A stretch of DNA of 58,637 nt from an uncultured Candidatus Binatia bacterium (GCA_963579235.1 CAUZFM010000001.1:1-58637), one strand, 5' to 3'. Shown: positions 1 to 58,637, counted from the first letter of the stretch. Notes: generated by a model not told the origin, from the sequence alone. Numbers and translations are program-made.

Positions 1-2
1 TC

Positions 3-131
3 GTTATGGGGGACCGTTTCGCGGGGCCAGCGTTGGTGACCGAGTACAGTTCGACCTCGCTGATCGCTACCGGCTGGACCGCCCACGTGGACCCCGAGTC
101 TAACCTGCGGCTGGAGAAAGACGGTGGCTGA
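3..131 (+). CDS. Hydantoinase A / oxoprolinase subunit, C-terminal fragment (gene runs off the 5' edge)
   Basis: Open frame from the window edge reads ...GDRFAGPALVTEYSSTSLIATGWTAHVDPESNLRLEKDGG*. Its stop overlaps the GTG start of the HyuB-family gene at 124, the usual HyuA-HyuB arrangement. Confidence 0.5.
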   Translation, partial: VMGDRFAGPALVTEYSSTSLIATGWTAHVDPESNLRLEKDGG

Positions 132-1770
132 ACGCTTCGATCCCGTCGAGCTCGAGCTCTTCAGCAACCGCCTGGTCGCGGTGGCCGAAGAAATGGGCAC
201 CGTGCTCTGCCAGGCCGGCTTCTCGCCCAACATCAAGGAGCGCCGCGATTTTTCCTGCGCAATTTTTGATGCAGCGGGCGGCATGGTGTCGCACGCTGCG
301 CACATACCGGTGCACCTCGGCTCGACACCCTTGTCGGTCAAGGCAGCCATCGAGGCCATGGCGGCTGACAGCGGGGACGTTCTCGCCGGCGACATCATGC
401 TGCTCAACGACCCCTACTCGGGCGGCACCCACCTGCCCGACCTCACCGTGGTGGCGCCGGTCTTTCTCGCCGGCCACCACAAGTCGAGCAGGGCCGGGAG
501 CGCTCGCCGACCCTTTGCCTGGCTGGCGGCCCGCGCCCATCACGCCGACATGGGTGGCCACGCACCCGGTTCGATGGCGCTGTGCACCGACATCCACCAG
601 GAGGGATTCCGCATACCGCCGGTTCACCTCTACCGGGGTGGCCGCGTGGTGCGCGAAACGATGGAGCTGTTCCTGGCCAACACCCGAGTGCCCGCCGAGA
701 GGATGGGCGACCTTGACGCCCAGGTCGCGGCCCTGCGCAGCGGTGATCAGCGCCTGTCCGAACTGGCGACTCGCTTCGGCCCGGCGCGTATCACTCGTGC
801 CATGAAGGAGCTGCAGGATTACTCGCACCGCCTGGTCGAGGCCATGATCAAGAAGCTCCCCATCGGCGAGTTCAGCGCCCGCGACTCACTCGATAACGAC
901 GGTATTGACCCGCAGCCACTGCGACTTTCGGTCACGCTACGGCGGCGGGGCAAACGCCTGGAGATCGACCTGCGAGACTGCTCCCCCCAATGCCGGGGCC
1001 CGCTCAACGCCAACCTCGCGGTGACCACGTCGGCGGTTTTTTATGTCGTGGCCTGTCTCGCCGGCAGCCGGGTACCGGCCAACCGCGGCATGATGGAGCC
1101 GGTAGACATACTCACCACACCGGGCACGCTCGTGGACTGCCGCTTTCCGGCAGCCGTGGCAGGAGGCAACGTCGAAACCTCGCAGCGTATAGTAGACCTG
1201 TTGCTGCGGGCCCTGGCCCGCGCGCTGCCCGGTCGTGTGCCGGCGGCGAGCTCGGGCACGATGAACAACCTGACGCTCGGAGGTTGGGACGTGCAACGTG
1301 ATCGCCACTTTGCCTACTACGAAACGGTGGCGGGTGGAGCCGGCGCCGGACCGTCAGGTCCGGGCTGCCACGCGCTGCACACCCACATGACCAACACGCT
1401 CAACACGCCCGTGGAACTGCTCGAGTCCTACTACCCCCTGAGGGTAATCCGTTACGGGCTGCGAAGGCGCTCCGGCGGGACCGGAAAGCACCGCGGCGGT
1501 GATGGAATAGATCGGGAAATAGAGGTCCTTGTGCCGGCCACGCTGACTCTGCTCGCCGACAGACGGCAAGAGGGCCCCTGGGGGCTGGCGGGCGGAAAGC
1601 CCGGTCTACCGGGCCGCGATACGGTGAGCAGCGGCGGCCGAACGAAAGCCATCGCCTCAAAAACCGAGCTGCAACTGGCCGCCGGCGACCGCGTCCGCGT
1701 GCAGACCCCCGGCGGCGGCGGCTGGGGGCGGATCGGACGGAAGGTAGCGGGCAAAAAAAAGCGGGGCTGA
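124..1770 (+). CDS. hyuB: Hydantoinase B / 5-oxoprolinase (HyuB family)
   Basis: 548 aa. N-terminus MAERFDPVELELFSNRLVAVAEEMG and internal NDPYSGGTHLPD are typical of HyuB / N-methylhydantoinase B. High GC3. Confidence 0.85.
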   Translation: MAERFDPVELELFSNRLVAVAEEMGTVLCQAGFSPNIKERRDFSCAIFDAAGGMVSHAAHIPVHLGSTPLSVKAAIEAMAADSGDVLAGDIMLLNDPYSGGTHLPDLTVVAPVFLAGHHKSSRAGSARRPFAWLAARAHHADMGGHAPGSMALCTDIHQEGFRIPPVHLYRGGRVVRETMELFLANTRVPAERMGDLDAQVAALRSGDQRLSELATRFGPARITRAMKELQDYSHRLVEAMIKKLPIGEFSARDSLDNDGIDPQPLRLSVTLRRRGKRLEIDLRDCSPQCRGPLNANLAVTTSAVFYVVACLAGSRVPANRGMMEPVDILTTPGTLVDCRFPAAVAGGNVETSQRIVDLLLRALARALPGRVPAASSGTMNNLTLGGWDVQRDRHFAYYETVAGGAGAGPSGPGCHALHTHMTNTLNTPVELLESYYPLRVIRYGLRRRSGGTGKHRGGDGIDREIEVLVPATLTLLADRRQEGPWGLAGGKPGLPGRDTVSSGGRTKAIASKTELQLAAGDRVRVQTPGGGGWGRIGRKVAGKKKRG

Positions 1771-1820
1771 CCGAATCGGTTTCCCGTTCTCGATCAACCC
1801 CGCTGTACTGACTTGCCGGG

Positions 1821-2294
1821 TCAGGCCGCTGCTTTACGGCGTGACCCCTTCTCGAGGGAGTCAATCCTGCGCTCAATGGCGGTGAGCCGGCGCTTGACCG
1901 AATCAACATCGCCGCGCACGGGCAGCTTGAGCCACTTGGCCAGGCGCGTGGCCAGCTTGCCGGCTTCCTTCTGAGCACTGGAAGTCAGCTCACGGCGACG
2001 GCCGTTGGTCTCTTTGCGCAGCCCGGTGACCCTCTTGTCGAGCTGGGTCCTGACGTCGTCCAGGCGCTCTTCGATCTGCTCGCGCAGTTCGTCGACGCGA
2101 CCGTTGAGGTCCTCGCGAACTTCGCCGATACTGTCGATCACCTTGTCGACCTGGTCCTGCTGCTGCTCGGTGAGCATGGACACCGCGCGACGTCCAAAAC
2201 GCTCCGCGGCCCCTTCGACCTCACCACGAACCCTGTCCACAGTGTTGGTCACGTTACCGAAAAGCGGCGTGGGTTGCTTCTTTGCTTTTGCCAT
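1821..2294 (-). CDS. Phasin-like (PHA granule-associated, PhaF/PhaI-type) coiled-coil protein
   Basis: 157 aa, highly charged and helical. C-terminal LPVRGDVDSVKRRLTAIERRIDSLEK resembles the conserved phasin C-terminal motif. GGAGGG lies upstream of the ATG. Confidence 0.5.
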   Translation of the reverse strand: MAKAKKQPTPLFGNVTNTVDRVRGEVEGAAERFGRRAVSMLTEQQQDQVDKVIDSIGEVREDLNGRVDELREQIEERLDDVRTQLDKRVTGLRKETNGRRRELTSSAQKEAGKLATRLAKWLKLPVRGDVDSVKRRLTAIERRIDSLEKGSRRKAAA

Positions 2295-2523
2295 TTTTTT
2301 CCCTCCTGTAGTACCGCGTCATCTGGTCCCATCTTTGCCCCCCCAACAGGGGGAGTGCCAGATAGGAACCCGCTCAGGATCACCAATCTAAGTCTGTACC
2401 TAAACCAGAAACGTATCCATGTGCGGACAGCTCGAAAGCTGGCCGTAACGCTTACCTGTGCATTGTTTTACTCACTGCGTCATAAAAGTCAAGGCCGTGT
2501 GCCTGGTTTTGACGCGATGCGGC

Positions 2524-2940
2524 TTATTTGGTGGGTTTTTTCGCCGAAGTTTTTTTTGAGCTCTTGCCTGACTCCTTGCTTGAGCCGCTACCCGGGCTGC
2601 TGTCGGAGCCACTGCTGGACGACGAGCTGGACGACGAGCTGGACGACGAGCTGGACGGCGAGTCAGACGGCGAGTCAGACGGCGAGTCAGACGACGAGCC
2701 GGACGACGAGCCGTCCGACGAAGCGGAGCCCGAATCCTTGGATGAATCGCCCCCGGAGCCTTTCTGGTAGCCCTCCGAGTACCAGCCGCCGCCCTTGAGC
2801 TGAAACGACGACGACGAGATCAGCCGCTTCACCTTGCGCCGGCAACCCTTGGTAGCGCAGCGCGACAGGGGATCGTCAGACATGGACTGGGTGTGTTCAA
2901 AAACCCCGCAGACGGGACACTCGTATTCGTAGATTGGCAC
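2524..2940 (-). CDS. FmdB-family zinc-ribbon protein (CxxC_CxxC_SSSS type) with a long Ser/Gly/Asp-rich tail
   Basis: N-terminus MPIYEYECPVCGVFEH...RCATKGCRRKVKRLISSSSF is the family hallmark. The following ~80 aa are low-complexity Ser-rich. Confidence 0.85.
   Translation of the reverse strand: MPIYEYECPVCGVFEHTQSMSDDPLSRCATKGCRRKVKRLISSSSFQLKGGGWYSEGYQKGSGGDSSKDSGSASSDGSSSGSSSDSPSDSPSDSPSSSSSSSSSSSSSSSGSDSSPGSGSSKESGKSSKKTSAKKPTK
2615..2722. repeat. Tandem 6/12-nt periodic array inside the FmdB-like CDS
   Basis: (ctggacgacgag)x3, (ggcgagtcagac)x3, (gacgagccggac)x2 read directly. On the minus strand it encodes poly-Ser and SDSP repeats. Confidence 0.8.
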
Positions 2941-2991
2941 CTTGGTTAAGCTTCCGTTGTTTTTTGTTTCCCTTGTGGGAACAGAATGAAA

Positions 2992-3843
2992 CTAGGAACG
3001 GCGGCCAGTCGTGTCAACGGCGAGTTCCCTCGACCGCCTCGTGGCGGCCTTCACGGCCGAAGCAACGGTCTGGCTGAACCCCCCGCTGGCGAGAGCGGAG
3101 AGGCCGGCCAGGGTGGTGCCGCCCGGCGACGAAACCGCCTTGCGCAATTCGACGGGCCCCTGCCCGCTCTCAAGCAACATCCTGGCGGCGCCAGCCAGGG
3201 TGTGACAGGCCAGGTGCAAGGCGGTTTCCTGGTCGAGTCCGGCCGCCTTACCACCCCGGGCCAGCGCCTCGGCAAACAGGTAAACATAGGCCGGCCCACT
3301 ACCGCTCAAGCCGGTGACCGCATCCATCAGCTTCTCTTCTTCGACCACGAGCACTTCGCCAACGGCTTCGAACATGGCCCTGGCCACTGCGAGGTCTTTT
3401 CTCCGCGCAGTCGCCCCCGCACAAAGCACCGACATGCCGCTACCCAGCAGGCAGGGGGTGTTGGGCATGACCCGAATAGTGCGCGCGCGCGGCCCCAGGG
3501 CCTTCTCCATGCGCGACAGGCGTACACCGGCCGCGATAGAGATAACCAGCTTGCCGCGCCCGAGCAGCGGCGACAGGCCCGACAGAACCTCGTCCATGAC
3601 CTGTGGTTTTACCGCGAGCACCACCGTCCGGGCGGCCTCGGCAAGCTGCGCGAGATCAGCCGTAACCCTGACTCCGAAGCGCCGCTTGAGCACGCGGCGG
3701 CGGGCCGCGAGGGGCTCGCAGACGACTATTGTCTCTGGTGAAACGCCACCGCCGTCATCGCCCGGCTCCAGCAAGCCCTTGAGCAACGCGGCAGCCATGT
3801 TGCCCCCACCAACAAAACCGACAACCGGCGCCTGCTTGCTCAC
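2992..3843 (-). CDS. proC: Pyrroline-5-carboxylate reductase
   Basis: 283 aa with N-terminal Rossmann motif VGFVGGGNMAAALLKGLL and C-terminal SPGGTTLAGL. Confidence 0.9.
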   Translation of the reverse strand: MSKQAPVVGFVGGGNMAAALLKGLLEPGDDGGGVSPETIVVCEPLAARRRVLKRRFGVRVTADLAQLAEAARTVVLAVKPQVMDEVLSGLSPLLGRGKLVISIAAGVRLSRMEKALGPRARTIRVMPNTPCLLGSGMSVLCAGATARRKDLAVARAMFEAVGEVLVVEEEKLMDAVTGLSGSGPAYVYLFAEALARGGKAAGLDQETALHLACHTLAGAARMLLESGQGPVELRKAVSSPGGTTLAGLSALASGGFSQTVASAVKAATRRSRELAVDTTGRRS

Positions 3844-4541
3844 GACTCGCCCCTTTCTCGCTGTCCGAACACAGCCCTGCCTATCCTTACCATCGTTGAA
3901 CCCTCCATTATCGCGTCCTCGTAGTCAGCCGACATGCCGGCCGATATCTCAACCATCGCTGCCCGCGGCAGCGCGAGCCCCCGCAGTCTTTCCTGCAGTA
4001 ATCGCAGCCGTTCAAACTGCGGGCGCGCCTCCTGCCCCGGGTCGGCCACGCCGGTAACACCTTGGATGCTTAGCCCCGGCATATCGGCCAACTGCCTCAA
4101 GAGCTGCTCGGCCCGGGCCTCTTCTACGCCGGCCCGCCCCTGGCCGCCACCAAGCTTGATCTGCATCAACAAGCGGCAAGGCGCGGCTGCTTCTCCCAGG
4201 GCGACAACAGCGCGCGACAAGGCCTGGCCAGCCGAAGCCGAGTCGATGCCGTGCAGCAGGTAAAAAGCGTCAGCCGCCCGCTTGGCCTTGTTCGACTGCA
4301 GCCGTCCCACGAGGTGCCAGCGAACGTCTTCGAGGCCTGCCATCTGCATACGCGGCAGGGCCTTCTGCAGGTAGTTCTCGCCGAAATCTAGCTGGCCCGC
4401 CCTGGCCGCCTCCAGCAGGGCTTCGTTGGGCTGGTTCTTGGTAACGGCCACCAGCAGCGGTGGCCGGTTGGCACGGCCGGCACGCGCAGCCGCCGCGGCC
4501 AGCCGTTCCCTGACCTCGGCCAGACTATCGGCTACCGCCAC
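3840..4541 (-). CDS. yggS: YggS-family pyridoxal-phosphate-binding protein
   Basis: 233 aa with LVAVTKNQP and FGENYLQ...HLVGRLQSNK motifs. 4-nt overlap with proC. Confidence 0.9.
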   Translation of the reverse strand: MAVADSLAEVRERLAAAAARAGRANRPPLLVAVTKNQPNEALLEAARAGQLDFGENYLQKALPRMQMAGLEDVRWHLVGRLQSNKAKRAADAFYLLHGIDSASAGQALSRAVVALGEAAAPCRLLMQIKLGGGQGRAGVEEARAEQLLRQLADMPGLSIQGVTGVADPGQEARPQFERLRLLQERLRGLALPRAAMVEISAGMSADYEDAIMEGSTMVRIGRAVFGQRERGES

Positions 4542-5154
4542 CGTTTCCCCCTCGTTGCTGCAGCGGCCGAACTCCCCGCCGCGCGAGCGGAGCCTCGAGC
4601 TGCGCCACGGGCAGGCCGATGACGTTGTCCACGCAACCAGCTACCGCAGCCACCAGCGAGCGCCCCAGTCCCTGCACCGCGTAACCACCAGCCTTGTCGT
4701 CGCTTTCGCCCATTGCTACGTAGCGCTCGGCCTCCAATCTCGAAAACTCCCTCATGCGTACCACCGAGCGTGTAAACCCGCAGGCGGGTGGCGCCAGGCC
4801 CGTACCGCCCCCGGCCGCCAGCAGCGCCCAGCCCGTGTAGACCAGGTGGTTGCGGCCCGCGAGCATGAGCAGGTAGTCAACCGCCTGGGCGCGGTCTATA
4901 GGTTTTCCCATCATCATTTCCTCTACCACCACCGTGGTGTCGGCGCCGAGGACTACTTCGCCCGCGTGGCGCCGGCCCACCACCGCGTCGGCCTTCTCCA
5001 GGGCCAGGCGGATAGTGGCGTGCAGTGCTGATTCGCCCAGGCACTGAAGTTCCTCGACCCCGGCTACGTCAATATCGAAACGGTAACCCTCTCGATCGAG
5101 AATCTCGCGCCGCCTTGGCGAGGCAGATGCTAATACGAGGCAGCTGGTATCCAT
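4525..5154 (-). CDS. maf: Maf-like nucleoside-triphosphate pyrophosphatase
   Basis: 209 aa with LVLASASPRRREIL, VLGADTTV and AGGYAVQG motifs. Confidence 0.9.
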   Translation of the reverse strand: MDTSCLVLASASPRRREILDREGYRFDIDVAGVEELQCLGESALHATIRLALEKADAVVGRRHAGEVVLGADTTVVVEEMMMGKPIDRAQAVDYLLMLAGRNHLVYTGWALLAAGGGTGLAPPACGFTRSVVRMREFSRLEAERYVAMGESDDKAGGYAVQGLGRSLVAAVAGCVDNVIGLPVAQLEAPLARRGVRPLQQRGGNGGGSR

Positions 5155-5201
5155 GACCTGTATTCTTAAACCCGCTCAGGTAAAGTCAAAAAGGAGACCA
5201 C

Positions 5202-7355
5202 GTGCTTACCAGAGTTAAAGCGCTTTCCGTCCTGCTTACAGCCACGCTGCTGGCCCCGGCCGTTACCGCCTGCAGCGCCGGAACGGCACCCGAAAAATCC
5301 CTGCTCGGCAGATCTGACGCCAGCCACGCCGCCCAGCTGGGATCTGCGGTGACGGCCCTGTCGGCCAGCGGGGGCGACGACCCGGCCCTTGCCCGGCGCA
5401 CCCTGCTCACCCTGAAAAACGACTTCGCCCTGCTGCAGGACTACGTGCTCTACTTCCTGGCCCGCAGCAGGCTCGCTGCTACCAGCTTGAGCGCCGAGGC
5501 GGCCGCCGATGAAAAGGCTGCAGCTGCCGCTGAACTCGAGAAGCTGCTGGCGCTGGCACCCGACTCACCGATAGCGCCCGCCAGCGCAGCGCTGCTGGTC
5601 GGCCTGCCGGAAACAGCAGACGCCCGCGTACTCGAGCTGGCCGAAAAATACCGCGGCGGGACCACCCTCAACGCCGATTTTGCGGCCATCGCGGTGGCGG
5701 CCGCGCGCCGCCTGCAGGCCTCGGACCCCCGGCGTTCGCTCGAGCTGGCCAACCGCGCCAGGGCAAGAGACCCCGGTGGTCAATCGGGCAGGCTGGCCGC
5801 CGAGCTGGCATCCGATCTGCAAATTGACAACCCGAAACTGCTGCCGACCAGCGCCGAGCAGCTGGTGGCCGAGACCCGGCTGCTGGGTGCCGAGGGCAGG
5901 CACAGCCAACGCGTGGCGATGCTGGACAAGCTGCTCAAGGACTTTCCGCGCCACCCATCGCGCACGACTTCGATTCTCGGCCGGGCCCGCTCGACCGCGG
6001 CCCTGAAAGATAAGCAGGCGGCGGCCTGGTGGCTGTCGCAGAAATCTGCGGGCGAAAGCGACCCGGGCCGGTCGGCGCGACTGCTGTACGAGTCGGCGGT
6101 GTACAGCTGGAACGCGAACCAGTCGACGCTGGCCCTGCAACGCTTCGAAAAATTTCTGTCGCTGGGATCGGGGCTGGACGAAGAGCACAAAGCCCACTAC
6201 GCCTCGGGCCGCATCCACGAGTCGGCCCGCCGGTACAACAGCGCGGCCGCCCACTATCGCTCGGCCGAAAAAAGCCCTGACCAACACACCAGCAGTGAGT
6301 CCGCGTGGCGGGCCGGTTGGGCCTCGTACCGGGCGGGCAACTACCCTGGCGCGGCGTGGAAGTTCGGTCTCATCGTGCAGGCCACCAAGCCCCCCGCCCG
6401 TGGGTCGGGAGTCAGCAGGCCCTCCAGCCCGAGTGGACGCGAAGGCGCCCTGTACTGGAAAGCCCGCTCCATTGAACGTGCGGCGGGCAAGACCAGTACC
6501 GAGGCACTGGCCGTGTACCGGCAGCTGCTGGCCGAGTTTCCCGACGGCTTTTATTCCTGGCTGGTCGAGCAGCGGCTCCCGCTCAAGGCGCCCGCGGCCA
6601 CGGTCGAAAATCTTCCACGCTCAACGGCCACGCTTGACGCCCCTGCACGGCGCACGCTGGCGCGGGCGGAGGCACTGAGAATCGCCGGCCTGGGCCACCA
6701 CGGGGCCACCGAAACCGCTCGGCTGACGAGCGGCCGCAGCAGCGAGCAACTGCTGGCCCTGTTGCCGCAGCTAGCCACGTCGGGTGCCTGGAACAGCAGC
6801 CTGCGCGTGGCACTGCAGCTCTATCGCAAGGGCCTGCTCAACGATGCCCAGCTGTACCCGTTTCTCTACCCCAGGGCCCACGCCGACATCGTGGGGCGCG
6901 AAGCGGGTCGCTGGAAGATCCGCCCCTCGCTGGTCTACGCGCTGATGAAACAGGAAAGCGTTTTTGACGCGCACGCCACCTCGCCGGCCGCTGCCTACGG
7001 ATTGATGCAACTGCTCTTGCCCACCGCCAGGCGGGTGGCCAGAACAACGGACCGGGCAGAGCCTTCGCGCGACGACCTCTTCGTGCCCGACGTCAACATC
7101 GCGCTGGGCACGGCCTACCTCGCCTCGCTCGCGCGGCGCTTCAACGACAACCCCGTCCTCATGCTGGCCGGTTACAACGCGGGCGAGAACGCGGCGCAAC
7201 GCTGGCTCGACCGGCTGGACGGCCTCGACGTGGACGAGTTCATCGAAAGAATTTCCTACCGTGAGACCCGTGGCTACGTGAAAAAGGTTCTCCGCAACGC
7301 TCGCAATTTTGAGCGAGTGTATGGCTCCAGCGGCGAGAGCGCTGCCGGAAAATAG
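5202..7355 (+). CDS. slt: Soluble lytic murein transglycosylase (Slt70-like, SLT domain)
   Basis: 717 aa with a signal/lipobox-like N-terminus. C-terminal catalytic motifs are LMKQESVFDAHATSPAAAYGLMQLL and AGYNAGENAA. Confidence 0.85.
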   Translation: MLTRVKALSVLLTATLLAPAVTACSAGTAPEKSLLGRSDASHAAQLGSAVTALSASGGDDPALARRTLLTLKNDFALLQDYVLYFLARSRLAATSLSAEAAADEKAAAAAELEKLLALAPDSPIAPASAALLVGLPETADARVLELAEKYRGGTTLNADFAAIAVAAARRLQASDPRRSLELANRARARDPGGQSGRLAAELASDLQIDNPKLLPTSAEQLVAETRLLGAEGRHSQRVAMLDKLLKDFPRHPSRTTSILGRARSTAALKDKQAAAWWLSQKSAGESDPGRSARLLYESAVYSWNANQSTLALQRFEKFLSLGSGLDEEHKAHYASGRIHESARRYNSAAAHYRSAEKSPDQHTSSESAWRAGWASYRAGNYPGAAWKFGLIVQATKPPARGSGVSRPSSPSGREGALYWKARSIERAAGKTSTEALAVYRQLLAEFPDGFYSWLVEQRLPLKAPAATVENLPRSTATLDAPARRTLARAEALRIAGLGHHGATETARLTSGRSSEQLLALLPQLATSGAWNSSLRVALQLYRKGLLNDAQLYPFLYPRAHADIVGREAGRWKIRPSLVYALMKQESVFDAHATSPAAAYGLMQLLLPTARRVARTTDRAEPSRDDLFVPDVNIALGTAYLASLARRFNDNPVLMLAGYNAGENAAQRWLDRLDGLDVDEFIERISYRETRGYVKKVLRNARNFERVYGSSGESAAGK

Positions 7356-7361
7356 AACAGC

Positions 7362-8780
7362 TCAGCCGCCGAGAGCGGCCAGCAGACGGCGCGGGAGATC
7401 TCCAAAAGCGCCGTTGGACATGCACAGCACCACGTCGCCCGCTCTGAGCTCGCCCGGCAGACGGTCGAGTATGGCGTCGGGGCCGTCGGCCTGCCAGGCC
7501 GGGGTACCCGTGCTGTTCAGCTCCTCAACCACGGCCTCGGTGTCGAGCGCTTCGCCCTCGGCCAGGGTATCGTTCTCCTTGTGGAACACCTCGCTCAGGA
7601 CGACTCGGTCGGCCAGGGCCAGGGCCTCGGTATAACGAGCCTGGAAGACCGACCTGCGGCTGGTGTTGGAGCGCGGTTCGAACACCGCCCACACCTTGCG
7701 CCCGTTGTAGGCGTCGGCCATGGCAGCCAGGCTGCCGGCAACCGCGGTGGGGTGATGGGCAAAGTCATCGATCACGTCCACGCCCGCAGCGCTGCCCACC
7801 AGCTCCTGCCTCCTGGCCGCACCCCGGTACCCCGCCAAAGCTTCGGCCACGGCAGCGTCGGATATACCGAGCTGTCTCGAAAGCACGAACACCGCCAGTG
7901 CGTTGAGCACGTTGATGCTACCGTGAAGCCGCAGCTGCAAGCGTGGGCCCAGCTCACCTTCAAGCGACGGGCGGAACGAACTGCCGGCTGAACCGTGCTC
8001 GAGTTCTGCGGGCCTCCACTGGTTGTTGTCGCCGCAACCGTAACTGATCAAGCCCGGCCGCGGCGACGAACCAAACAGGTCGAGCAGGTGGGGATAGTCG
8101 CCGCAAACCACCAGCGGGGCGCCTTCGGGCAGCAACTCGACCAGGCGCGCAAACGAACTCTTGACGTGCTCCACGTCGCGGTAGATGTCGGCGTGGTCGA
8201 ACTCAACGCTGGTGATTATGCTCGCCGCCGGCTGGTAGTGAACAAACTTGGGGCCCTTATCGAAGTAGGCCGAGTCGTACTCGTCGCCCTCGATGGCAAA
8301 CCAGGCGCCCGTCCGGCCCGGCCGCGCCAAGCCTCCGAGGTCGCGCACCAGGCCACCCACCAGGTAGCCGGGGTCCTCGCCCGCGACCTCGAGCACGCGC
8401 GCCAGCATGCCGGTGGTGGTTGTCTTACCGTGCGTACCGGCCACCACCAGGCTACGCCGATCGCGCAGGAAGTAGCGGGCCACCGCCTCGGGGAATGACA
8501 GGCGCGGCAGCCCCAGGCGCTCGACCTCGGCGGCCTCGGGGTTGCTGGCCGACACCGCGTTGCCAATGACGACCACGTCGGGCAGGGGGTCGAGATGGTC
8601 GGCCGAAAAACCTTCGAGTATCTCTATGCCGGCGTCGGCCAGCACCTGCCCCATGGGCGGATAGGAAGCCTTGTCGGAACCGCTCACTGTGTAGCCCGAC
8701 TGCTTGAGCATGACGGCCAGCGGCGCCATGCCGACGCCGCAGACAGCCACGAGATGTACGTGTTGTGATTTGCCTGCCAC
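7362..8780 (-). CDS. mpl: UDP-N-acetylmuramate:L-Ala-gamma-D-Glu-meso-DAP ligase (Mpl)
   Basis: HVHLVAVCGVGMAPLAVMLKQSGYTVSGSD...YPPM and GTHGKTTTT (Mur ligase P-loop). The track ORF starts at 8831. I prefer the in-frame GTG at 8780 (MAGKSQHVHL...), which removes the overlap with the upstream gene. Start is uncertain. Confidence 0.85.
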   Translation of the reverse strand: MAGKSQHVHLVAVCGVGMAPLAVMLKQSGYTVSGSDKASYPPMGQVLADAGIEILEGFSADHLDPLPDVVVIGNAVSASNPEAAEVERLGLPRLSFPEAVARYFLRDRRSLVVAGTHGKTTTTGMLARVLEVAGEDPGYLVGGLVRDLGGLARPGRTGAWFAIEGDEYDSAYFDKGPKFVHYQPAASIITSVEFDHADIYRDVEHVKSSFARLVELLPEGAPLVVCGDYPHLLDLFGSSPRPGLISYGCGDNNQWRPAELEHGSAGSSFRPSLEGELGPRLQLRLHGSINVLNALAVFVLSRQLGISDAAVAEALAGYRGAARRQELVGSAAGVDVIDDFAHHPTAVAGSLAAMADAYNGRKVWAVFEPRSNTSRRSVFQARYTEALALADRVVLSEVFHKENDTLAEGEALDTEAVVEELNSTGTPAWQADGPDAILDRLPGELRAGDVVLCMSNGAFGDLPRRLLAALGG

Positions 8781-8787
8781 GACCCGC

Positions 8788-9981
8788 TCAGTCTGCACGC
8801 TTGCGTGACCGCTGTCGAGACAGCGAATCAACGCATTCGAACACTGCGTCGTGCACCGCCGGCCTGAGCGCGGCGATGCCGCGATTGCCGGTATGGGGAT
8901 GAACCCGGTTGCTGAGCAGCACCACGTGCACCCCCCGGTCGCGGTCTATCCACAGCGAGCTGCCGGTGTAGCCCAGGTGCCCCAGCGCGCGCGCGCCGAC
9001 CAGGCTGCCGGCCGTCGAGGCGCCTGGCGTGGGCGTGTCCCAGCCGGGCAGCCAGGTCGAGCCAGGCACCGACGGCTCGGCGTCGAGCAGGTGGCGCAGC
9101 AACCGGCTGTCGAGCAGCACCGAATTGCCAGCCAGTGCGGCCTCGTACTCAGCGGCCAGCAGATGGATGTCCCGGGCCGAGGCAAACAAGCCCGCGTGCC
9201 CGGCCACCCCGCCCATAAGCCAGGCGTTCTCATCCTGCACCTGCCCCTGCACGAGCCGCTGGCGCCACCCGCAGATTCCGCAGGGAGGCACCTCGGCGTC
9301 GGCCTGACCCCGGACGCCTGAGCCCGGACGACGAAAACCAGCGCCTGTGCCAAGCGGTTGCAGCAGCCTCGATGTGATGAACTCGTCGAGATCCTCGCCG
9401 GTGATCTGCTCTACGATGTCACCCAGCAGTATGAAACCGAGATCGCTGTAGCGCGACTCACTGCCGGGTTCGTACACCAGCGGCTGGCGGGCGACCTCGG
9501 CCACCAGGCGCCTGCGACGACGCTTGTCGAAGGTGAATGGCTGCGGCCCGGCCGCGGCAAAATCCGGTGCCTTGAAGTACGGCACCCAGTCGGGCAAGCC
9601 CGAACTGTGGGTGAGCAGCTGGCTGACGGTGACCGAAGCTCCACCTGCTCCCGCACCGGAAAAGGGCCCCGCGCCACCAAAGCCTGGAAAAAAATCGGCC
9701 ACCGGCTGGCCCAGCAGCAAGCGCCCCTCTGCCATGAGCAACACAAGCGAGGCAAATGTAGCCAGGGGCTTGCTGAGTGAGGCCACGTCAAAACGCGTAG
9801 CGGGTATAACCGCGCTGTCTAAGTCAGGGTTCTCGCCCAGTCCCAGGCGACCCCAGCCGCGCTGGTAAATTACGTCCTCCCCCCGGCCTACAAGCAGCAC
9901 CACGCCCGGACTCACGCCCCGGCCCATGGCCTCTTCGACCAGCGACTCCAACCCGGCCCATACTTGTCCGTCCTTACTCAC
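8788..9981 (-). CDS. Serine hydrolase, beta-lactamase class C / AmpH-like family, no obvious signal peptide
   Basis: SxxK motif in FDVASLSKPL, plus SGLPDW and GYTGSSLWID. The track start 10086 overlaps ldcA by 82 nt. The in-frame GTG at 9981 is a more plausible start but is uncertain. Confidence 0.75.
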   Translation of the reverse strand: MSKDGQVWAGLESLVEEAMGRGVSPGVVLLVGRGEDVIYQRGWGRLGLGENPDLDSAVIPATRFDVASLSKPLATFASLVLLMAEGRLLLGQPVADFFPGFGGAGPFSGAGAGGASVTVSQLLTHSSGLPDWVPYFKAPDFAAAGPQPFTFDKRRRRRLVAEVARQPLVYEPGSESRYSDLGFILLGDIVEQITGEDLDEFITSRLLQPLGTGAGFRRPGSGVRGQADAEVPPCGICGWRQRLVQGQVQDENAWLMGGVAGHAGLFASARDIHLLAAEYEAALAGNSVLLDSRLLRHLLDAEPSVPGSTWLPGWDTPTPGASTAGSLVGARALGHLGYTGSSLWIDRDRGVHVVLLSNRVHPHTGNRGIAALRPAVHDAVFECVDSLSRQRSRKRAD

Positions 9982-10004
9982 CTTGCTTAGCTCGTGAAGT
10001 CGGC

Positions 10005-10928
10005 CTAACCCGACCTCGTGGCCGGGGTCAACACCGGCTCGAGCAGCTCGAGGCCTGGCGCGTCGGCGTCGAGCCTCACCCTGCATCCGAAAGGTAGCAC
10101 ACCGTTGTCGCAGCCGTGCCCCGACTGCAGCCCCCAGGCCACCGGGCAGTCAATGCCAGCCAATGCCTCGAGAACTATGTCCCTTAGAACGTCGGGACCC
10201 TGGCCGTCATCGCAATCTGTCATGGGGCCAAGCACCAGGCCGGCTACGCGATCGAGTTTTCCGGCCTGCCGCAGGTGGGTCATCATGCGATCGATGCGGT
10301 AGGGTTTCTCAGCGACGTCTTCGAGAAACAGTATGCGCGATTCCGTGTCGATTTCAGCGGGAGTCCCCAGGGTAGTGACCAGCACCGAAAGGCAGCCCCC
10401 GACCAGCAGGCCCTCCGCCACACCACCGCGCCAGCACTGCTCGGCCTGGCCGGCAAACCAGTTGTCTTCGCCGAAGAGGAAACGCCGGAACGACTCCCTG
10501 GCAGCTTCGCCGAGGCGCGGGAGATCGGCCGCGACCATGGGCGCGTGGTAACAGGCCACGCCGGCTTCCTGCACCACGCGGTTGAGCAACAACGAAAGGT
10601 CGCTGAAACCGGTGAGCATTATGGGATTGGCAGCCACCAGCGCCGTGTCAAAACGGTCGAGCAGGCGAGCGCAGCCGAAGCCTCCGCGAACCGCCATCAC
10701 GGCCCGGTAGTCGTTGTTGGAAAAAGCCTCGGTGAGGGCAGCGGCGCGCCGCTGGTCGGAGTCGGCCATGTAGCGAAGCCGCCCATCGACGGCCAGCGTG
10801 ACCGGGTCCAGTCCCCAATCGCGCAACAGTTGCACGCCGGTTGCCAGGCGGACGGGGTCGCATACCCCGGCCGGGGCCACCAGGGCGACCCTGTCGCCTG
10901 CTGCCAGGGGAGCTGGTTTGACCATCAT
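10005..10928 (-). CDS. ldcA: LD-carboxypeptidase (muramoyltetrapeptide carboxypeptidase, peptidase S66)
   Basis: 307 aa with GDRVALVAPAG and GFSDLSLLL (nucleophile Ser), plus His in the C-terminal region. Confidence 0.85.
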   Translation of the reverse strand: MMVKPAPLAAGDRVALVAPAGVCDPVRLATGVQLLRDWGLDPVTLAVDGRLRYMADSDQRRAAALTEAFSNNDYRAVMAVRGGFGCARLLDRFDTALVAANPIMLTGFSDLSLLLNRVVQEAGVACYHAPMVAADLPRLGEAARESFRRFLFGEDNWFAGQAEQCWRGGVAEGLLVGGCLSVLVTTLGTPAEIDTESRILFLEDVAEKPYRIDRMMTHLRQAGKLDRVAGLVLGPMTDCDDGQGPDVLRDIVLEALAGIDCPVAWGLQSGHGCDNGVLPFGCRVRLDADAPGLELLEPVLTPATRSG

Positions 10929-11056
10929 CTGTTTACCAGCCTACTGCCCTTGGCAGAGTTTTCAACAGGACCGCCGATAACATAGCCCAACGATCGTTTA
11001 TCTCTGGCGGTAACCACCAGCCCCCGGTATTGTAGCCCCGGGATGGGGCACGCAGC

Positions 11057-11335
11057 ATGAAAGACCGTAGCAAGCAGTCGATAGAGGACGTCGCCATGCA
11101 GGCCGCCCGCAAGTTACTCGACGAGGCCTCGCCAGCAATAAAAGGCCCCCACGGCGTGGTGGCCGAGGCCGTTTCGGCAGCGATCTCGGCCAACTTTGCC
11201 GCCGAAGCCTCCATCCAGCTCGAAGCCGAACGAACGTTTGAAAAGCTGGGCAGCTCGACCTCCGGCATGGACCGCGGCACGCTCCTGCGGGGGCTGAAAG
11301 AACGCATCGCCCAGGCCAGGGGCTTTGCCCTGTGA
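11057..11335 (+). CDS. Hypothetical small helical protein (92 aa)
   Basis: High GC3 on the plus strand. Stop overlaps the GTG start of the next ORF (GTGA). No family recognised. Competing antisense ORFs look like GC artefacts. Confidence 0.45.
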   Translation: MKDRSKQSIEDVAMQAARKLLDEASPAIKGPHGVVAEAVSAAISANFAAEASIQLEAERTFEKLGSSTSGMDRGTLLRGLKERIAQARGFAL

Positions 11336-11613
11336 GCGGCGGCGGACAGGGAATGTCGGACCAGAGGGTCGAGTCTATCGCGACGACCGCCCTCGGGACC
11401 TTGAGAAATACTGCTGGCGTCAGCGTGGCGGACGAAGGCGCGGCGCTGCGCGTGCTGGCCTCGGTCATTATGGCCGCCTGGGCCCACGACCCCGAGCTCG
11501 ACCGGACCGTGAGGCAGCGAATCGAGTCGCTCAGCCGACAGGTGCCAGAGGGCAGCAGCGAGTGGGACCTGCTATACCGGCAGTACAGCGAAGAACTGGC
11601 CAAGCGGCGCTAG
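11332..11613 (+). CDS. Hypothetical small protein (93 aa), translationally coupled to the preceding ORF
   Basis: 4-nt overlap with 11057..11335. Plausible composition. No family recognised. Confidence 0.45.
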   Translation: MSGGGQGMSDQRVESIATTALGTLRNTAGVSVADEGAALRVLASVIMAAWAHDPELDRTVRQRIESLSRQVPEGSSEWDLLYRQYSEELAKRR

Positions 11614-11665
11614 GAACCCGGGCCCTCGCGACCGGCCCCGGGGCCAGGCTTACCCCTTATAAAAG

Positions 11666-11698
11666 TGCCCTTAAGAGGCGGGCGGGCAGTTTTTTTTT
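11666..11698 (+). terminator. Weak hairpin followed by a T9 tract
   Basis: TGCCC...GGGCA stem followed by ttttttttt. A T9 run is conspicuous in this GC-rich DNA. It lies downstream of the two small ORFs. Confidence 0.35.
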
Positions 11699-11708
11699 CC
11701 TAATATCC

Positions 11709-11736
11709 TTGACACGCGGCTGCCCGCCATTAATGT
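11709..11736 (+). promoter_or_regulatory. Candidate promoter for groES-groEL
   Basis: TTGACA-N16-TAATGT about 110 nt upstream of groES. I saw no CIRCE (TTAGCACTC-N9-GAGTGCTAA) element. Confidence 0.35.
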
Positions 11737-11843
11737 TCGCAAGGTTTGGGCAGCGAATAGCCCGCCTACTGGGCTACTAAGCGCCCTCGTTACGTTAATT
11801 TTCAGACTCAATACTCGTCAGGCTCAGGAGGCAGACACACATC

Positions 11844-12134
11844 ATGAAGATTCGTCCATTACAGGATCGCGTACTCGTACAGCGAATCGCCGAGGAAGGA
11901 CTTTCCGCCGGCGGCATCATAATCCCGGATTCAGCAAAGGAAAAGCCCCAGGAAGGCAAAGTGGTCGCCGTTGGAGGTGGCCGCATCAACGATGACGGAT
12001 CGGTGCGCAAGCCCGGTGTCAAAAAGGGCGACAGCATCCTTTTCGGCAAGTACTCCGGCAACGAAATCGATATAAACGGTATCGAGCACCTGATCATGCG
12101 CGAGGACGACATCCTCGGCGTGGTCGAAGGCTGA
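11844..12134 (+). CDS. groES: Co-chaperonin GroES
   Basis: 96 aa, [18 protein letters not shown]...[30 protein letters not shown] upstream. Confidence 0.97.
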
Positions 12135-12208
12135 GCCGCGTATACCAACTGAAAGCAACCCCGCGGTGGCCCGTAGTGCTACCAAGGAAAAAAAACCCAG
12201 TCGGGTAA

Positions 12209-13897
<1,689 letters not shown>

Positions 13898-13925
13898 ACC
13901 CCCTGTTTTACGGGGAGAAATCCTT

Positions 13926-13966
13926 GGCCCCCCGTCGTCTTAACAGTCGGCGGGGGGCCTTTTCTT
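13926..13966 (+). terminator. Rho-independent terminator after groEL
   Basis: GGCCCCCCG-loop-CGGGGGGCC followed by TTTTCTT. Confidence 0.8.
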
Positions 13967-13998
13967 GACCACTGATATCAGAAAATAGGCCGCAGCCC

Positions 13999-14027
13999 TT
14001 GAGAAGAGCCGCAAGGTCTAGTATTAA
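13999..14027 (+). promoter_or_regulatory. Candidate promoter of the rpsP operon
   Basis: TTGAGA-N17-TATTAA about 55 nt upstream of rpsP. Confidence 0.3.
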
Positions 14028-14085
14028 CTGAAGGAATCTGACCGCGGGTGACCGTGGCGCACGGGAAACCCAGGAAGCATATTTG

Positions 14086-14346
14086 ATGGCTGTTACGATT
14101 CGATTGACCAGACGCGGGACAAAAAAACGCCCCTTCTACAGGGTGGTAGCTGCAGACAAGCGAGCTCCACGGGACGGAAGGTACCTTGAAGTTCTGGGTA
14201 CTTATAACCCGGTGGCAGATCCGCCGGAGGTCAAACTTGAAGGGGAGAAAATCGAGCAATGGGTGAAGAAGGGAGCGATACCATCACCGACAGTAGCCAA
14301 GCTGATGAAGAAAGCCGGCCTGCCAACGACGAACTCGACGCTGTAA
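14086..14346 (+). CDS. rpsP: 30S ribosomal protein S16
   Basis: [42 protein letters not shown]. The track start at 14083 is a TTG one codon upstream of the ATG. Confidence 0.95.
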
Positions 14347-14597
14347 AGAACCAGGGCGAGGGCCTCAAGGAGCTCCTGGAGTTCCTGGCGGCTAACCTGG
14401 TTACCAAGCCCGAAGCTGTCGAGGTGACCCACTCCATCAGCGATGAGTCTTCCGTACTTGAACTGCGCGTAGACAAGGGGGACCTCGGCCGCGTGATAGG
14501 CAAGCAGGGGCGCACCGCCAAGTCGTTGCGCACCATTCTCAACGCTGCTGCTTCGCGCACCAACTGCCGCGCCGTCCTCGAGATCATCGAGGACTAG
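14259..14597 (+). CDS. KH-domain RNA-binding protein (YlqC/UPF0109-like)
   Basis: [21 protein letters not shown]...[21 protein letters not shown] (GxxG KH motif). The only canonical start (ATG 14259) lies 88 nt inside rpsP. See finding. Confidence 0.8.
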
Positions 14598-14687
14598 GGG
14601 CCTGCGGCGCAGGCTCCGGGTCAGATTTCAACCAAGCAGCCATTTCCCGGCGAGTTACTCGCCGGACGAATCCTGCGCGCGCACGGA

Positions 14688-15173
14688 TTGAAAGGCGCGC
14701 TGCTGCTCAAGGCCAACGACTACATCATGGACGCCCTGCTGCCCGGCACCCGGGTGATACTGAGACGCGACGGAGACGAGCTGCTGTCGGCTGCCGTCGA
14801 TCAGCTCAAGCGCAGGCACGATGACGCCCTGCTCAAGCTGGTGGGAGTAGAAGGCCGCAACGCAGCCGAGCCGCTCGCGCGCAGCGATGCCTGGATACCC
14901 GAGGACTGCCTGCCCGACGTCGAAGACGACGCTTACTTCGAAAACGATATTCTCGGAGCGACGGTAGAAGACAGCTCCGGCTCGGTGCTGGGGCTGGTGA
15001 CCGAAGTGATTCAGACCGGGGCCAACGACGTATGGAAGGTCGAGGGTCCCGAAGTCACGGCCCTGATCCCGGTCGTAAAATCAGTGGTCACGAGCATCGA
15101 CAGCGAGGCCGGTCGAGTGGTGGTAAACCGGGAAGGCCTCGTTTTCAGCCGCGGGGGAGAAGACAGCGCATGA
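14688..15173 (+). CDS. rimM: 16S rRNA processing protein RimM
   Basis: [10 protein letters not shown]...PRC-barrel C-terminal part. Conserved N-terminal residues (FPGELLAGRILRAHG) are in frame upstream of the first canonical start (TTG 14688), so the true start is uncertain. Confidence 0.85.
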
Positions 15174-15910
15174 GTCGCCCCGGGCCCGAGTTTCACGTCA
15201 TCAGCCTGTTCCCGGAAATGTTTTCGCCGGCCTCGTTGTGCGGCGTTACCGGTAAGGCCGTCGAACAAGGACTGGTTGGGCTCACCGCGTACCAGCTGCG
15301 TGACTTTACCGGCGGTAGCATACACCCGGTTGATGACTCGCCCTACGGCGGCGGGCCGGGCATGCTGATGAAACCTGAGCCGGTGTTTGCGGCCGTTGAA
15401 CAGGTAAGCAGCACCGCGCCGCCGGGGGTGAGCGTGCTGCTCACGCCGCAGGGACGGCGCTTTGGCCAGGAAGCTGCTGCCAGGCTGGCCGACGAGAAAC
15501 GCGTTCTCTTGTTCTGTGGTCGATACGAGGGAGTGGACGAAAGAATCCGCCCGCTGTTCGACGAGGAGTTGTCCATCGGCGACTACGTTCTGAGTGGCGG
15601 CGAGCTGGCCGCCCTGGTGATCATCGACGCCGTCACGCGCCTGGTACCCGGCGTGCTGGGCAGCGACGAATCCACACGTCAGGAATCCTTCAGTGACGGC
15701 CGCCTCGAGTACCCGCAGTACACGCGTCCCGCTGTCTTCAGGGGAGAAGCCGTCCCCGACGTTCTGCGGTCAGGCAACCACGCCGAAATAGAACGCTGGC
15801 GACGGGAACAGTCCGAACGACGAACACGGGCACGCCGCCCCGATCTCGTGGGTGTCGACCGCAGTGCCGGGGGCGACCGTGGCCGTGGCGAAGAGCCCGG
15901 GGACGACTGA
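15170..15910 (+). CDS. trmD: tRNA (guanine37-N1)-methyltransferase TrmD
   Basis: [18 protein letters not shown]...[14 protein letters not shown]...[10 protein letters not shown]...[19 protein letters not shown] at 15170 overlaps the rimM stop (ATGA). The track N-terminal extension is an artefact. Confidence 0.95.
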
Positions 15911-15913
15911 CCC

Positions 15914-16474
15914 GTGTCCGATCTCTACGTGGCGCTGCTGCACCACCCGGTGTACGACCGCAATCACAACGTGGTAACCACTTCGGTGACCAACATCGAC
16001 GTTCACGACATCGCGCGCAGCTGCCGCACATACCACGCCCACGCGTTTTTCGTGGTCACGCCCGTGGATGCCCTGCGCGGGCTGGTTAGAAAAATTTTGC
16101 GCCACTGGCAGGATGGCCCTGGCCGCAGCTACAACGACAATCGCCGGCAAGCCATGGAGCTGGTGCGCCTGCAGCGCGACCTCGAGGGCGTGCTCATAGA
16201 GATCGAGCGCGAAACCGGCGAGCTGCCTATCCTGGTGGCTACCAGTGCCCGCCCCATGCCCCGCCAGACGGCGTGGAAACAAGCCGCCCGGCAGCTGGCC
16301 GACGACAGCCGGCCCTGGCTGCTCCTGCTGGGCACGGGCTGGGGGATGACCGATGAGCTGGTCGAGCGCTGCGAGCTCAGGCTGCCGCCCGTCAACGGCC
16401 CCGGCGACTATAATCACTTGTCGGTGCGAGCTGCAGCGGCGGTAATCCTTGACCGGCTACGCGGCACAGGGTAG
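15914..16474 (+). CDS. Predicted SPOUT-class SAM-dependent RNA methyltransferase (Methyltrn_RNA_4 / DUF2168-like)
   Basis: LYVALLHHPVYDRNHNVVTTSVTNIDVHDIARSCRTY...LLLLGTGWGMTDELV...YNHLSVRAAAAVILDRL matches my recollection of this family, which often sits between trmD and rplS. Confidence 0.65.
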   Translation: MSDLYVALLHHPVYDRNHNVVTTSVTNIDVHDIARSCRTYHAHAFFVVTPVDALRGLVRKILRHWQDGPGRSYNDNRRQAMELVRLQRDLEGVLIEIERETGELPILVATSARPMPRQTAWKQAARQLADDSRPWLLLLGTGWGMTDELVERCELRLPPVNGPGDYNHLSVRAAAAVILDRLRGTG

Positions 16475-16507
16475 AAAGGCGGGTTAGAAAGACCGGGGAT
16501 TGCGCCA

Positions 16508-16852
16508 ATGAACATCATAGACCAGATAGAAGCAGAGCAGCTGCGAGAGTTGCCGGCGTTTCGCCCGGGCGACACCCTGCGCGTACACGCGCGCATCGTC
16601 GAGGGCGATAAAGAGCGAATCCAGGTGTTCGAAGGCGTCTGCATACGGCGGTCCCGCGGCGGCAGCGGCGCGTCGTTTACCGTGCGCAAGACCTCCTACG
16701 GCGTCGGCGTCGAAAGAACCTTCCCCCTTCACTCCCCTCGCATAGACAAGGTGGAGATCAAGACACGCGGCATCGTCCGCCGTAGTCGCCTGTACTACCT
16801 GCGTGACCGCACCGGCAAGGCCGCGCGCATACGTTCACGCGACCAGCGCTGA
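16508..16852 (+). CDS. rplS: 50S ribosomal protein L19
   Basis: [46 protein letters not shown]. Confidence 0.97.
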
Positions 16853-16893
16853 CGCCGTTTTCCAGGAGCTGGCGCTACACCAGGAAGCTGGTG

Positions 16894-17865
16894 CTATACC
16901 AGTAAGCAGGCAACGCTGCGTTCATCGCCGCGTGGTAGCAACTGCGGCACTTCCGACGAGCAACGCGCTTCGGCAACCGGGCAGCGCGGATGAAACGGGC
17001 AGCCCCCTGGCGGGTTGACCGGACTGGGCACGTCGCCCTTGAGCACCACCCGCTGCGTACGAGATTTGGCGTCTACGCGGGGCACCGCCGACAACAGCGC
17101 AGCCGTGTAAGGATGCAACGGACGCTCATAGATATCGCGTGCCGGTGCCGTTTCGACCACGCGCCCGAGATACATCACGGCCACGCGGTGGCTGAAATGC
17201 TCCACGACCCTCAGGTCGTGCGAGATAAACACGAAGGTCAAGCCAAACTCCTGCTGCAGCTCGCCCAGCAGGTTAAGTATCTGCGCCTGTATCGAAACGT
17301 CCAACGCCGACACCGGTTCGTCGGCCACCACCAGCTCGGGCTTCACGGCCAGTGCTCGCGCGATGCAGATGCGCTGCCGCTGCCCACCGCTGAACTCGTG
17401 GGGATAACGATCCCAGGCGTCGGCGCCCAGCCCCACCCTCTCCATCAGCTCGAGCACCTGCGTGCGCAGCTCGGCACCCGAGGCCAGGCCGTGGAACTCC
17501 ATGCCCTCCGCTATGATGCGGCCCACCTTCATGCGCGGGTTGAGCGAAGCGTAGGGGTCCTGGAAGACGACCTGCATGCGACGCCTGAAAGGTCGCAGTT
17601 GCCTGCGCGACAAGCCGGTGAGTTGCTGGCCATCAAACTCCACGCTGCCGGCCGTTGGCTCGAGTAACCTCAGCAACAGCCGCCCGAGAGTGGTCTTGCC
17701 GCAGCCCGACTCGCCGACGATACCCAGGGTCTCGCCACGCCACACGTCGAGGTCGACGCCGTCTACGGCTCGAAGCTCGGCACGACCACCGCCTAACACA
17801 CCGCCGCCGGTCTTGAACACCCTCACCAGGCCTCGGGCCTTGAGTAACGGTTCGACTTCAGCCAT
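16894..17865 (-). CDS. Oligopeptide/dipeptide ABC transporter ATP-binding protein (OppF/DppF-like)
   Basis: Walker [10 protein letters not shown], signature FSGGQRQR, Walker B LVVADEP, and a C-terminal oligopeptide_C Cys motif. The start is moved to the internal ATG (MAEVEPLL). Confidence 0.9.
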
Positions 17866-18850
17866 GCCCACCTCCGTTGCTCGCCGGGGGTACCGACGTT
17901 TCAAAACACGCAACCTCGTGCGCACCGCCCTCCAGGAGGGGCTCCTCGCGCTCGCAGCGATCGGTGGCCAGCGAACAGCGGGTGCGAAAGTGGCAGCCCG
18001 ATGGTAGCTCGGTGAGCCTCGGCACCATACCGGCTATGGGCTGCAGCCGTTCGCCGGTTGCCCCCAGCCGCGGCTGCGACGCGATCAACCCACGGGTGTA
18101 TGGGTGCCGCGGACTGGCCAGAACCGAATCGGCCGGGCCCTGCTCGACCACGCGACCGGCGTACATGACCATGACCCTGTCGGCCCTCTCGGCCACAACG
18201 CCGAGATCGTGGGTTATCAGCAGCAGTGCCATTCCCAATCTTTGCTGAAGCTCGCCCAGCAGCTCGAGTATCTGCGCCTGTATGGTCACGTCGAGCGCGG
18301 TCGTGGGCTCATCGGCAATGAGCAGGCTCGGGGTACAGGAAAGCGCCATGGCGATCATTACCCGCTGCCGCATGCCGCCGCTGAGCTGGTGCGGGAAGTC
18401 CCTCGCGCGCGACTCGGCATCGGGAATCTCGACCAACTCGAGCATGCGTACGGCTTCGCTCTCGGCCTCGCGCTTGCCCAACCCCCGGTGCAATCGCAAG
18501 GCCTCGGCCACCTGGAAGCCGACGGTGAAAACCGGGTTGAGCGACGTCATAGGCTCCTGGAAGATCATGGCAATTTCGTTACCGCGTATGGCGCGCAGCT
18601 CGGGCTCGCTCATGTGCAGCAGGTCGACGCCTTGGAACAGAACGCTGCCGCTCTCTATGCGGCCGGGCGGCTCGGGCACCAGGCGCAGAATGGACAGGGC
18701 GGTAACGCTCTTGCCGCAGCCCGATTCGCCGACAACTCCCAGGGTCTCGCCACGATCAATGCTGAAGCTCACGCCGTCGACGGCCCGCGCCACGCCGTCG
18801 GCGGTGTCGAACACCGTCACCAGGTCGCGCAACTCGAGTAATACGGCCAC
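17858..18850 (-). CDS. Oligopeptide/dipeptide ABC transporter ATP-binding protein (OppD/DppD-like)
   Basis: [29 protein letters not shown]. The real start is probably GTG at 18850 ([10 protein letters not shown]). The upstream 132 aa of the track ORF overlap the permease gene and are Arg/His/Gly-rich. Confidence 0.9.
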
Positions 18851-18855
18851 CTGCC

Positions 18856-19686
18856 TCAGCCCTCCCTGAGCCTCGGGTCGAGGACATCGCGCAAGCCCTC
18901 GCCCAGCAGGTTGTACGCGAGCACCGTCAGCAGAATGGCTATGCCAGGACAGACCGACAACCACCAGGCCACCTCTATGGTGTTCTTGCCCTCGGTGAGA
19001 ATGTTGCCCCAGCTCGGGTCGGGCGGCTGCACGCCTATGCCCAGGAAGCTGAGCGCGCTTTCGGTGAGGATAGCGCCGGCCACGCCCAGGATGAAGGCCA
19101 CGAACACCGGCGCCATTGCGTTGGGCAACCCGTGCCTGAGCATGATGCGCAACGACGGCAACCCCAGGCCCTCGGCGGCCAGCATGAACTCGCGGGTGCG
19201 CAGGGCCATGAACTCGGCCCTCACCAGCCGGCACACGCCCATCCACGAGGTGAGCCCGATCACGACCATGATGTTCCAGATGCTGGCGTCGAGAAAAGCG
19301 ATCACCGCCAGTATGAGAAAGAAGGATGGAAAGCAGAGCATCACGTCCACGAAGCGCATGATGACGGCATCGATCATGCCGCCGAAGTAACCGGCCGTAG
19401 AACCGAGCAGCACGCCGATCAGGCTGGCGATGCCAACGGCTACAAAGCCCACCATCAGCGAAACCCTCGCGCCATAAATCATGCGGCTGAGCACGTCGCG
19501 GCCTATGCCGTCGGTGCCCAGCGGGTGCGCTAACGACGGCGCTTCGAGTATCGCCTGGGTATTGATGGCACCCGGGTCGTAGGGCGAAATCACCGGCGCC
19601 AGCACCGCCACGGCAAACAGCAAGGCCACCATCACGCCACCGGCCAGCGTGAGCCGGTTACTCGCTATGCGTGACAAGATGCTCAT
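18856..19686 (-). CDS. ABC transporter permease (OppC/DppC-like)
   Basis: 276 aa, multi-TM, with a BPD_transp_1-type EAA loop region ([20 protein letters not shown]). Confidence 0.9.
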
Positions 19687-20657
19687 CTTCGCCTCAACCT
19701 CGGGTCGGCGATCGCGTAGGAAACATCGGCCAGCAGGTTGCCCAGCAGCGTGAGCACCGCGCCGATGACCAGCACGCCCATGACCACCGTGTAGTCACGA
19801 CCCATCACGCTGCTGTAAAAAAGCCTGCCCATACCGGGGATGGCAAAAATGGTTTCGAAAATCACCGAGCCGCCGATGAGGCCCGGTACCGACAGGCCCA
19901 GCAGGGTGATGACCGGCAGCATGGCGTTGCGCAGCGCGTGCCGGTAGACCACCACGCGTTCGGAAAGTCCCTTGGCCCGCGCCGTGGTCACGTAGTCCTG
20001 GCGAAAAACCTCGAGCATGCTCGAACGCATGTAGCGCGACATGCCCGCAAGGCTGGTGATGGCCGCGATCGACACCGGCAACACCAGGTGGCGCGCGCGG
20101 TCGACCACCTTCTCCCACGGCCCGAGCGAGTTGTAGTCCAACGACTGCAGGCCCGACACCGGCAACCACGCCAGCTCCACGCCGAACAGCATCATGCACA
20201 ACAGCGCCAGCCAGAAAGTGGGCATGGCAAAGCCCAGGAATACAAACACCGTGGCCGCGCGGTCGCTGCGCGAGTAAGGATGGGTGGCCGAGTAAACGCC
20301 TATGGGAATCGCCGCGGCCATGACCAGGCACAGCGACATCAGGTTGAGCACCAGGGTCACGGGCAGGGCCTCTGCCACCTTGTCGATGACCGGCCGCGGA
20401 TCGCGCGACAGCGAGTTGCCGAAGTCGCCCACCACCACGCGCTTGAGCCACATCGCGTACTGCACGGGCAGCGGTTCGTCGAGCCCCCAGTGCTCGGCCA
20501 GGCGGTCGCGCAGCTCGGGGCTCGCGTCGGGGTTCATGTCGGTAAGAAGATCCATTGGCGAACCAGGCGCCACGTGGATGACCATGAAAGAAATGAGCGT
20601 GATGCCGAGCAGCAGCGGTACGAGGCCGAGCAGTCGACGGGAGAGGTAGGCGATCAC
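19683..20657 (-). CDS. ABC transporter permease (OppB/DppB-like)
   Basis: 324 aa, [55 protein letters not shown]. 4-nt overlap with the downstream permease. Confidence 0.9.
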
Positions 20658-20663
20658 GCCGAC

Positions 20664-22355
20664 TCAGCCCCCCGGACTCAGCGAGTGTTTCTGCAGGGCC
20701 GTGGGTACGTACCAGCGTTCGAAGTTATAGGAGATGCCGGCCGGCGCCGGCTCTATGCCGTGAAAGCGACGGTGGACGGCGGGCAGGCTCTCGGCAACGT
20801 AGAGAAACGTATAGGGCTGCTGCTCGACGAGTATTTCCTGGAACCTGTCGTAGGCCTTCTTGCGCTCCTGGCGATCAAAGCTGCGGCGCGCGCTGTCGAG
20901 CAGGTCGTCGACTTCCTGGTCGGCAAACGACACGAAGTTAAACTCCTTCTCGGAGGTCTTCGACGAGTGCCATATATCGTACTGGTCGGGGTCCAGGCCC
21001 AGCGACCAGCCCAGCACCACCGCGTCGAACGCGCGCTTGTCGACAAAATCATTGATGAACGCCGACCACTCTATGACCCGGACATCCGCCTTGACGCCGA
21101 TCTCCTTGAAGCGCCGCTGTATGATGGTGGCGGTCTTCAAGCGCAGGTCGTTGCCCTGGTTGGTGAGAATCTTGAACTCAAACTCCTTGCCCTCGCGGTC
21201 GAGCACGCCGTTGTCATCGCTGTCGCTCCAGCCGGCCTCGGCCAGCAGTTGCCGTGAACGGGCGGGGTCGAAAGCCAGGTCCTTGATGCTATCATTGTGC
21301 CAGAAAGTGCCGGGCTTGTACGGCACCCGCGCCGGTGCGCCCAGCCCGAGCAGTACCGCGTCGACGATTTCCTGCTTGTTTATCGCGTGACTCAAGGCCC
21401 GCCGCACGCGTTGGTCCTTGAACAGATCGTTGCGCAGGTTGTAGCCAAGATAGGTGTAGCTGTTGGCGAGGTACTTGTAGCGGGCAAAGTTGTTTTTGAA
21501 GGCGTCGCTCGAGGTCTGGCGGCTGTACTGCAACGGGGTGAGCCCCATCATGTCGAGGCCGCCCGTCTTGAGCTCAAGAAACTGGGTCTGCTGGTCGGGT
21601 ATGATGCGGTAGACCACGCGCTCCACGTAAGCGCGACCACGGTAGTAGTCGTGGTTGGCCTGCAGCGAGATATCGGTGCCGGCGGTCCAGCTCTCCAGCT
21701 TGTAACGGCCCAGCCCCACCGGGTGGCGGGCAAAGTCGGTGGCTGAGTTTATGTCGCGCCCCTCGAGCAGATGGCGCGGCAAGACCACGAGGTTGTTCCA
21801 GCTGGCCAGCGCCGGGGCGAAGGGTTTGTCGTAAGTGACCTTAAACGTAAAATCGTCGATGACCTCAAAGAGCGAAACCTGCCGGTAGTCCTCCGCATAG
21901 GCCGTCAGGGTCGTGGGGTCGGTGATGGTCTTAAAACCATACTCTATGTCGCGGGCCGTAAACGGTTCGCCGTCTTGCCAGCGCACGTCCTCGCGCAGGT
22001 GAAAGGTGATCTCCAGCCCGTCTTCGCTCACGTCCCAGCTGCTCGCGAGCCTGGGCTCAAGCTGGTCCTGGTTGCGGTCGTAAGTGAGCAAGGGGTCAAA
22101 CACCAGCGATGCCACCGAGTGCGACGAGCTGTCGCCGGCGAGCATGGGAATAAGATTGGAGGCGTCGCCGATGCTGCCCTCGAGTATGGCGTCACCCGTG
22201 GCGGGCGAAAGATCGATGTCGGCTGCCGGGCCAACGTCGTTGGCGCCGGGGCCGGACTTGCAGCCCACCAGGGCCAGCAATGCCACCGCCAGCATCAGGC
22301 CCTGCATCTTGTGCCCCGGCACTGGGCTCGTCTTGTTTATTTGCAGCCGCAACAT
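20664..22355 (-). CDS. ABC transporter substrate-binding lipoprotein, family 5 (OppA/DppA/MppA-like)
   Basis: 563 aa with lipobox LALVGC. The overall pattern is typical of SBP_bac_5. Confidence 0.88.
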   Translation of the reverse strand: MLRLQINKTSPVPGHKMQGLMLAVALLALVGCKSGPGANDVGPAADIDLSPATGDAILEGSIGDASNLIPMLAGDSSSHSVASLVFDPLLTYDRNQDQLEPRLASSWDVSEDGLEITFHLREDVRWQDGEPFTARDIEYGFKTITDPTTLTAYAEDYRQVSLFEVIDDFTFKVTYDKPFAPALASWNNLVVLPRHLLEGRDINSATDFARHPVGLGRYKLESWTAGTDISLQANHDYYRGRAYVERVVYRIIPDQQTQFLELKTGGLDMMGLTPLQYSRQTSSDAFKNNFARYKYLANSYTYLGYNLRNDLFKDQRVRRALSHAINKQEIVDAVLLGLGAPARVPYKPGTFWHNDSIKDLAFDPARSRQLLAEAGWSDSDDNGVLDREGKEFEFKILTNQGNDLRLKTATIIQRRFKEIGVKADVRVIEWSAFINDFVDKRAFDAVVLGWSLGLDPDQYDIWHSSKTSEKEFNFVSFADQEVDDLLDSARRSFDRQERKKAYDRFQEILVEQQPYTFLYVAESLPAVHRRFHGIEPAPAGISYNFERWYVPTALQKHSLSPGG

Positions 22356-23146
22356 CAGACCTCCTCTACTTTAACCCCCGGGCCGGGCTCAAGCCGAAAC
22401 AGCTCGTCGCCCATATCCAGGTTTCGCCAGATTTTCGAGTATACCAGCCGTATCCTGCCACCGTCGGAAAGCTCCAACTGCAACTCGTGCGGCAGGCGCG
22501 CGCCGTCGGTTTTCTTCCAGTCCTTGAACTGCGCGCGCCACGAGACCTGGCCGCTTGAGCCGTAACGCTGGGCCTCCACGACATCACTTGCCCGTGCGCG
22601 CAGCGTGGCCGACCAGCGATCTGTGCCGTCGGAAGCCGACGAGACCGTGCAGCCGTCGCCTGACGACCAGGCCCTGGCAAGAACATCCCCGTCGGTGGCC
22701 GGTGGAAGGCCGCGCAGCAGGTAGATCATGTCGTTAAGCGGCAGATCGAGATCGGTCATGCGCGCGAGGCTCTCACGGCCCGCCGTTCCAAGGTAAAGCA
22801 CTCCTTCACCACGATCCCAGGCGGCGACGCGACCGCCCTCCGCCGTGACCGACCAAGCCGGGCCGAAGGGCGTCATCACGTCAATACGCAACCGCTCAGC
22901 ACCGTCCACGCTCACCATCCACGACAGCTTGCGATGACCCTGCGGCCCGTCGTACTCGAAGCGGGCCTGCCCCCTGAAGGTGGCCACGGACTGCTCGCGC
23001 TCAACAAACGCCGCCTGCAGGTCAGCCTGGCTTGTGCAGCGGGCGAGCTCCACGGAGCTGCTGCCCTGCATAGAGCAAGCGCCAAGCGTCAACGCGACGG
23101 CGGCAAACATCACCGCGCACGGGATCGCCGGCGGCGGCCTCTTCAT
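22355..23146 (-). CDS. Lipoprotein of unknown function (possibly LolB/DUF4292-like fold)
   Basis: 263 aa with signal peptide and lipobox (VALTLGAC). Start and stop each overlap the neighbours by 1 nt. The family assignment is a guess. Confidence 0.55.
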   Translation of the reverse strand: MKRPPPAIPCAVMFAAVALTLGACSMQGSSSVELARCTSQADLQAAFVEREQSVATFRGQARFEYDGPQGHRKLSWMVSVDGAERLRIDVMTPFGPAWSVTAEGGRVAAWDRGEGVLYLGTAGRESLARMTDLDLPLNDMIYLLRGLPPATDGDVLARAWSSGDGCTVSSASDGTDRWSATLRARASDVVEAQRYGSSGQVSWRAQFKDWKKTDGARLPHELQLELSDGGRIRLVYSKIWRNLDMGDELFRLEPGPGVKVEEV

Positions 23147-24912
23147 TACAGTTCCGGCGGGGTCGCGGACAGCTGATTCTCCAGGTCCCTGAGCTTGCCC
23201 CTTACCCGCTCGACCAGCTCGTGATCCTTGCCGCGGGCCTCGCTGTCGCGGTAAGCCCGCCGGGCTTCGGCCACCCGCCCCACCTTGACGTAAGCGTCGG
23301 CGAGGTGCTCACGCACCACCGGGTCGTGGCCTATGAGCTCCATTGCGCGCTCAAGCTCGACCACGGCCGACTCGTAGTCTCCCTTCTGGTAGTAAACCCA
23401 ACCCAGGCTGTCGAGGATGGCGCCATCGTTGGGGTAGACCACCAGCGCGCGGCGTATGAGGTCCTCGGCCTCGTCCAGGTTCTCGCCTTGCTCGGCAAAA
23501 GTGTAGCCGAGGTGGTTGAGCGCCATACCATTTTCGGGGTTGATCTCGAGTACCTGCCTGAGCAATTGGCTCGCCTCCTCGTGCCGCCCCATTTCATCGT
23601 TGACCAGCGCCAGCAGGTAGAGATAAGAATCGTTTCCGGGGTAGGCGGCCACCAGCACCCGGCCCGCCTTGAGGGCGCGCTGGTAGTCGTGCGAGCCCGA
23701 GTAGAGCGTGACCAGGAATCGTAACGCGTCGACATTGTCGCGGTCCACTTTCACCACCGCGTTGAGCACCTCTATGGCGTCGGCAATCCGTTCGGCTGCC
23801 ACCAGCACATGGGCGAGGTCCATGCTGCCCTGCGCAAAGTGCCCCGAGTCGGTGGGTATGCGCCGCAACTGGCGCTCTGCCTCCCTGGTGTCGCCCTCCT
23901 GCAGGTAGGTATTGGCCAGGTAGTAGCGCACCCTGCCATCGTCGGGCCGGGCGGCCAGCGCCAACTCGAACTCTGTCCGAGCCCTGTCGTAGTCGCCCCG
24001 CCGCAGGCTTATCAGGCCTACCTTGACCTGCGTGTCGACAGGATCGACCTCGCGCGGCATCAGGTCCTCGTACTGCCGCAGGGCTTTGTCGAGCTGGCCC
24101 TGGCTTACGTACAACTTGCCGAGCTCCCTGCGCGCGGCGAGCAGGTCTGGGTTGAAGTCGAGCGCACGCTGATAAGATTCGATGGCCTGCTCGGTCAGTT
24201 CCAGGCGCGTGTAGACGTAACCCATCTCGAGATAGACCTGGTCGGACACCGGGCCCAGCTCGGTGGCCCTGCGGTACGACACGCTCGCGCGCTCGAAGTC
24301 GCCCGACAAAGCGTAGGAACGACCAAGATAGGAAATGGCGATGGCCGAGTCGGGATCATAAAAGGTCGCCTTCTCGAGCACGGCGACCGCCTTTTCGTAG
24401 TCGCCGGTACGGTTGTAGAGCGCGCCCAGCTGCACGAGCACCTCCACGTTGTCGGGATGTTCCACCAGCAGCAGTAAGTGCTGCTCTATAGCCTCTTCGT
24501 AGCGGGCCAATGACACCAGCAGGTCAGCCACCAGGACCTGGTTCTTGAAATCTTCGGGATCGATGTCGGTCAGCAGGCGCCCCTGGGCCAGGGCCATGTC
24601 GAGTTGGCCGGAGCGTATGTAGAGGTGCAGCAAGCGCTCGCGCAGCAAGGGCTCGTCGGGGTCCAGCGAAACCGCGAGCTGCATCTCGCGGGTGGCGCGC
24701 TGGTTGTCGCCTTCATCGGCTGCCACCAACGAGACCAGGAAGTGCCCGCGTGCCTGGTCGGCAGCGCTTATTTCCATGTCGGCGTAAGTCTGGGGCAGGT
24801 CCGACAGGCCGCGTCCGTTCATGCGCGCAGCGCCGGGAGCGCAGGCCTGTGCAAACGCCGCCACGAGCAGGCAGGCGATGCCCCGGCTGGTCATCTTAGA
24901 AAGCAGAACCAC
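23146..24912 (-). CDS. Tetratricopeptide-repeat (TPR) protein, exported
   Basis: 588 aa with an N-terminal hydrophobic signal (CLLVAAFAQAC), followed by many 34-aa A/Y/L-patterned repeats. Confidence 0.85.
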   Translation of the reverse strand: MVLLSKMTSRGIACLLVAAFAQACAPGAARMNGRGLSDLPQTYADMEISAADQARGHFLVSLVAADEGDNQRATREMQLAVSLDPDEPLLRERLLHLYIRSGQLDMALAQGRLLTDIDPEDFKNQVLVADLLVSLARYEEAIEQHLLLLVEHPDNVEVLVQLGALYNRTGDYEKAVAVLEKATFYDPDSAIAISYLGRSYALSGDFERASVSYRRATELGPVSDQVYLEMGYVYTRLELTEQAIESYQRALDFNPDLLAARRELGKLYVSQGQLDKALRQYEDLMPREVDPVDTQVKVGLISLRRGDYDRARTEFELALAARPDDGRVRYYLANTYLQEGDTREAERQLRRIPTDSGHFAQGSMDLAHVLVAAERIADAIEVLNAVVKVDRDNVDALRFLVTLYSGSHDYQRALKAGRVLVAAYPGNDSYLYLLALVNDEMGRHEEASQLLRQVLEINPENGMALNHLGYTFAEQGENLDEAEDLIRRALVVYPNDGAILDSLGWVYYQKGDYESAVVELERAMELIGHDPVVREHLADAYVKVGRVAEARRAYRDSEARGKDHELVERVRGKLRDLENQLSATPPEL

Positions 24913-25032
24913 GACTCCCCAAGGCTACCACGACCTTTGAGCGTTGAACACAAGCGTTGGGGCAAGTGCGCGTGCCCGTCGCCGCTTGCCCGCTGGGCAC
25001 GCACAGGCTAACCGTGGGGAGAGGCACACGCG

Positions 25033-25824
25033 GTGATCATCAACTGGCTGTTCGTAATTTTTCCTGCCGAGATGCGCAGCGCCTGGAGACTGGTGCGTCG
25101 CGATCTCGCGCTGTGGCTGGGGCTGGCCGGACTGCTGGCCGTGCTTGCCGCCGCCGGCCCGGTTGACGGCAGCGCCGGGGCCCTGTCGGCCCTGCTCACC
25201 GTCCCCATCGCCCTGCTGATGATGTTCCTGCCGGTAGTACTGTTTCACGCCGCCCACCTCGGCGTTACCGTGGGCTGGCGCGAAGTGCTGGCGCTGTTCG
25301 CCGAACGCGGTCTGGGCCTGCTACTCTTCGGTATGCTAGCGGCCCTGCTTTGCGCCGCCGCTGCCACGGTGGCCGTGGCCGGTGCCATGCTGGCCACCCG
25401 CGGCAGCGAGCTGATGCCCGCCGTGTCGGCGGCAGTGGGCATAATAGTGTACCTGTCGCTGTTCGTGCGCTTCTGCCTGCTGCCCTTCGTGGTCGTCCTG
25501 CAGCGGCGCGAAGACCTCGGCGCTTTGCTCAGCAGCGTGCGCCCGGCGTTCAAGGGCGTGGTGCCGTGGCTGTGGCCGCTGTTTGCCAGCAGCCAACTCA
25601 CCGCTGTCTGTCGCTGGAGACTGACCCCCTACGTGTTCCTGATCAACCTGGGTCCGGCCGGCGCGCTCATAGTACCGCCCGAAATGCAGCTTCCCTTCGT
25701 GGTGGTCTGGCAAATGGTGATGCTGGTCATGCAGGGAGTACTCTTCGACTACTTTCTCGCGACCAGCGACGCTGCCGGTGTAGCAGCCGACAACAGGCCG
25801 CTCGTACCCACCGAAGAAAGCTGA
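25033..25824 (+). CDS. Hypothetical integral membrane protein
   Basis: 263 aa with about 6 hydrophobic spans. No family recognised. Confidence 0.55.
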   Translation: MIINWLFVIFPAEMRSAWRLVRRDLALWLGLAGLLAVLAAAGPVDGSAGALSALLTVPIALLMMFLPVVLFHAAHLGVTVGWREVLALFAERGLGLLLFGMLAALLCAAAATVAVAGAMLATRGSELMPAVSAAVGIIVYLSLFVRFCLLPFVVVLQRREDLGALLSSVRPAFKGVVPWLWPLFASSQLTAVCRWRLTPYVFLINLGPAGALIVPPEMQLPFVVVWQMVMLVMQGVLFDYFLATSDAAGVAADNRPLVPTEES

Positions 25825-25827
25825 AGC

Positions 25828-26280
25828 TCAGTCGCTGTCGTCAGCGTGGTCGTCGTCGCCATGATCGCAATCGGCCAGCGAACCTATCCACACCTCGCCA
25901 CCCTCAAAAGTTTCTTTCTTCCATATCGGCGCCACGTGCTTGAGCTGGTCGATGGCGTAGCGACAGGCCTCGAATGCCTCGACCCGGTGCGGAGTTGAGA
26001 CCGCTATTACGACGCTGGCCTCGCCTATCTCGACTTTGCCGCTGCGATGTACCATGGCCACCGCGGATCCCTGCCAGCGAGAGCGTATATCGTCGGCGAT
26101 GCCCGTGAGCTGCTCGACTGCCATTTCAGCGTAGACTTCGTACTCCAGGCTGATAACACGGCGCCCGCGGTTGCTGTCCCTGGTGGTGCCCATGAAGGTC
26201 ACCACGGCGCCAGCGCCCGGGCCCCCGACAGCGGCCTCAACGGCCGCCACGTCGATGATCGTGTCAGTTATTTCTATCAT
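25828..26280 (-). CDS. moaE: Molybdopterin synthase catalytic subunit MoaE
   Basis: 150 aa with GAVVTFMGTTRD, HRSGKVEIGEASVVIAVSTPHR and APIWKKE. Confidence 0.9.
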   Translation of the reverse strand: MIEITDTIIDVAAVEAAVGGPGAGAVVTFMGTTRDSNRGRRVISLEYEVYAEMAVEQLTGIADDIRSRWQGSAVAMVHRSGKVEIGEASVVIAVSTPHRVEAFEACRYAIDQLKHVAPIWKKETFEGGEVWIGSLADCDHGDDDHADDSD

Positions 26281-26567
26281 CCAGTTTTCCTGTCGCCGGG
26301 TTCCTTGCGGCCACAGCCACCGCTCACCGGCGGAATAATGGCGGCCTCGTCACCGTCTGCCAACTTGTGCCCGTTGTCCACGTACTCGCGGTTGACCGCC
26401 ACCCTCAAGCTGGCGACGCCGGCCTCGTTGAGCCCACGCTTGTGCGACAGTTCGGCCAGCAGCTCTGCCACCGTACTGTCGGCGGCCAGCTGGAGCTGCT
26501 CGTCGTGCAGGCCGAGACGCTCGCGCACGATTCCGAAGTACAGCACGCGGATACTTATGGCGCTCAT
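26277..26567 (-). CDS. moaD: Molybdopterin synthase sulfur-carrier subunit MoaD, with a 12-aa extension after Gly-Gly
   Basis: RVLYFGIVRERLG...DGDEAAIIPPVSGG followed by CGRKEPGDRKTG*. ATGA overlap with moaE, and ATGA-type overlap with moaB upstream. Confidence 0.85.
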   Translation of the reverse strand: MSAISIRVLYFGIVRERLGLHDEQLQLAADSTVAELLAELSHKRGLNEAGVASLRVAVNREYVDNGHKLADGDEAAIIPPVSGGCGRKEPGDRKTG

Positions 26568-27091
26568 CGTAATTCTGCGGCCGGTCTTACCAGCGCGACC
26601 AGGTGCCCCAGCTCGGGCACCAGCAGTTTCTCAGCCGCCAGCCGGCAGGCTGCCGTGGAGCCGGGCAGCGAGAACAACAGCACGTCGCCAGCCACGCCGG
26701 CCACGGCGCGCGAGAGCATCGCCGCGGCGCCTATCTCCTCGTAGCTGAGCGAGCGAAAAAGCTCGCCAAACCCGTCGAGCCTCTTGTCGAGCAGCGAATC
26801 CACCACCTCAAAGGTGCCGTCCCGCGGGGCCAGGCCGGTGCCACCGGTGAGGATCACTGCATCCGCCTCGCCTGCCGCCAGCAGCCCCTTGAGCAGGGAA
26901 CGCACGAGATCGGGTTCGTCGGCCACGAGCTCCCGGGAGGCCACCCGGTGGCCCGCCTGCTCGAGTCGCGCCTGCAGTTCGTCTCCCGACGAATCGTTTT
27001 CGGCCGTGCGCGTGTCTGAAACCGTGACGACCACGCAGGCTACCGCGCGCTGCCCGTCCTTTCTGTGCTCGTGAACGCTCAAGTCCCGCAT
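26564..27091 (-). CDS. moaB: Molybdenum cofactor biosynthesis protein B (MoaB/MogA family)
   Basis: ACVVVTVSDTRT...DAVILTGGTGLAPRD...AMLSRAVAGV...LFSLPGS. The start is taken at the internal ATG (MRDLSVHEH) by comparison with E. coli MoaB length. Confidence 0.85.
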   Translation of the reverse strand: MRDLSVHEHRKDGQRAVACVVVTVSDTRTAENDSSGDELQARLEQAGHRVASRELVADEPDLVRSLLKGLLAAGEADAVILTGGTGLAPRDGTFEVVDSLLDKRLDGFGELFRSLSYEEIGAAAMLSRAVAGVAGDVLLFSLPGSTAACRLAAEKLLVPELGHLVALVRPAAELR

Positions 27092-27219
27092 TGTCCACGG
27101 TTGCAGCACTAGACCAAGCGCAGTTCCGGGGGCGATCGCGTAGCAACCGCGCGAAACATACCTCCTCGCCATACGCCGCCTCGTTTCCCGCGGACCCGGG
27201 TGCCCGCTATAAGAAGCAA

Positions 27220-28569
27220 ATGCAGTCACCAGCCGACAAGCAGGACGCCGGTCTCTCGACGCTGGCCGAGGCCTCGCGGCAACGCGGGTTCTACATGGAG
27301 ACCTATGGCTGCCAGATGAACCTGGCCGACAGCGAGCTGATACAGGGCGTGCTTGAGAAGGCCGGCTACCGACCGGTGGCCGACCCGCTGGACGCCGGTG
27401 TGGTGCTGCTCAACACCTGCGCCATACGCGAGCACGCCGAGCAACGCGTAGCCCAACGCGTGCGAGCGCTCATATCGGCCAGCCGTAACTCGCGCGTGCG
27501 CATAGGACTGGCGGGCTGCATGGCGCAGCACCACCGCGAAAAATTGCTCGCCGCCATCCCCGGCCTCGACTTCGTGGTGGGCCCGGACGGCTACCGCGGA
27601 CTGGGCGAACTGCTCAACGCCGAGGGTGGCTTTGCCCAACTTCGGCTCGACCGCGACGAGACCTACGCCGACATAAGCCCCGTGCGCGGCGAGGGCACAC
27701 GGGCGTGGCTGACCATCATGCGCGGCTGCAACCGCTTCTGTACCTTCTGCGTGGTGCCGTACGTGCGCGGTCGCGAACGCAGCCTGCCCGCCCCGGTACT
27801 GCTCAACGAGCTGCGCAGCATCGCTGAACAGGGCTACAAGGAAGTCGTAATGCTCGGGCAGACCGTGAACGCCTACGAGCACGACGGGGTCGACTTTGCC
27901 GCGCTGCTGAGGATGGCCTCGTCGGTGGACGGCATCGAGCGGGTGCGCTTTACCTCGCCCCACCCGGCCGACATGAGCGCACGCGACATCGAGGCCATGG
28001 CCGACTGCGACAAGGTGATGCCGCAACTGCACCTGCCCCTGCAAAGCGGGTCCGACAGCGTGCTCAAGGCCATGGACAGGGGCCACGACATGGAGCAGTA
28101 CCTGCGCCTGGTTGAGCAGGTGCGCGCCGCTGTGCCCGACGTCGCCTTGTCGACCGACATCATCGTGGGATTCCCGGGTGAGAGTGAAAGCGACTTCGAA
28201 GCCACCTCGGCGGTAATGGACGAAGTCGGTTTTGACCATGCCTACATGTTCAAGTACTCGCGACGCGAGCGCACGCGGGCCGAGAACATCGAAGAGACCG
28301 TGAGCGAAGAAGAAAAATCGACGCGGCTGAGCCGGCTGATCGACGAGCAGCAAGAGCGCGCGGGGGCCATAAACGAGCGAATGCTTGGGCAGCTGACGCA
28401 GGTGCTGGCCGACTCACCGGCGAAGAAGCAGGCCGGTTGGCTGGCGGGAAAGAACCCCCAGTACAAGACGGTGGTGTTCGACCCGCACGGGGCCGAGGTC
28501 GGTGAGCTGGTGGACGTGAAGATAGAAGCCACGGGTCCGCGCACCCTGCGCGGACAGCGCGTCGCTTAA
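27220..28569 (+). CDS. miaB: tRNA-i6A37 methylthiotransferase MiaB (radical SAM)
   Basis: FYMETYGCQMNLADSE, radical-SAM CNRFCTFCVVP, and a TRAM domain at the C-terminus. The start is taken at ATG 27220. Confidence 0.95.
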   Translation: MQSPADKQDAGLSTLAEASRQRGFYMETYGCQMNLADSELIQGVLEKAGYRPVADPLDAGVVLLNTCAIREHAEQRVAQRVRALISASRNSRVRIGLAGCMAQHHREKLLAAIPGLDFVVGPDGYRGLGELLNAEGGFAQLRLDRDETYADISPVRGEGTRAWLTIMRGCNRFCTFCVVPYVRGRERSLPAPVLLNELRSIAEQGYKEVVMLGQTVNAYEHDGVDFAALLRMASSVDGIERVRFTSPHPADMSARDIEAMADCDKVMPQLHLPLQSGSDSVLKAMDRGHDMEQYLRLVEQVRAAVPDVALSTDIIVGFPGESESDFEATSAVMDEVGFDHAYMFKYSRRERTRAENIEETVSEEEKSTRLSRLIDEQQERAGAINERMLGQLTQVLADSPAKKQAGWLAGKNPQYKTVVFDPHGAEVGELVDVKIEATGPRTLRGQRVA

Positions 28570-29315
28570 AGAACTGCCGCGGCGATAAAAGCGCCAACGC
28601 GCGTGGCAAACCACTGGGGGTCCTCAATGTAGATGCCGTGGCCACGGCCTTCAACGATCTCCAGTTCACTGCCGGCTATCGTGCGGCTGAGTATCACCGA
28701 CCCACCGGCGCCCAGGAAATCCTTGTCGCCGACGATGATCAGCGTCGGTATCTCGACCGCACGCAGGGCCTCGGTCAGCGGCTCGTCGTTGATGCTCGCC
28801 ATCGCGCGCGCCATCTGCCCCAGGCCGGCGCCGTCGGGCACGGGGCCAGAGCCCTTCTTCATACCCATGGCCTTCATCGCCGACTCGCCACCCTCGGTGA
28901 CCGCCTTTTCTGCCGTAGAGCGGTACCAGGCGGCAGTGCGCTCGTTGCACTCACTGGCCGTACCCACCAGCACCAGGCTGTCCACCCGCTCGGAAATCTC
29001 AACGGCTGACTGCATGGCGACCACGCCGCCGGCCGAGTGGCCCACCAGCGACACCGACGCGAGGTCGAGCGCGTCGAGAAGGCCGGCCAGGTCGGCCACG
29101 AGGTCAGAACGGGTACAGGGTGCAGGGTCGGGCGAAGAATCGCCGTGCGACCTCATGTCGAAACAAACGGTACGAAAGCGTTGGCTGAGAAGCCCGGCCT
29201 GCTCGGCCCACACCGAACCCGAGGCAGCCAGGCCGTGGACAAAAACCACTGCCGGAGCATCCGCGGGTCCTTCGATTTCGCAGGAGATCTGCCTGCCGTT
29301 GGCCGTTACGAGCAT
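28566..29315 (-). CDS. Alpha/beta-fold hydrolase
   Basis: VVFVHGLAASGSVW, nucleophile elbow VGHSAGG, C-terminal His (GRGHGIY). Start at the internal ATG (MLVTANG) is uncertain. Confidence 0.8.
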   Translation of the reverse strand: MLVTANGRQISCEIEGPADAPAVVFVHGLAASGSVWAEQAGLLSQRFRTVCFDMRSHGDSSPDPAPCTRSDLVADLAGLLDALDLASVSLVGHSAGGVVAMQSAVEISERVDSLVLVGTASECNERTAAWYRSTAEKAVTEGGESAMKAMGMKKGSGPVPDGAGLGQMARAMASINDEPLTEALRAVEIPTLIIVGDKDFLGAGGSVILSRTIAGSELEIVEGRGHGIYIEDPQWFATRVGAFIAAAVL

Positions 29316-29387
29316 CTGTTCAGACTGCCAACAGCCCGGCGCTGCCAATACCCTGCGGGCTCACCCGCGGGCATTCGGAGGCCCGGC

Positions 29388-29915
29388 TCAGAATACCAGG
29401 AAAGCGTTCAGGCTGGGTATGAAGGTGGTCTGCGTGTCGCCACCGCCGAGATCCACCAGCACCGGGACCTTCAGGGTAATGCCGCTGCTGTCGCCCAGGC
29501 GCAACCTCACGCCACCGCCGAGATAGCCTACCTCGGTAGTGCCGTCGCCCAGGCCCGAGCCCCGGCCGGCACCAGCCGCCACGAACACGCGGGTGCGCGC
29601 GTCGGTCTTGCTGTTGGAGTAAAACCTCAAGCCGGCGGTAAAGAGTTCGGCGGTACGGTAGTCCGAAGTCGCGCTGTCCTTCGCCTCGATGCGCGTGGCT
29701 GTCAGCTCAAGGGCCACCTTGTCGCTGAGGCCTGCCACCAGGCCGGCACGTCCCATCCAGCCCGCGTCCAGGTCTGCCCCGTCCTCCAGGCCGGTAAAAA
29801 GGCCGACGCCCAGCTCGGCTTCCAGATCAGCGGCCTCGGCGCTCGGTGCCACGGCGAGCAAGCTGCCGGCGGTCAACAGGGCCACTATTACTCTTAAAAA
29901 AGATCGCTTCGTCAT
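29388..29915 (-). CDS. Small outer-membrane beta-barrel protein (OmpX/OmpW/OMP_b-brl-like)
   Basis: Signal peptide ending AEA-AD, alternating-hydrophobic beta strands, and a C-terminal aromatic (..NAFLVF*). Confidence 0.7.
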   Translation of the reverse strand: MTKRSFLRVIVALLTAGSLLAVAPSAEAADLEAELGVGLFTGLEDGADLDAGWMGRAGLVAGLSDKVALELTATRIEAKDSATSDYRTAELFTAGLRFYSNSKTDARTRVFVAAGAGRGSGLGDGTTEVGYLGGGVRLRLGDSSGITLKVPVLVDLGGGDTQTTFIPSLNAFLVF

Positions 29916-30035
29916 GCTTACTCCCCCCTGAACGAACAGTCCGGGCAGGCCCGGACCAGAAGTCGTCAGCTAATACCGGAAGCCGGTCCAAGGCAAGGCT
30001 GCAGAACCGACCTTCAGGGCCCTTTGGCGGCGGCT

Positions 30036-30488
30036 TCAGTCTAACTGCAGGTAGCTGCTCTCGGCCTCCGACCAGGCAAATACAGCCTCGGCCCCGGGCT
30101 TGCCCTCCTGCACGGGGATCACGACCTGTAAAGCCTCGGGATAGGAGGGCTCGCCGAAGGGGGTGGCCTGGGCCACATCCTCCTCGGAAAAATAAGCCTC
30201 GTGGTCCGGGTGCGAGTGATAGAAGGCCACCAGCCGCCAGCCGGGCCCACCGGCTTTTTCCAGCGCCTCGCGCAGCTCGCCAGCGTCCCCCACGTAGGCC
30301 GTCCGGGCCGTTCGGGGGTAAGCAACAGGGTCAACGCGGTGCATTTCGTCCTGCACGTTGCGAATCGGCACCACCTCAAGAGCCCCCTCGGGCGAGGCCA
30401 GCACCAGCCCACAGCACTCGTCTGGGTAGCTTCGGGCGGCGTGACCCTTCATGGCCAGCAGCGTTTCAGGCTCCAGCCGGGTCACCAT
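30036..30488 (-). CDS. JAMM/MPN+ (Mov34/PAD-1, Mec+-like) zinc metalloprotease
   Basis: YPDECCGLVLA (E-x-x-CG) and FYHSHPDHEAYFSEEDV (HxHx7Sx2D JAMM motif). The start is taken at the internal ATG (MVTRLEPETLL). The longer track ORF would cover the neighbouring promoter. Confidence 0.85.
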   Translation of the reverse strand: MVTRLEPETLLAMKGHAARSYPDECCGLVLASPEGALEVVPIRNVQDEMHRVDPVAYPRTARTAYVGDAGELREALEKAGGPGWRLVAFYHSHPDHEAYFSEEDVAQATPFGEPSYPEALQVVIPVQEGKPGAEAVFAWSEAESSYLQLD

Positions 30489-30514
30489 CGCGCCCCGTTC
30501 CCGAATTGCCCACG

Positions 30515-30543
30515 TTGACGGATTTGGCCGCATTCCATATAAC
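30515..30543 (+). promoter_or_regulatory. Near-consensus sigma70-type promoter of the 682-aa gene
   Basis: TTGACG-N17-TATAAC in the AT-rich divergent intergenic region, about 34 nt upstream of ATG 30577. AGGGG SD-like element at -10. Confidence 0.5.
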
Positions 30544-30576
30544 TTTTGAGTTTACATCTTCCACAGGGGCACACTA

Positions 30577-32625
30577 ATGACGAGCGACACCACCGCATCC
30601 ACAAAAATTGAACTCTTTCTCAAGCCCAAGGCTGTCTCATCGAGAAAGCTGGCGCGCGACGCCGAGGGCCGCCTGCTGCTGGCAGAGGAAAGCGCCATTG
30701 ACCGCGACCGGACCCGCAACGCCGGCGTCACCATAGCCGAACTCGGCCGGCGCGTGCGCGTATTCAACTCCGACATGACCAAGCAGATGGCCTCTTACCT
30801 CGTGCCCGCCGAGCTCACCGAGTTCTCCGATGGTGCAGCCGATCTCTCGGGCGTGACCAAGACGCAGATCGGCCGCCTGCTATGGCTCGACGGCCTCTAC
30901 ATCCGCCACAACCCCGGCCTGCGCGAAGTCGGCATCAATGACCGCGGCGATGTGATCCTGCGCCTTGACCTCGAGACAGCCGAGGACCCGACCATCGGTC
31001 CGCTGATGAGCTCTTACAACACTACCCAGTCAACGCTCTCGTCGCGCCTGGTGGCGCGCATAGACAAGAAGAGCCACGACCGCGACGTGAAAGAAGCGCG
31101 GGCCTGGCTCGAGGCCATGAACGTGCTGACCGGCGGCAAGACCCTGCGCGCCCGTTTCTTCAGCGGCGGCGTGCAGGCCGAGCATCGCGGCAACGTGCCG
31201 CAGCTCTACCGCACCACGCAGGTAAACTTTTTTCAGCTCAACGACCCGGTCAACCTCGAACTCGCCGAGGTACTTGAGCAGCGCTTCGAGGGGTTGGACC
31301 GCCCAGTGCCCATAGTGCGCACCATTACCGTGGTAGGCATCCCGCCCAACGAGCGCGCCTACAAGGAGTTCGTCAGCCAGCTCAAGGAGAAGGACGAGAA
31401 CCCCATCAAGCTGGGGCTGCCGACGAGGCTGCGAGACTCGCAGTTCTTCGACACCTCGACCAAGTCTATTGCTCCCTCGTGCTTTTTCTACGCCTGCAAG
31501 CTCGACGACATAGGCGATTCGGTTGTCACAATCGCCATAAACACTGATTATCACGGCGAAATTAAATCCCGTGGCATTCACTCCGGCACCGCCGCGGTGA
31601 TGTCGGTGGCCGAGGTCATCGGCGCCCACGCGTCGAGCGCAATACTGTCGAGCAGCGGCAACTGCACGGTGTTCATGGGTGGCGACGGCTCGGGCAAAAG
31701 CCGCGCAGCCACCTTCTGGACAGAGCGCAACATCGACACCCGGCGCAACGAGCTCAAGCGTCGCTACTCCCTGACCTCGGACGAAACCAAGGCTACCGAG
31801 ACCATGAAGAGCGTGGGCTACCTGGCCCAGGACGACTGGATCAACCTCGTGCCGGCCGGACAGAACAAGGACGGCAGCGGCAACTGGGACACCTGGCCAA
31901 CCGAAAGGTTCTTCTACCTTCGCACGCGTGGCCTGCTGAGCCGCGATCTGGTGTTGTCTGAAAACGAAGCCGTAATCGAAAACCCCATGGCCGACTACGG
32001 CGCCGACGGACGCCGCGAAGTGCTGGGCCAGTGCACCCACGATTACCCGCACGAGCGTCTCTTCTACGACCCCGACTGGGACATTTTTTACTGCGACCGC
32101 GACGTCCATAAGCTCGGCCTCATAATGTTGCTCGAGGACGACCCCGACCTCGACTTCGTGATCCGCAGGCTCAGGCCCACCCAGGCTCTCGATTTCATAA
32201 TGAAGGGCCGCGCGGCGGATGGCAGTTTTCAACCCTTCTACAACGACAACTGCGACGTCTCCTCCTTGCTCATCGGCCAGGGCGTGACCGGCGACCGCCT
32301 GCTCGACGCGCTTAAGGCGGCGCGCAAGGGTGACGTGGCGGCGCTGATGAACGGTGACGAAGCGCTGGGAGCCTTCATACTCGACAGGGTCGAGCGCTTG
32401 GTCCTGCTCTACAAGCACCTGCTCACCGACATCCCGGTGTACGTTCTCAACGCGGCCGAGGCGGGGCCCGACCTCCTCCAGGACATGGCTTGGTACTGTT
32501 CGGAGAACCCTGATTCTCTCAAGCCCGGCCGCGAGAAAACTGTTGTCCAAGCGGTGAGCCTGATGGAAAAAGAGTTTGCCGTGACCTACGACGACAACGG
32601 GCTCTGGAGCCACCGCGGCAAATAA
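30577..32625 (+). CDS. Uncharacterised 682-aa protein with a divergent PEP-carboxykinase(ATP)/HprK-like P-loop core
   Basis: Colinear motifs YHGEIKS, GAHASSA, FMGGDGSGKS, YLAQDDW, RFFYLRT and VIENP parallel PckA YGGEMKK, SMHCSAN, FFGLSGTGKT, LIGDDEHGW, GGCYAKT and LLENV. The ~320-aa N-terminal region is unassigned. Confidence 0.65.
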   Translation: MTSDTTASTKIELFLKPKAVSSRKLARDAEGRLLLAEESAIDRDRTRNAGVTIAELGRRVRVFNSDMTKQMASYLVPAELTEFSDGAADLSGVTKTQIGRLLWLDGLYIRHNPGLREVGINDRGDVILRLDLETAEDPTIGPLMSSYNTTQSTLSSRLVARIDKKSHDRDVKEARAWLEAMNVLTGGKTLRARFFSGGVQAEHRGNVPQLYRTTQVNFFQLNDPVNLELAEVLEQRFEGLDRPVPIVRTITVVGIPPNERAYKEFVSQLKEKDENPIKLGLPTRLRDSQFFDTSTKSIAPSCFFYACKLDDIGDSVVTIAINTDYHGEIKSRGIHSGTAAVMSVAEVIGAHASSAILSSSGNCTVFMGGDGSGKSRAATFWTERNIDTRRNELKRRYSLTSDETKATETMKSVGYLAQDDWINLVPAGQNKDGSGNWDTWPTERFFYLRTRGLLSRDLVLSENEAVIENPMADYGADGRREVLGQCTHDYPHERLFYDPDWDIFYCDRDVHKLGLIMLLEDDPDLDFVIRRLRPTQALDFIMKGRAADGSFQPFYNDNCDVSSLLIGQGVTGDRLLDALKAARKGDVAALMNGDEALGAFILDRVERLVLLYKHLLTDIPVYVLNAAEAGPDLLQDMAWYCSENPDSLKPGREKTVVQAVSLMEKEFAVTYDDNGLWSHRGK

Positions 32626-32647
32626 CCCGGGGCTGCGTCAGTGCTGC

Positions 32648-32688
32648 GGGAAGCGAGGGGGAAGCGTCAGGCCTCGCCCTCGCTTCCC
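32648..32688. terminator. 12-bp perfect inverted repeat between convergent genes
   Basis: GGGAAGCGAGGG-N17-CCCTCGCTTCCC. The 3' arm overlaps the last codons of the minus-strand UPF0104 gene. There is no T-run. Confidence 0.35.
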
Positions 32689-33641
32689 CTGAGCGCCGGC
32701 ATGCCGGAATCATCGGCGAGAAACACCAGCCCGCCCACCGCTGACGAGGCCAGCAGCACGATCAGCCACAACAGCCCCAGCGCTATGCCCAGCTCGGACG
32801 ATACCCCGGCGTGGACAATAAACCACACGTACCCGCCCTCCCTTATTCCCAGGCCGGCCAAGCTCACCGGCAGGGCTGACAATATTGTCACCAGTGGGTG
32901 AAAGACGAAGTAATAAGCCAGCGGCAGGTCCAGGCCCAGGCCCGTGCCCAGCAAGTAAAGCGTAACTACCTGCAGGCTGTGAAAGGCCAGGGACACCCAT
33001 GCCGCCTGTAACAACAGCCCGCGGTCGAACCAGAACGGGGCGAGGTCGTCCTCGAGCAAGCGCCGTATTCGATTCGTATCGCCCAGCAATCGTCGCGCGA
33101 TCATGGGAATCAGCCACCAGCCCACCAGCATGGCCAGGCCCAGGGCCCAGGTGAACCAGACCAACAACGGCGGCAGACTGAAACGGCCCCACACGCCAAT
33201 GGCCACCACCACCACCACTAGCAGCATGGCCAGTCCTGACAGGCGGTCGAACAACACAGTGTTGAGGGCCACCGCGCGCCGGCCGTCGGTACGGCCAAGA
33301 TAGAGTGCGCGCACAACGTCGCCGCCCATGGTGCTTGGGCCGAACAGGTTGAAGAACATGCCGATGAAATAAAAACGGGTAACGGCGCCCAGCCCGGCGT
33401 GAAAACCTACGCGTTCCGATATCATATGCCAGCGCCAGGCGGTCATGAACTGGCCGGACAGGTAGAGCAGCACCGCTCCGACCACGACCAGCGGATCGAC
33501 CTGTAGAAGTGCAGCCGCCAGCACCCCGGGATCGCTCACCTGCCGATAGACCAGGTAGCCAGCCAGCAGCGATACGACAAACTTGAGTGGTGTTCCCCAG
33601 ACCATTGTCCTGCCCATAGTAGTGTCCCCCAAAGCGCTCAT
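32667..33641 (-). CDS. Flippase-like membrane protein (UPF0104 / LPG_synthase_TM family)
   Basis: 324 aa, polytopic, with RWHMI...FFNLFGPSTMGGDVVRALYL typical of UPF0104. Confidence 0.8.
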   Translation of the reverse strand: MSALGDTTMGRTMVWGTPLKFVVSLLAGYLVYRQVSDPGVLAAALLQVDPLVVVGAVLLYLSGQFMTAWRWHMISERVGFHAGLGAVTRFYFIGMFFNLFGPSTMGGDVVRALYLGRTDGRRAVALNTVLFDRLSGLAMLLVVVVVAIGVWGRFSLPPLLVWFTWALGLAMLVGWWLIPMIARRLLGDTNRIRRLLEDDLAPFWFDRGLLLQAAWVSLAFHSLQVVTLYLLGTGLGLDLPLAYYFVFHPLVTILSALPVSLAGLGIREGGYVWFIVHAGVSSELGIALGLLWLIVLLASSAVGGLVFLADDSGMPALRGSEGEA

Positions 33642-33721
33642 CTCCCCATCTGGATACCAGTCTGTGGCCCTGCCCTCAATGCCCCCAGCTGGTCACCGAG
33701 CCAAAAAATCTGCAGCCCACC

Positions 33722-33750
33722 TTGACAGGCGAGGCCTGCACCGGAAGAAT
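33722..33750 (+). promoter_or_regulatory. Candidate promoter of the DsbA-like gene
   Basis: TTGACA-N17-AAGAAT. The TTG of the -35 box is what the ORF track used as an alternative start codon. Confidence 0.4.
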
Positions 33751-33787
33751 AGCTCTTTACAATCAGCTCCAAGGAGGATGCACCCCA

Positions 33788-34546
33788 ATGGGATCGAAGG
33801 CACGTTACGCCTCGGCCATCGTTGCTATCCTTGCCCTTTACGTGGCTTCCTGCGTTGACCCGCAGGAAGTTACCGACATAAAGGCCAAGGTCGACGAGGT
33901 TCAGGCACAACAAAAAGACATGATAGGAAAACTGGCAGGCCTGGAGGCCGGTCAGAAAAAAATACTGGACAAGGGTCCGGCCGCTGCAGCGCGACCGTCC
34001 AAGCCCAAGGACGACCCCAACAAGGTCTACCCCGTAAAGAAGGGTAACTCGTTCTGGAAAGGCGCCGCGAACCCGACCGTTACGGTGGTCGAGTTCTCGG
34101 ACTTTCAATGACCATTCTGTGCACAAACCACCAGTCTGGTGGATCAGATAGTCAAGGAATTCCCCAACGACGTACAGTTTGTCTTCAAGAACTACCCCCT
34201 GCCGTTTCATAAGCAGGCCATGCCTGCCGCGAAGGCTGCTGTTGCAGCCGGCAACCAAGGCAAGTTCTGGGAGATGCACGACAAGATCTTCGAAAACTAC
34301 CGTGCCCTGAACGCGGATTTCTACGCCAAGGCCGCCGGCGAAATCGACGGATTGGACGTTGAGAAGTTCAAGGCCGACATGGACTCGCCCAAGACCCAGG
34401 CGCTGATAGTCGAAGAGATGAAAGAGGCCGGCACCGTCGGTGTACGGGGTACTCCCACTTTCTTCATCAACGGCAAGAAGCCCACGGGCCGTTCCTTTGA
34501 ACAGTGGAAGAGCATCATCGCCGAGGAGATCAAGAATAAGGGCTGA
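33788..34546 (+). CDS. DsbA-family thiol:disulfide oxidoreductase lipoprotein, predicted selenoprotein (Sec at TGA 34109..34111, motif U-P-F-C)
   Basis: Track ORFs 33722..34111 and 34139..34546 share one frame. Read-through gives VVEFSDFQ[TGA]PFCAQ...NYPLPFHKQAMPAA...GKFWEMHDKIF...GVRGTPTFFINGK. AAGGAGGA SD lies before ATG 33788, with a lipoprotein signal ILALYVASC, a hairpin after the TGA and a strong terminator. Confidence 0.85.
34116..34148 (+). promoter_or_regulatory. Candidate bacterial SECIS hairpin
   Basis: Lower stem UCUG/CAGA, upper stem CCACCA/UGGUGG, apical loop GUC (or a 5-bp stem with loop AGUCU). The apical loop starts 23 nt after the UGA and contains G-U. Confidence 0.5.
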
Positions 34547-34584
34547 CCTGGAATCTGCCAGAAAGCCCGCTGCGAAAGTGGCAA

Positions 34585-34618
34585 GGCCGGTTCCCTCACG
34601 GGAGCCGGCCTTTTTTTT
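34585..34618 (+). terminator. Rho-independent terminator after the DsbA-like gene
   Basis: GGCCGGTTCCC-TCAC-GGGAGCCGGCC followed by T8. Confidence 0.85.
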
Positions 34619-34686
34619 GACCGCGTTTCGCGCCACGACCTACCGTCCCGATCGTTGTCCGGATGTCACTCTCAAGCCCGGGCGTA

Positions 34687-35790
34687 TCAGGCCTGGCCGC
34701 TGTCGGCCGTCACGACCACGGGCTCGCCGTCCACCAGCACCCACTCGGGCCGGTAACCCTTGGGGCGAACCCAGAGAAAGAACGCGCCCGTCAGGGTCAG
34801 GGCCTCGGCCGCCCAGAAGCCCAGCGCGGCAGATATTATGGCCTGCGAAGTGCCCATTTTTTCGCCCAGCAGGTAGGTCTGCGCGATTTCACGGATGCCT
34901 TCGCCGGCTATGGTAAACGGCGATATCACGGTAGCAAAAATCTGGATAGACGAGGCAAAGGTCACCTCCCAGAAGCTCGCACCCACGGCACCTACCGCCA
35001 GCGCCGTAAAAAAGTACATCACCGCCGTCGTGAAGTGCACGATCCAGCTCTGAACCGCCGCGTTGAGCAACAACATGCGCTTGTCGCTGTAAGCCGCCGC
35101 GGCTTTGGACACCCGCGTGACGAAACCTGCGATCTTGTCGCGTGCCGGGATGGGAAAGTTTTCTATCACCCACTGCACCAGGCTGGGCTTGAACAGCAGG
35201 GTGAAAAACAGCAGCAACACGGCCGACGCTATGGGTACCGTGAGCGCCGCAACGCGGAAAGCGTTGTCGCCGAAAATCGAAATGCCCCACGGCATTGCGA
35301 CGAGAAAGGTAAAGAAAATTCCGAGGATGCCGAGGACTTTTTCGATCACGGTCGCGGCCGTTACCTCGACAGTGCGATCGCTGAAACGAGCTGCGTCGTA
35401 GAGCTTGTAGCCGTCAAGACCAACGGTGGACGGCAGGAAGGTACCCAGGAAACGGCCGATGAGAAACGAGCCGAATATATGCTTGAAAGGGAAGATTATG
35501 CCCTGGCCCTTGAGCAGCAGCAGCCAGCGATACATGCTGGCAAGTATGCCTATGAACTTTATGCCGGCGGCCAGCGCCACGAACATCCAGAAGTCATCCA
35601 TGTTGATGTTGGGTATGAACTCGCGGATTGCGGTGAAGGTCGTAACGCTACGACCGTCGTCGGTGGTCACCTGGTGCGAGAGCAGCAGGTAAAAAGCGCC
35701 CACGGTTATGACGGCCTTCACTGCCGTGGACAGCCACGCCCGGAGCGTAGGATTCAAATTTGACCAAAATTGTTTCAATTTGTTTATCAT
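34687..35790 (-). CDS. Flippase-like membrane protein (UPF0104 / LPG_synthase_TM family), second copy
   Basis: Polytopic, with YRWLLLL...FLGTFLPSTVGLDGYKLYD. The start is taken at the internal ATG (MINKLKQF). The track ORF extends to 35829. Confidence 0.8.
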   Translation of the reverse strand: MINKLKQFWSNLNPTLRAWLSTAVKAVITVGAFYLLLSHQVTTDDGRSVTTFTAIREFIPNINMDDFWMFVALAAGIKFIGILASMYRWLLLLKGQGIIFPFKHIFGSFLIGRFLGTFLPSTVGLDGYKLYDAARFSDRTVEVTAATVIEKVLGILGIFFTFLVAMPWGISIFGDNAFRVAALTVPIASAVLLLFFTLLFKPSLVQWVIENFPIPARDKIAGFVTRVSKAAAAYSDKRMLLLNAAVQSWIVHFTTAVMYFFTALAVGAVGASFWEVTFASSIQIFATVISPFTIAGEGIREIAQTYLLGEKMGTSQAIISAALGFWAAEALTLTGAFFLWVRPKGYRPEWVLVDGEPVVVTADSGQA

Positions 35791-35966
35791 TGTCGCTTTA
35801 CCCTTGTCTGCCTGACCGTGACTCGCCATGCAGGCAGCCAGCGTAAATTATAGGACAGTCGTGCAGCCGCTACCGTTTTTTTGGCCGGCGGCTTCCTCCA
35901 CCTGGCCCCGGGGCCGGTCTCGCTGACTTCAACAGCCTAATGATACCTGATAAGTCAGATGACGAC

Positions 35967-37214
35967 ATGAGCAGGCAATCAAAATCAAACTCTTGTGCTA
36001 AGTGCGGAGCCAGCCTCTCCTCGAGGCAGGCCTGGTGCGGCGACTGCGGCACCCCGCGACGTGACAAGCCCCGTGAAATCAGGGCAAACCCGCTTGCATT
36101 GGCGGTTTTTGGCCTGCTGTTTGGCCTGGGCGGCCTGGGCGTTTACCGGCTCGAAGCCCCCCCTCCCTCCCAGCAGCGTGCGGTATCGGGTGCACCCGGC
36201 GCTACCGGGGCGACGGCTTCAGCCCCCGCGCTCGACCTCGCCCCGGCCGACCACCCGATGGTGAAACTGCCCGAAGAAGTAACGCGCGTGCTCGATAGGC
36301 TTTCGGAGGCAGCCGAGGCCAGCCCCGACGACCTCGAGTCCTGGTTGATATTGTCCCGCGCGCGCTACCGCGCAGGCCTGCTCGATCCGTCTTACGTCGA
36401 AAAGGCCCGGCTGGCCCTGGACCACGTGCTCGAGCTGGACGCTGACTCGGCCGAAGCCATCCGCATGTACGGCAACCTGGAGTACAACGCCCGGCAGTTC
36501 GCGCGCGCCGAAGAACTCTTCAATCGTTACCTCCAGATCGACCCCGACGACGCGGCCGTGCGCACCGACCTCGGTTCGTCGCTGCTGTTCCAGGAACGAC
36601 GCGAAGAGGCGCGCGACACCTACCGCGAGGTCACCGTGAAAACACCGGGCTTCATGCAGGCCTGGTTCAACCTCGGCCTGGTGCAGAACGGCATGGGCGA
36701 CCGCGAGGGCGCGATGGCGAGCCTGAAGAAGGCAGGGGCCATCGCCACCGACCCGGAACAGAAACGTCGTGTCGAGGCACTCGTGGCGTCGCTGGAGAGT
36801 CGACAGGCAGCCGGGCCCACACCGCGCGACCGCACGGGTGGCGGCGACGCTGCGGCAACGGCCGGCGGCAGTGACAAAGCCGAGAGTAATGCCACCAGCG
36901 ATTTCCAGCGTGGCGCCGACCGACTACTGCTCGACCACCGCATAGTGGGCCCGCGGGTGGTCGCCATCACCTGGAGTTCTGATTCGTTGGCCGAGGTGAA
37001 GCTGAATAATTTCCCCATGGACCAAATGCCACCGGTGGTACGCAATCTTTTCAAGTCACGCATCAACGAATCCCTGGCCTCACTGGCCGAAAAGAACTCC
37101 CTCAACGACGCGATCAACATAGCGCTGGTCGACAGCGAGAGCGGCCTCACCATGGACAAGTTGGACGGCGTCGAGTTGGTTGGCGCCTTCGACCAGCCAG
37201 AGGACCTGCCGTGA
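35967..37214 (+). CDS. Zinc-ribbon / single-TM / TPR protein (CcmI/NrfG-like TPR region) with an unassigned C-terminal domain
   Basis: CAKCG-X10-[25 protein letters not shown], and TPR-like repeats ([15 protein letters not shown]..., [50 protein letters not shown]). Start could be 35940 or 35967. Confidence 0.75.
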
Positions 37215-38035
37215 GCGGTAAAGAGCACGACGAAAACGCCCCATGGTACCTGCCCATAAACGACGAGGTCGAGATCTTCGAGGCCGCCTTCAAGCTGCAG
37301 TTGCCCATACTTCTGAAAGGGCCCACGGGCTGCGGCAAGACCCGCTTCGTGGAGTACATGGCTTGGAAACTCGTCAAGGCCAGCGACGACCGGCCCCTGC
37401 CGCTCATAACCGTTGCCTGCAACGAGGACTTGACCGGCAGCGACCTCGTAGGCCGCTACCTCATCCGTGGCGACGAAACCGTGTGGATGGACGGCCCGCT
37501 CACGCGCGCGGTGCGCAGTGGCTGTGTGTGTTACCTCGACGAGCTGGTCGAGGCTCGCAAGGACACCATGGTGCTCATCCACCCGCTCACCGACCACCGG
37601 CGCATACTGCCCATCGACAAGCGCGCCGAGATTGCCCAGGCCCATCCCCAGTTCATGCTCGTGGTGTCGTATAACCCCGGCTACCAATCGGTGCTCAAGG
37701 ATCTCAAGCCGTCCACTCGACAGCGCTTCGTGACGCTTGAGTTTGGCTACCCGCCGCGAGACCGCGAGGCAGAAATCATCGCCCACGAAAGCGGCGTTGA
37801 TCTCGAAACAGCCATGGACCTTGCCCACCTCGGCGAGCGCGTGCGCGAACTCAAGTCGGGTGGACTCGAAGAAGGCGTGAGCACGCGCCTCCTTCTCTAC
37901 GCCGCCCAGCTGATCAACCACGGCACCACCCGGCAGCGGGCCTGCGAGGCGACCATGATACGGGCCCTCAGCGACGACCCGGCCACGCAGGAAGCCGTGG
38001 CCGAACTGGTGTCGTCTATTTTCCCGCCCGACTGA
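37211..38035 (+). CDS. CbbQ/NirQ/NorQ/GpvN-family MoxR-type AAA+ ATPase
   Basis: 274 aa with Walker [18 protein letters not shown], Walker [48 protein letters not shown] and [13 protein letters not shown]. The GTG start overlaps the upstream stop. Confidence 0.9.
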
Positions 38036-38039
38036 CGCA

Positions 38040-41000
38040 GTGAGCGACGAACGAAAGTGGTTGTCGAGCCGTCACCTGGCCGACGACAGTGAGGGCGAAG
38101 CCGCGCTCGAGACGGTGGCTTCACTCCCACCCACCGACCGTGAAAAACTGTTGGCCACCGGCGACCTGCTGGCGCTTCGCTCGGTCACTCTGGCGCACTC
38201 CTTCCTGGTCGCGGCTGCCGCGGTAGCCCGTGACTCTCCCGCGCGCCTCCTCGACTGGCTGGCCGACACCATCACCCTTCTCGGGCAGGACCTCAAGCAG
38301 CGCGACGTAGCGTCCGCGTGGTTCGAGGCCAGCCGTTTTCTCTACCGCGAAGGCTCGCCGGTCGAACCCGCGCAGTGGCTGACCTGCTGCGCCTCACTGC
38401 TGGATCGCTCGCGTCGACTGGGCAGCGACTTTGCCGAGGCGACCACGCCGGCGCTGGAAAGCGGCACGGTAAACCCCACCGCCCTGCTCGCCTGGCGCGA
38501 CGCTACCCTCGAGCTGCTCGTAGACGGCGGTTGGCGAGAGGAAATGGCCGGCCGAGCGCTGGTGGAAACGATGCCCGGCCTGCTGGACGTGCTCGCCCCG
38601 GGGTCGGTGGACCACTGGAGTCGCTGCGTGTCGGCCCGCCAACCCGGCCGCCGCAAGGCTCCCCCCTGGCCGCCGCGACTCGCCAATGAACTCGCCTGCC
38701 TCGAAGCCTCGGAGCAGGAGCGCTGTCTCAAGCTCTGCGCTGACCTGTCCGCAGGTGACGCTCTCGCGGCGCGCGAACTGGTAAGCGCATTGCCGGCAGC
38801 CCTGAAATCACTTACCCCAGACTGTCGCCGTGCACTGTTCGAAGCCGTCGAAGAAACGCTTAAGGCGGCAACAGCGGCCGACGGACTGGCCGACGCGCTG
38901 CGCCTGCTGTCGGCCACCTTGCACGACCTCGACCAGGAGGACGCCTTGTTCTTGTTGTCGCGCGCACCCGCAGTGGCACGCCTGCTGCCCGCGGCGCTGC
39001 CCACCTACCTCAGATCCATGCACCGGGCGCTTGACGAGGGTGGGCGCGAGGGCGTCGAATTGTGGCTCGAGCAAGCGGGCGAGCTGGCCGACCGCGGCCA
39101 GGCGGCACTACTCGCCCACCTGGCCATACACACCAGGACAGCCCACAAGCTGCTCGTCGAGCACAGCGCGAGCATCCAGTTCGAAGAGATAGAAGGCCTC
39201 ATGCAACGCTACCTGCGCATGATGTCGCGCCGACATTTTCAACTCGTTGCGTCGACCGGCACCTGGCTGAGACCGCCCTTGTCGCCGGGCGATGAAACAA
39301 GCCTGCGCCTTCCCGAAAAGGTGAGCCTCTTCTCGAGCAGCGAAGATAACCTGCTCATGTACAAGCTCACCGTTGCCCACGTGGCCGGCCGCTGGGAGTA
39401 CGGCAGTTTTGACTTCAACATCGATCACTTCAAGAGCCTGGGCTGGTCGCCGCCCACCCTTGCAGGTCGTGAAAACAAGCCGGCCGACGAGTCGACGGGC
39501 CTCGCGGCCCTGCTCGAGTCCTACCCCAACCCGCTGCTCGCACACGGCCTGTTTGTGTTGCTCGACGGGGCGAGAATAGACGCCTGCCTGAGCCGCGAGT
39601 TTCCCGGCCTGGCCATCGACATGCAACGGCTGGGCGCCCACTACGCCAATAACCCACCGCCGCAGGCGGCCGATCGCCCGGCCGACCTGCTGCTCGAAGC
39701 GCTGTTTCATCTCACCGTGGGCGGGTTTAAACGCGGAGACCTGGAGCCGCGACTGTCCCGCTCGGCCGCGACCCTGGCCGAACCGCTACGGCGACTCCGC
39801 CATCCCGAAGCGAGCGTGTATGACAGCGCGACGCTGTTTGCCGCCCTCTACCCATTGCTCGCCCTGGCCGACTCGAGGGCCGAGGACCCCGACGACCCAG
39901 ACAACTTCATCGAGCTGGGCGGGGCGACTATTCTCGACCCCGGCGACATGGGCGAGGACCCCGCTCGCCCCATGCCCGGCGCGGCGGGTGACGACAAGGC
40001 CAAGGCCGGCCCCGACGACGGTGAATCCCTGGACCTGGGTGAGCGCGAGCTGCAACTGTCCGATACCGACGGTGACGACGAGGCTCCCGGTACGGCACTG
40101 AGCACTGACGAAATCCGCCGCCTGCTCGAGCAAGCCGATTCTCTAAAGCTTTCCGAGTCGCACGGTAGCGAGCAACCGGGGCTGGGACTCTACATCACGG
40201 ACCTGCTGGGGAAGCTCCCCTCGGATTCGCTGCGCGAACTGCGTGCCATGATGAATCGCGGCGACACGGCCGCCGTGCGTGACTGGCTACGCGAACAGGT
40301 GCACACCGACAGTTATCTCTACGACGAGTGGGACTACCAGGTGTCGGACTACCGCCGCCAGTGGTGTAGCCTGCAGGAGACCAGCATCGAGGGCGACGGC
40401 GGCCACTACTATCTCGAGGTCATCGGCCGCTCGGGCGAGCTGCTCTCGCAGGTGCGGCAGGAATTCAATCGCATGAAACCCGAGCAGTACCGCAAGGTAC
40501 GCGGCATGGAAGACGGCCACGACTTCGACCTCAACGCCCTGGTCGACGCCCGGGCCGAGCTTAAGTCGCGTAGGTCGCCCACTGATCGCTTCTATATCTC
40601 CCGTCGCCGCGAAGAACGCGACGTGGCAACCTTGTTCCTGGTCGACATGAGTGCGTCTACCGATGAACCCCTGGCCGACAGCGAGGGCGAGCCACGCCTG
40701 GTCATAGACCTCATCAAGGAAACCCTGGTGGTGCTTTCCGAGGTGCTCGGCGACATCGGCGACTCCTGGGCCATCTACGGATTTTCGGGTAACGGCCGAC
40801 ACAACGTGGAGTACTACCAGGTCAAGTCTTTCGTCGAGACCATGGGGCCCATGGTGAAGGGTCGCATAGGCGCCATCCAGCCCCGTCGCTCAACGCGCAT
40901 GGGCACCGCGCTGAGACACTCGGCCGACAAGCTGGCCCGCGTGAGCGCGCGCTCCCGCCACCTGATACTTCTCAGCGACGGGTTTCCGCAGGACAGCGAC

Positions 41001-41225
41001 TACGGCGAAGACCGACGCTCAAACACCTACGGCATACGCGACACGGCCATGGCCCTGCAGGAGCTGGAGCGCTCGGGCGTGGGCAGCTTCTGCATAACCA
41101 TAGACCCCTCGGGACACGACTACCTGCGCGACATGTGCCCCGGCGCGCGCTACTCGGTCATAGACGACATAAGATCGCTGCCCGGCGAGCTGCCGCGCGT
41201 GTACCGCCGCGTTACCCGCGCGTGA
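38040..41225 (+). CDS. NorD/CbbO-like protein with C-terminal von Willebrand factor A domain (1061 aa)
   Basis: C-terminal ~200 aa carry MIDAS LFLVDMSASTD, AIYGFSGNGR, RSTRMGTALRH, LILLSDGFPQDSDY, FCITIDPSGHDYL and LPGELPRVYRRVT. The N-terminal ~800 aa are unassigned and Leu/Ala-rich. Confidence 0.8.
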   Translation: MSDERKWLSSRHLADDSEGEAALETVASLPPTDREKLLATGDLLALRSVTLAHSFLVAAAAVARDSPARLLDWLADTITLLGQDLKQRDVASAWFEASRFLYREGSPVEPAQWLTCCASLLDRSRRLGSDFAEATTPALESGTVNPTALLAWRDATLELLVDGGWREEMAGRALVETMPGLLDVLAPGSVDHWSRCVSARQPGRRKAPPWPPRLANELACLEASEQERCLKLCADLSAGDALAARELVSALPAALKSLTPDCRRALFEAVEETLKAATAADGLADALRLLSATLHDLDQEDALFLLSRAPAVARLLPAALPTYLRSMHRALDEGGREGVELWLEQAGELADRGQAALLAHLAIHTRTAHKLLVEHSASIQFEEIEGLMQRYLRMMSRRHFQLVASTGTWLRPPLSPGDETSLRLPEKVSLFSSSEDNLLMYKLTVAHVAGRWEYGSFDFNIDHFKSLGWSPPTLAGRENKPADESTGLAALLESYPNPLLAHGLFVLLDGARIDACLSREFPGLAIDMQRLGAHYANNPPPQAADRPADLLLEALFHLTVGGFKRGDLEPRLSRSAATLAEPLRRLRHPEASVYDSATLFAALYPLLALADSRAEDPDDPDNFIELGGATILDPGDMGEDPARPMPGAAGDDKAKAGPDDGESLDLGERELQLSDTDGDDEAPGTALSTDEIRRLLEQADSLKLSESHGSEQPGLGLYITDLLGKLPSDSLRELRAMMNRGDTAAVRDWLREQVHTDSYLYDEWDYQVSDYRRQWCSLQETSIEGDGGHYYLEVIGRSGELLSQVRQEFNRMKPEQYRKVRGMEDGHDFDLNALVDARAELKSRRSPTDRFYISRRREERDVATLFLVDMSASTDEPLADSEGEPRLVIDLIKETLVVLSEVLGDIGDSWAIYGFSGNGRHNVEYYQVKSFVETMGPMVKGRIGAIQPRRSTRMGTALRHSADKLARVSARSRHLILLSDGFPQDSDYGEDRRSNTYGIRDTAMALQELERSGVGSFCITIDPSGHDYLRDMCPGARYSVIDDIRSLPGELPRVYRRVTRA

Positions 41226-41230
41226 GCGTC

Positions 41231-41926
41231 TCAGCGACTCTTGCCCACACCCAGGCGCGGACAAAACCTGGCCACTGGGCACTCGCTGCATTTTGGCGAA
41301 ATCGGTCGACACACGGTCTGGCCGAAAGCCACGAGCAGGTCGTTGTACTCGTGCCAGTAACGCCGGGGTAGTTTTGCCCGCAGCGCCATCTCGGTCTTCT
41401 CGGGCGTGCGCGTTGACACGTAGCCCCAGATATTCGAGATGCGGTGCACGTGGGTGTCCACGCACATGGCCGGCTTGCCGTAACCCGAGGTCAGAACCAG
41501 GTTGGCCGTCTTGCGGCCCACGCCCTTGAAGGTGAGCAGCGTGTCGATGTCGTCGGGCACGCGGCCGCCGTGATCCTCGACTATCCGTCGGCACATCTCT
41601 ACCAGTTGCGGGGCCTTGGTCTTGTAGAACCCAACCGGGTAGATCGCCTCACGCACCACCGCCGGGTCGGCCCGAGCGAGACTTTCTATGTCGGGGGCCA
41701 ACGCGAACAGTCGCCGACTGGCCTCCGATGTGACTCCGTCCTGGGTGCGCAAGCTCAGGATGCAGGAAGCCAGTACGCGGTAAGGGTCGCGCGTGGTCTC
41801 GGCTATGAGCGTGACCACCGGAGCGTCCCAACCCACGTAGGCGTCGCGCAAACGCTTAAGGACATGGGGCATGCGCCTTGTGGTCAGCGGCTCGATAGTC
41901 GCCCCTGTGGTTGCCGTAGCGGTCAC
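41231..41926 (-). CDS. nth: Endonuclease III (HhH-GPD DNA glycosylase/AP lyase with 4Fe-4S)
   Basis: LTFKGVGRKTANLVL, VDTHVHRISNIWG and C-terminal CRPISPKCSECPVARFC. Confidence 0.92.
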   Translation of the reverse strand: MTATATTGATIEPLTTRRMPHVLKRLRDAYVGWDAPVVTLIAETTRDPYRVLASCILSLRTQDGVTSEASRRLFALAPDIESLARADPAVVREAIYPVGFYKTKAPQLVEMCRRIVEDHGGRVPDDIDTLLTFKGVGRKTANLVLTSGYGKPAMCVDTHVHRISNIWGYVSTRTPEKTEMALRAKLPRRYWHEYNDLLVAFGQTVCRPISPKCSECPVARFCPRLGVGKSR

Positions 41927-42069
41927 CTGGGACGAATAAGTTCACAGATCCACGATTGCAAACCCCCATAAGGGGGGGTCGCGCGCTAAATCACTGGACA
42001 AAACACCCTCATCCTTTCTATAGTCTGCAGTGGCCCTGCCCTCGCAGGTAACCCGGGAGCTTGTACCGC

Positions 42070-43770
42070 ATGAAGACCGTCCACCCCAAGAACGCCGCAG
42101 CCCTTCTGGGCCTTTTTATTTTTGTTGCCCTGGCCGCCGCACCCGCCGCCTTTGCGGCGCCGGACTCTGAGACCAAGTGCAAAATTAACAAGCTCAAGCA
42201 GGCCGGTAAGGCCGGTCTGTGCAGGCTCAAGGCCGAGGCCAAGGCCGAGACCAAAGGCACCGCCGCCGATGTGGCCAAGTGTGCGAGCAAGCTGGCCTCA
42301 GCTTTTGCCAAGGTCGAAACCAAGGAGCAGTGCCGCGCGGGTGGCACCGTGGCCGCGGTGGAGCCCAGGCTCGAGTTGGTCGCTTCGCAGGTTACGCTCG
42401 AGTTGGTCGGAAACGGCGACTCGACCAAGACCGCATCAAAGTGCCGTGCGGCCAAGCTCAAGGCTTCCGGTAAACAGCTGTCTTGCGTTCTCAAGGCCCA
42501 GTCCAAGGCCGAAGCCAAGGGTGCCGCGCCCGACTTTACCAAGTGTGACTCCAAGTTCGCGGCCAGTTTCCAGAAAGCCGAAACCAAGGCCGGCGGCCAG
42601 TGCCCTTCAACGGGAGACACCGCCGCCGTGTCGGCCCACGTTGACGACGCCTACATTGAGATCGAAGCTGACCTGGCCGACCTCGGCGTAGAAGACTTCG
42701 CCGAGCTGCGTGAATACGGCGTGGGCAACAAGTCACTCACCCTGGTAGACAGCAGCAGGACGGTGCCCGCCAACGGTATTTTCCCCGGTGCCGCCGAACG
42801 CAGCCTGGAAGTAGAGATCTGGTACCCGTCCACAATCTCGCCGGTGTTCGGGCAGTTTGTGAACGCCCCCCTGCAGACCTCCGGTACTCCGTGGCCGGTG
42901 GTGGTGCGCGCGCACGGTTTCGGTGGAGTCAACACCGATTCGGCCGGCCTCACCCGCCACCTGGCCAGCCGTGGCTACATAGTAATAGCCCCCAACTTTC
43001 CGCTGTCGTGGTTGTTTGCCCCCGGTGGTTCGACGCTTCTCGACCTGGCTAACCAGGCGCTGGACCTCTCCTTCTTGCTCGACAGCCTCGAGGCCATGAA
43101 CGCCGACCCCGTTGATTTCTTCTACGGGGCGATAGACACCAGCCGCGTGGGTGCAACCGGTCACTCGCTGGGCGGAGCCACCGTACTGCTGTCGGGCTAC
43201 CACGTGGATCTCGTAGACCCGCGCATAGACGCCGTGGTGGCGCTCGCTCCCCTTGCCTGCGTGTTTGCCGAGACCTTTTACGACGGCGGCAGTGCACCGC
43301 TGATGATACTGGGCGGCGACGCGGACCTGATCACGCCCTACAACAGCAACCAGGCCGTGCCCTACACGCTGGCCGACCCGAGCAAGTTCCTGGTGACCCT
43401 GGACGGCGGCACCCACATGAGCTTCTCCGACAGGCTCACCTTCGGCCCCGAAGAAAACGGCGACGAGGGAATCTGCACCGGCTTTTTTCTCCAACCCGGT
43501 GACCCGAGACCCCTGCCGGCCAGTGGTAGCTTCGACCCAAGCTTTCTCGGCGGTGCCGCCGCCGGGATAGACACCACGGGATCGGCCTGCGAGCCGATCT
43601 GCCCTCTGCCCCCGCCCACGCACATGTTTTTTGACCGCCAGCACGAACTCACGCGCGCGGCGACGCTGGCGTTCTTTGAGATGCAGATCCACGGTGGGGT
43701 TTCGGCTGCTCGCCTGGTGCGCACCGGCCTCGACAGCGCCACGGACGTCACTGTGCTTACGGCCGAGTAG
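42070..43770 (+). CDS. Secreted alpha/beta hydrolase (lipase / PAF-acetylhydrolase / dienelactone-hydrolase-like) with a duplicated Cys/Lys/Ala-rich N-terminal module
   Basis: Signal peptide ...AAPAAFA-AP, VVRAHGFGG, nucleophile elbow GATGHSLGG, GGDADLITP and GGTHMSF. The start is taken at ATG (MKTVHPK). Confidence 0.75.
   Translation: MKTVHPKNAAALLGLFIFVALAAAPAAFAAPDSETKCKINKLKQAGKAGLCRLKAEAKAETKGTAADVAKCASKLASAFAKVETKEQCRAGGTVAAVEPRLELVASQVTLELVGNGDSTKTASKCRAAKLKASGKQLSCVLKAQSKAEAKGAAPDFTKCDSKFAASFQKAETKAGGQCPSTGDTAAVSAHVDDAYIEIEADLADLGVEDFAELREYGVGNKSLTLVDSSRTVPANGIFPGAAERSLEVEIWYPSTISPVFGQFVNAPLQTSGTPWPVVVRAHGFGGVNTDSAGLTRHLASRGYIVIAPNFPLSWLFAPGGSTLLDLANQALDLSFLLDSLEAMNADPVDFFYGAIDTSRVGATGHSLGGATVLLSGYHVDLVDPRIDAVVALAPLACVFAETFYDGGSAPLMILGGDADLITPYNSNQAVPYTLADPSKFLVTLDGGTHMSFSDRLTFGPEENGDEGICTGFFLQPGDPRPLPASGSFDPSFLGGAAAGIDTTGSACEPICPLPPPTHMFFDRQHELTRAATLAFFEMQIHGGVSAARLVRTGLDSATDVTVLTAE
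42175..42645 (+). repeat. Two ~70-aa 4-Cys modules (88-aa period) within the hydrolase N-terminus
   Basis: KCKINKLKQAGKAGLCRLKAEAKAETKGTAADVAKCASKLASAFAKVETKEQC aligns with KCRAAKLKASGKQLSCVLKAQSKAEAKGAAPDFTKCDSKFAASFQKAETKAGGQC. Confidence 0.75.
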
Positions 43771-43850
43771 CGTAGAGGCTTCCGGCTCAAACGCGTCTAC
43801 TTTGACTCAGGCTGGCAGGCGTGGGATTCGTCGCGACGGGGTAAACTACC

Positions 43851-44654
43851 TTGTCCAACGAAGCCAACAGCTACCAGAACATCAACTACCAGGTCTCAGA
43901 GGGAATCGCGCGGCTGACGCTCGACCGCCCCGAAGCGATGAACTCGCTTGACCTGCCAACCTGCCGCGAACTGTCAGACGTAGCCATACGCATAGACGAA
44001 GACCCCGCCGCGAGGTGCGTGCTCATAAGCGGCACGGGCAAGGCCTTCTGCGCGGGCGGAGACGTGGCCGCCTTCGCGTCGGCAGGCGACAAGGCCCCTG
44101 CCCTGCTCAAGGAGATGACCGGCTTCATGCACTCGGCCTGGTCGCGACTGCTACGAGGCGACGCCCCGGTGGTTACCGCGGTCAACGGCGTGGCGGCCGG
44201 TGCCGGCCTGGCCCTGGCCGGGCTGTCCGACCTCGTCGTGGCCGCGCGCTCGGCACGCTTCACCATGGCCTACACAGGCGTCGGCCTAACACCGGATGGC
44301 AGCTCCACCTACTTCTTGAGCCGCCTGGTCGGCCTGCGACGGGCCCAGGAGCTGGTGCTCACCAACCGTGTGCTGTCGGCCGACGAGGCGCTCGACTGGG
44401 GATTGGTCACACGCGTGGTCGACGACGAAGAACTCGCGCAGGAAGCCGACAAGCTCGCTGCAAAACTTGCTGCCGGACCCACCCTGGCCTACGGCCGCAG
44501 CAGGGCACTGCTGCTGTCAGGACTGCAGGAATCGCTCGAGACACAGATGGAGCTGGAGGCGAGGGCCATCGCCGACTCGGGCCGCACGGCCGACTTTCGC
44601 GCGGGCGTGGATGCCTTCGTCAACAAGAAACGACCAAGCTTCTCAGGAAACTGA
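43851..44654 (+). CDS. Enoyl-CoA hydratase/isomerase (crotonase) family protein
   Basis: 267 aa with [40 protein letters not shown] and AF.NKR.P at the C-terminus. Confidence 0.85.
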
Positions 44655-44655
44655 C

Positions 44656-45531
44656 ATGACAAATTGGAAACAACGCAAGACCTTCACCGAAATCAACGGC
44701 CTGACCATGGCCCACGTGGAGCAGGGCGAGGGCGACCCCATAGTGCTGCTGCACGGCAACCCGACGTCTTCTTACCTGTGGCGTGACGTCATGCCTCCGC
44801 TCGAGGGACTCGGTCGCTTGATAGCGCCCGACCTCGTAGGCATGGGCGACTCCGACAAGCTGCCCGAGAGCGGACCCGACCACTACACCTTCGTGGAGCA
44901 CCGCGAATACCTCGATGCATTACTCGAGACCCTGGGCGTGACCGAGAACGTGACGCTGGTGGTCCACGACTGGGGTTCGGCTCTGGGTTTTGACTGGGCC
45001 CGCCGCCACCCCGAAGCGGTGAAGGGCATCGCCTACATGGAAGCCATAGTAATGCCTCTCACCTGGGACGAGTGGCCCGACGCGGCCCGCGGCGTCTTCC
45101 AGGGCTTCCGCTCGGAAGCGGGCGAAGACATGGTCCTCGAACAAAACGTCTTCGTTGAGCAGGTGCTGCCCGGCTCCATACTGCGCGACCTCAGCGATGA
45201 AGAAATGGCCGAATACCGTCGACCTTTTGCCCAGGCGGGTGAAAGCCGAAGGCCAACTCTGACCTGGCCACGACAGATTCCGCTGGCGGGCGAACCCGCC
45301 GACGTGGTCGAAATCGCCGCCAACTACGGCCAGTGGCTCACCACTTGCGACATCCCCAAGCTCTTCGTCAACGCCGAGCCGGGGGCCATCCTGGTCGGTG
45401 CGGCACGCGATTTCTGCCGCGGCTGGAATAACCAGGAAGAAGTCACCGTCAAGGGCTCGCACTTCGTGCAGGAAGACTCGGGCGAAGAAATAGGCAGCGC
45501 CGTGGCCGACTGGATCAAGCGCCGGGCCTGA
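44656..45531 (+). CDS. Haloalkane dehalogenase (HLD-II-type alpha/beta hydrolase)
   Basis: [33 protein letters not shown] (Asp nucleophile, Trp) and GSHFVQED (His). The start is taken at ATG 44656. The track N-terminal extension overlaps the crotonase gene. Confidence 0.88.
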
Positions 45532-45537
45532 CCACCC

Positions 45538-46524
45538 ATGCAGCCCACCAAGCTTGGAATCATCGGACTGGGCCGCCACGGCAGCCGCTACGCGCGCCAC
45601 GCGGCGCAAGACGTGGCGAATCTCGATCTCACCGTGGTGTGCCGACGCAACGCGGCAGCCGGCCAGTCGTTGGCCCGCGAATACGATTGCCGCTGGACCG
45701 ATGATGCGCAGGAGCTGATAGAAAGTAGCGACGTCGAAGCGGTGGTGCTTGTCACGGTGCCCTCGTTGTTACCCGACCTGGTCACGCGCGTGGCCGAACT
45801 GGGGAAACCACTGCTAGTAGAAAAGCCCGTGTCCCCTACGCTGGACGACGGCCGTCGCATGCTGGCGAGCATCGAATCAGCGGACCTCCACTGCCTGGCC
45901 GGCCACACGCTGCGCTTCAACTCAGTGTGCCGGGCAATGCGCGAAGCGATCGACAAGGTGGGCCGCCTCGACACGCTCACCTTCAGCCAGCGTTTTCCGC
46001 CGCAGCTGCAACTCGATTGGCTCGATGATCCGGCGAGATCGGGCGGCGGCAACATCATGCACACCGGTGTTCACTGCTTCGACCTCCTGCGCTGGTTCAC
46101 CGGCCTCGAGGTATCCTCGGTAGCCTGCTCAATGCGCAGCGCAGTGACCACCGACACCGAGGACAACTTCGTCGCCTCGCTGCAGCTCTCAAACGGCAGA
46201 ACCCTGGCCCAGGTCAACTGTTCGCGAAGCAGCAACAGTCGCAACGGCCTGATCGAAATATCCGGCGAGCACGGCCAACTAGTGGGCGATCACGTGCTGG
46301 GCACGCTCCACTTTCTGGGCCCCGATGGCCCGAGCGAGCTCACGCCAGACGCGCCGGTGATGACCGTGCCCGCCATACTCGAGGCCTTTGCCGCCGGCGT
46401 GGGGGGCAAGCAGGACGCCTCGGCCGCCGCCAGTTACCGTGACGGGCTGGCCGCGGTGGCCGTGGCCGAGGCCTGCTACCGCTCGGTGTCCAGCGGCCGT
46501 TTTGAAGACGTAGCCGCAATCTGA
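45538..46524 (+). CDS. Gfo/Idh/MocA-family NAD(P)-dependent oxidoreductase
   Basis: LGIIGLGRHGSRYARH Rossmann N-terminus, and LLVEKPVS (EKP motif). Confidence 0.85.
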   Translation: MQPTKLGIIGLGRHGSRYARHAAQDVANLDLTVVCRRNAAAGQSLAREYDCRWTDDAQELIESSDVEAVVLVTVPSLLPDLVTRVAELGKPLLVEKPVSPTLDDGRRMLASIESADLHCLAGHTLRFNSVCRAMREAIDKVGRLDTLTFSQRFPPQLQLDWLDDPARSGGGNIMHTGVHCFDLLRWFTGLEVSSVACSMRSAVTTDTEDNFVASLQLSNGRTLAQVNCSRSSNSRNGLIEISGEHGQLVGDHVLGTLHFLGPDGPSELTPDAPVMTVPAILEAFAAGVGGKQDASAAASYRDGLAAVAVAEACYRSVSSGRFEDVAAI

Positions 46525-46540
46525 AACCTGCGTCGGCCTG

Positions 46541-47182
46541 TTGGCGTTTCTGAAAAACGACCACGAGTCTTACCCCGGCGCCTGCGCTCGTGTATCATTC
46601 GTGTCACGGCTCGCGGGAGAGCTCTGTAGCAGCGTGGACAAGCAACTCGAACATCTCTCCAGTAAGTACGGTGCACCCAGGCAGCTTACCCTCGAGCTGC
46701 CTTCGCTGGATTTTCCGCCGGTTTCGCGGCGACGCCACGGCGAAGTCTGCATGGCCATCCTACGGCCCAGCGGGGGCTTCCTGCTGCAGACCAAGGCCAG
46801 CTACCCTGGCTCGGTCATGCGCCTTCCCACCGGCGGTATACAGAAAGGCGAGGCGATAGAAGACGCACTGCTGCGAGAAATATGGGAGGAGACCAACCTC
46901 GAGGTAGACGTGGCCCGCTTCGTGGCCGCCATTCGTTACAGCGACAGCAAGCGCGTGTCGAGGTTCTGTACCTACCTGTTTTTCACCCGCGAAACCTCGG
47001 GTGTGCTACAGAGCAACGACCCCGGCGAGAAAATAACCGAGTGGGTGGAGGCCAAGCCGGCCGAGCTGCCCGACTACGCCAGCAAGCTGCGAGACATCGT
47101 CCCGTCCTGGTCAAACTGGGGCAGGTTCAGGGCCATGGCCATGGACGTGCTGCTCGAAGACTGCAACAACCACGGCCTGTAA
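46541..47182 (+). CDS. NUDIX hydrolase
   Basis: Nudix box GGIQKGEAIEDALLREIWEETNLEV. The start codon is uncertain (alternative start in the track). Confidence 0.8.
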   Translation: MAFLKNDHESYPGACARVSFVSRLAGELCSSVDKQLEHLSSKYGAPRQLTLELPSLDFPPVSRRRHGEVCMAILRPSGGFLLQTKASYPGSVMRLPTGGIQKGEAIEDALLREIWEETNLEVDVARFVAAIRYSDSKRVSRFCTYLFFTRETSGVLQSNDPGEKITEWVEAKPAELPDYASKLRDIVPSWSNWGRFRAMAMDVLLEDCNNHGL

Positions 47183-47234
47183 CCGCTGGCGGCCAGTTTG
47201 TACCGCCCGGGGAAACCGGCCCGAAGAAGTCAGT

Positions 47235-48026
47235 TCAGGCGGGCGGAAACAGCGGCGAGCTCAGCAGCCCGGCGCGCGCCAACCTGAATTGCACGCCCGT
47301 GCGCAGGCAGCCCAGACCGTACACCACGCTGCGGCGAAAATTAATGGACGACGCTTCGTTGCAGTAGCTGGTAGGGCAGCTGATCTCGGCCACCGTGTAT
47401 CCGAACCACATGACCTGGGCCAACATCTGGTTGTCAAAAACAAAATCGTCGGAATTGGCGTCCAGCGGCAACTCCTCGAGCAGTTTCCTGGAGAAGGCGC
47501 GGTAGCCGCTGTGCAGCTCGGACAGTTTTGACCCCATCAGCAAGTTGCCGACCGCCGTGAGAAAGCGATTGGCAATGTACCGCCACAGCGGCATGCCCCC
47601 CTTGAGCGCGTAGCCACCGAGCACGCGCGAACCCATGGCGCAGGGATGCAGACCGCTGCCTATCACCGCTACCATCGCGGGAATCAACCTGGGCGTGTAC
47701 TGGTAGTCGGGGTGTACCATCACGACTATGTCGGCGCCTTCTTCAAGGGCGAGACGATAGCAACTTTTCTGGTTGGCTCCGTAGCCGAGATTGTTGTCGT
47801 GCCTGAGCACGGTCGTATCGGGAAACGTCCGCGCTATGGCAGCGGTCTGGTCGGCGCTGCCGTCGTCGACCACGATCACCCGGTCAACCACGCCCTGGGC
47901 CATGACCTCTTCCCAGGTGCGACGCAATGTAGTCTCCGCGTTGTACGCGGGCATGACCACTATGATTTTATTTTCCCGGTACACCGACGCCCCCCTGCCC
48001 CCAACGAGTATACCAAGTACGGCCAA
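47235..48026 (-). CDS. Family 2 glycosyltransferase (polyprenol-phosphate sugar transferase-like)
   Basis: IIVVMPAYNAETTL, VIVVDDGSADQT and the HPDYQYTP region. Confidence 0.85.
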   Translation of the reverse strand: MAVLGILVGGRGASVYRENKIIVVMPAYNAETTLRRTWEEVMAQGVVDRVIVVDDGSADQTAAIARTFPDTTVLRHDNNLGYGANQKSCYRLALEEGADIVVMVHPDYQYTPRLIPAMVAVIGSGLHPCAMGSRVLGGYALKGGMPLWRYIANRFLTAVGNLLMGSKLSELHSGYRAFSRKLLEELPLDANSDDFVFDNQMLAQVMWFGYTVAEISCPTSYCNEASSINFRRSVVYGLGCLRTGVQFRLARAGLLSSPLFPPA

Positions 48027-48050
48027 CGTGTACCGACATCGGGTAAAACA

Positions 48051-49049
48051 TCAGTCGGCGCCGGCCTGAACGGCTGGCACGGTCACGAACTCGTGGTAGC
48101 GCAGGTCGGCGCGGTCGGCCTCCCGCACCGACCTGAGATCGTGGCCCGGGACCACCAGCACACCGCCCTCGTCTTCGAGCAAGCCCACGAAACGATTTAT
48201 GCGCCAGGCCTGTTGCCACCAGTCGTCCATGTCCTGGGCAAAGGCCGGCTGTGCCACGTAGCGCCAGCTGGCCTCGGTGTAAGCTGCATCGCCGGTGAGC
48301 AGTATCACCCCGCCGCGGCCCCTCAGTACCAGTCCCTGCGTGCCCGCGGTGTGGCCATGCAGGTCTACGAGCACGGCACTGCCGTCGCCGAATACGTCGT
48401 AGTGCCCGTCAAAAGTTGCCCAGGGTTCGGTGGCCGCGTAGTCGATAACCGTGCGCCGCTCAATGTCGTCCCAGTCCTGCTCGAAGAAAAAATCCTCGAA
48501 CCAGCGGGCACCCCACGCGCCCTCTTCCTCGCGGCGCGGCAACAGCAGGGTGGCCCCGGCAAAGGCCTCCACGCTTCCCGCGTGGTCAAAATGCAAGTGC
48601 GAGACCGCCACGTAGCCGACGTCAGCGGGGTCCAGCCCCGCCGCCACCATCTGCTCGGGCAAGGACTGCCCGGGCTCGGTATGACAGAGATCGAGCGCCG
48701 CCAGCAGTGGGCCCAGGTACTGCTCCGGGCGTTCCCTTACTGCAGGTGAGTAACCGGTGTCGAACACCAGCAGGCCCTTGCTCTCGTGCTCGACCACGAA
48801 GGCAGGGACAGGGATTTCACTGGCCTCCTGCCAACTTCCGCCCCTGGCCATGGCGCCGGGCAGGCTACGCATGGTGCCGGTGTTAAACGCGTGCAGCAGC
48901 AGATCTACCGGTTCGTGGGCCTGCTCCCAACCCCGCAGCACGGGCTCTATTCGCGGTACCCGTCGTTGATCTGCGCAGCCCGGCAGGAGGGTAGCGATCA
49001 ACAGGCAACACGAAAGAAAACGCAGAGGCGCGTAGAAAGGAGAGGTCAT
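48051..49049 (-). CDS. Metallo-beta-lactamase-fold hydrolase lipoprotein (N-acyl-homoserine-lactonase-like)
   Basis: The start is taken at MTSPFYAPLRFLSCCLLIATLLPGC (lipobox). It has the HxHxDH motif VSHLHFDHAGS and a distal LHGHTAG. The upstream 187 aa of the track ORF are Arg-rich and overlap the next gene. Confidence 0.8.
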   Translation of the reverse strand: MTSPFYAPLRFLSCCLLIATLLPGCADQRRVPRIEPVLRGWEQAHEPVDLLLHAFNTGTMRSLPGAMARGGSWQEASEIPVPAFVVEHESKGLLVFDTGYSPAVRERPEQYLGPLLAALDLCHTEPGQSLPEQMVAAGLDPADVGYVAVSHLHFDHAGSVEAFAGATLLLPRREEEGAWGARWFEDFFFEQDWDDIERRTVIDYAATEPWATFDGHYDVFGDGSAVLVDLHGHTAGTQGLVLRGRGGVILLTGDAAYTEASWRYVAQPAFAQDMDDWWQQAWRINRFVGLLEDEGGVLVVPGHDLRSVREADRADLRYHEFVTVPAVQAGAD

Positions 49050-49078
49050 TTTACAGCGACTGACTGTAACGGGGGAGG

Positions 49079-49447
49079 TCAGGAATTCCAGTAGCAGCCG
49101 AAGGGGTCGCGAGAGATCTCGCCGACGCAGTCGGCAAGCGAACCCTCGACCGCGTCTCCGCGATCGTCGTAGTAAGCCGCCCAACGCCCGTTGCCCTTTT
49201 TCCAGAAGAGCTTGTAGCCGCTTTCTTTCTCCGGCCTCAACTGGGCAATGCGGTGATCGACGATGTCGCCATTGCACCCATCGCGAAAGCGATGCACCAC
49301 CGTGATGACTCCCGCCACCGAACACCTGGCCGTGAGTATTCCCCTGGGTCCTACTCTCCAGCCGAGTACGCGTCGGACGAAGGGGGCCATAAACTCGTGC
49401 ACCGATGCGATGCGTTGGGTTTTCTTGCGAGCGGAGGAACGTGCCAT
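49079..49447 (-). CDS. Hypothetical protein (DUF3024-like?)
   Basis: RIAQLRPEKESGYKLFWKKGNGRWAAYYD resembles my recollection of DUF3024. Start is uncertain. Confidence 0.4.
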   Translation of the reverse strand: MARSSARKKTQRIASVHEFMAPFVRRVLGWRVGPRGILTARCSVAGVITVVHRFRDGCNGDIVDHRIAQLRPEKESGYKLFWKKGNGRWAAYYDDRGDAVEGSLADCVGEISRDPFGCYWNS

Positions 49448-49627
49448 ACACAATGACAGTAGCCTCGGCGGCCGTAGCGGGCAAGTTCTCCCTCCCTTTC
49501 GGACACAGCGCATGTGCCCAGACCACTCCAAGATCGTTCAAACAACGGGGGTTGCCCATGCATGGCGCAACTGGTTTCAATCCCCTGCAGGCACACGTAA
49601 ACTCTACCACTTACGAGTGAGACAGGC

Positions 49628-50710
49628 ATGAGAAAAATGAAGGTAGCCATTGTTGGAGCCACGGGTATTGCGGGGCAGCAATTCGTCGCGGCCCTGGCCG
49701 AGCACCCCTGGTTCAGGATAGCGCGGCTGGGGGCTTCCCCCCGTTCGGCCGGGAAAAAATACGGTGACGCCCTGCGTGATGAAGCCAGTGGTTCACTGCG
49801 CTGGTGGGCTGGCGGCAGTCCCCCCGAATCTGTGCTCGGCATGACCGTGGAGAACGGGGAAGACCTGAAACTGGACAACGTCGACCTCGTGTTCTCGGCG
49901 GTGGAATCCGACGTCGCCGCCGACCTCGAACCGATGTACGCGCAGACCACCCCAGTGGTGAGCACCGCCTCCGCCTTTCGCTACGAAGACGACGTGCCGC
50001 TGTTGCTGCCCGGCGTCAGCCTGCAACAGGCCACCTTGCTACGCCGCCAACAGAAGAACCGTGGCTGGAAAGGATTCATCCTGCCCCAGCCTAACTGCAC
50101 CGTTACTGGCCTGGCCATAACCCTGAAGCCGCTGGACGAACGCTTCGGGGTCAAAAAAGTATCGATGGTTTCCATGCAGGGCATTTCGGGGGCCGGCCGG
50201 TCGCCGGGAGTAGCCGCGCTGGACGTTATAGACAACGTCATTCCTTACATTCCCTCGGAAGAAGAAAAAGTTACGGCCGAGGCCCGCAAGCTGCTGGGCA
50301 AGGTCGTCGCCGGCAAGCTCGTGGAATCGTCGGTGAAGGTGTCGTGCACCTGTACGCGGGCGGCAGTGCTCGAAGGCCACACCGAGGCCGTATCGCTGGA
50401 ACTCGAACGTCCTGCGACACCTGCCCAGGCAGCCGCGGTTCTGCGCACGGCGGGCAAGCGGGCGGCGCGGCTCCAGCTACCTTCGATGCCCGAAACGCTG
50501 ATATACGTGCACGACGACCCTTTCAGGCCCCAGCCCAGGCTCGACCGCGACGCCGGTGACGGTATGACCACCTCGGTGGGCCGAATCCGCGAAGAGCCGC
50601 TGTACCGGCACGGTCTGCGCTACATGCTGGTGTCACACAACACCAAGATGGGCGCGGCCAAGGGAGCCCTGCTCACAGCCGAGTACCTGCTCGACCGCGG
50701 CATACTCTGA
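49628..50710 (+). CDS. asd: Aspartate-semialdehyde dehydrogenase
   Basis: MKVAIVGATGIAGQQF and active-site PNCTVTGLAITLKPL. 360 aa. The start may be the ATG 9 nt downstream. Confidence 0.88.
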   Translation: MRKMKVAIVGATGIAGQQFVAALAEHPWFRIARLGASPRSAGKKYGDALRDEASGSLRWWAGGSPPESVLGMTVENGEDLKLDNVDLVFSAVESDVAADLEPMYAQTTPVVSTASAFRYEDDVPLLLPGVSLQQATLLRRQQKNRGWKGFILPQPNCTVTGLAITLKPLDERFGVKKVSMVSMQGISGAGRSPGVAALDVIDNVIPYIPSEEEKVTAEARKLLGKVVAGKLVESSVKVSCTCTRAAVLEGHTEAVSLELERPATPAQAAAVLRTAGKRAARLQLPSMPETLIYVHDDPFRPQPRLDRDAGDGMTTSVGRIREEPLYRHGLRYMLVSHNTKMGAAKGALLTAEYLLDRGIL

Positions 50711-50739
50711 AGAGCAAAGCAGCGGATTCGACTCAGCCC

Positions 50740-52128
50740 ATGTCGGTTTCGCCTCCCCCTCTACGCCCCGCCCTGCTCCCGGACAAGCCGCGTGGCTTCA
50801 TCCGCCTGCTCGGCCCCGGCGTCATGCTCGTCGGCCTGGCCATTGGCGCGGGCGAGCTGGTCATCTGGCCCGTTACCACGGCCCGCTTCGGCGCCACGGT
50901 GGCATGGGCCGCCGTGCTCGGCGTGAGCCTGCAACTGATCATCAACCTGGAGGTAGGCCGCTACACCCTGGCCACGGGCGAAAGCGCCTACGGGGCCCTG
51001 GCCCGCCGGGGGCGCGGCTGGGTGCCGGTGTTCCTGCTGCTCAACGTCGTGTCGTGGATACTGCCCGGCTGGGCGCGCACCTGCGCAGGCGCCGTCAAGG
51101 TGCTCGTGGTCGGGCTCGATGGCCCCGGCGATCCCTGGGTCTGGACGGCGCTCACCTTCGCCATCGTGGCGCTGGTCATGTTCGGGCCGCGCAACGTCTA
51201 CGGGTGGATGGAAAAAATCGTCACCGCCCTGGTCGTCTTCATGCTGCTGGGCCTGCTGGTGATAGTGGCCAGGCTGGGCAACGGCGAGACCGTCGCTGAG
51301 CTCGCCCGCGGCATAGCCTCGGTAGGCGTAAAGCCACCCGACATGCCGCTCTACCAACTGCTGTCAGCCGTCGTCTTTGCCGGCGCCGGGGGAACCGCCA
51401 ACCTGTTGTTCTCCTATTACCTACGCGACAAGGGCTGGGGAATGTGCGGGCGCCTGGCCGATTCGGGCGAATCAAACGAAGCCTGGATCCCCGACGATAA
51501 CAGCGTAAACGCCGACCGCTGGAGCCGCTGGTTCAAACATATGGCCCGTGACCAGGTGATCTTTTTCTGGCTCACCAACCTCGTGACGATACTGTTGTTT
51601 ATCTTTGCCGCACTGGCGGTGCTGCACCCGGCCGGCATCGTCCCGTCCAACGAGGCCTTGCTCTACGAAGAGGCGGTGCTGTTGGACACGGTGTGGGGGC
51701 CGGGAGGAAAAATCCTCTTCATGGTCATAGGTATCGCCTGCCTGTTCACCACCCAGCTCACCTTGCTCGACGGCGTGGCTCGCAGCTGCGCAGACCTGCT
51801 GCGCAATAACTACCGTTGGAGCCGCCGCTGGAGCCTCAAGGAATGGTACCGGGGCATAGCCCTGGGTTGGATGGTGGTGGGCACCGCGCTCACCTGGACA
51901 TGGGGAGCGCTGCCCCCGTTTGTCTTCCTGCTCTCGGCCGGCTTCTTCGGCGGCATAGCCATGGCAGTCTACTGCCCCCTGCTGCTGTGGAGCAACATCC
52001 GTGAATTACCCGAGTTGTGCCGGCCCTCGATGACCGCGCGACTGGCCATGTCGGGCGTGAGCCTGTTCTACATCGTGTTTGCCACCATCTCGGTGGGCGT
52101 GGTAGTTCAACAGTTGTTCGCGGGCTGA
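50740..52128 (+). CDS. Nramp-family divalent metal transporter
   Basis: 462 aa, 11-12 TM, with LLGPGVMLVGLAIGAGELVIWP similar to the Nramp DPGN-region context. Confidence 0.8.
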   Translation: MSVSPPPLRPALLPDKPRGFIRLLGPGVMLVGLAIGAGELVIWPVTTARFGATVAWAAVLGVSLQLIINLEVGRYTLATGESAYGALARRGRGWVPVFLLLNVVSWILPGWARTCAGAVKVLVVGLDGPGDPWVWTALTFAIVALVMFGPRNVYGWMEKIVTALVVFMLLGLLVIVARLGNGETVAELARGIASVGVKPPDMPLYQLLSAVVFAGAGGTANLLFSYYLRDKGWGMCGRLADSGESNEAWIPDDNSVNADRWSRWFKHMARDQVIFFWLTNLVTILLFIFAALAVLHPAGIVPSNEALLYEEAVLLDTVWGPGGKILFMVIGIACLFTTQLTLLDGVARSCADLLRNNYRWSRRWSLKEWYRGIALGWMVVGTALTWTWGALPPFVFLLSAGFFGGIAMAVYCPLLLWSNIRELPELCRPSMTARLAMSGVSLFYIVFATISVGVVVQQLFAG

Positions 52129-52296
52129 CCCCCGCAAGGGGGTGCCATTGACGCGCAGCGCCGCCGGCGCCGCAGACCGGCTAAGCGGCAAAAGCCGACA
52201 CCCGGTAGGGGAAAATTTAACCCGGCAGGCGAAAACGCATTCCCAGCGGGCCTTTCGGGCGCTAGAATGTAAGACTGCGGACAGGTCCGCGAGCAC

Positions 52297-53196
52297 ATGT
52301 ACCAGCGCCTGAAACAGTTCATTATCCGCCGACTGACGACCATCCTTGTCAGGGAACGCATGGGTTACCGGCAACTGCTGCCCAGTGACATGGGTCGCCT
52401 GCGCGATGTCATACAGCCCGGTGACGTCCTGCTGGTGGACGGAAGCCAGCGCATAAGCGAAGTTATCAAGTACCTGACGCAGAGTTCGTGGTCGCACTCG
52501 GCGCTCTACGTCGGCGACGCGCTGCTCAAGCGAGGTGGGCCCCAGGCCGATGAGCTTCACCGCTTGTACGGCGACGAAGCCTCGACACTACTCGTCGAGG
52601 CCACTGTCGAGACCGGCGTCGCCCCTGCTCCGCTGTCAAAATACCGCAACCACAACGTGAGAATCTGCCGCCCCTTCAAGCTGCGACCTGGGGACCTCAA
52701 TACGGTGCTCGCCACTGTCATCGACCAGATAGGCTCGAAGTACAACATCGAGCAGATATTCGACCTGCTTCGGTACTTCTTTCCGGTGACCCTTGTCCCC
52801 AAGCGCTTCCGGCACAGCATGCTCGAGCACGCGGGTACCCTGTCCAAGGAAGTAATTTGCTCGGCGCAGATAACCGCTGCCTTTCAAAAGGTACGTTACC
52901 CGGTACAACCACTGGTGACCTCGCCGCGGGTTTCCGGACGCGTACAGGTAGACACCGGCAAGCCACGAAAGAAGTGGTTCGGCCGGGCAGAACCCGACCT
53001 CGTCAGCGACGGGGTCTTCACAGCCTGCGACCCCAACCTGGTCACACCACGGGACTTCGACCTGTCACCCTACTTTGAAGTGGTAAAATCCGACCTGCTG
53101 GGCAACCGCAACTTTGACTACCGCAAGATCGTGTGGGCCGGCAGCGACGACGGCGAAGCAGAAGTGACCGACGAAGAACTGCTCGAGACCGGCTGA
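52297..53196 (+). CDS. Hypothetical protein, possibly a YiiX/YaeF-type permuted papain-fold (C92-like) hydrolase
   Basis: GDVLLVDGSQRISEVIKYLTQSSWSHSALYVG and a later VICSAQITAAF resemble the His...Cys order of permuted NlpC/P60-like enzymes. Weak. Confidence 0.4.
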   Translation: MYQRLKQFIIRRLTTILVRERMGYRQLLPSDMGRLRDVIQPGDVLLVDGSQRISEVIKYLTQSSWSHSALYVGDALLKRGGPQADELHRLYGDEASTLLVEATVETGVAPAPLSKYRNHNVRICRPFKLRPGDLNTVLATVIDQIGSKYNIEQIFDLLRYFFPVTLVPKRFRHSMLEHAGTLSKEVICSAQITAAFQKVRYPVQPLVTSPRVSGRVQVDTGKPRKKWFGRAEPDLVSDGVFTACDPNLVTPRDFDLSPYFEVVKSDLLGNRNFDYRKIVWAGSDDGEAEVTDEELLETG

Positions 53197-53275
53197 CTAT
53201 CCCGGCCGCGATGGCGACGATCAGCGGGCCGCCAGTGGAGAACAGGGATAACTACCCCTGCAGGTGGCGGCTGCC

Positions 53276-53749
53276 TCAACCGGGCTTGAAGTCGGATAAC
53301 TCCGGGGTGTCGAAGAGATAGGCGCAATCCCATTCGAGCCCTGCGGCGCTGACCATGAGTTCCATCTCCCGCCGGTACGCCTCGCGGCTGAAACCTTCGA
53401 TCGCCGACCCCAACGACTCTCCATCGAGCTGCAGCAGTACCGGCACCGAGGCCAGGCCCAGCTCGGTCGACAGCGGCCAGCCGGGGTTATCCAAGTACAC
53501 CGGCATGGTTATCTTGTTGTCGCGAACAAAGTCCTCGGTCTCCTCGAGGCTGTCCTGGGACACGGCCACGATGTCGATAATGCCTTCACCCCGGCGATAG
53601 ATCTGCTCGAGCAGGGGCAGGGCGACGCGGCAGGTGGGACAGCCGTCCTTGTAGAGCAGCAGCACCCTGCGCCCCTGCCCCGGTAGATCCGCCACCTCGT
53701 CGGATCCCAGCCTGGGCAGTTGTCTCGTTTGCAGCTCGGCCACGGACAA
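53276..53749 (-). CDS. Thioredoxin-fold (TlpA/redoxin-like) protein
   Basis: VLLLYKDGCPTCRVALPLL (CxxC). 157 aa. No signal peptide seen. Confidence 0.75.
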   Translation of the reverse strand: MSVAELQTRQLPRLGSDEVADLPGQGRRVLLLYKDGCPTCRVALPLLEQIYRRGEGIIDIVAVSQDSLEETEDFVRDNKITMPVYLDNPGWPLSTELGLASVPVLLQLDGESLGSAIEGFSREAYRREMELMVSAAGLEWDCAYLFDTPELSDFKPG

Positions 53750-53847
53750 AGTTTAGCCCCGGTCTGGCTTACACGCCAGCGCAAGCCCGTTGCTGGTCGC
53801 GGCAGCAGGCACCCGGCTGGTGAAACAGCTACGCGGGCAGGCTAGTA

Positions 53848-55668
53848 TTGCGCGTCGTGTCGACGCCGCCCTCACCAGTTCCAAGCGCTTCGCAGGCGCC
53901 AGCCACGCTGGCCACTACCAGCCCAGCCACTGCCGCCTCTACAGCCGCAACGCCCACCGCGGGCCACAAGCGGGGCTGGCTCCTGCTGCTGCCCCTGCTG
54001 CTGACGCTGACCTCGCTGCTCTACGTCGTACCGATTTCGCAGGTCCCCTTTTACACCAAGGGTGAACCCCGCGAAGCCATCGTCGTGCAGGCCATCATAG
54101 AAAACGGGGACTGGATACTGCCGCTGAGGAACGGCCACGAGATACCGTCGAAACCACCGCTGTTTCACTGGCTGGGTGCGCTCGTGAGCCTAGCCGTGGG
54201 TTTCGTTTCGGAATGGACAACGCGCCTGCCCTCCGCCGCGGCGTCGATAGCCTGCGCTGCCGCCGTTGCCGCCGCCGCCGCCAGATTCTTCGGACCACTG
54301 GCCGCCTTCCTCTCGACCCTGGTGCTGCTCACCACCGTGCAGTGGACTATCTCGGCAACCACCGCGCGCGTGGACATGGTACTGGCCGCGACTACGACCG
54401 GCGCGCTGCTGTTTTTCATGCGCGACTACCTGGGTGAACGCAGACCGCTGTCGTTGGGTTTCTACGCCTGCGCGACCCTGGCCGTGCTGGCAAAGGGACC
54501 GGTAGGCCTGGTGATCCCGGTGGCCGTTATTGCCTGCTTCCTGCTGCTGCGCGGCGACCGCGAATACCTGCGACGGCTGCGCCCCGGCAAGGGCCTGGCG
54601 ATCCTGTCGCTGGCGGCGGCCTGGTACCTGGCAGCCAGCTGGGAAGGGGGGATGCCCTTTTTTGAAAAGCTCGTCTTGAAGGAGAACCTGCGGCGATTTG
54701 TCAGTGCCCAGGCGTCGGGCGCGGGCCACGTACACTCCCCGCTCTACTATCTGCCCGCCCTGCTTGGTGGCTTTGCGCCGTGGAGCCTGTTCGCGCCCGG
54801 CCTGGTGGTCGGCCTCGTGGCCCGCGCACGCCGCGGAGAGCACGACCAGGCCACCACCCTGTTGCTGTGCTGGTTTGCAGTCACGCTGCTCATCTACTCG
54901 CTGGCCGGATCAAAAAGAGGTGTCTACCTGCTCAGCCTTTATCCCGCGCTGGCCATGCTCTACGGCGCCTGGTGGGCATCGATGGCGACCACCGGCGAGG
55001 GCGAGTCCGACGCGCGGCCCTCGCGCATGCTCTCCTGGCTGGTGAGCCTGGTGGCCGCCGTGCTGGCGCTGCCACTGATCGTGGTGGTCGCGCAAACACT
55101 CGGAGTCGATGTCACCGCCTGGCTGGACCCGCTGCTCAGTCGCAGCGACGCCGCCAACCTGCCGGTCATCCGCGACACCATCGTGGCCAATCCCGTGGCC
55201 TGCGTTGCCTGGTCGGGCACTGTGCTGCTGAGCGCGAGCGGCGCGGTGGCAGCCCTTGCCCGGCGCAAGCCGGTCGCGTCGGCGCTGCTGCTTGCTTCGG
55301 CCGTCGCCGTGTCGCAACTCATGCTGCCGCTGGTGTTTCAACGCCAGCTCGGACGAGAGCAGGGCCTGCGCGATTTTATGTCGAGGGTCAACGTGCAGCT
55401 TCCCGAAAAAGACGCTCCAATGTTTTTCTACCGCGGCGTTGACTACGGGGCCGTCTTCTACGCCGGTCGCAACGTATACCGCGTGGACGAACACCTGCCC
55501 TTGTTCGATGAACAGGACACCTGGCTGCTGGTAAACGAGAATTCCCTGCCGCCCGCTGGCGACTATCACTTGCAGGAGGTTCTGCGCTATACCTACGGCG
55601 ACAACCCGGGCAAGGAGGCTCTCCTGTTGGCCAGGGCGAGGCGCGGAGACAAGGGAAAGCGGAAATGA
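53848..55668 (+). CDS. ArnT/PMT-like glycosyltransferase (GT39/GT83, polyprenyl-phosphate-sugar dependent)
   Basis: FYTKGEPREAIVVQAIIENGDWILPLRNGHEIPSKPPLFHWL, more than 10 TM segments, and a soluble C-terminal domain. Start is uncertain. Confidence 0.8.
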   Translation: MRVVSTPPSPVPSASQAPATLATTSPATAASTAATPTAGHKRGWLLLLPLLLTLTSLLYVVPISQVPFYTKGEPREAIVVQAIIENGDWILPLRNGHEIPSKPPLFHWLGALVSLAVGFVSEWTTRLPSAAASIACAAAVAAAAARFFGPLAAFLSTLVLLTTVQWTISATTARVDMVLAATTTGALLFFMRDYLGERRPLSLGFYACATLAVLAKGPVGLVIPVAVIACFLLLRGDREYLRRLRPGKGLAILSLAAAWYLAASWEGGMPFFEKLVLKENLRRFVSAQASGAGHVHSPLYYLPALLGGFAPWSLFAPGLVVGLVARARRGEHDQATTLLLCWFAVTLLIYSLAGSKRGVYLLSLYPALAMLYGAWWASMATTGEGESDARPSRMLSWLVSLVAAVLALPLIVVVAQTLGVDVTAWLDPLLSRSDAANLPVIRDTIVANPVACVAWSGTVLLSASGAVAALARRKPVASALLLASAVAVSQLMLPLVFQRQLGREQGLRDFMSRVNVQLPEKDAPMFFYRGVDYGAVFYAGRNVYRVDEHLPLFDEQDTWLLVNENSLPPAGDYHLQEVLRYTYGDNPGKEALLLARARRGDKGKRK

Positions 55669-57023
55669 GCGACACCGTCGAGCAGGAGCGCGAAGCACAC
55701 GAACGTGTGTTTGCAGCGGTAGCGCGGGCCGATGACCTGGTGCTGCGCCAGGAAACCGCCCGCCTTCACCCCGCCGACATAGCCGAGATCCTCGACCAGC
55801 TCGATGACGATAACGAGCGCCTGGCAGTATTCTCGGTAATCGATGATGACCGCGCGGCCGAGGTCATAAGCAACGTCGGCGAATCAGCCCGCGCGGCCCT
55901 GCTCGCGCGTTTGGGCGACGCGCACATTGCCACGCTGCTCGAAGTCCTCGACAGCGATGACGCCGCTGACCTCCTGGGCGAACTACCCGAAAACCGCAAG
56001 CTGATGCTCCTGCACCGGGCCGACCCGGAAACCCGGCGCGACGTGCAGGGGCTGCTTTCCTACCCCGACGACAGTGCCGGCGGACTTATGAAAACCGAGG
56101 TCGCGTCGGTGGATATTGGAACCACCGTGCGACAGGTGCGCACCTACCTCAGGCAACACCGCGATGATTTTCACGACATTCACAACGTCTTCATCACCGA
56201 CCATAAGAAAAAGCTCGTAGGCTACGTACCCGTCCGCAACCTGGTCATGGCCGACGACGGATCGTCGGTGGACGAGATCCTGCTCAGTGACCTCGTGTCG
56301 GTAAGCGCGACGGTAGACCAGGAAGAAGTGGCGCACCTGTTCGAAAAATACGACCTGCTATCGCTACCGGTGGTCGACGCTTCCGAGCTGCTGGTCGGTT
56401 GCATAACCGTTGACGACGTGGTCGACGTCATTGAAGAAGAAGCCACCGAGGACATGCTCAAGATGGCCGGCGTGGGCGACGAACCGCTGGGCCTGCACGG
56501 GCCCGTAAAGGCCCTGCGCACCCGGCTTCCGTGGCTGGGGCTGAATCTCATGACCGCCACCGTGAGCGCAGCGGCGATCTCGCTGTTCCAGGACACCATA
56601 CACCAGGTGGCCATCGCCGCGGCTTTCATGACGGTAGTGGCCAGCCAGGGCGGCAACGCGGGCGTCCAGACGATGACCCTGGTGGTACGCGGGTTGGTGC
56701 TCGGCGAGCTGAGCCCGCATAACACCCGCCGCATCGTAATGCGCGAACTGACCATAGCCCTGCTCAACGGTGCAGTGCTGGGCTCGGTGGCCGCGGCTAC
56801 TGTCTACGCGTGGACGGGCGACGTAAGGCTGGCCTCGGTCATGGCCACCGCGATGATCATCAACATGCTCATCGCCGCGGCCCTCGGAACGCTCGTGCCC
56901 ATGGGCATGCGACGGCTGGGAGCAGACCCGGCGGTGGCCTCGTCGGTGTTCGTGACGGCGGGAACCGACATGCTCGGCTTCCTCGTCTTCCTCGGCCTGC
57001 TCAGCGTCGCCCTCGGGATCTAA
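55665..57023 (+). CDS. mgtE: Magnesium transporter MgtE
   Basis: N-domain, CBS pair, and TM domain with GNAGVQTMTLVVRGL and FVTAGTDMLGFLVFLGL. ATGA overlap with the ArnT-like gene. Confidence 0.93.
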   Translation: MSDTVEQEREAHERVFAAVARADDLVLRQETARLHPADIAEILDQLDDDNERLAVFSVIDDDRAAEVISNVGESARAALLARLGDAHIATLLEVLDSDDAADLLGELPENRKLMLLHRADPETRRDVQGLLSYPDDSAGGLMKTEVASVDIGTTVRQVRTYLRQHRDDFHDIHNVFITDHKKKLVGYVPVRNLVMADDGSSVDEILLSDLVSVSATVDQEEVAHLFEKYDLLSLPVVDASELLVGCITVDDVVDVIEEEATEDMLKMAGVGDEPLGLHGPVKALRTRLPWLGLNLMTATVSAAAISLFQDTIHQVAIAAAFMTVVASQGGNAGVQTMTLVVRGLVLGELSPHNTRRIVMRELTIALLNGAVLGSVAAATVYAWTGDVRLASVMATAMIINMLIAAALGTLVPMGMRRLGADPAVASSVFVTAGTDMLGFLVFLGLLSVALGI

Positions 57024-57050
57024 TCACCGTCGGGAATATCGCCGCCGGGC

Positions 57051-57893
57051 TCAGGCTTCTTCCGAAATATCCCGGTACGAAACCAGGTCTATGTCTTCCC
57101 GCGCCGCGAGTTCCTTGCGAACCATGGGACTGGTGAGCGCGGCGGCCTCGCCCATGCCGTCGTAACGCGGCAGCAATGACCCAGGGTGACAGACCAACTC
57201 AGTGACGCCGCTCTTGAGCGAAGCGAGCAACTCGACCATGCCACCCTCGGTCACCGGACGATGACGGCCCAGGATCTCTACCCGGTCGGGTCCCCGGAAC
57301 CTGCCCGAGCGCAGTCGCCCCCAGGCAAGCGCGGGGCGCATAGCCGCGTTTTCGGCACGTCGCTCCCAGTCACCCACCACGAATTCCCTACTGTATTTCC
57401 AGGTCGGGCCGCAGGGCTTGCGCATGGCCCAGATGGGATACTCCAGCGACAGCTCCCTGAGTATAGACAGCACCGAGGGCAGAAGATGCAGGCCGTAGCT
57501 GCTCGAAACGTAGCTCAGTACGAGACCGCCGGACAAAAACTTCTCGACCTGGGCGCGAATTTCGGCACGCAGCTCCTGCTTCAGCCCACCGCCCCTGCGG
57601 TACAGCCACATGGCCTCCAGGGGGCGGTCCACGAAGCGGCCGCCCGCATCGACCAGGTTGGGTATGTGGCGCCGCGGAAGCGTGGACGTACCCTCGCACA
57701 ACACCAGGTGCAGACCCGTGCCCAGGCCCGAGCGCATGGAGGCCGAGACCATGGCCGACCGCGAAGCCGGACCGTTAACGCGCAGGCCCGTGCTCGAGAT
57801 GATCCCCGAGTCGTAACCGTCCATGACGGCGTCGTTCACCTCGGGGTACATGCCGAGGTCGTCCGCCGTTATGATTATTCCCTTGTCTGCCAT
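57051..57893 (-). CDS. YdjC/ChbG/HpnK-family carbohydrate deacetylase
   Basis: IIITADDLGMYPEVNDAV, GLHLVL and CHPG motifs. Confidence 0.8.
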   Translation of the reverse strand: MADKGIIITADDLGMYPEVNDAVMDGYDSGIISSTGLRVNGPASRSAMVSASMRSGLGTGLHLVLCEGTSTLPRRHIPNLVDAGGRFVDRPLEAMWLYRRGGGLKQELRAEIRAQVEKFLSGGLVLSYVSSSYGLHLLPSVLSILRELSLEYPIWAMRKPCGPTWKYSREFVVGDWERRAENAAMRPALAWGRLRSGRFRGPDRVEILGRHRPVTEGGMVELLASLKSGVTELVCHPGSLLPRYDGMGEAAALTSPMVRKELAAREDIDLVSYRDISEEA

Positions 57894-57924
57894 CGCCGTT
57901 GAAACCTAACCCCCCGGGCGGATA

Positions 57925-58637
57925 TCAGCCGTGGAGCTCCCTGGCAAGCAGACGCTTCTGGTAAAAGTTCTGCAGGTCGGCTCGCTTGAGCATACCTATG
58001 ACCCGCTTGGGATCGGATTCATCAACCACCGGCACCTGCTCCAGCCCGCGCGCGGTTATCAACTGCATGGCATCGTAAAGGTTATCCGAGCCTGAAACGG
58101 TCAGCACATCGGTCTCGGCCAGCTCGCCGACAATCAGAAACGGCCAGGCATCACGGTGCAACAGCACTGTCTTGAGTTCCTGCATACTGATTATCCCGGT
58201 CAACTCGTTGTCCCGGTTCACTACCGGAAAGTACACGTGATGGCTGTTGGTAACGTAGCGCACAAAATCAGTAACGGCCATCGACTCGGGAATCTGCTGG
58301 AAGTCCCTGCTCACCAGGCCCCGGACGTAAAGCCCCCTGAGCAGGTTGGCCTCGGCGCCAGCGTGTATGTCGAGTCCGCGACGACTGAGATCGAAGCTGT
58401 CTATGCTGTCGGTCATCAGGCGCCGGGCCACGAGGGTGGCCGTTATGGCGGTGATCATGATGGGCAGCACCACGTTGTAGTCCCTGGTCATTTCCCACAA
58501 CAGGAATATCGCGGTCATCGGCGCGTGCGTCGAGGCTGCCAGGAAAGCGCCCATACCGATGAGCCCGAAACTGCCACTTGCGCCCAGGGCCCCGGGTATG
58601 AGCATGTTCACCAGCGACGCAAAGCCCCCCCCGAACA
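57925..58637 (-). CDS. ClC-family chloride channel with C-terminal CBS pair (N-terminus beyond the window)
   Basis: GAFLAASTHAPMTAIFLLWEMTRDY, followed by two CBS motifs. The frame stays open to the window edge (..FGGGFASLVNM..). Confidence 0.85.
   Translation of the reverse strand, partial: FGGGFASLVNMLIPGALGASGSFGLIGMGAFLAASTHAPMTAIFLLWEMTRDYNVVLPIMITAITATLVARRLMTDSIDSFDLSRRGLDIHAGAEANLLRGLYVRGLVSRDFQQIPESMAVTDFVRYVTNSHHVYFPVVNRDNELTGIISMQELKTVLLHRDAWPFLIVGELAETDVLTVSGSDNLYDAMQLITARGLEQVPVVDESDPKRVIGMLKRADLQNFYQKRLLARELHG

Follow-up and report, generated by a model that had tools for sequence, protein, structure and literature searches.

The window analysed here is a stretch of 58,637 nucleotides from an uncultured Candidatus Binatia bacterium (GCA_963579235.1 CAUZFM010000001.1:1-58637), and all positions are counted from its first letter. 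One reading frame runs from the ATG at 33788 to a TGA at 34544..34546 and is interrupted only once, by a TGA at 34109..34111 (Table 1). An earlier reading of this DNA from the sequence alone (hereafter the sequence-only reading) had described two ORFs, 33722..34111 and 34139..34546, which share a frame and are separated by this TGA and nine sense codons. We arrive at the same arrangement, except that the translation contains 144 codons after the TGA and not 145 as had been claimed. The promoter, ribosome binding site and terminator proposed for the gene were likewise recovered, the Shine-Dalgarno sequence by direct reading and the promoter-like site and terminator-like hairpin by a consensus scan, in which the promoter-like TTGACA-N17-AAGAAT was the sole such site within 33400..34800.

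Table 1. Position of the features of the predicted Sec-DsbA gene and of its flanking signals in the window
Feature	Position	Strand	Basis
Sigma-70-like promoter match TTGACA-N17-AAGAAT	33722..33750	+	Consensus scan, 10/12 matches
Shine-Dalgarno sequence AAGGAGGA, about 10 nt 5' of the ATG	33771..33778	+	Direct sequence reading
Complete CDS, 252 codons including predicted Sec108	33788..34546	+	Translation, Pfam, full-length homologue alignment, AF2 model
Signal peptide ending V-A-S-C	33788..33853	+	Cys22 invariant; NF041057 profile aligns from residue 12
Cys22, probable lipidation site	33851..33853	+	Invariant in 17 sequences
Long N-terminal helix, residues 25-61, then Pro/Ala-rich linker, residues 62-78	33860..33970	+	AF2 secondary structure; Foldseek full-length ScsC matches
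In-frame TGA, predicted Sec108 (U-P-F-C)	34109..34111	+	Homologue alignment, six assemblies, nine divergent orthologues
TGT, resolving Cys111 of the UxxC motif	34118..34120	+	Invariant column C111
SECIS-like hairpin CCACCA-GUC-UGGUGG; loop 34134..34136 (G26/U27 from the U of the UGA)	34128..34142	+	Folding; conservation in orthologues; loop AGT codon in 11/11; strict-form count
Thr222-Pro223, presumed cis-Pro loop	34451..34456	+	G221, T222 and P223 invariant
Own stop codon TGA of the predicted Sec-DsbA gene	34544..34546	+	Translation
Intrinsic-terminator-like hairpin, 13 bp (9 G-C), followed by a T-run to 34619	34583..34612	+	Consensus scan

Family, fold and predicted localisation of the read-through product

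With a cysteine put at the TGA, the read-through product matches both PF13462 (Thioredoxin_4; E=3e-28, 99.5 bits with a gathering cutoff of 23.2) and PF01323 (DSBA; E=2.5e-20, 73.5 bits with a gathering cutoff of 25.6). The AF2 model, with a mean pLDDT of 80 and values of 85-97 in the catalytic domain, consists of a signal helix (residues 6-22), a long helix (25-61) and a disordered linker (62-78) followed by the DsbA fold, in which helix alpha-1 starts directly after U108-P109. Pfam scores above gathering and the model thus agree with the proposal that reading through the TGA yields a complete DsbA-family thioredoxin fold. We further aligned 16 full-length homologues of 56-65% identity, drawn from thousands of protein-search matches, and found that the TGA column corresponds to the invariant first cysteine of their E[FW]SDFQ-C-PFC motif. 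Hence, the TGA sits at the column of the nucleophilic cysteine, where the sequence-only reading had placed it. From what is familiar of DsbA-family structures, we take Thr222-Pro223 to be the cis-Pro loop of the thioredoxin fold.

Structural comparison of the model by Foldseek yielded matches to 3gyk, 4pwo and BdbD (3eu3) with TM(target) values of 0.59-0.83. Judged by Foldseek and phmmer together, the catalytic domain is nearest to a thioredoxin-like oxidoreductase of Silicibacter (3gyk), to Corynebacterium DsbA/TsdA and to Bacillus BdbD, and the protein is nearer to the BdbD/ScsC/Thioredoxin_4 branch than to the classical DsbA of E. coli. Genes for DsbB, VKOR, DsbD or ScsB were not present near the gene according to the Pfam annotation of the genes called in the window and its flanks.

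At the N-terminus, V-A-S-C22, to be compared with the lipobox [LVI][ASTVI][GAS]C, comes after an n-region with K/R and a hydrophobic core; inspection by eye places Tyr18 off the strict PROSITE pattern PS51257. As Cys22 is invariant and the best NCBIfam match is a '(seleno)lipoprotein' family, lipid anchoring at Cys22 appears likely from these comparisons. The match in question, NF041057 ('Rcas_1661 family thioredoxin-like (seleno)lipoprotein'), aligns residues 12-245 with positions 2-245 of the 247 of the profile (E=9e-28), and its score of 97.4 bits is well under the 190 bits set as curated cutoff. The scores of seven other TGA-forms (85-158 bits) also lie below this value. The window protein is hence one of a wider group of uncurated relatives outside the curated equivalog.

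The in-frame TGA in public assemblies and in orthologues

Further copies of the locus were located by means of the exact sequence of the neighbouring 380-aa gene, which is present on contigs from many samples. The identical TGA occurs in six assemblies, made from different samples by different pipelines (ENA, JGI, Logan), and one of them is a strain variant that carries SNPs elsewhere and retains the TGA. The gene calls in all six split the gene into a part of 107 aa and a part of 135 aa. The same split recurs in the 90%-identity clusters, where the C-terminal fragment has 25 members and the N-terminal one 16, almost all cut off at the same point, and which include NCBI MAGs with split pairs such as MBC8294000.1 with MBC8293999.1 and HIF64594.1 with HIF64595.1. 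In the NCBI entries the 107-aa part is named 'hypothetical protein' and the 135-aa part 'thioredoxin domain-containing protein', while the MAGs that bear the fragments are labelled Candidatus Binatota, Deltaproteobacteria or Proteobacteria. Standard gene callers and NCBI therefore do break the gene in two, as had been anticipated. Since the TGA is common to six assemblies of such different provenance, strain variant included, and the clusters repeat the same fragment split, a sequencing or assembly error as its source can be excluded for all practical purposes.

The split made by the gene callers is exactly the one that would be seen if the locus encoded two functional polypeptides, namely a lipoprotein of 107 aa and, starting at the GTG at 34139, a thioredoxin-like protein of 135 aa in the cytoplasm. 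We consider this arrangement extremely improbable, because the C-terminal piece would be devoid of the first beta-strands, the UxxC motif and a signal peptide, and no Shine-Dalgarno sequence lies 5' of GTG 34139. Moreover, the nine codons between the TGA and this GTG are conserved as coding sequence, with P-F-C invariant, and the Cys orthologues, including a syntenic one designated L129, are single proteins of 250 aa.

Nine full-length orthologues carry the TGA in the same column. They are 46-67% identical, share the signal peptide with its cysteine, the helix, the linker and the DsbA layout, and contain no further stop or frameshift; two sequences truncated at contig ends also belong to the clade of the window gene. 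In comparison with the nine orthologues dS exceeds 1, i.e. synonymous sites are saturated, and dN/dS amounts to 0.10-0.30 after the TGA and 0.14-0.38 before it. A pseudogene could have arisen from an ordinary Cys-DsbA of the lineage by a TGC/TGT to TGA nonsense mutation, for which one base change suffices, and the best-scoring 120 database homologues that were aligned are indeed all full-length Cys forms. However, such a lesion would hardly be common to nine orthologues with saturated synonymous sites, and purifying selection is at least as strong after the TGA as before it, with secondary stops and frameshifts absent. Likewise, about 117 TGA-forms from various phyla are found among the matches listed in the scan described below, and the hairpin 3' of the TGA is kept, together with an AGT codon in its loop, only where the TGA is kept. 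The TGA in nine saturated orthologues and the purifying selection after it lead us to exclude a pseudogene, whose remaining probability we regard as very small. The claim that the gene is not decaying is thus upheld by the dN/dS of 0.10-0.30 after the TGA and by the intact frames of the nine orthologues.

The locus is syntenic in the relatives and in the Cys orthologue L129, which has a TGT at the TGA column. The shared neighbours comprise two LPG_synthase_TM genes, a 682-aa gene, a TPR gene and an AAA_5 gene. In a neighbour-joining (NJ) tree the Sec-forms and Cys-forms of the clade are interleaved, which fits the frequent exchange between Sec and Cys that is known from selenoprotein families.

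Beyond this clade, we scanned a genome collection with a degenerate S-D-F-Q-TGA-P-F-C pattern and obtained at least 120 matches, compared with about 9 expected by chance by our own estimate. At least about 117 of the matches are DsbA-family genes in which homology runs on for 140-170 aa past the TGA. Those among the matches listed belong to Chloroflexota, Acidobacteriota, Myxococcota, 'Deltaproteobacteria', Planctomycetota, Verrucomicrobiia and Binatia. The scan suggests that well over 100 species-level genomes contain SDFQ-U-PFC DsbA genes, and genes this numerous would constitute a large, under-annotated part of the bacterial selenoproteome.

A hairpin conserved together with the TGA

The 6-bp stem and the GUC loop of the hairpin that follows the TGA span +20..+34 from the UGA. 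The consensus for bacterial SECIS elements (bSECIS), attributed to work by Zhang and Gladyshev in 2005, is said to be a stem-loop with a G (GU) in a small apical loop at about 16-37 nt from the UGA, and the window hairpin fits it in stem, GU loop and distance. Taken alone, the folding energy of the hairpin is ordinary (z = -0.72 in single-sequence folding), and we thus left this non-significant value out as SECIS evidence. The chance of meeting a SECIS-like hairpin after a random position is about 0.22 if the definition is loose. Under the strict definition, with a stem of 6 bp or more and a 3-nt GUN loop, the plus strand has only five, and the chance is about 0.002. No Rfam 15 family matched at its gathering score in the whole window, nor at E values up to 10 in 34000..34300. 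The support for a putative SECIS element comes from comparison with relatives and not from folding energy.

For this comparison 122 Sec-forms were set against 128 Cys-forms. A metagenome scan guided by the protein had yielded, among the matches listed, mostly Cys forms of 40-50% identity, and these served as controls and not to supply orthologues. Among the Sec-forms 79%, and among the Cys-forms 20%, have a hairpin 16-37 nt from the codon whose stem comprises 5 bp or more and whose loop has a G within its first two bases, and the mean best stem measures 7.3 bp in the former and 5.3 bp in the latter (p=2.6e-24, a statistic that, like the others of this comparison, ignores phylogeny). Two hairpins recur after the TGA in the family, each with a GUY loop. 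The clade of the window gene has the form xCC(R)CCA-GUY-UGGUSG, with the loop GU at 26/27 from the U of the UGA, and the second class, which is very uniform, has the form GAGGGUCG-GUC-CGACCCUC, encodes RVGPTL and places the GU at 23/24. Among the forms of either kind that encode the identical RVGPTL, the codons AGG, GTC, GGT and CCG are used in 52-59 of 59 Sec-forms and in 1-6 of 11 Cys-forms, and this bias points to a constraint on synonymous sites that tracks the TGA.

A similar picture emerges within the clade of the window gene. The serine codon in the loop is AGT in all 11 members that share the hairpin (11/11), although AGT accounts for just 5.8% of the serine codons when 16 window genes are counted and appears a single time within the predicted Sec-DsbA gene. 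The close Cys-forms that we inspected, L129 included, have Pro, Ala or Gly at the position of this serine, and the hairpin is absent from them. In an alignment of 12 clade sequences, 83% of the cells of the hairpin are paired, compared with at most 52% in slid controls. The same alignment contains one compensatory pair only (21-33, CG in six sequences and GC in three), and covariation in the clade is weak, the observed score being reached by 39 of 500 shuffles. From the hairpin described in the sequence-only reading, the upper stem with its loop GU therefore stands, being conserved in Sec-forms and weaker or absent in Cys-forms, whereas the lower UCUG/CAGA stem is not conserved.

Decoding of the UGA and comparison with known systems

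We searched the surrounding DNA for the machinery that would insert Sec. The Pfam annotation of the called genes contains no selA, selB or selD, either in the window or over some 8-9 kb past each end. ARAGORN detected no tRNA gene, tRNA-Sec included, in the window, and tRNA-Sec was also not seen in the roughly 8-9 kb viewed past each end. A tblastn search with approximate E. coli SelD and SelA sequences as queries gave no match in the loci examined. A scan of the window for other selenoprotein candidates with an in-frame TGA brought up none that was convincing; the thioredoxin-like gene at 53276..53749, considered as a further selenoprotein, has an intact CPTC motif and was rejected. UGA terminates 15 of the 21 window genes, the predicted Sec-DsbA gene among them, and is hence not reassigned genome-wide.

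Both the sel machinery missing from the DNA examined and the missing match to an Rfam SECIS family are what one would expect if the UGA were passed without Sec, by near-cognate read-through with Trp or Cys, or if it terminated translation to leave a 107-residue lipoprotein, the Sec machinery being lacking or lost. This explanation seems improbable to us. The DNA inspected amounts to about 76 kb of a multi-megabase genome, and, as the one direct link to the machinery, a TGA-DsbA gene in an Anaerolineae MAG lies 1.2 kb from a gene for tRNA-Sec. The conserved GU-loop hairpin moreover tracks the TGA, as SelB-dependent decoding predicts, and a tryptophan in place of the nucleophile would ruin the redox centre, which is at odds with the strong conservation of the remainder of the domain.

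We therefore regard it as very probable that 33788..34546 encodes one exported DsbA-type oxidoreductase of 252 residues, probably lipid-anchored, in which the UGA at 34109..34111 is read as Sec. In the resulting redox centre, U-P-F-C, the nucleophile would be Sec, placed at the N-terminal end of helix alpha-1. By analogy with the standard bacterial pathway, SelB in complex with Sec-tRNA(Sec) would bind the hairpin at 34128..34142, which has the GU in its 3-nt loop, and would supply Sec at the UGA, which precedes the stem by 17-19 nt. The protein would then be exported and presumably acylated at Cys22, it would probably oligomerise through the helix of residues 25-61 in a ScsC-like manner, and it may exchange disulfides or selenenylsulfides with periplasmic substrates. 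As to the catalytic direction, the enzyme may act as an oxidase or as a ScsC-like isomerase/reductase.

Dozens of public assemblies and several NCBI MAGs contain the gene, without exception broken into two fragments, and the NF041057 model misses it. The gene adds an exported, probably membrane-anchored, predicted Sec enzyme to a marine uncultured lineage (Binatota or 'Deltaproteobacteria' MAGs); a search of the literature on Binatota and selenocysteine returned nothing relevant. The pair of Sec and Cys orthologues at a conserved locus is a clean one and can be used to ask why Sec is kept or replaced. The knowledge of Sec decoding is left unchanged, and the main value of the gene lies in annotation and in surveys of selenoproteomes.

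We compared the predicted protein and its hairpin to already characterized systems. ScsC (suppressor of copper sensitivity C) is a trimeric DsbA-like disulfide isomerase/reductase. The window protein resembles ScsC of Caulobacter crescentus and Proteus mirabilis in its N-terminal helix, flexible linker and DsbA-like catalytic domain. Foldseek aligns nearly the whole model with the ScsC-type structures 7rgv, 5idr and 4xvw (232-251 columns at 15-22% identity), and sequence matches to the ScsC group have E values of 4e-13 to 1e-8. It differs from ScsC, which uses Cys, in the predicted Sec, and the window contains no gene for a ScsB/DsbD-like partner.

For E. coli fdhF the minimal SECIS stem-loop is GGUUGCAGGUCUGCACC, and its loop carries G23/U24. 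As in fdhF, the window hairpin is part of the coding sequence, directly 3' of the UGA, and has a small apical loop that contains GU, and its closing context A-GUC-U resembles A-GGUC-U of fdhF. In contrast to fdhF, the loop has 3 nt and not 4, a bulged U is not evident, and the GU is found one codon further from the UGA, at +26/27 where fdhF has +23/24. The register of fdhF is that of the RVGPTL class, which is the larger class of TGA-DsbA genes.

It is possible, though rather doubtful, that the window gene and its relatives form a distinct, uncurated clade of selenolipoproteins, which would combine a ScsC-like layout of coiled-coil helix, linker and DsbA domain with a Sec nucleophile and a SECIS register of its own (GU at +26/27). 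Sec would be ancestral in such a clade and would have been replaced by Cys repeatedly at the syntenic locus, the hosts would be of the Binatota type from the oxic deep ocean, and the members would be mis-annotated as two genes each. If this were true, the protein might be a periplasmic Se-dependent disulfide isomerase or an enzyme of copper or oxidant defence that stands outside the curated selenoprotein families.

With regard to these families, DsbA-like (COG2761) and DsbG-like (COG1651) UxxC selenoproteins were predicted in 2005-2006 from Sargasso Sea data and genomes (PMC1088965, PMC1794560), and a 2026 review lists both as 'predicted with high confidence' and ties the DsbG-like family to NCBIfam NF041057 (PMC13188914). 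The window protein is a homologue of these families and presumably acts as they do. With NF041057 and the DsbG-like family it shares a UxxC motif with predicted Sec in first place, a putative lipoprotein signal and a domain of the DsbA/COG1651 type, while its score below the cutoff and its long N-terminal helix and linker set it apart. Similarly, it shares with the DsbA-like 'form 1' (PMC1088965; PMC13188914) the match to PF01323, the UxxC motif, the origin from marine metagenomes and a stem-loop after the UGA with an apical G. It is set apart from 'form 1' by family definition, since the family of 2005 corresponds to COG2761 (FrnE-like) and the window protein fits PF13462, of the COG1651 type, better. 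The sequence-only reading had counted Sec-for-Cys DsbA-like oxidoreductases among the established classes, and the literature does hold them as a known, predicted class (PMC1088965, PMC1794560, PMC13188914). The window gene thus joins a kind of bacterial selenoprotein that is already known.

Genomic context of the predicted selenoprotein gene

The predicted selenoprotein gene of the DsbA family is flanked by two membrane-protein genes on the opposite strand, and these, together with the unknown 682-aa gene, a TPR gene and an AAA_5/CbbQ gene, form a layout that is kept in both Sec- and Cys-bearing orthologous loci, among which the 682-aa protein shows 56-64% identity. It is possible that the predicted selenoprotein gene and its neighbours are functionally linked. 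An antisense ORF of 332 aa spans the entire DsbA gene and most probably represents a shadow ORF in a GC-rich genome; every homology and family match lies on the plus strand. The GC content falls to 0.571 at 34001..36000, compared to 0.61-0.67 elsewhere in the window. The small thioredoxin-like gene was also inspected for an in-frame TGA and contains none; its CPTC motif is intact.

Coordinates of features in the window and in loci carrying a TGA-containing DsbA gene (TGA-DsbA)
Feature	Sequence	Position	Strand	Remark
Large conserved gene, 682 aa	window	30577..32625	+	no recorded Pfam match
LPG_synthase_TM gene	window	32667..33641	-	PF03706
Antisense ORF, 332 aa	window	33638..34636	-	most likely a shadow ORF
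LPG_synthase_TM gene	window	34687..35829	-	PF03706
Large conserved gene, 1061 aa	window	38040..41225	+	no recorded Pfam match
Thioredoxin-like gene	window	53276..53749	-	weak AhpC-TSA match
TGA-DsbA match	L080	781..804	-	
tRNA-SeC, anticodon tca	L080	2019..2114		ARAGORN
TGA pattern matches	L077	2209-2232, 2863-2886, 3520-3543, and a fourth	-	plus-strand coordinates
Locus with RVGPTL hairpin	L033	4964		oriented coordinate
Locus with RVGPTL hairpin	L053	1439		oriented coordinate
Locus with RVGPTL hairpin	L025	4690		oriented coordinate

Predicted multi-domain DsbA proteins, and a tRNA-Sec near a TGA-DsbA match

Four DsbA domains follow each other in tandem in a single unbroken reading frame (MNMSKGTAFLG... 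to ...ELKKKGS) of the Myxococcota MAG H32-bin139_1 (L077), and every one of these domains carries an in-frame TGA at U-P-[FY]-C. The frame thus predicts a product with four Sec residues, a number that is rare for one protein in bacteria. Other loci encode a CDCGCPHG domain followed by two Sec domains (L008, L088 and L105), two Sec domains and one Cys domain in mixed arrangement (L071) or, in Chloroflexota, a three-domain protein with two Sec (L116). In Anaerolineae bacterium W379 (L080), the TGA-DsbA match lies about 1.2 kb from a tRNA-Sec, the sole one that ARAGORN reported among the 211 sequences examined.

A hairpin within the RVGPTL codons

At least about 60 loci among the matches listed (L007-L126) carry a 19-nt hairpin, GAGGGUCG-GUC-CGACCCUC, which codes for RVGPTL and is near-invariant across Acidobacteriota, Myxococcota, Planctomycetota and Verrucomicrobiia. 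Where Cys-forms have this peptide, they encode it with other codons. The window's own version of the hairpin matched no Rfam family. In the RVGPTL hairpin, G23/U24 are located in the loop, the same placement as in E. coli fdhF, where G23/U24 likewise lie within the loop.
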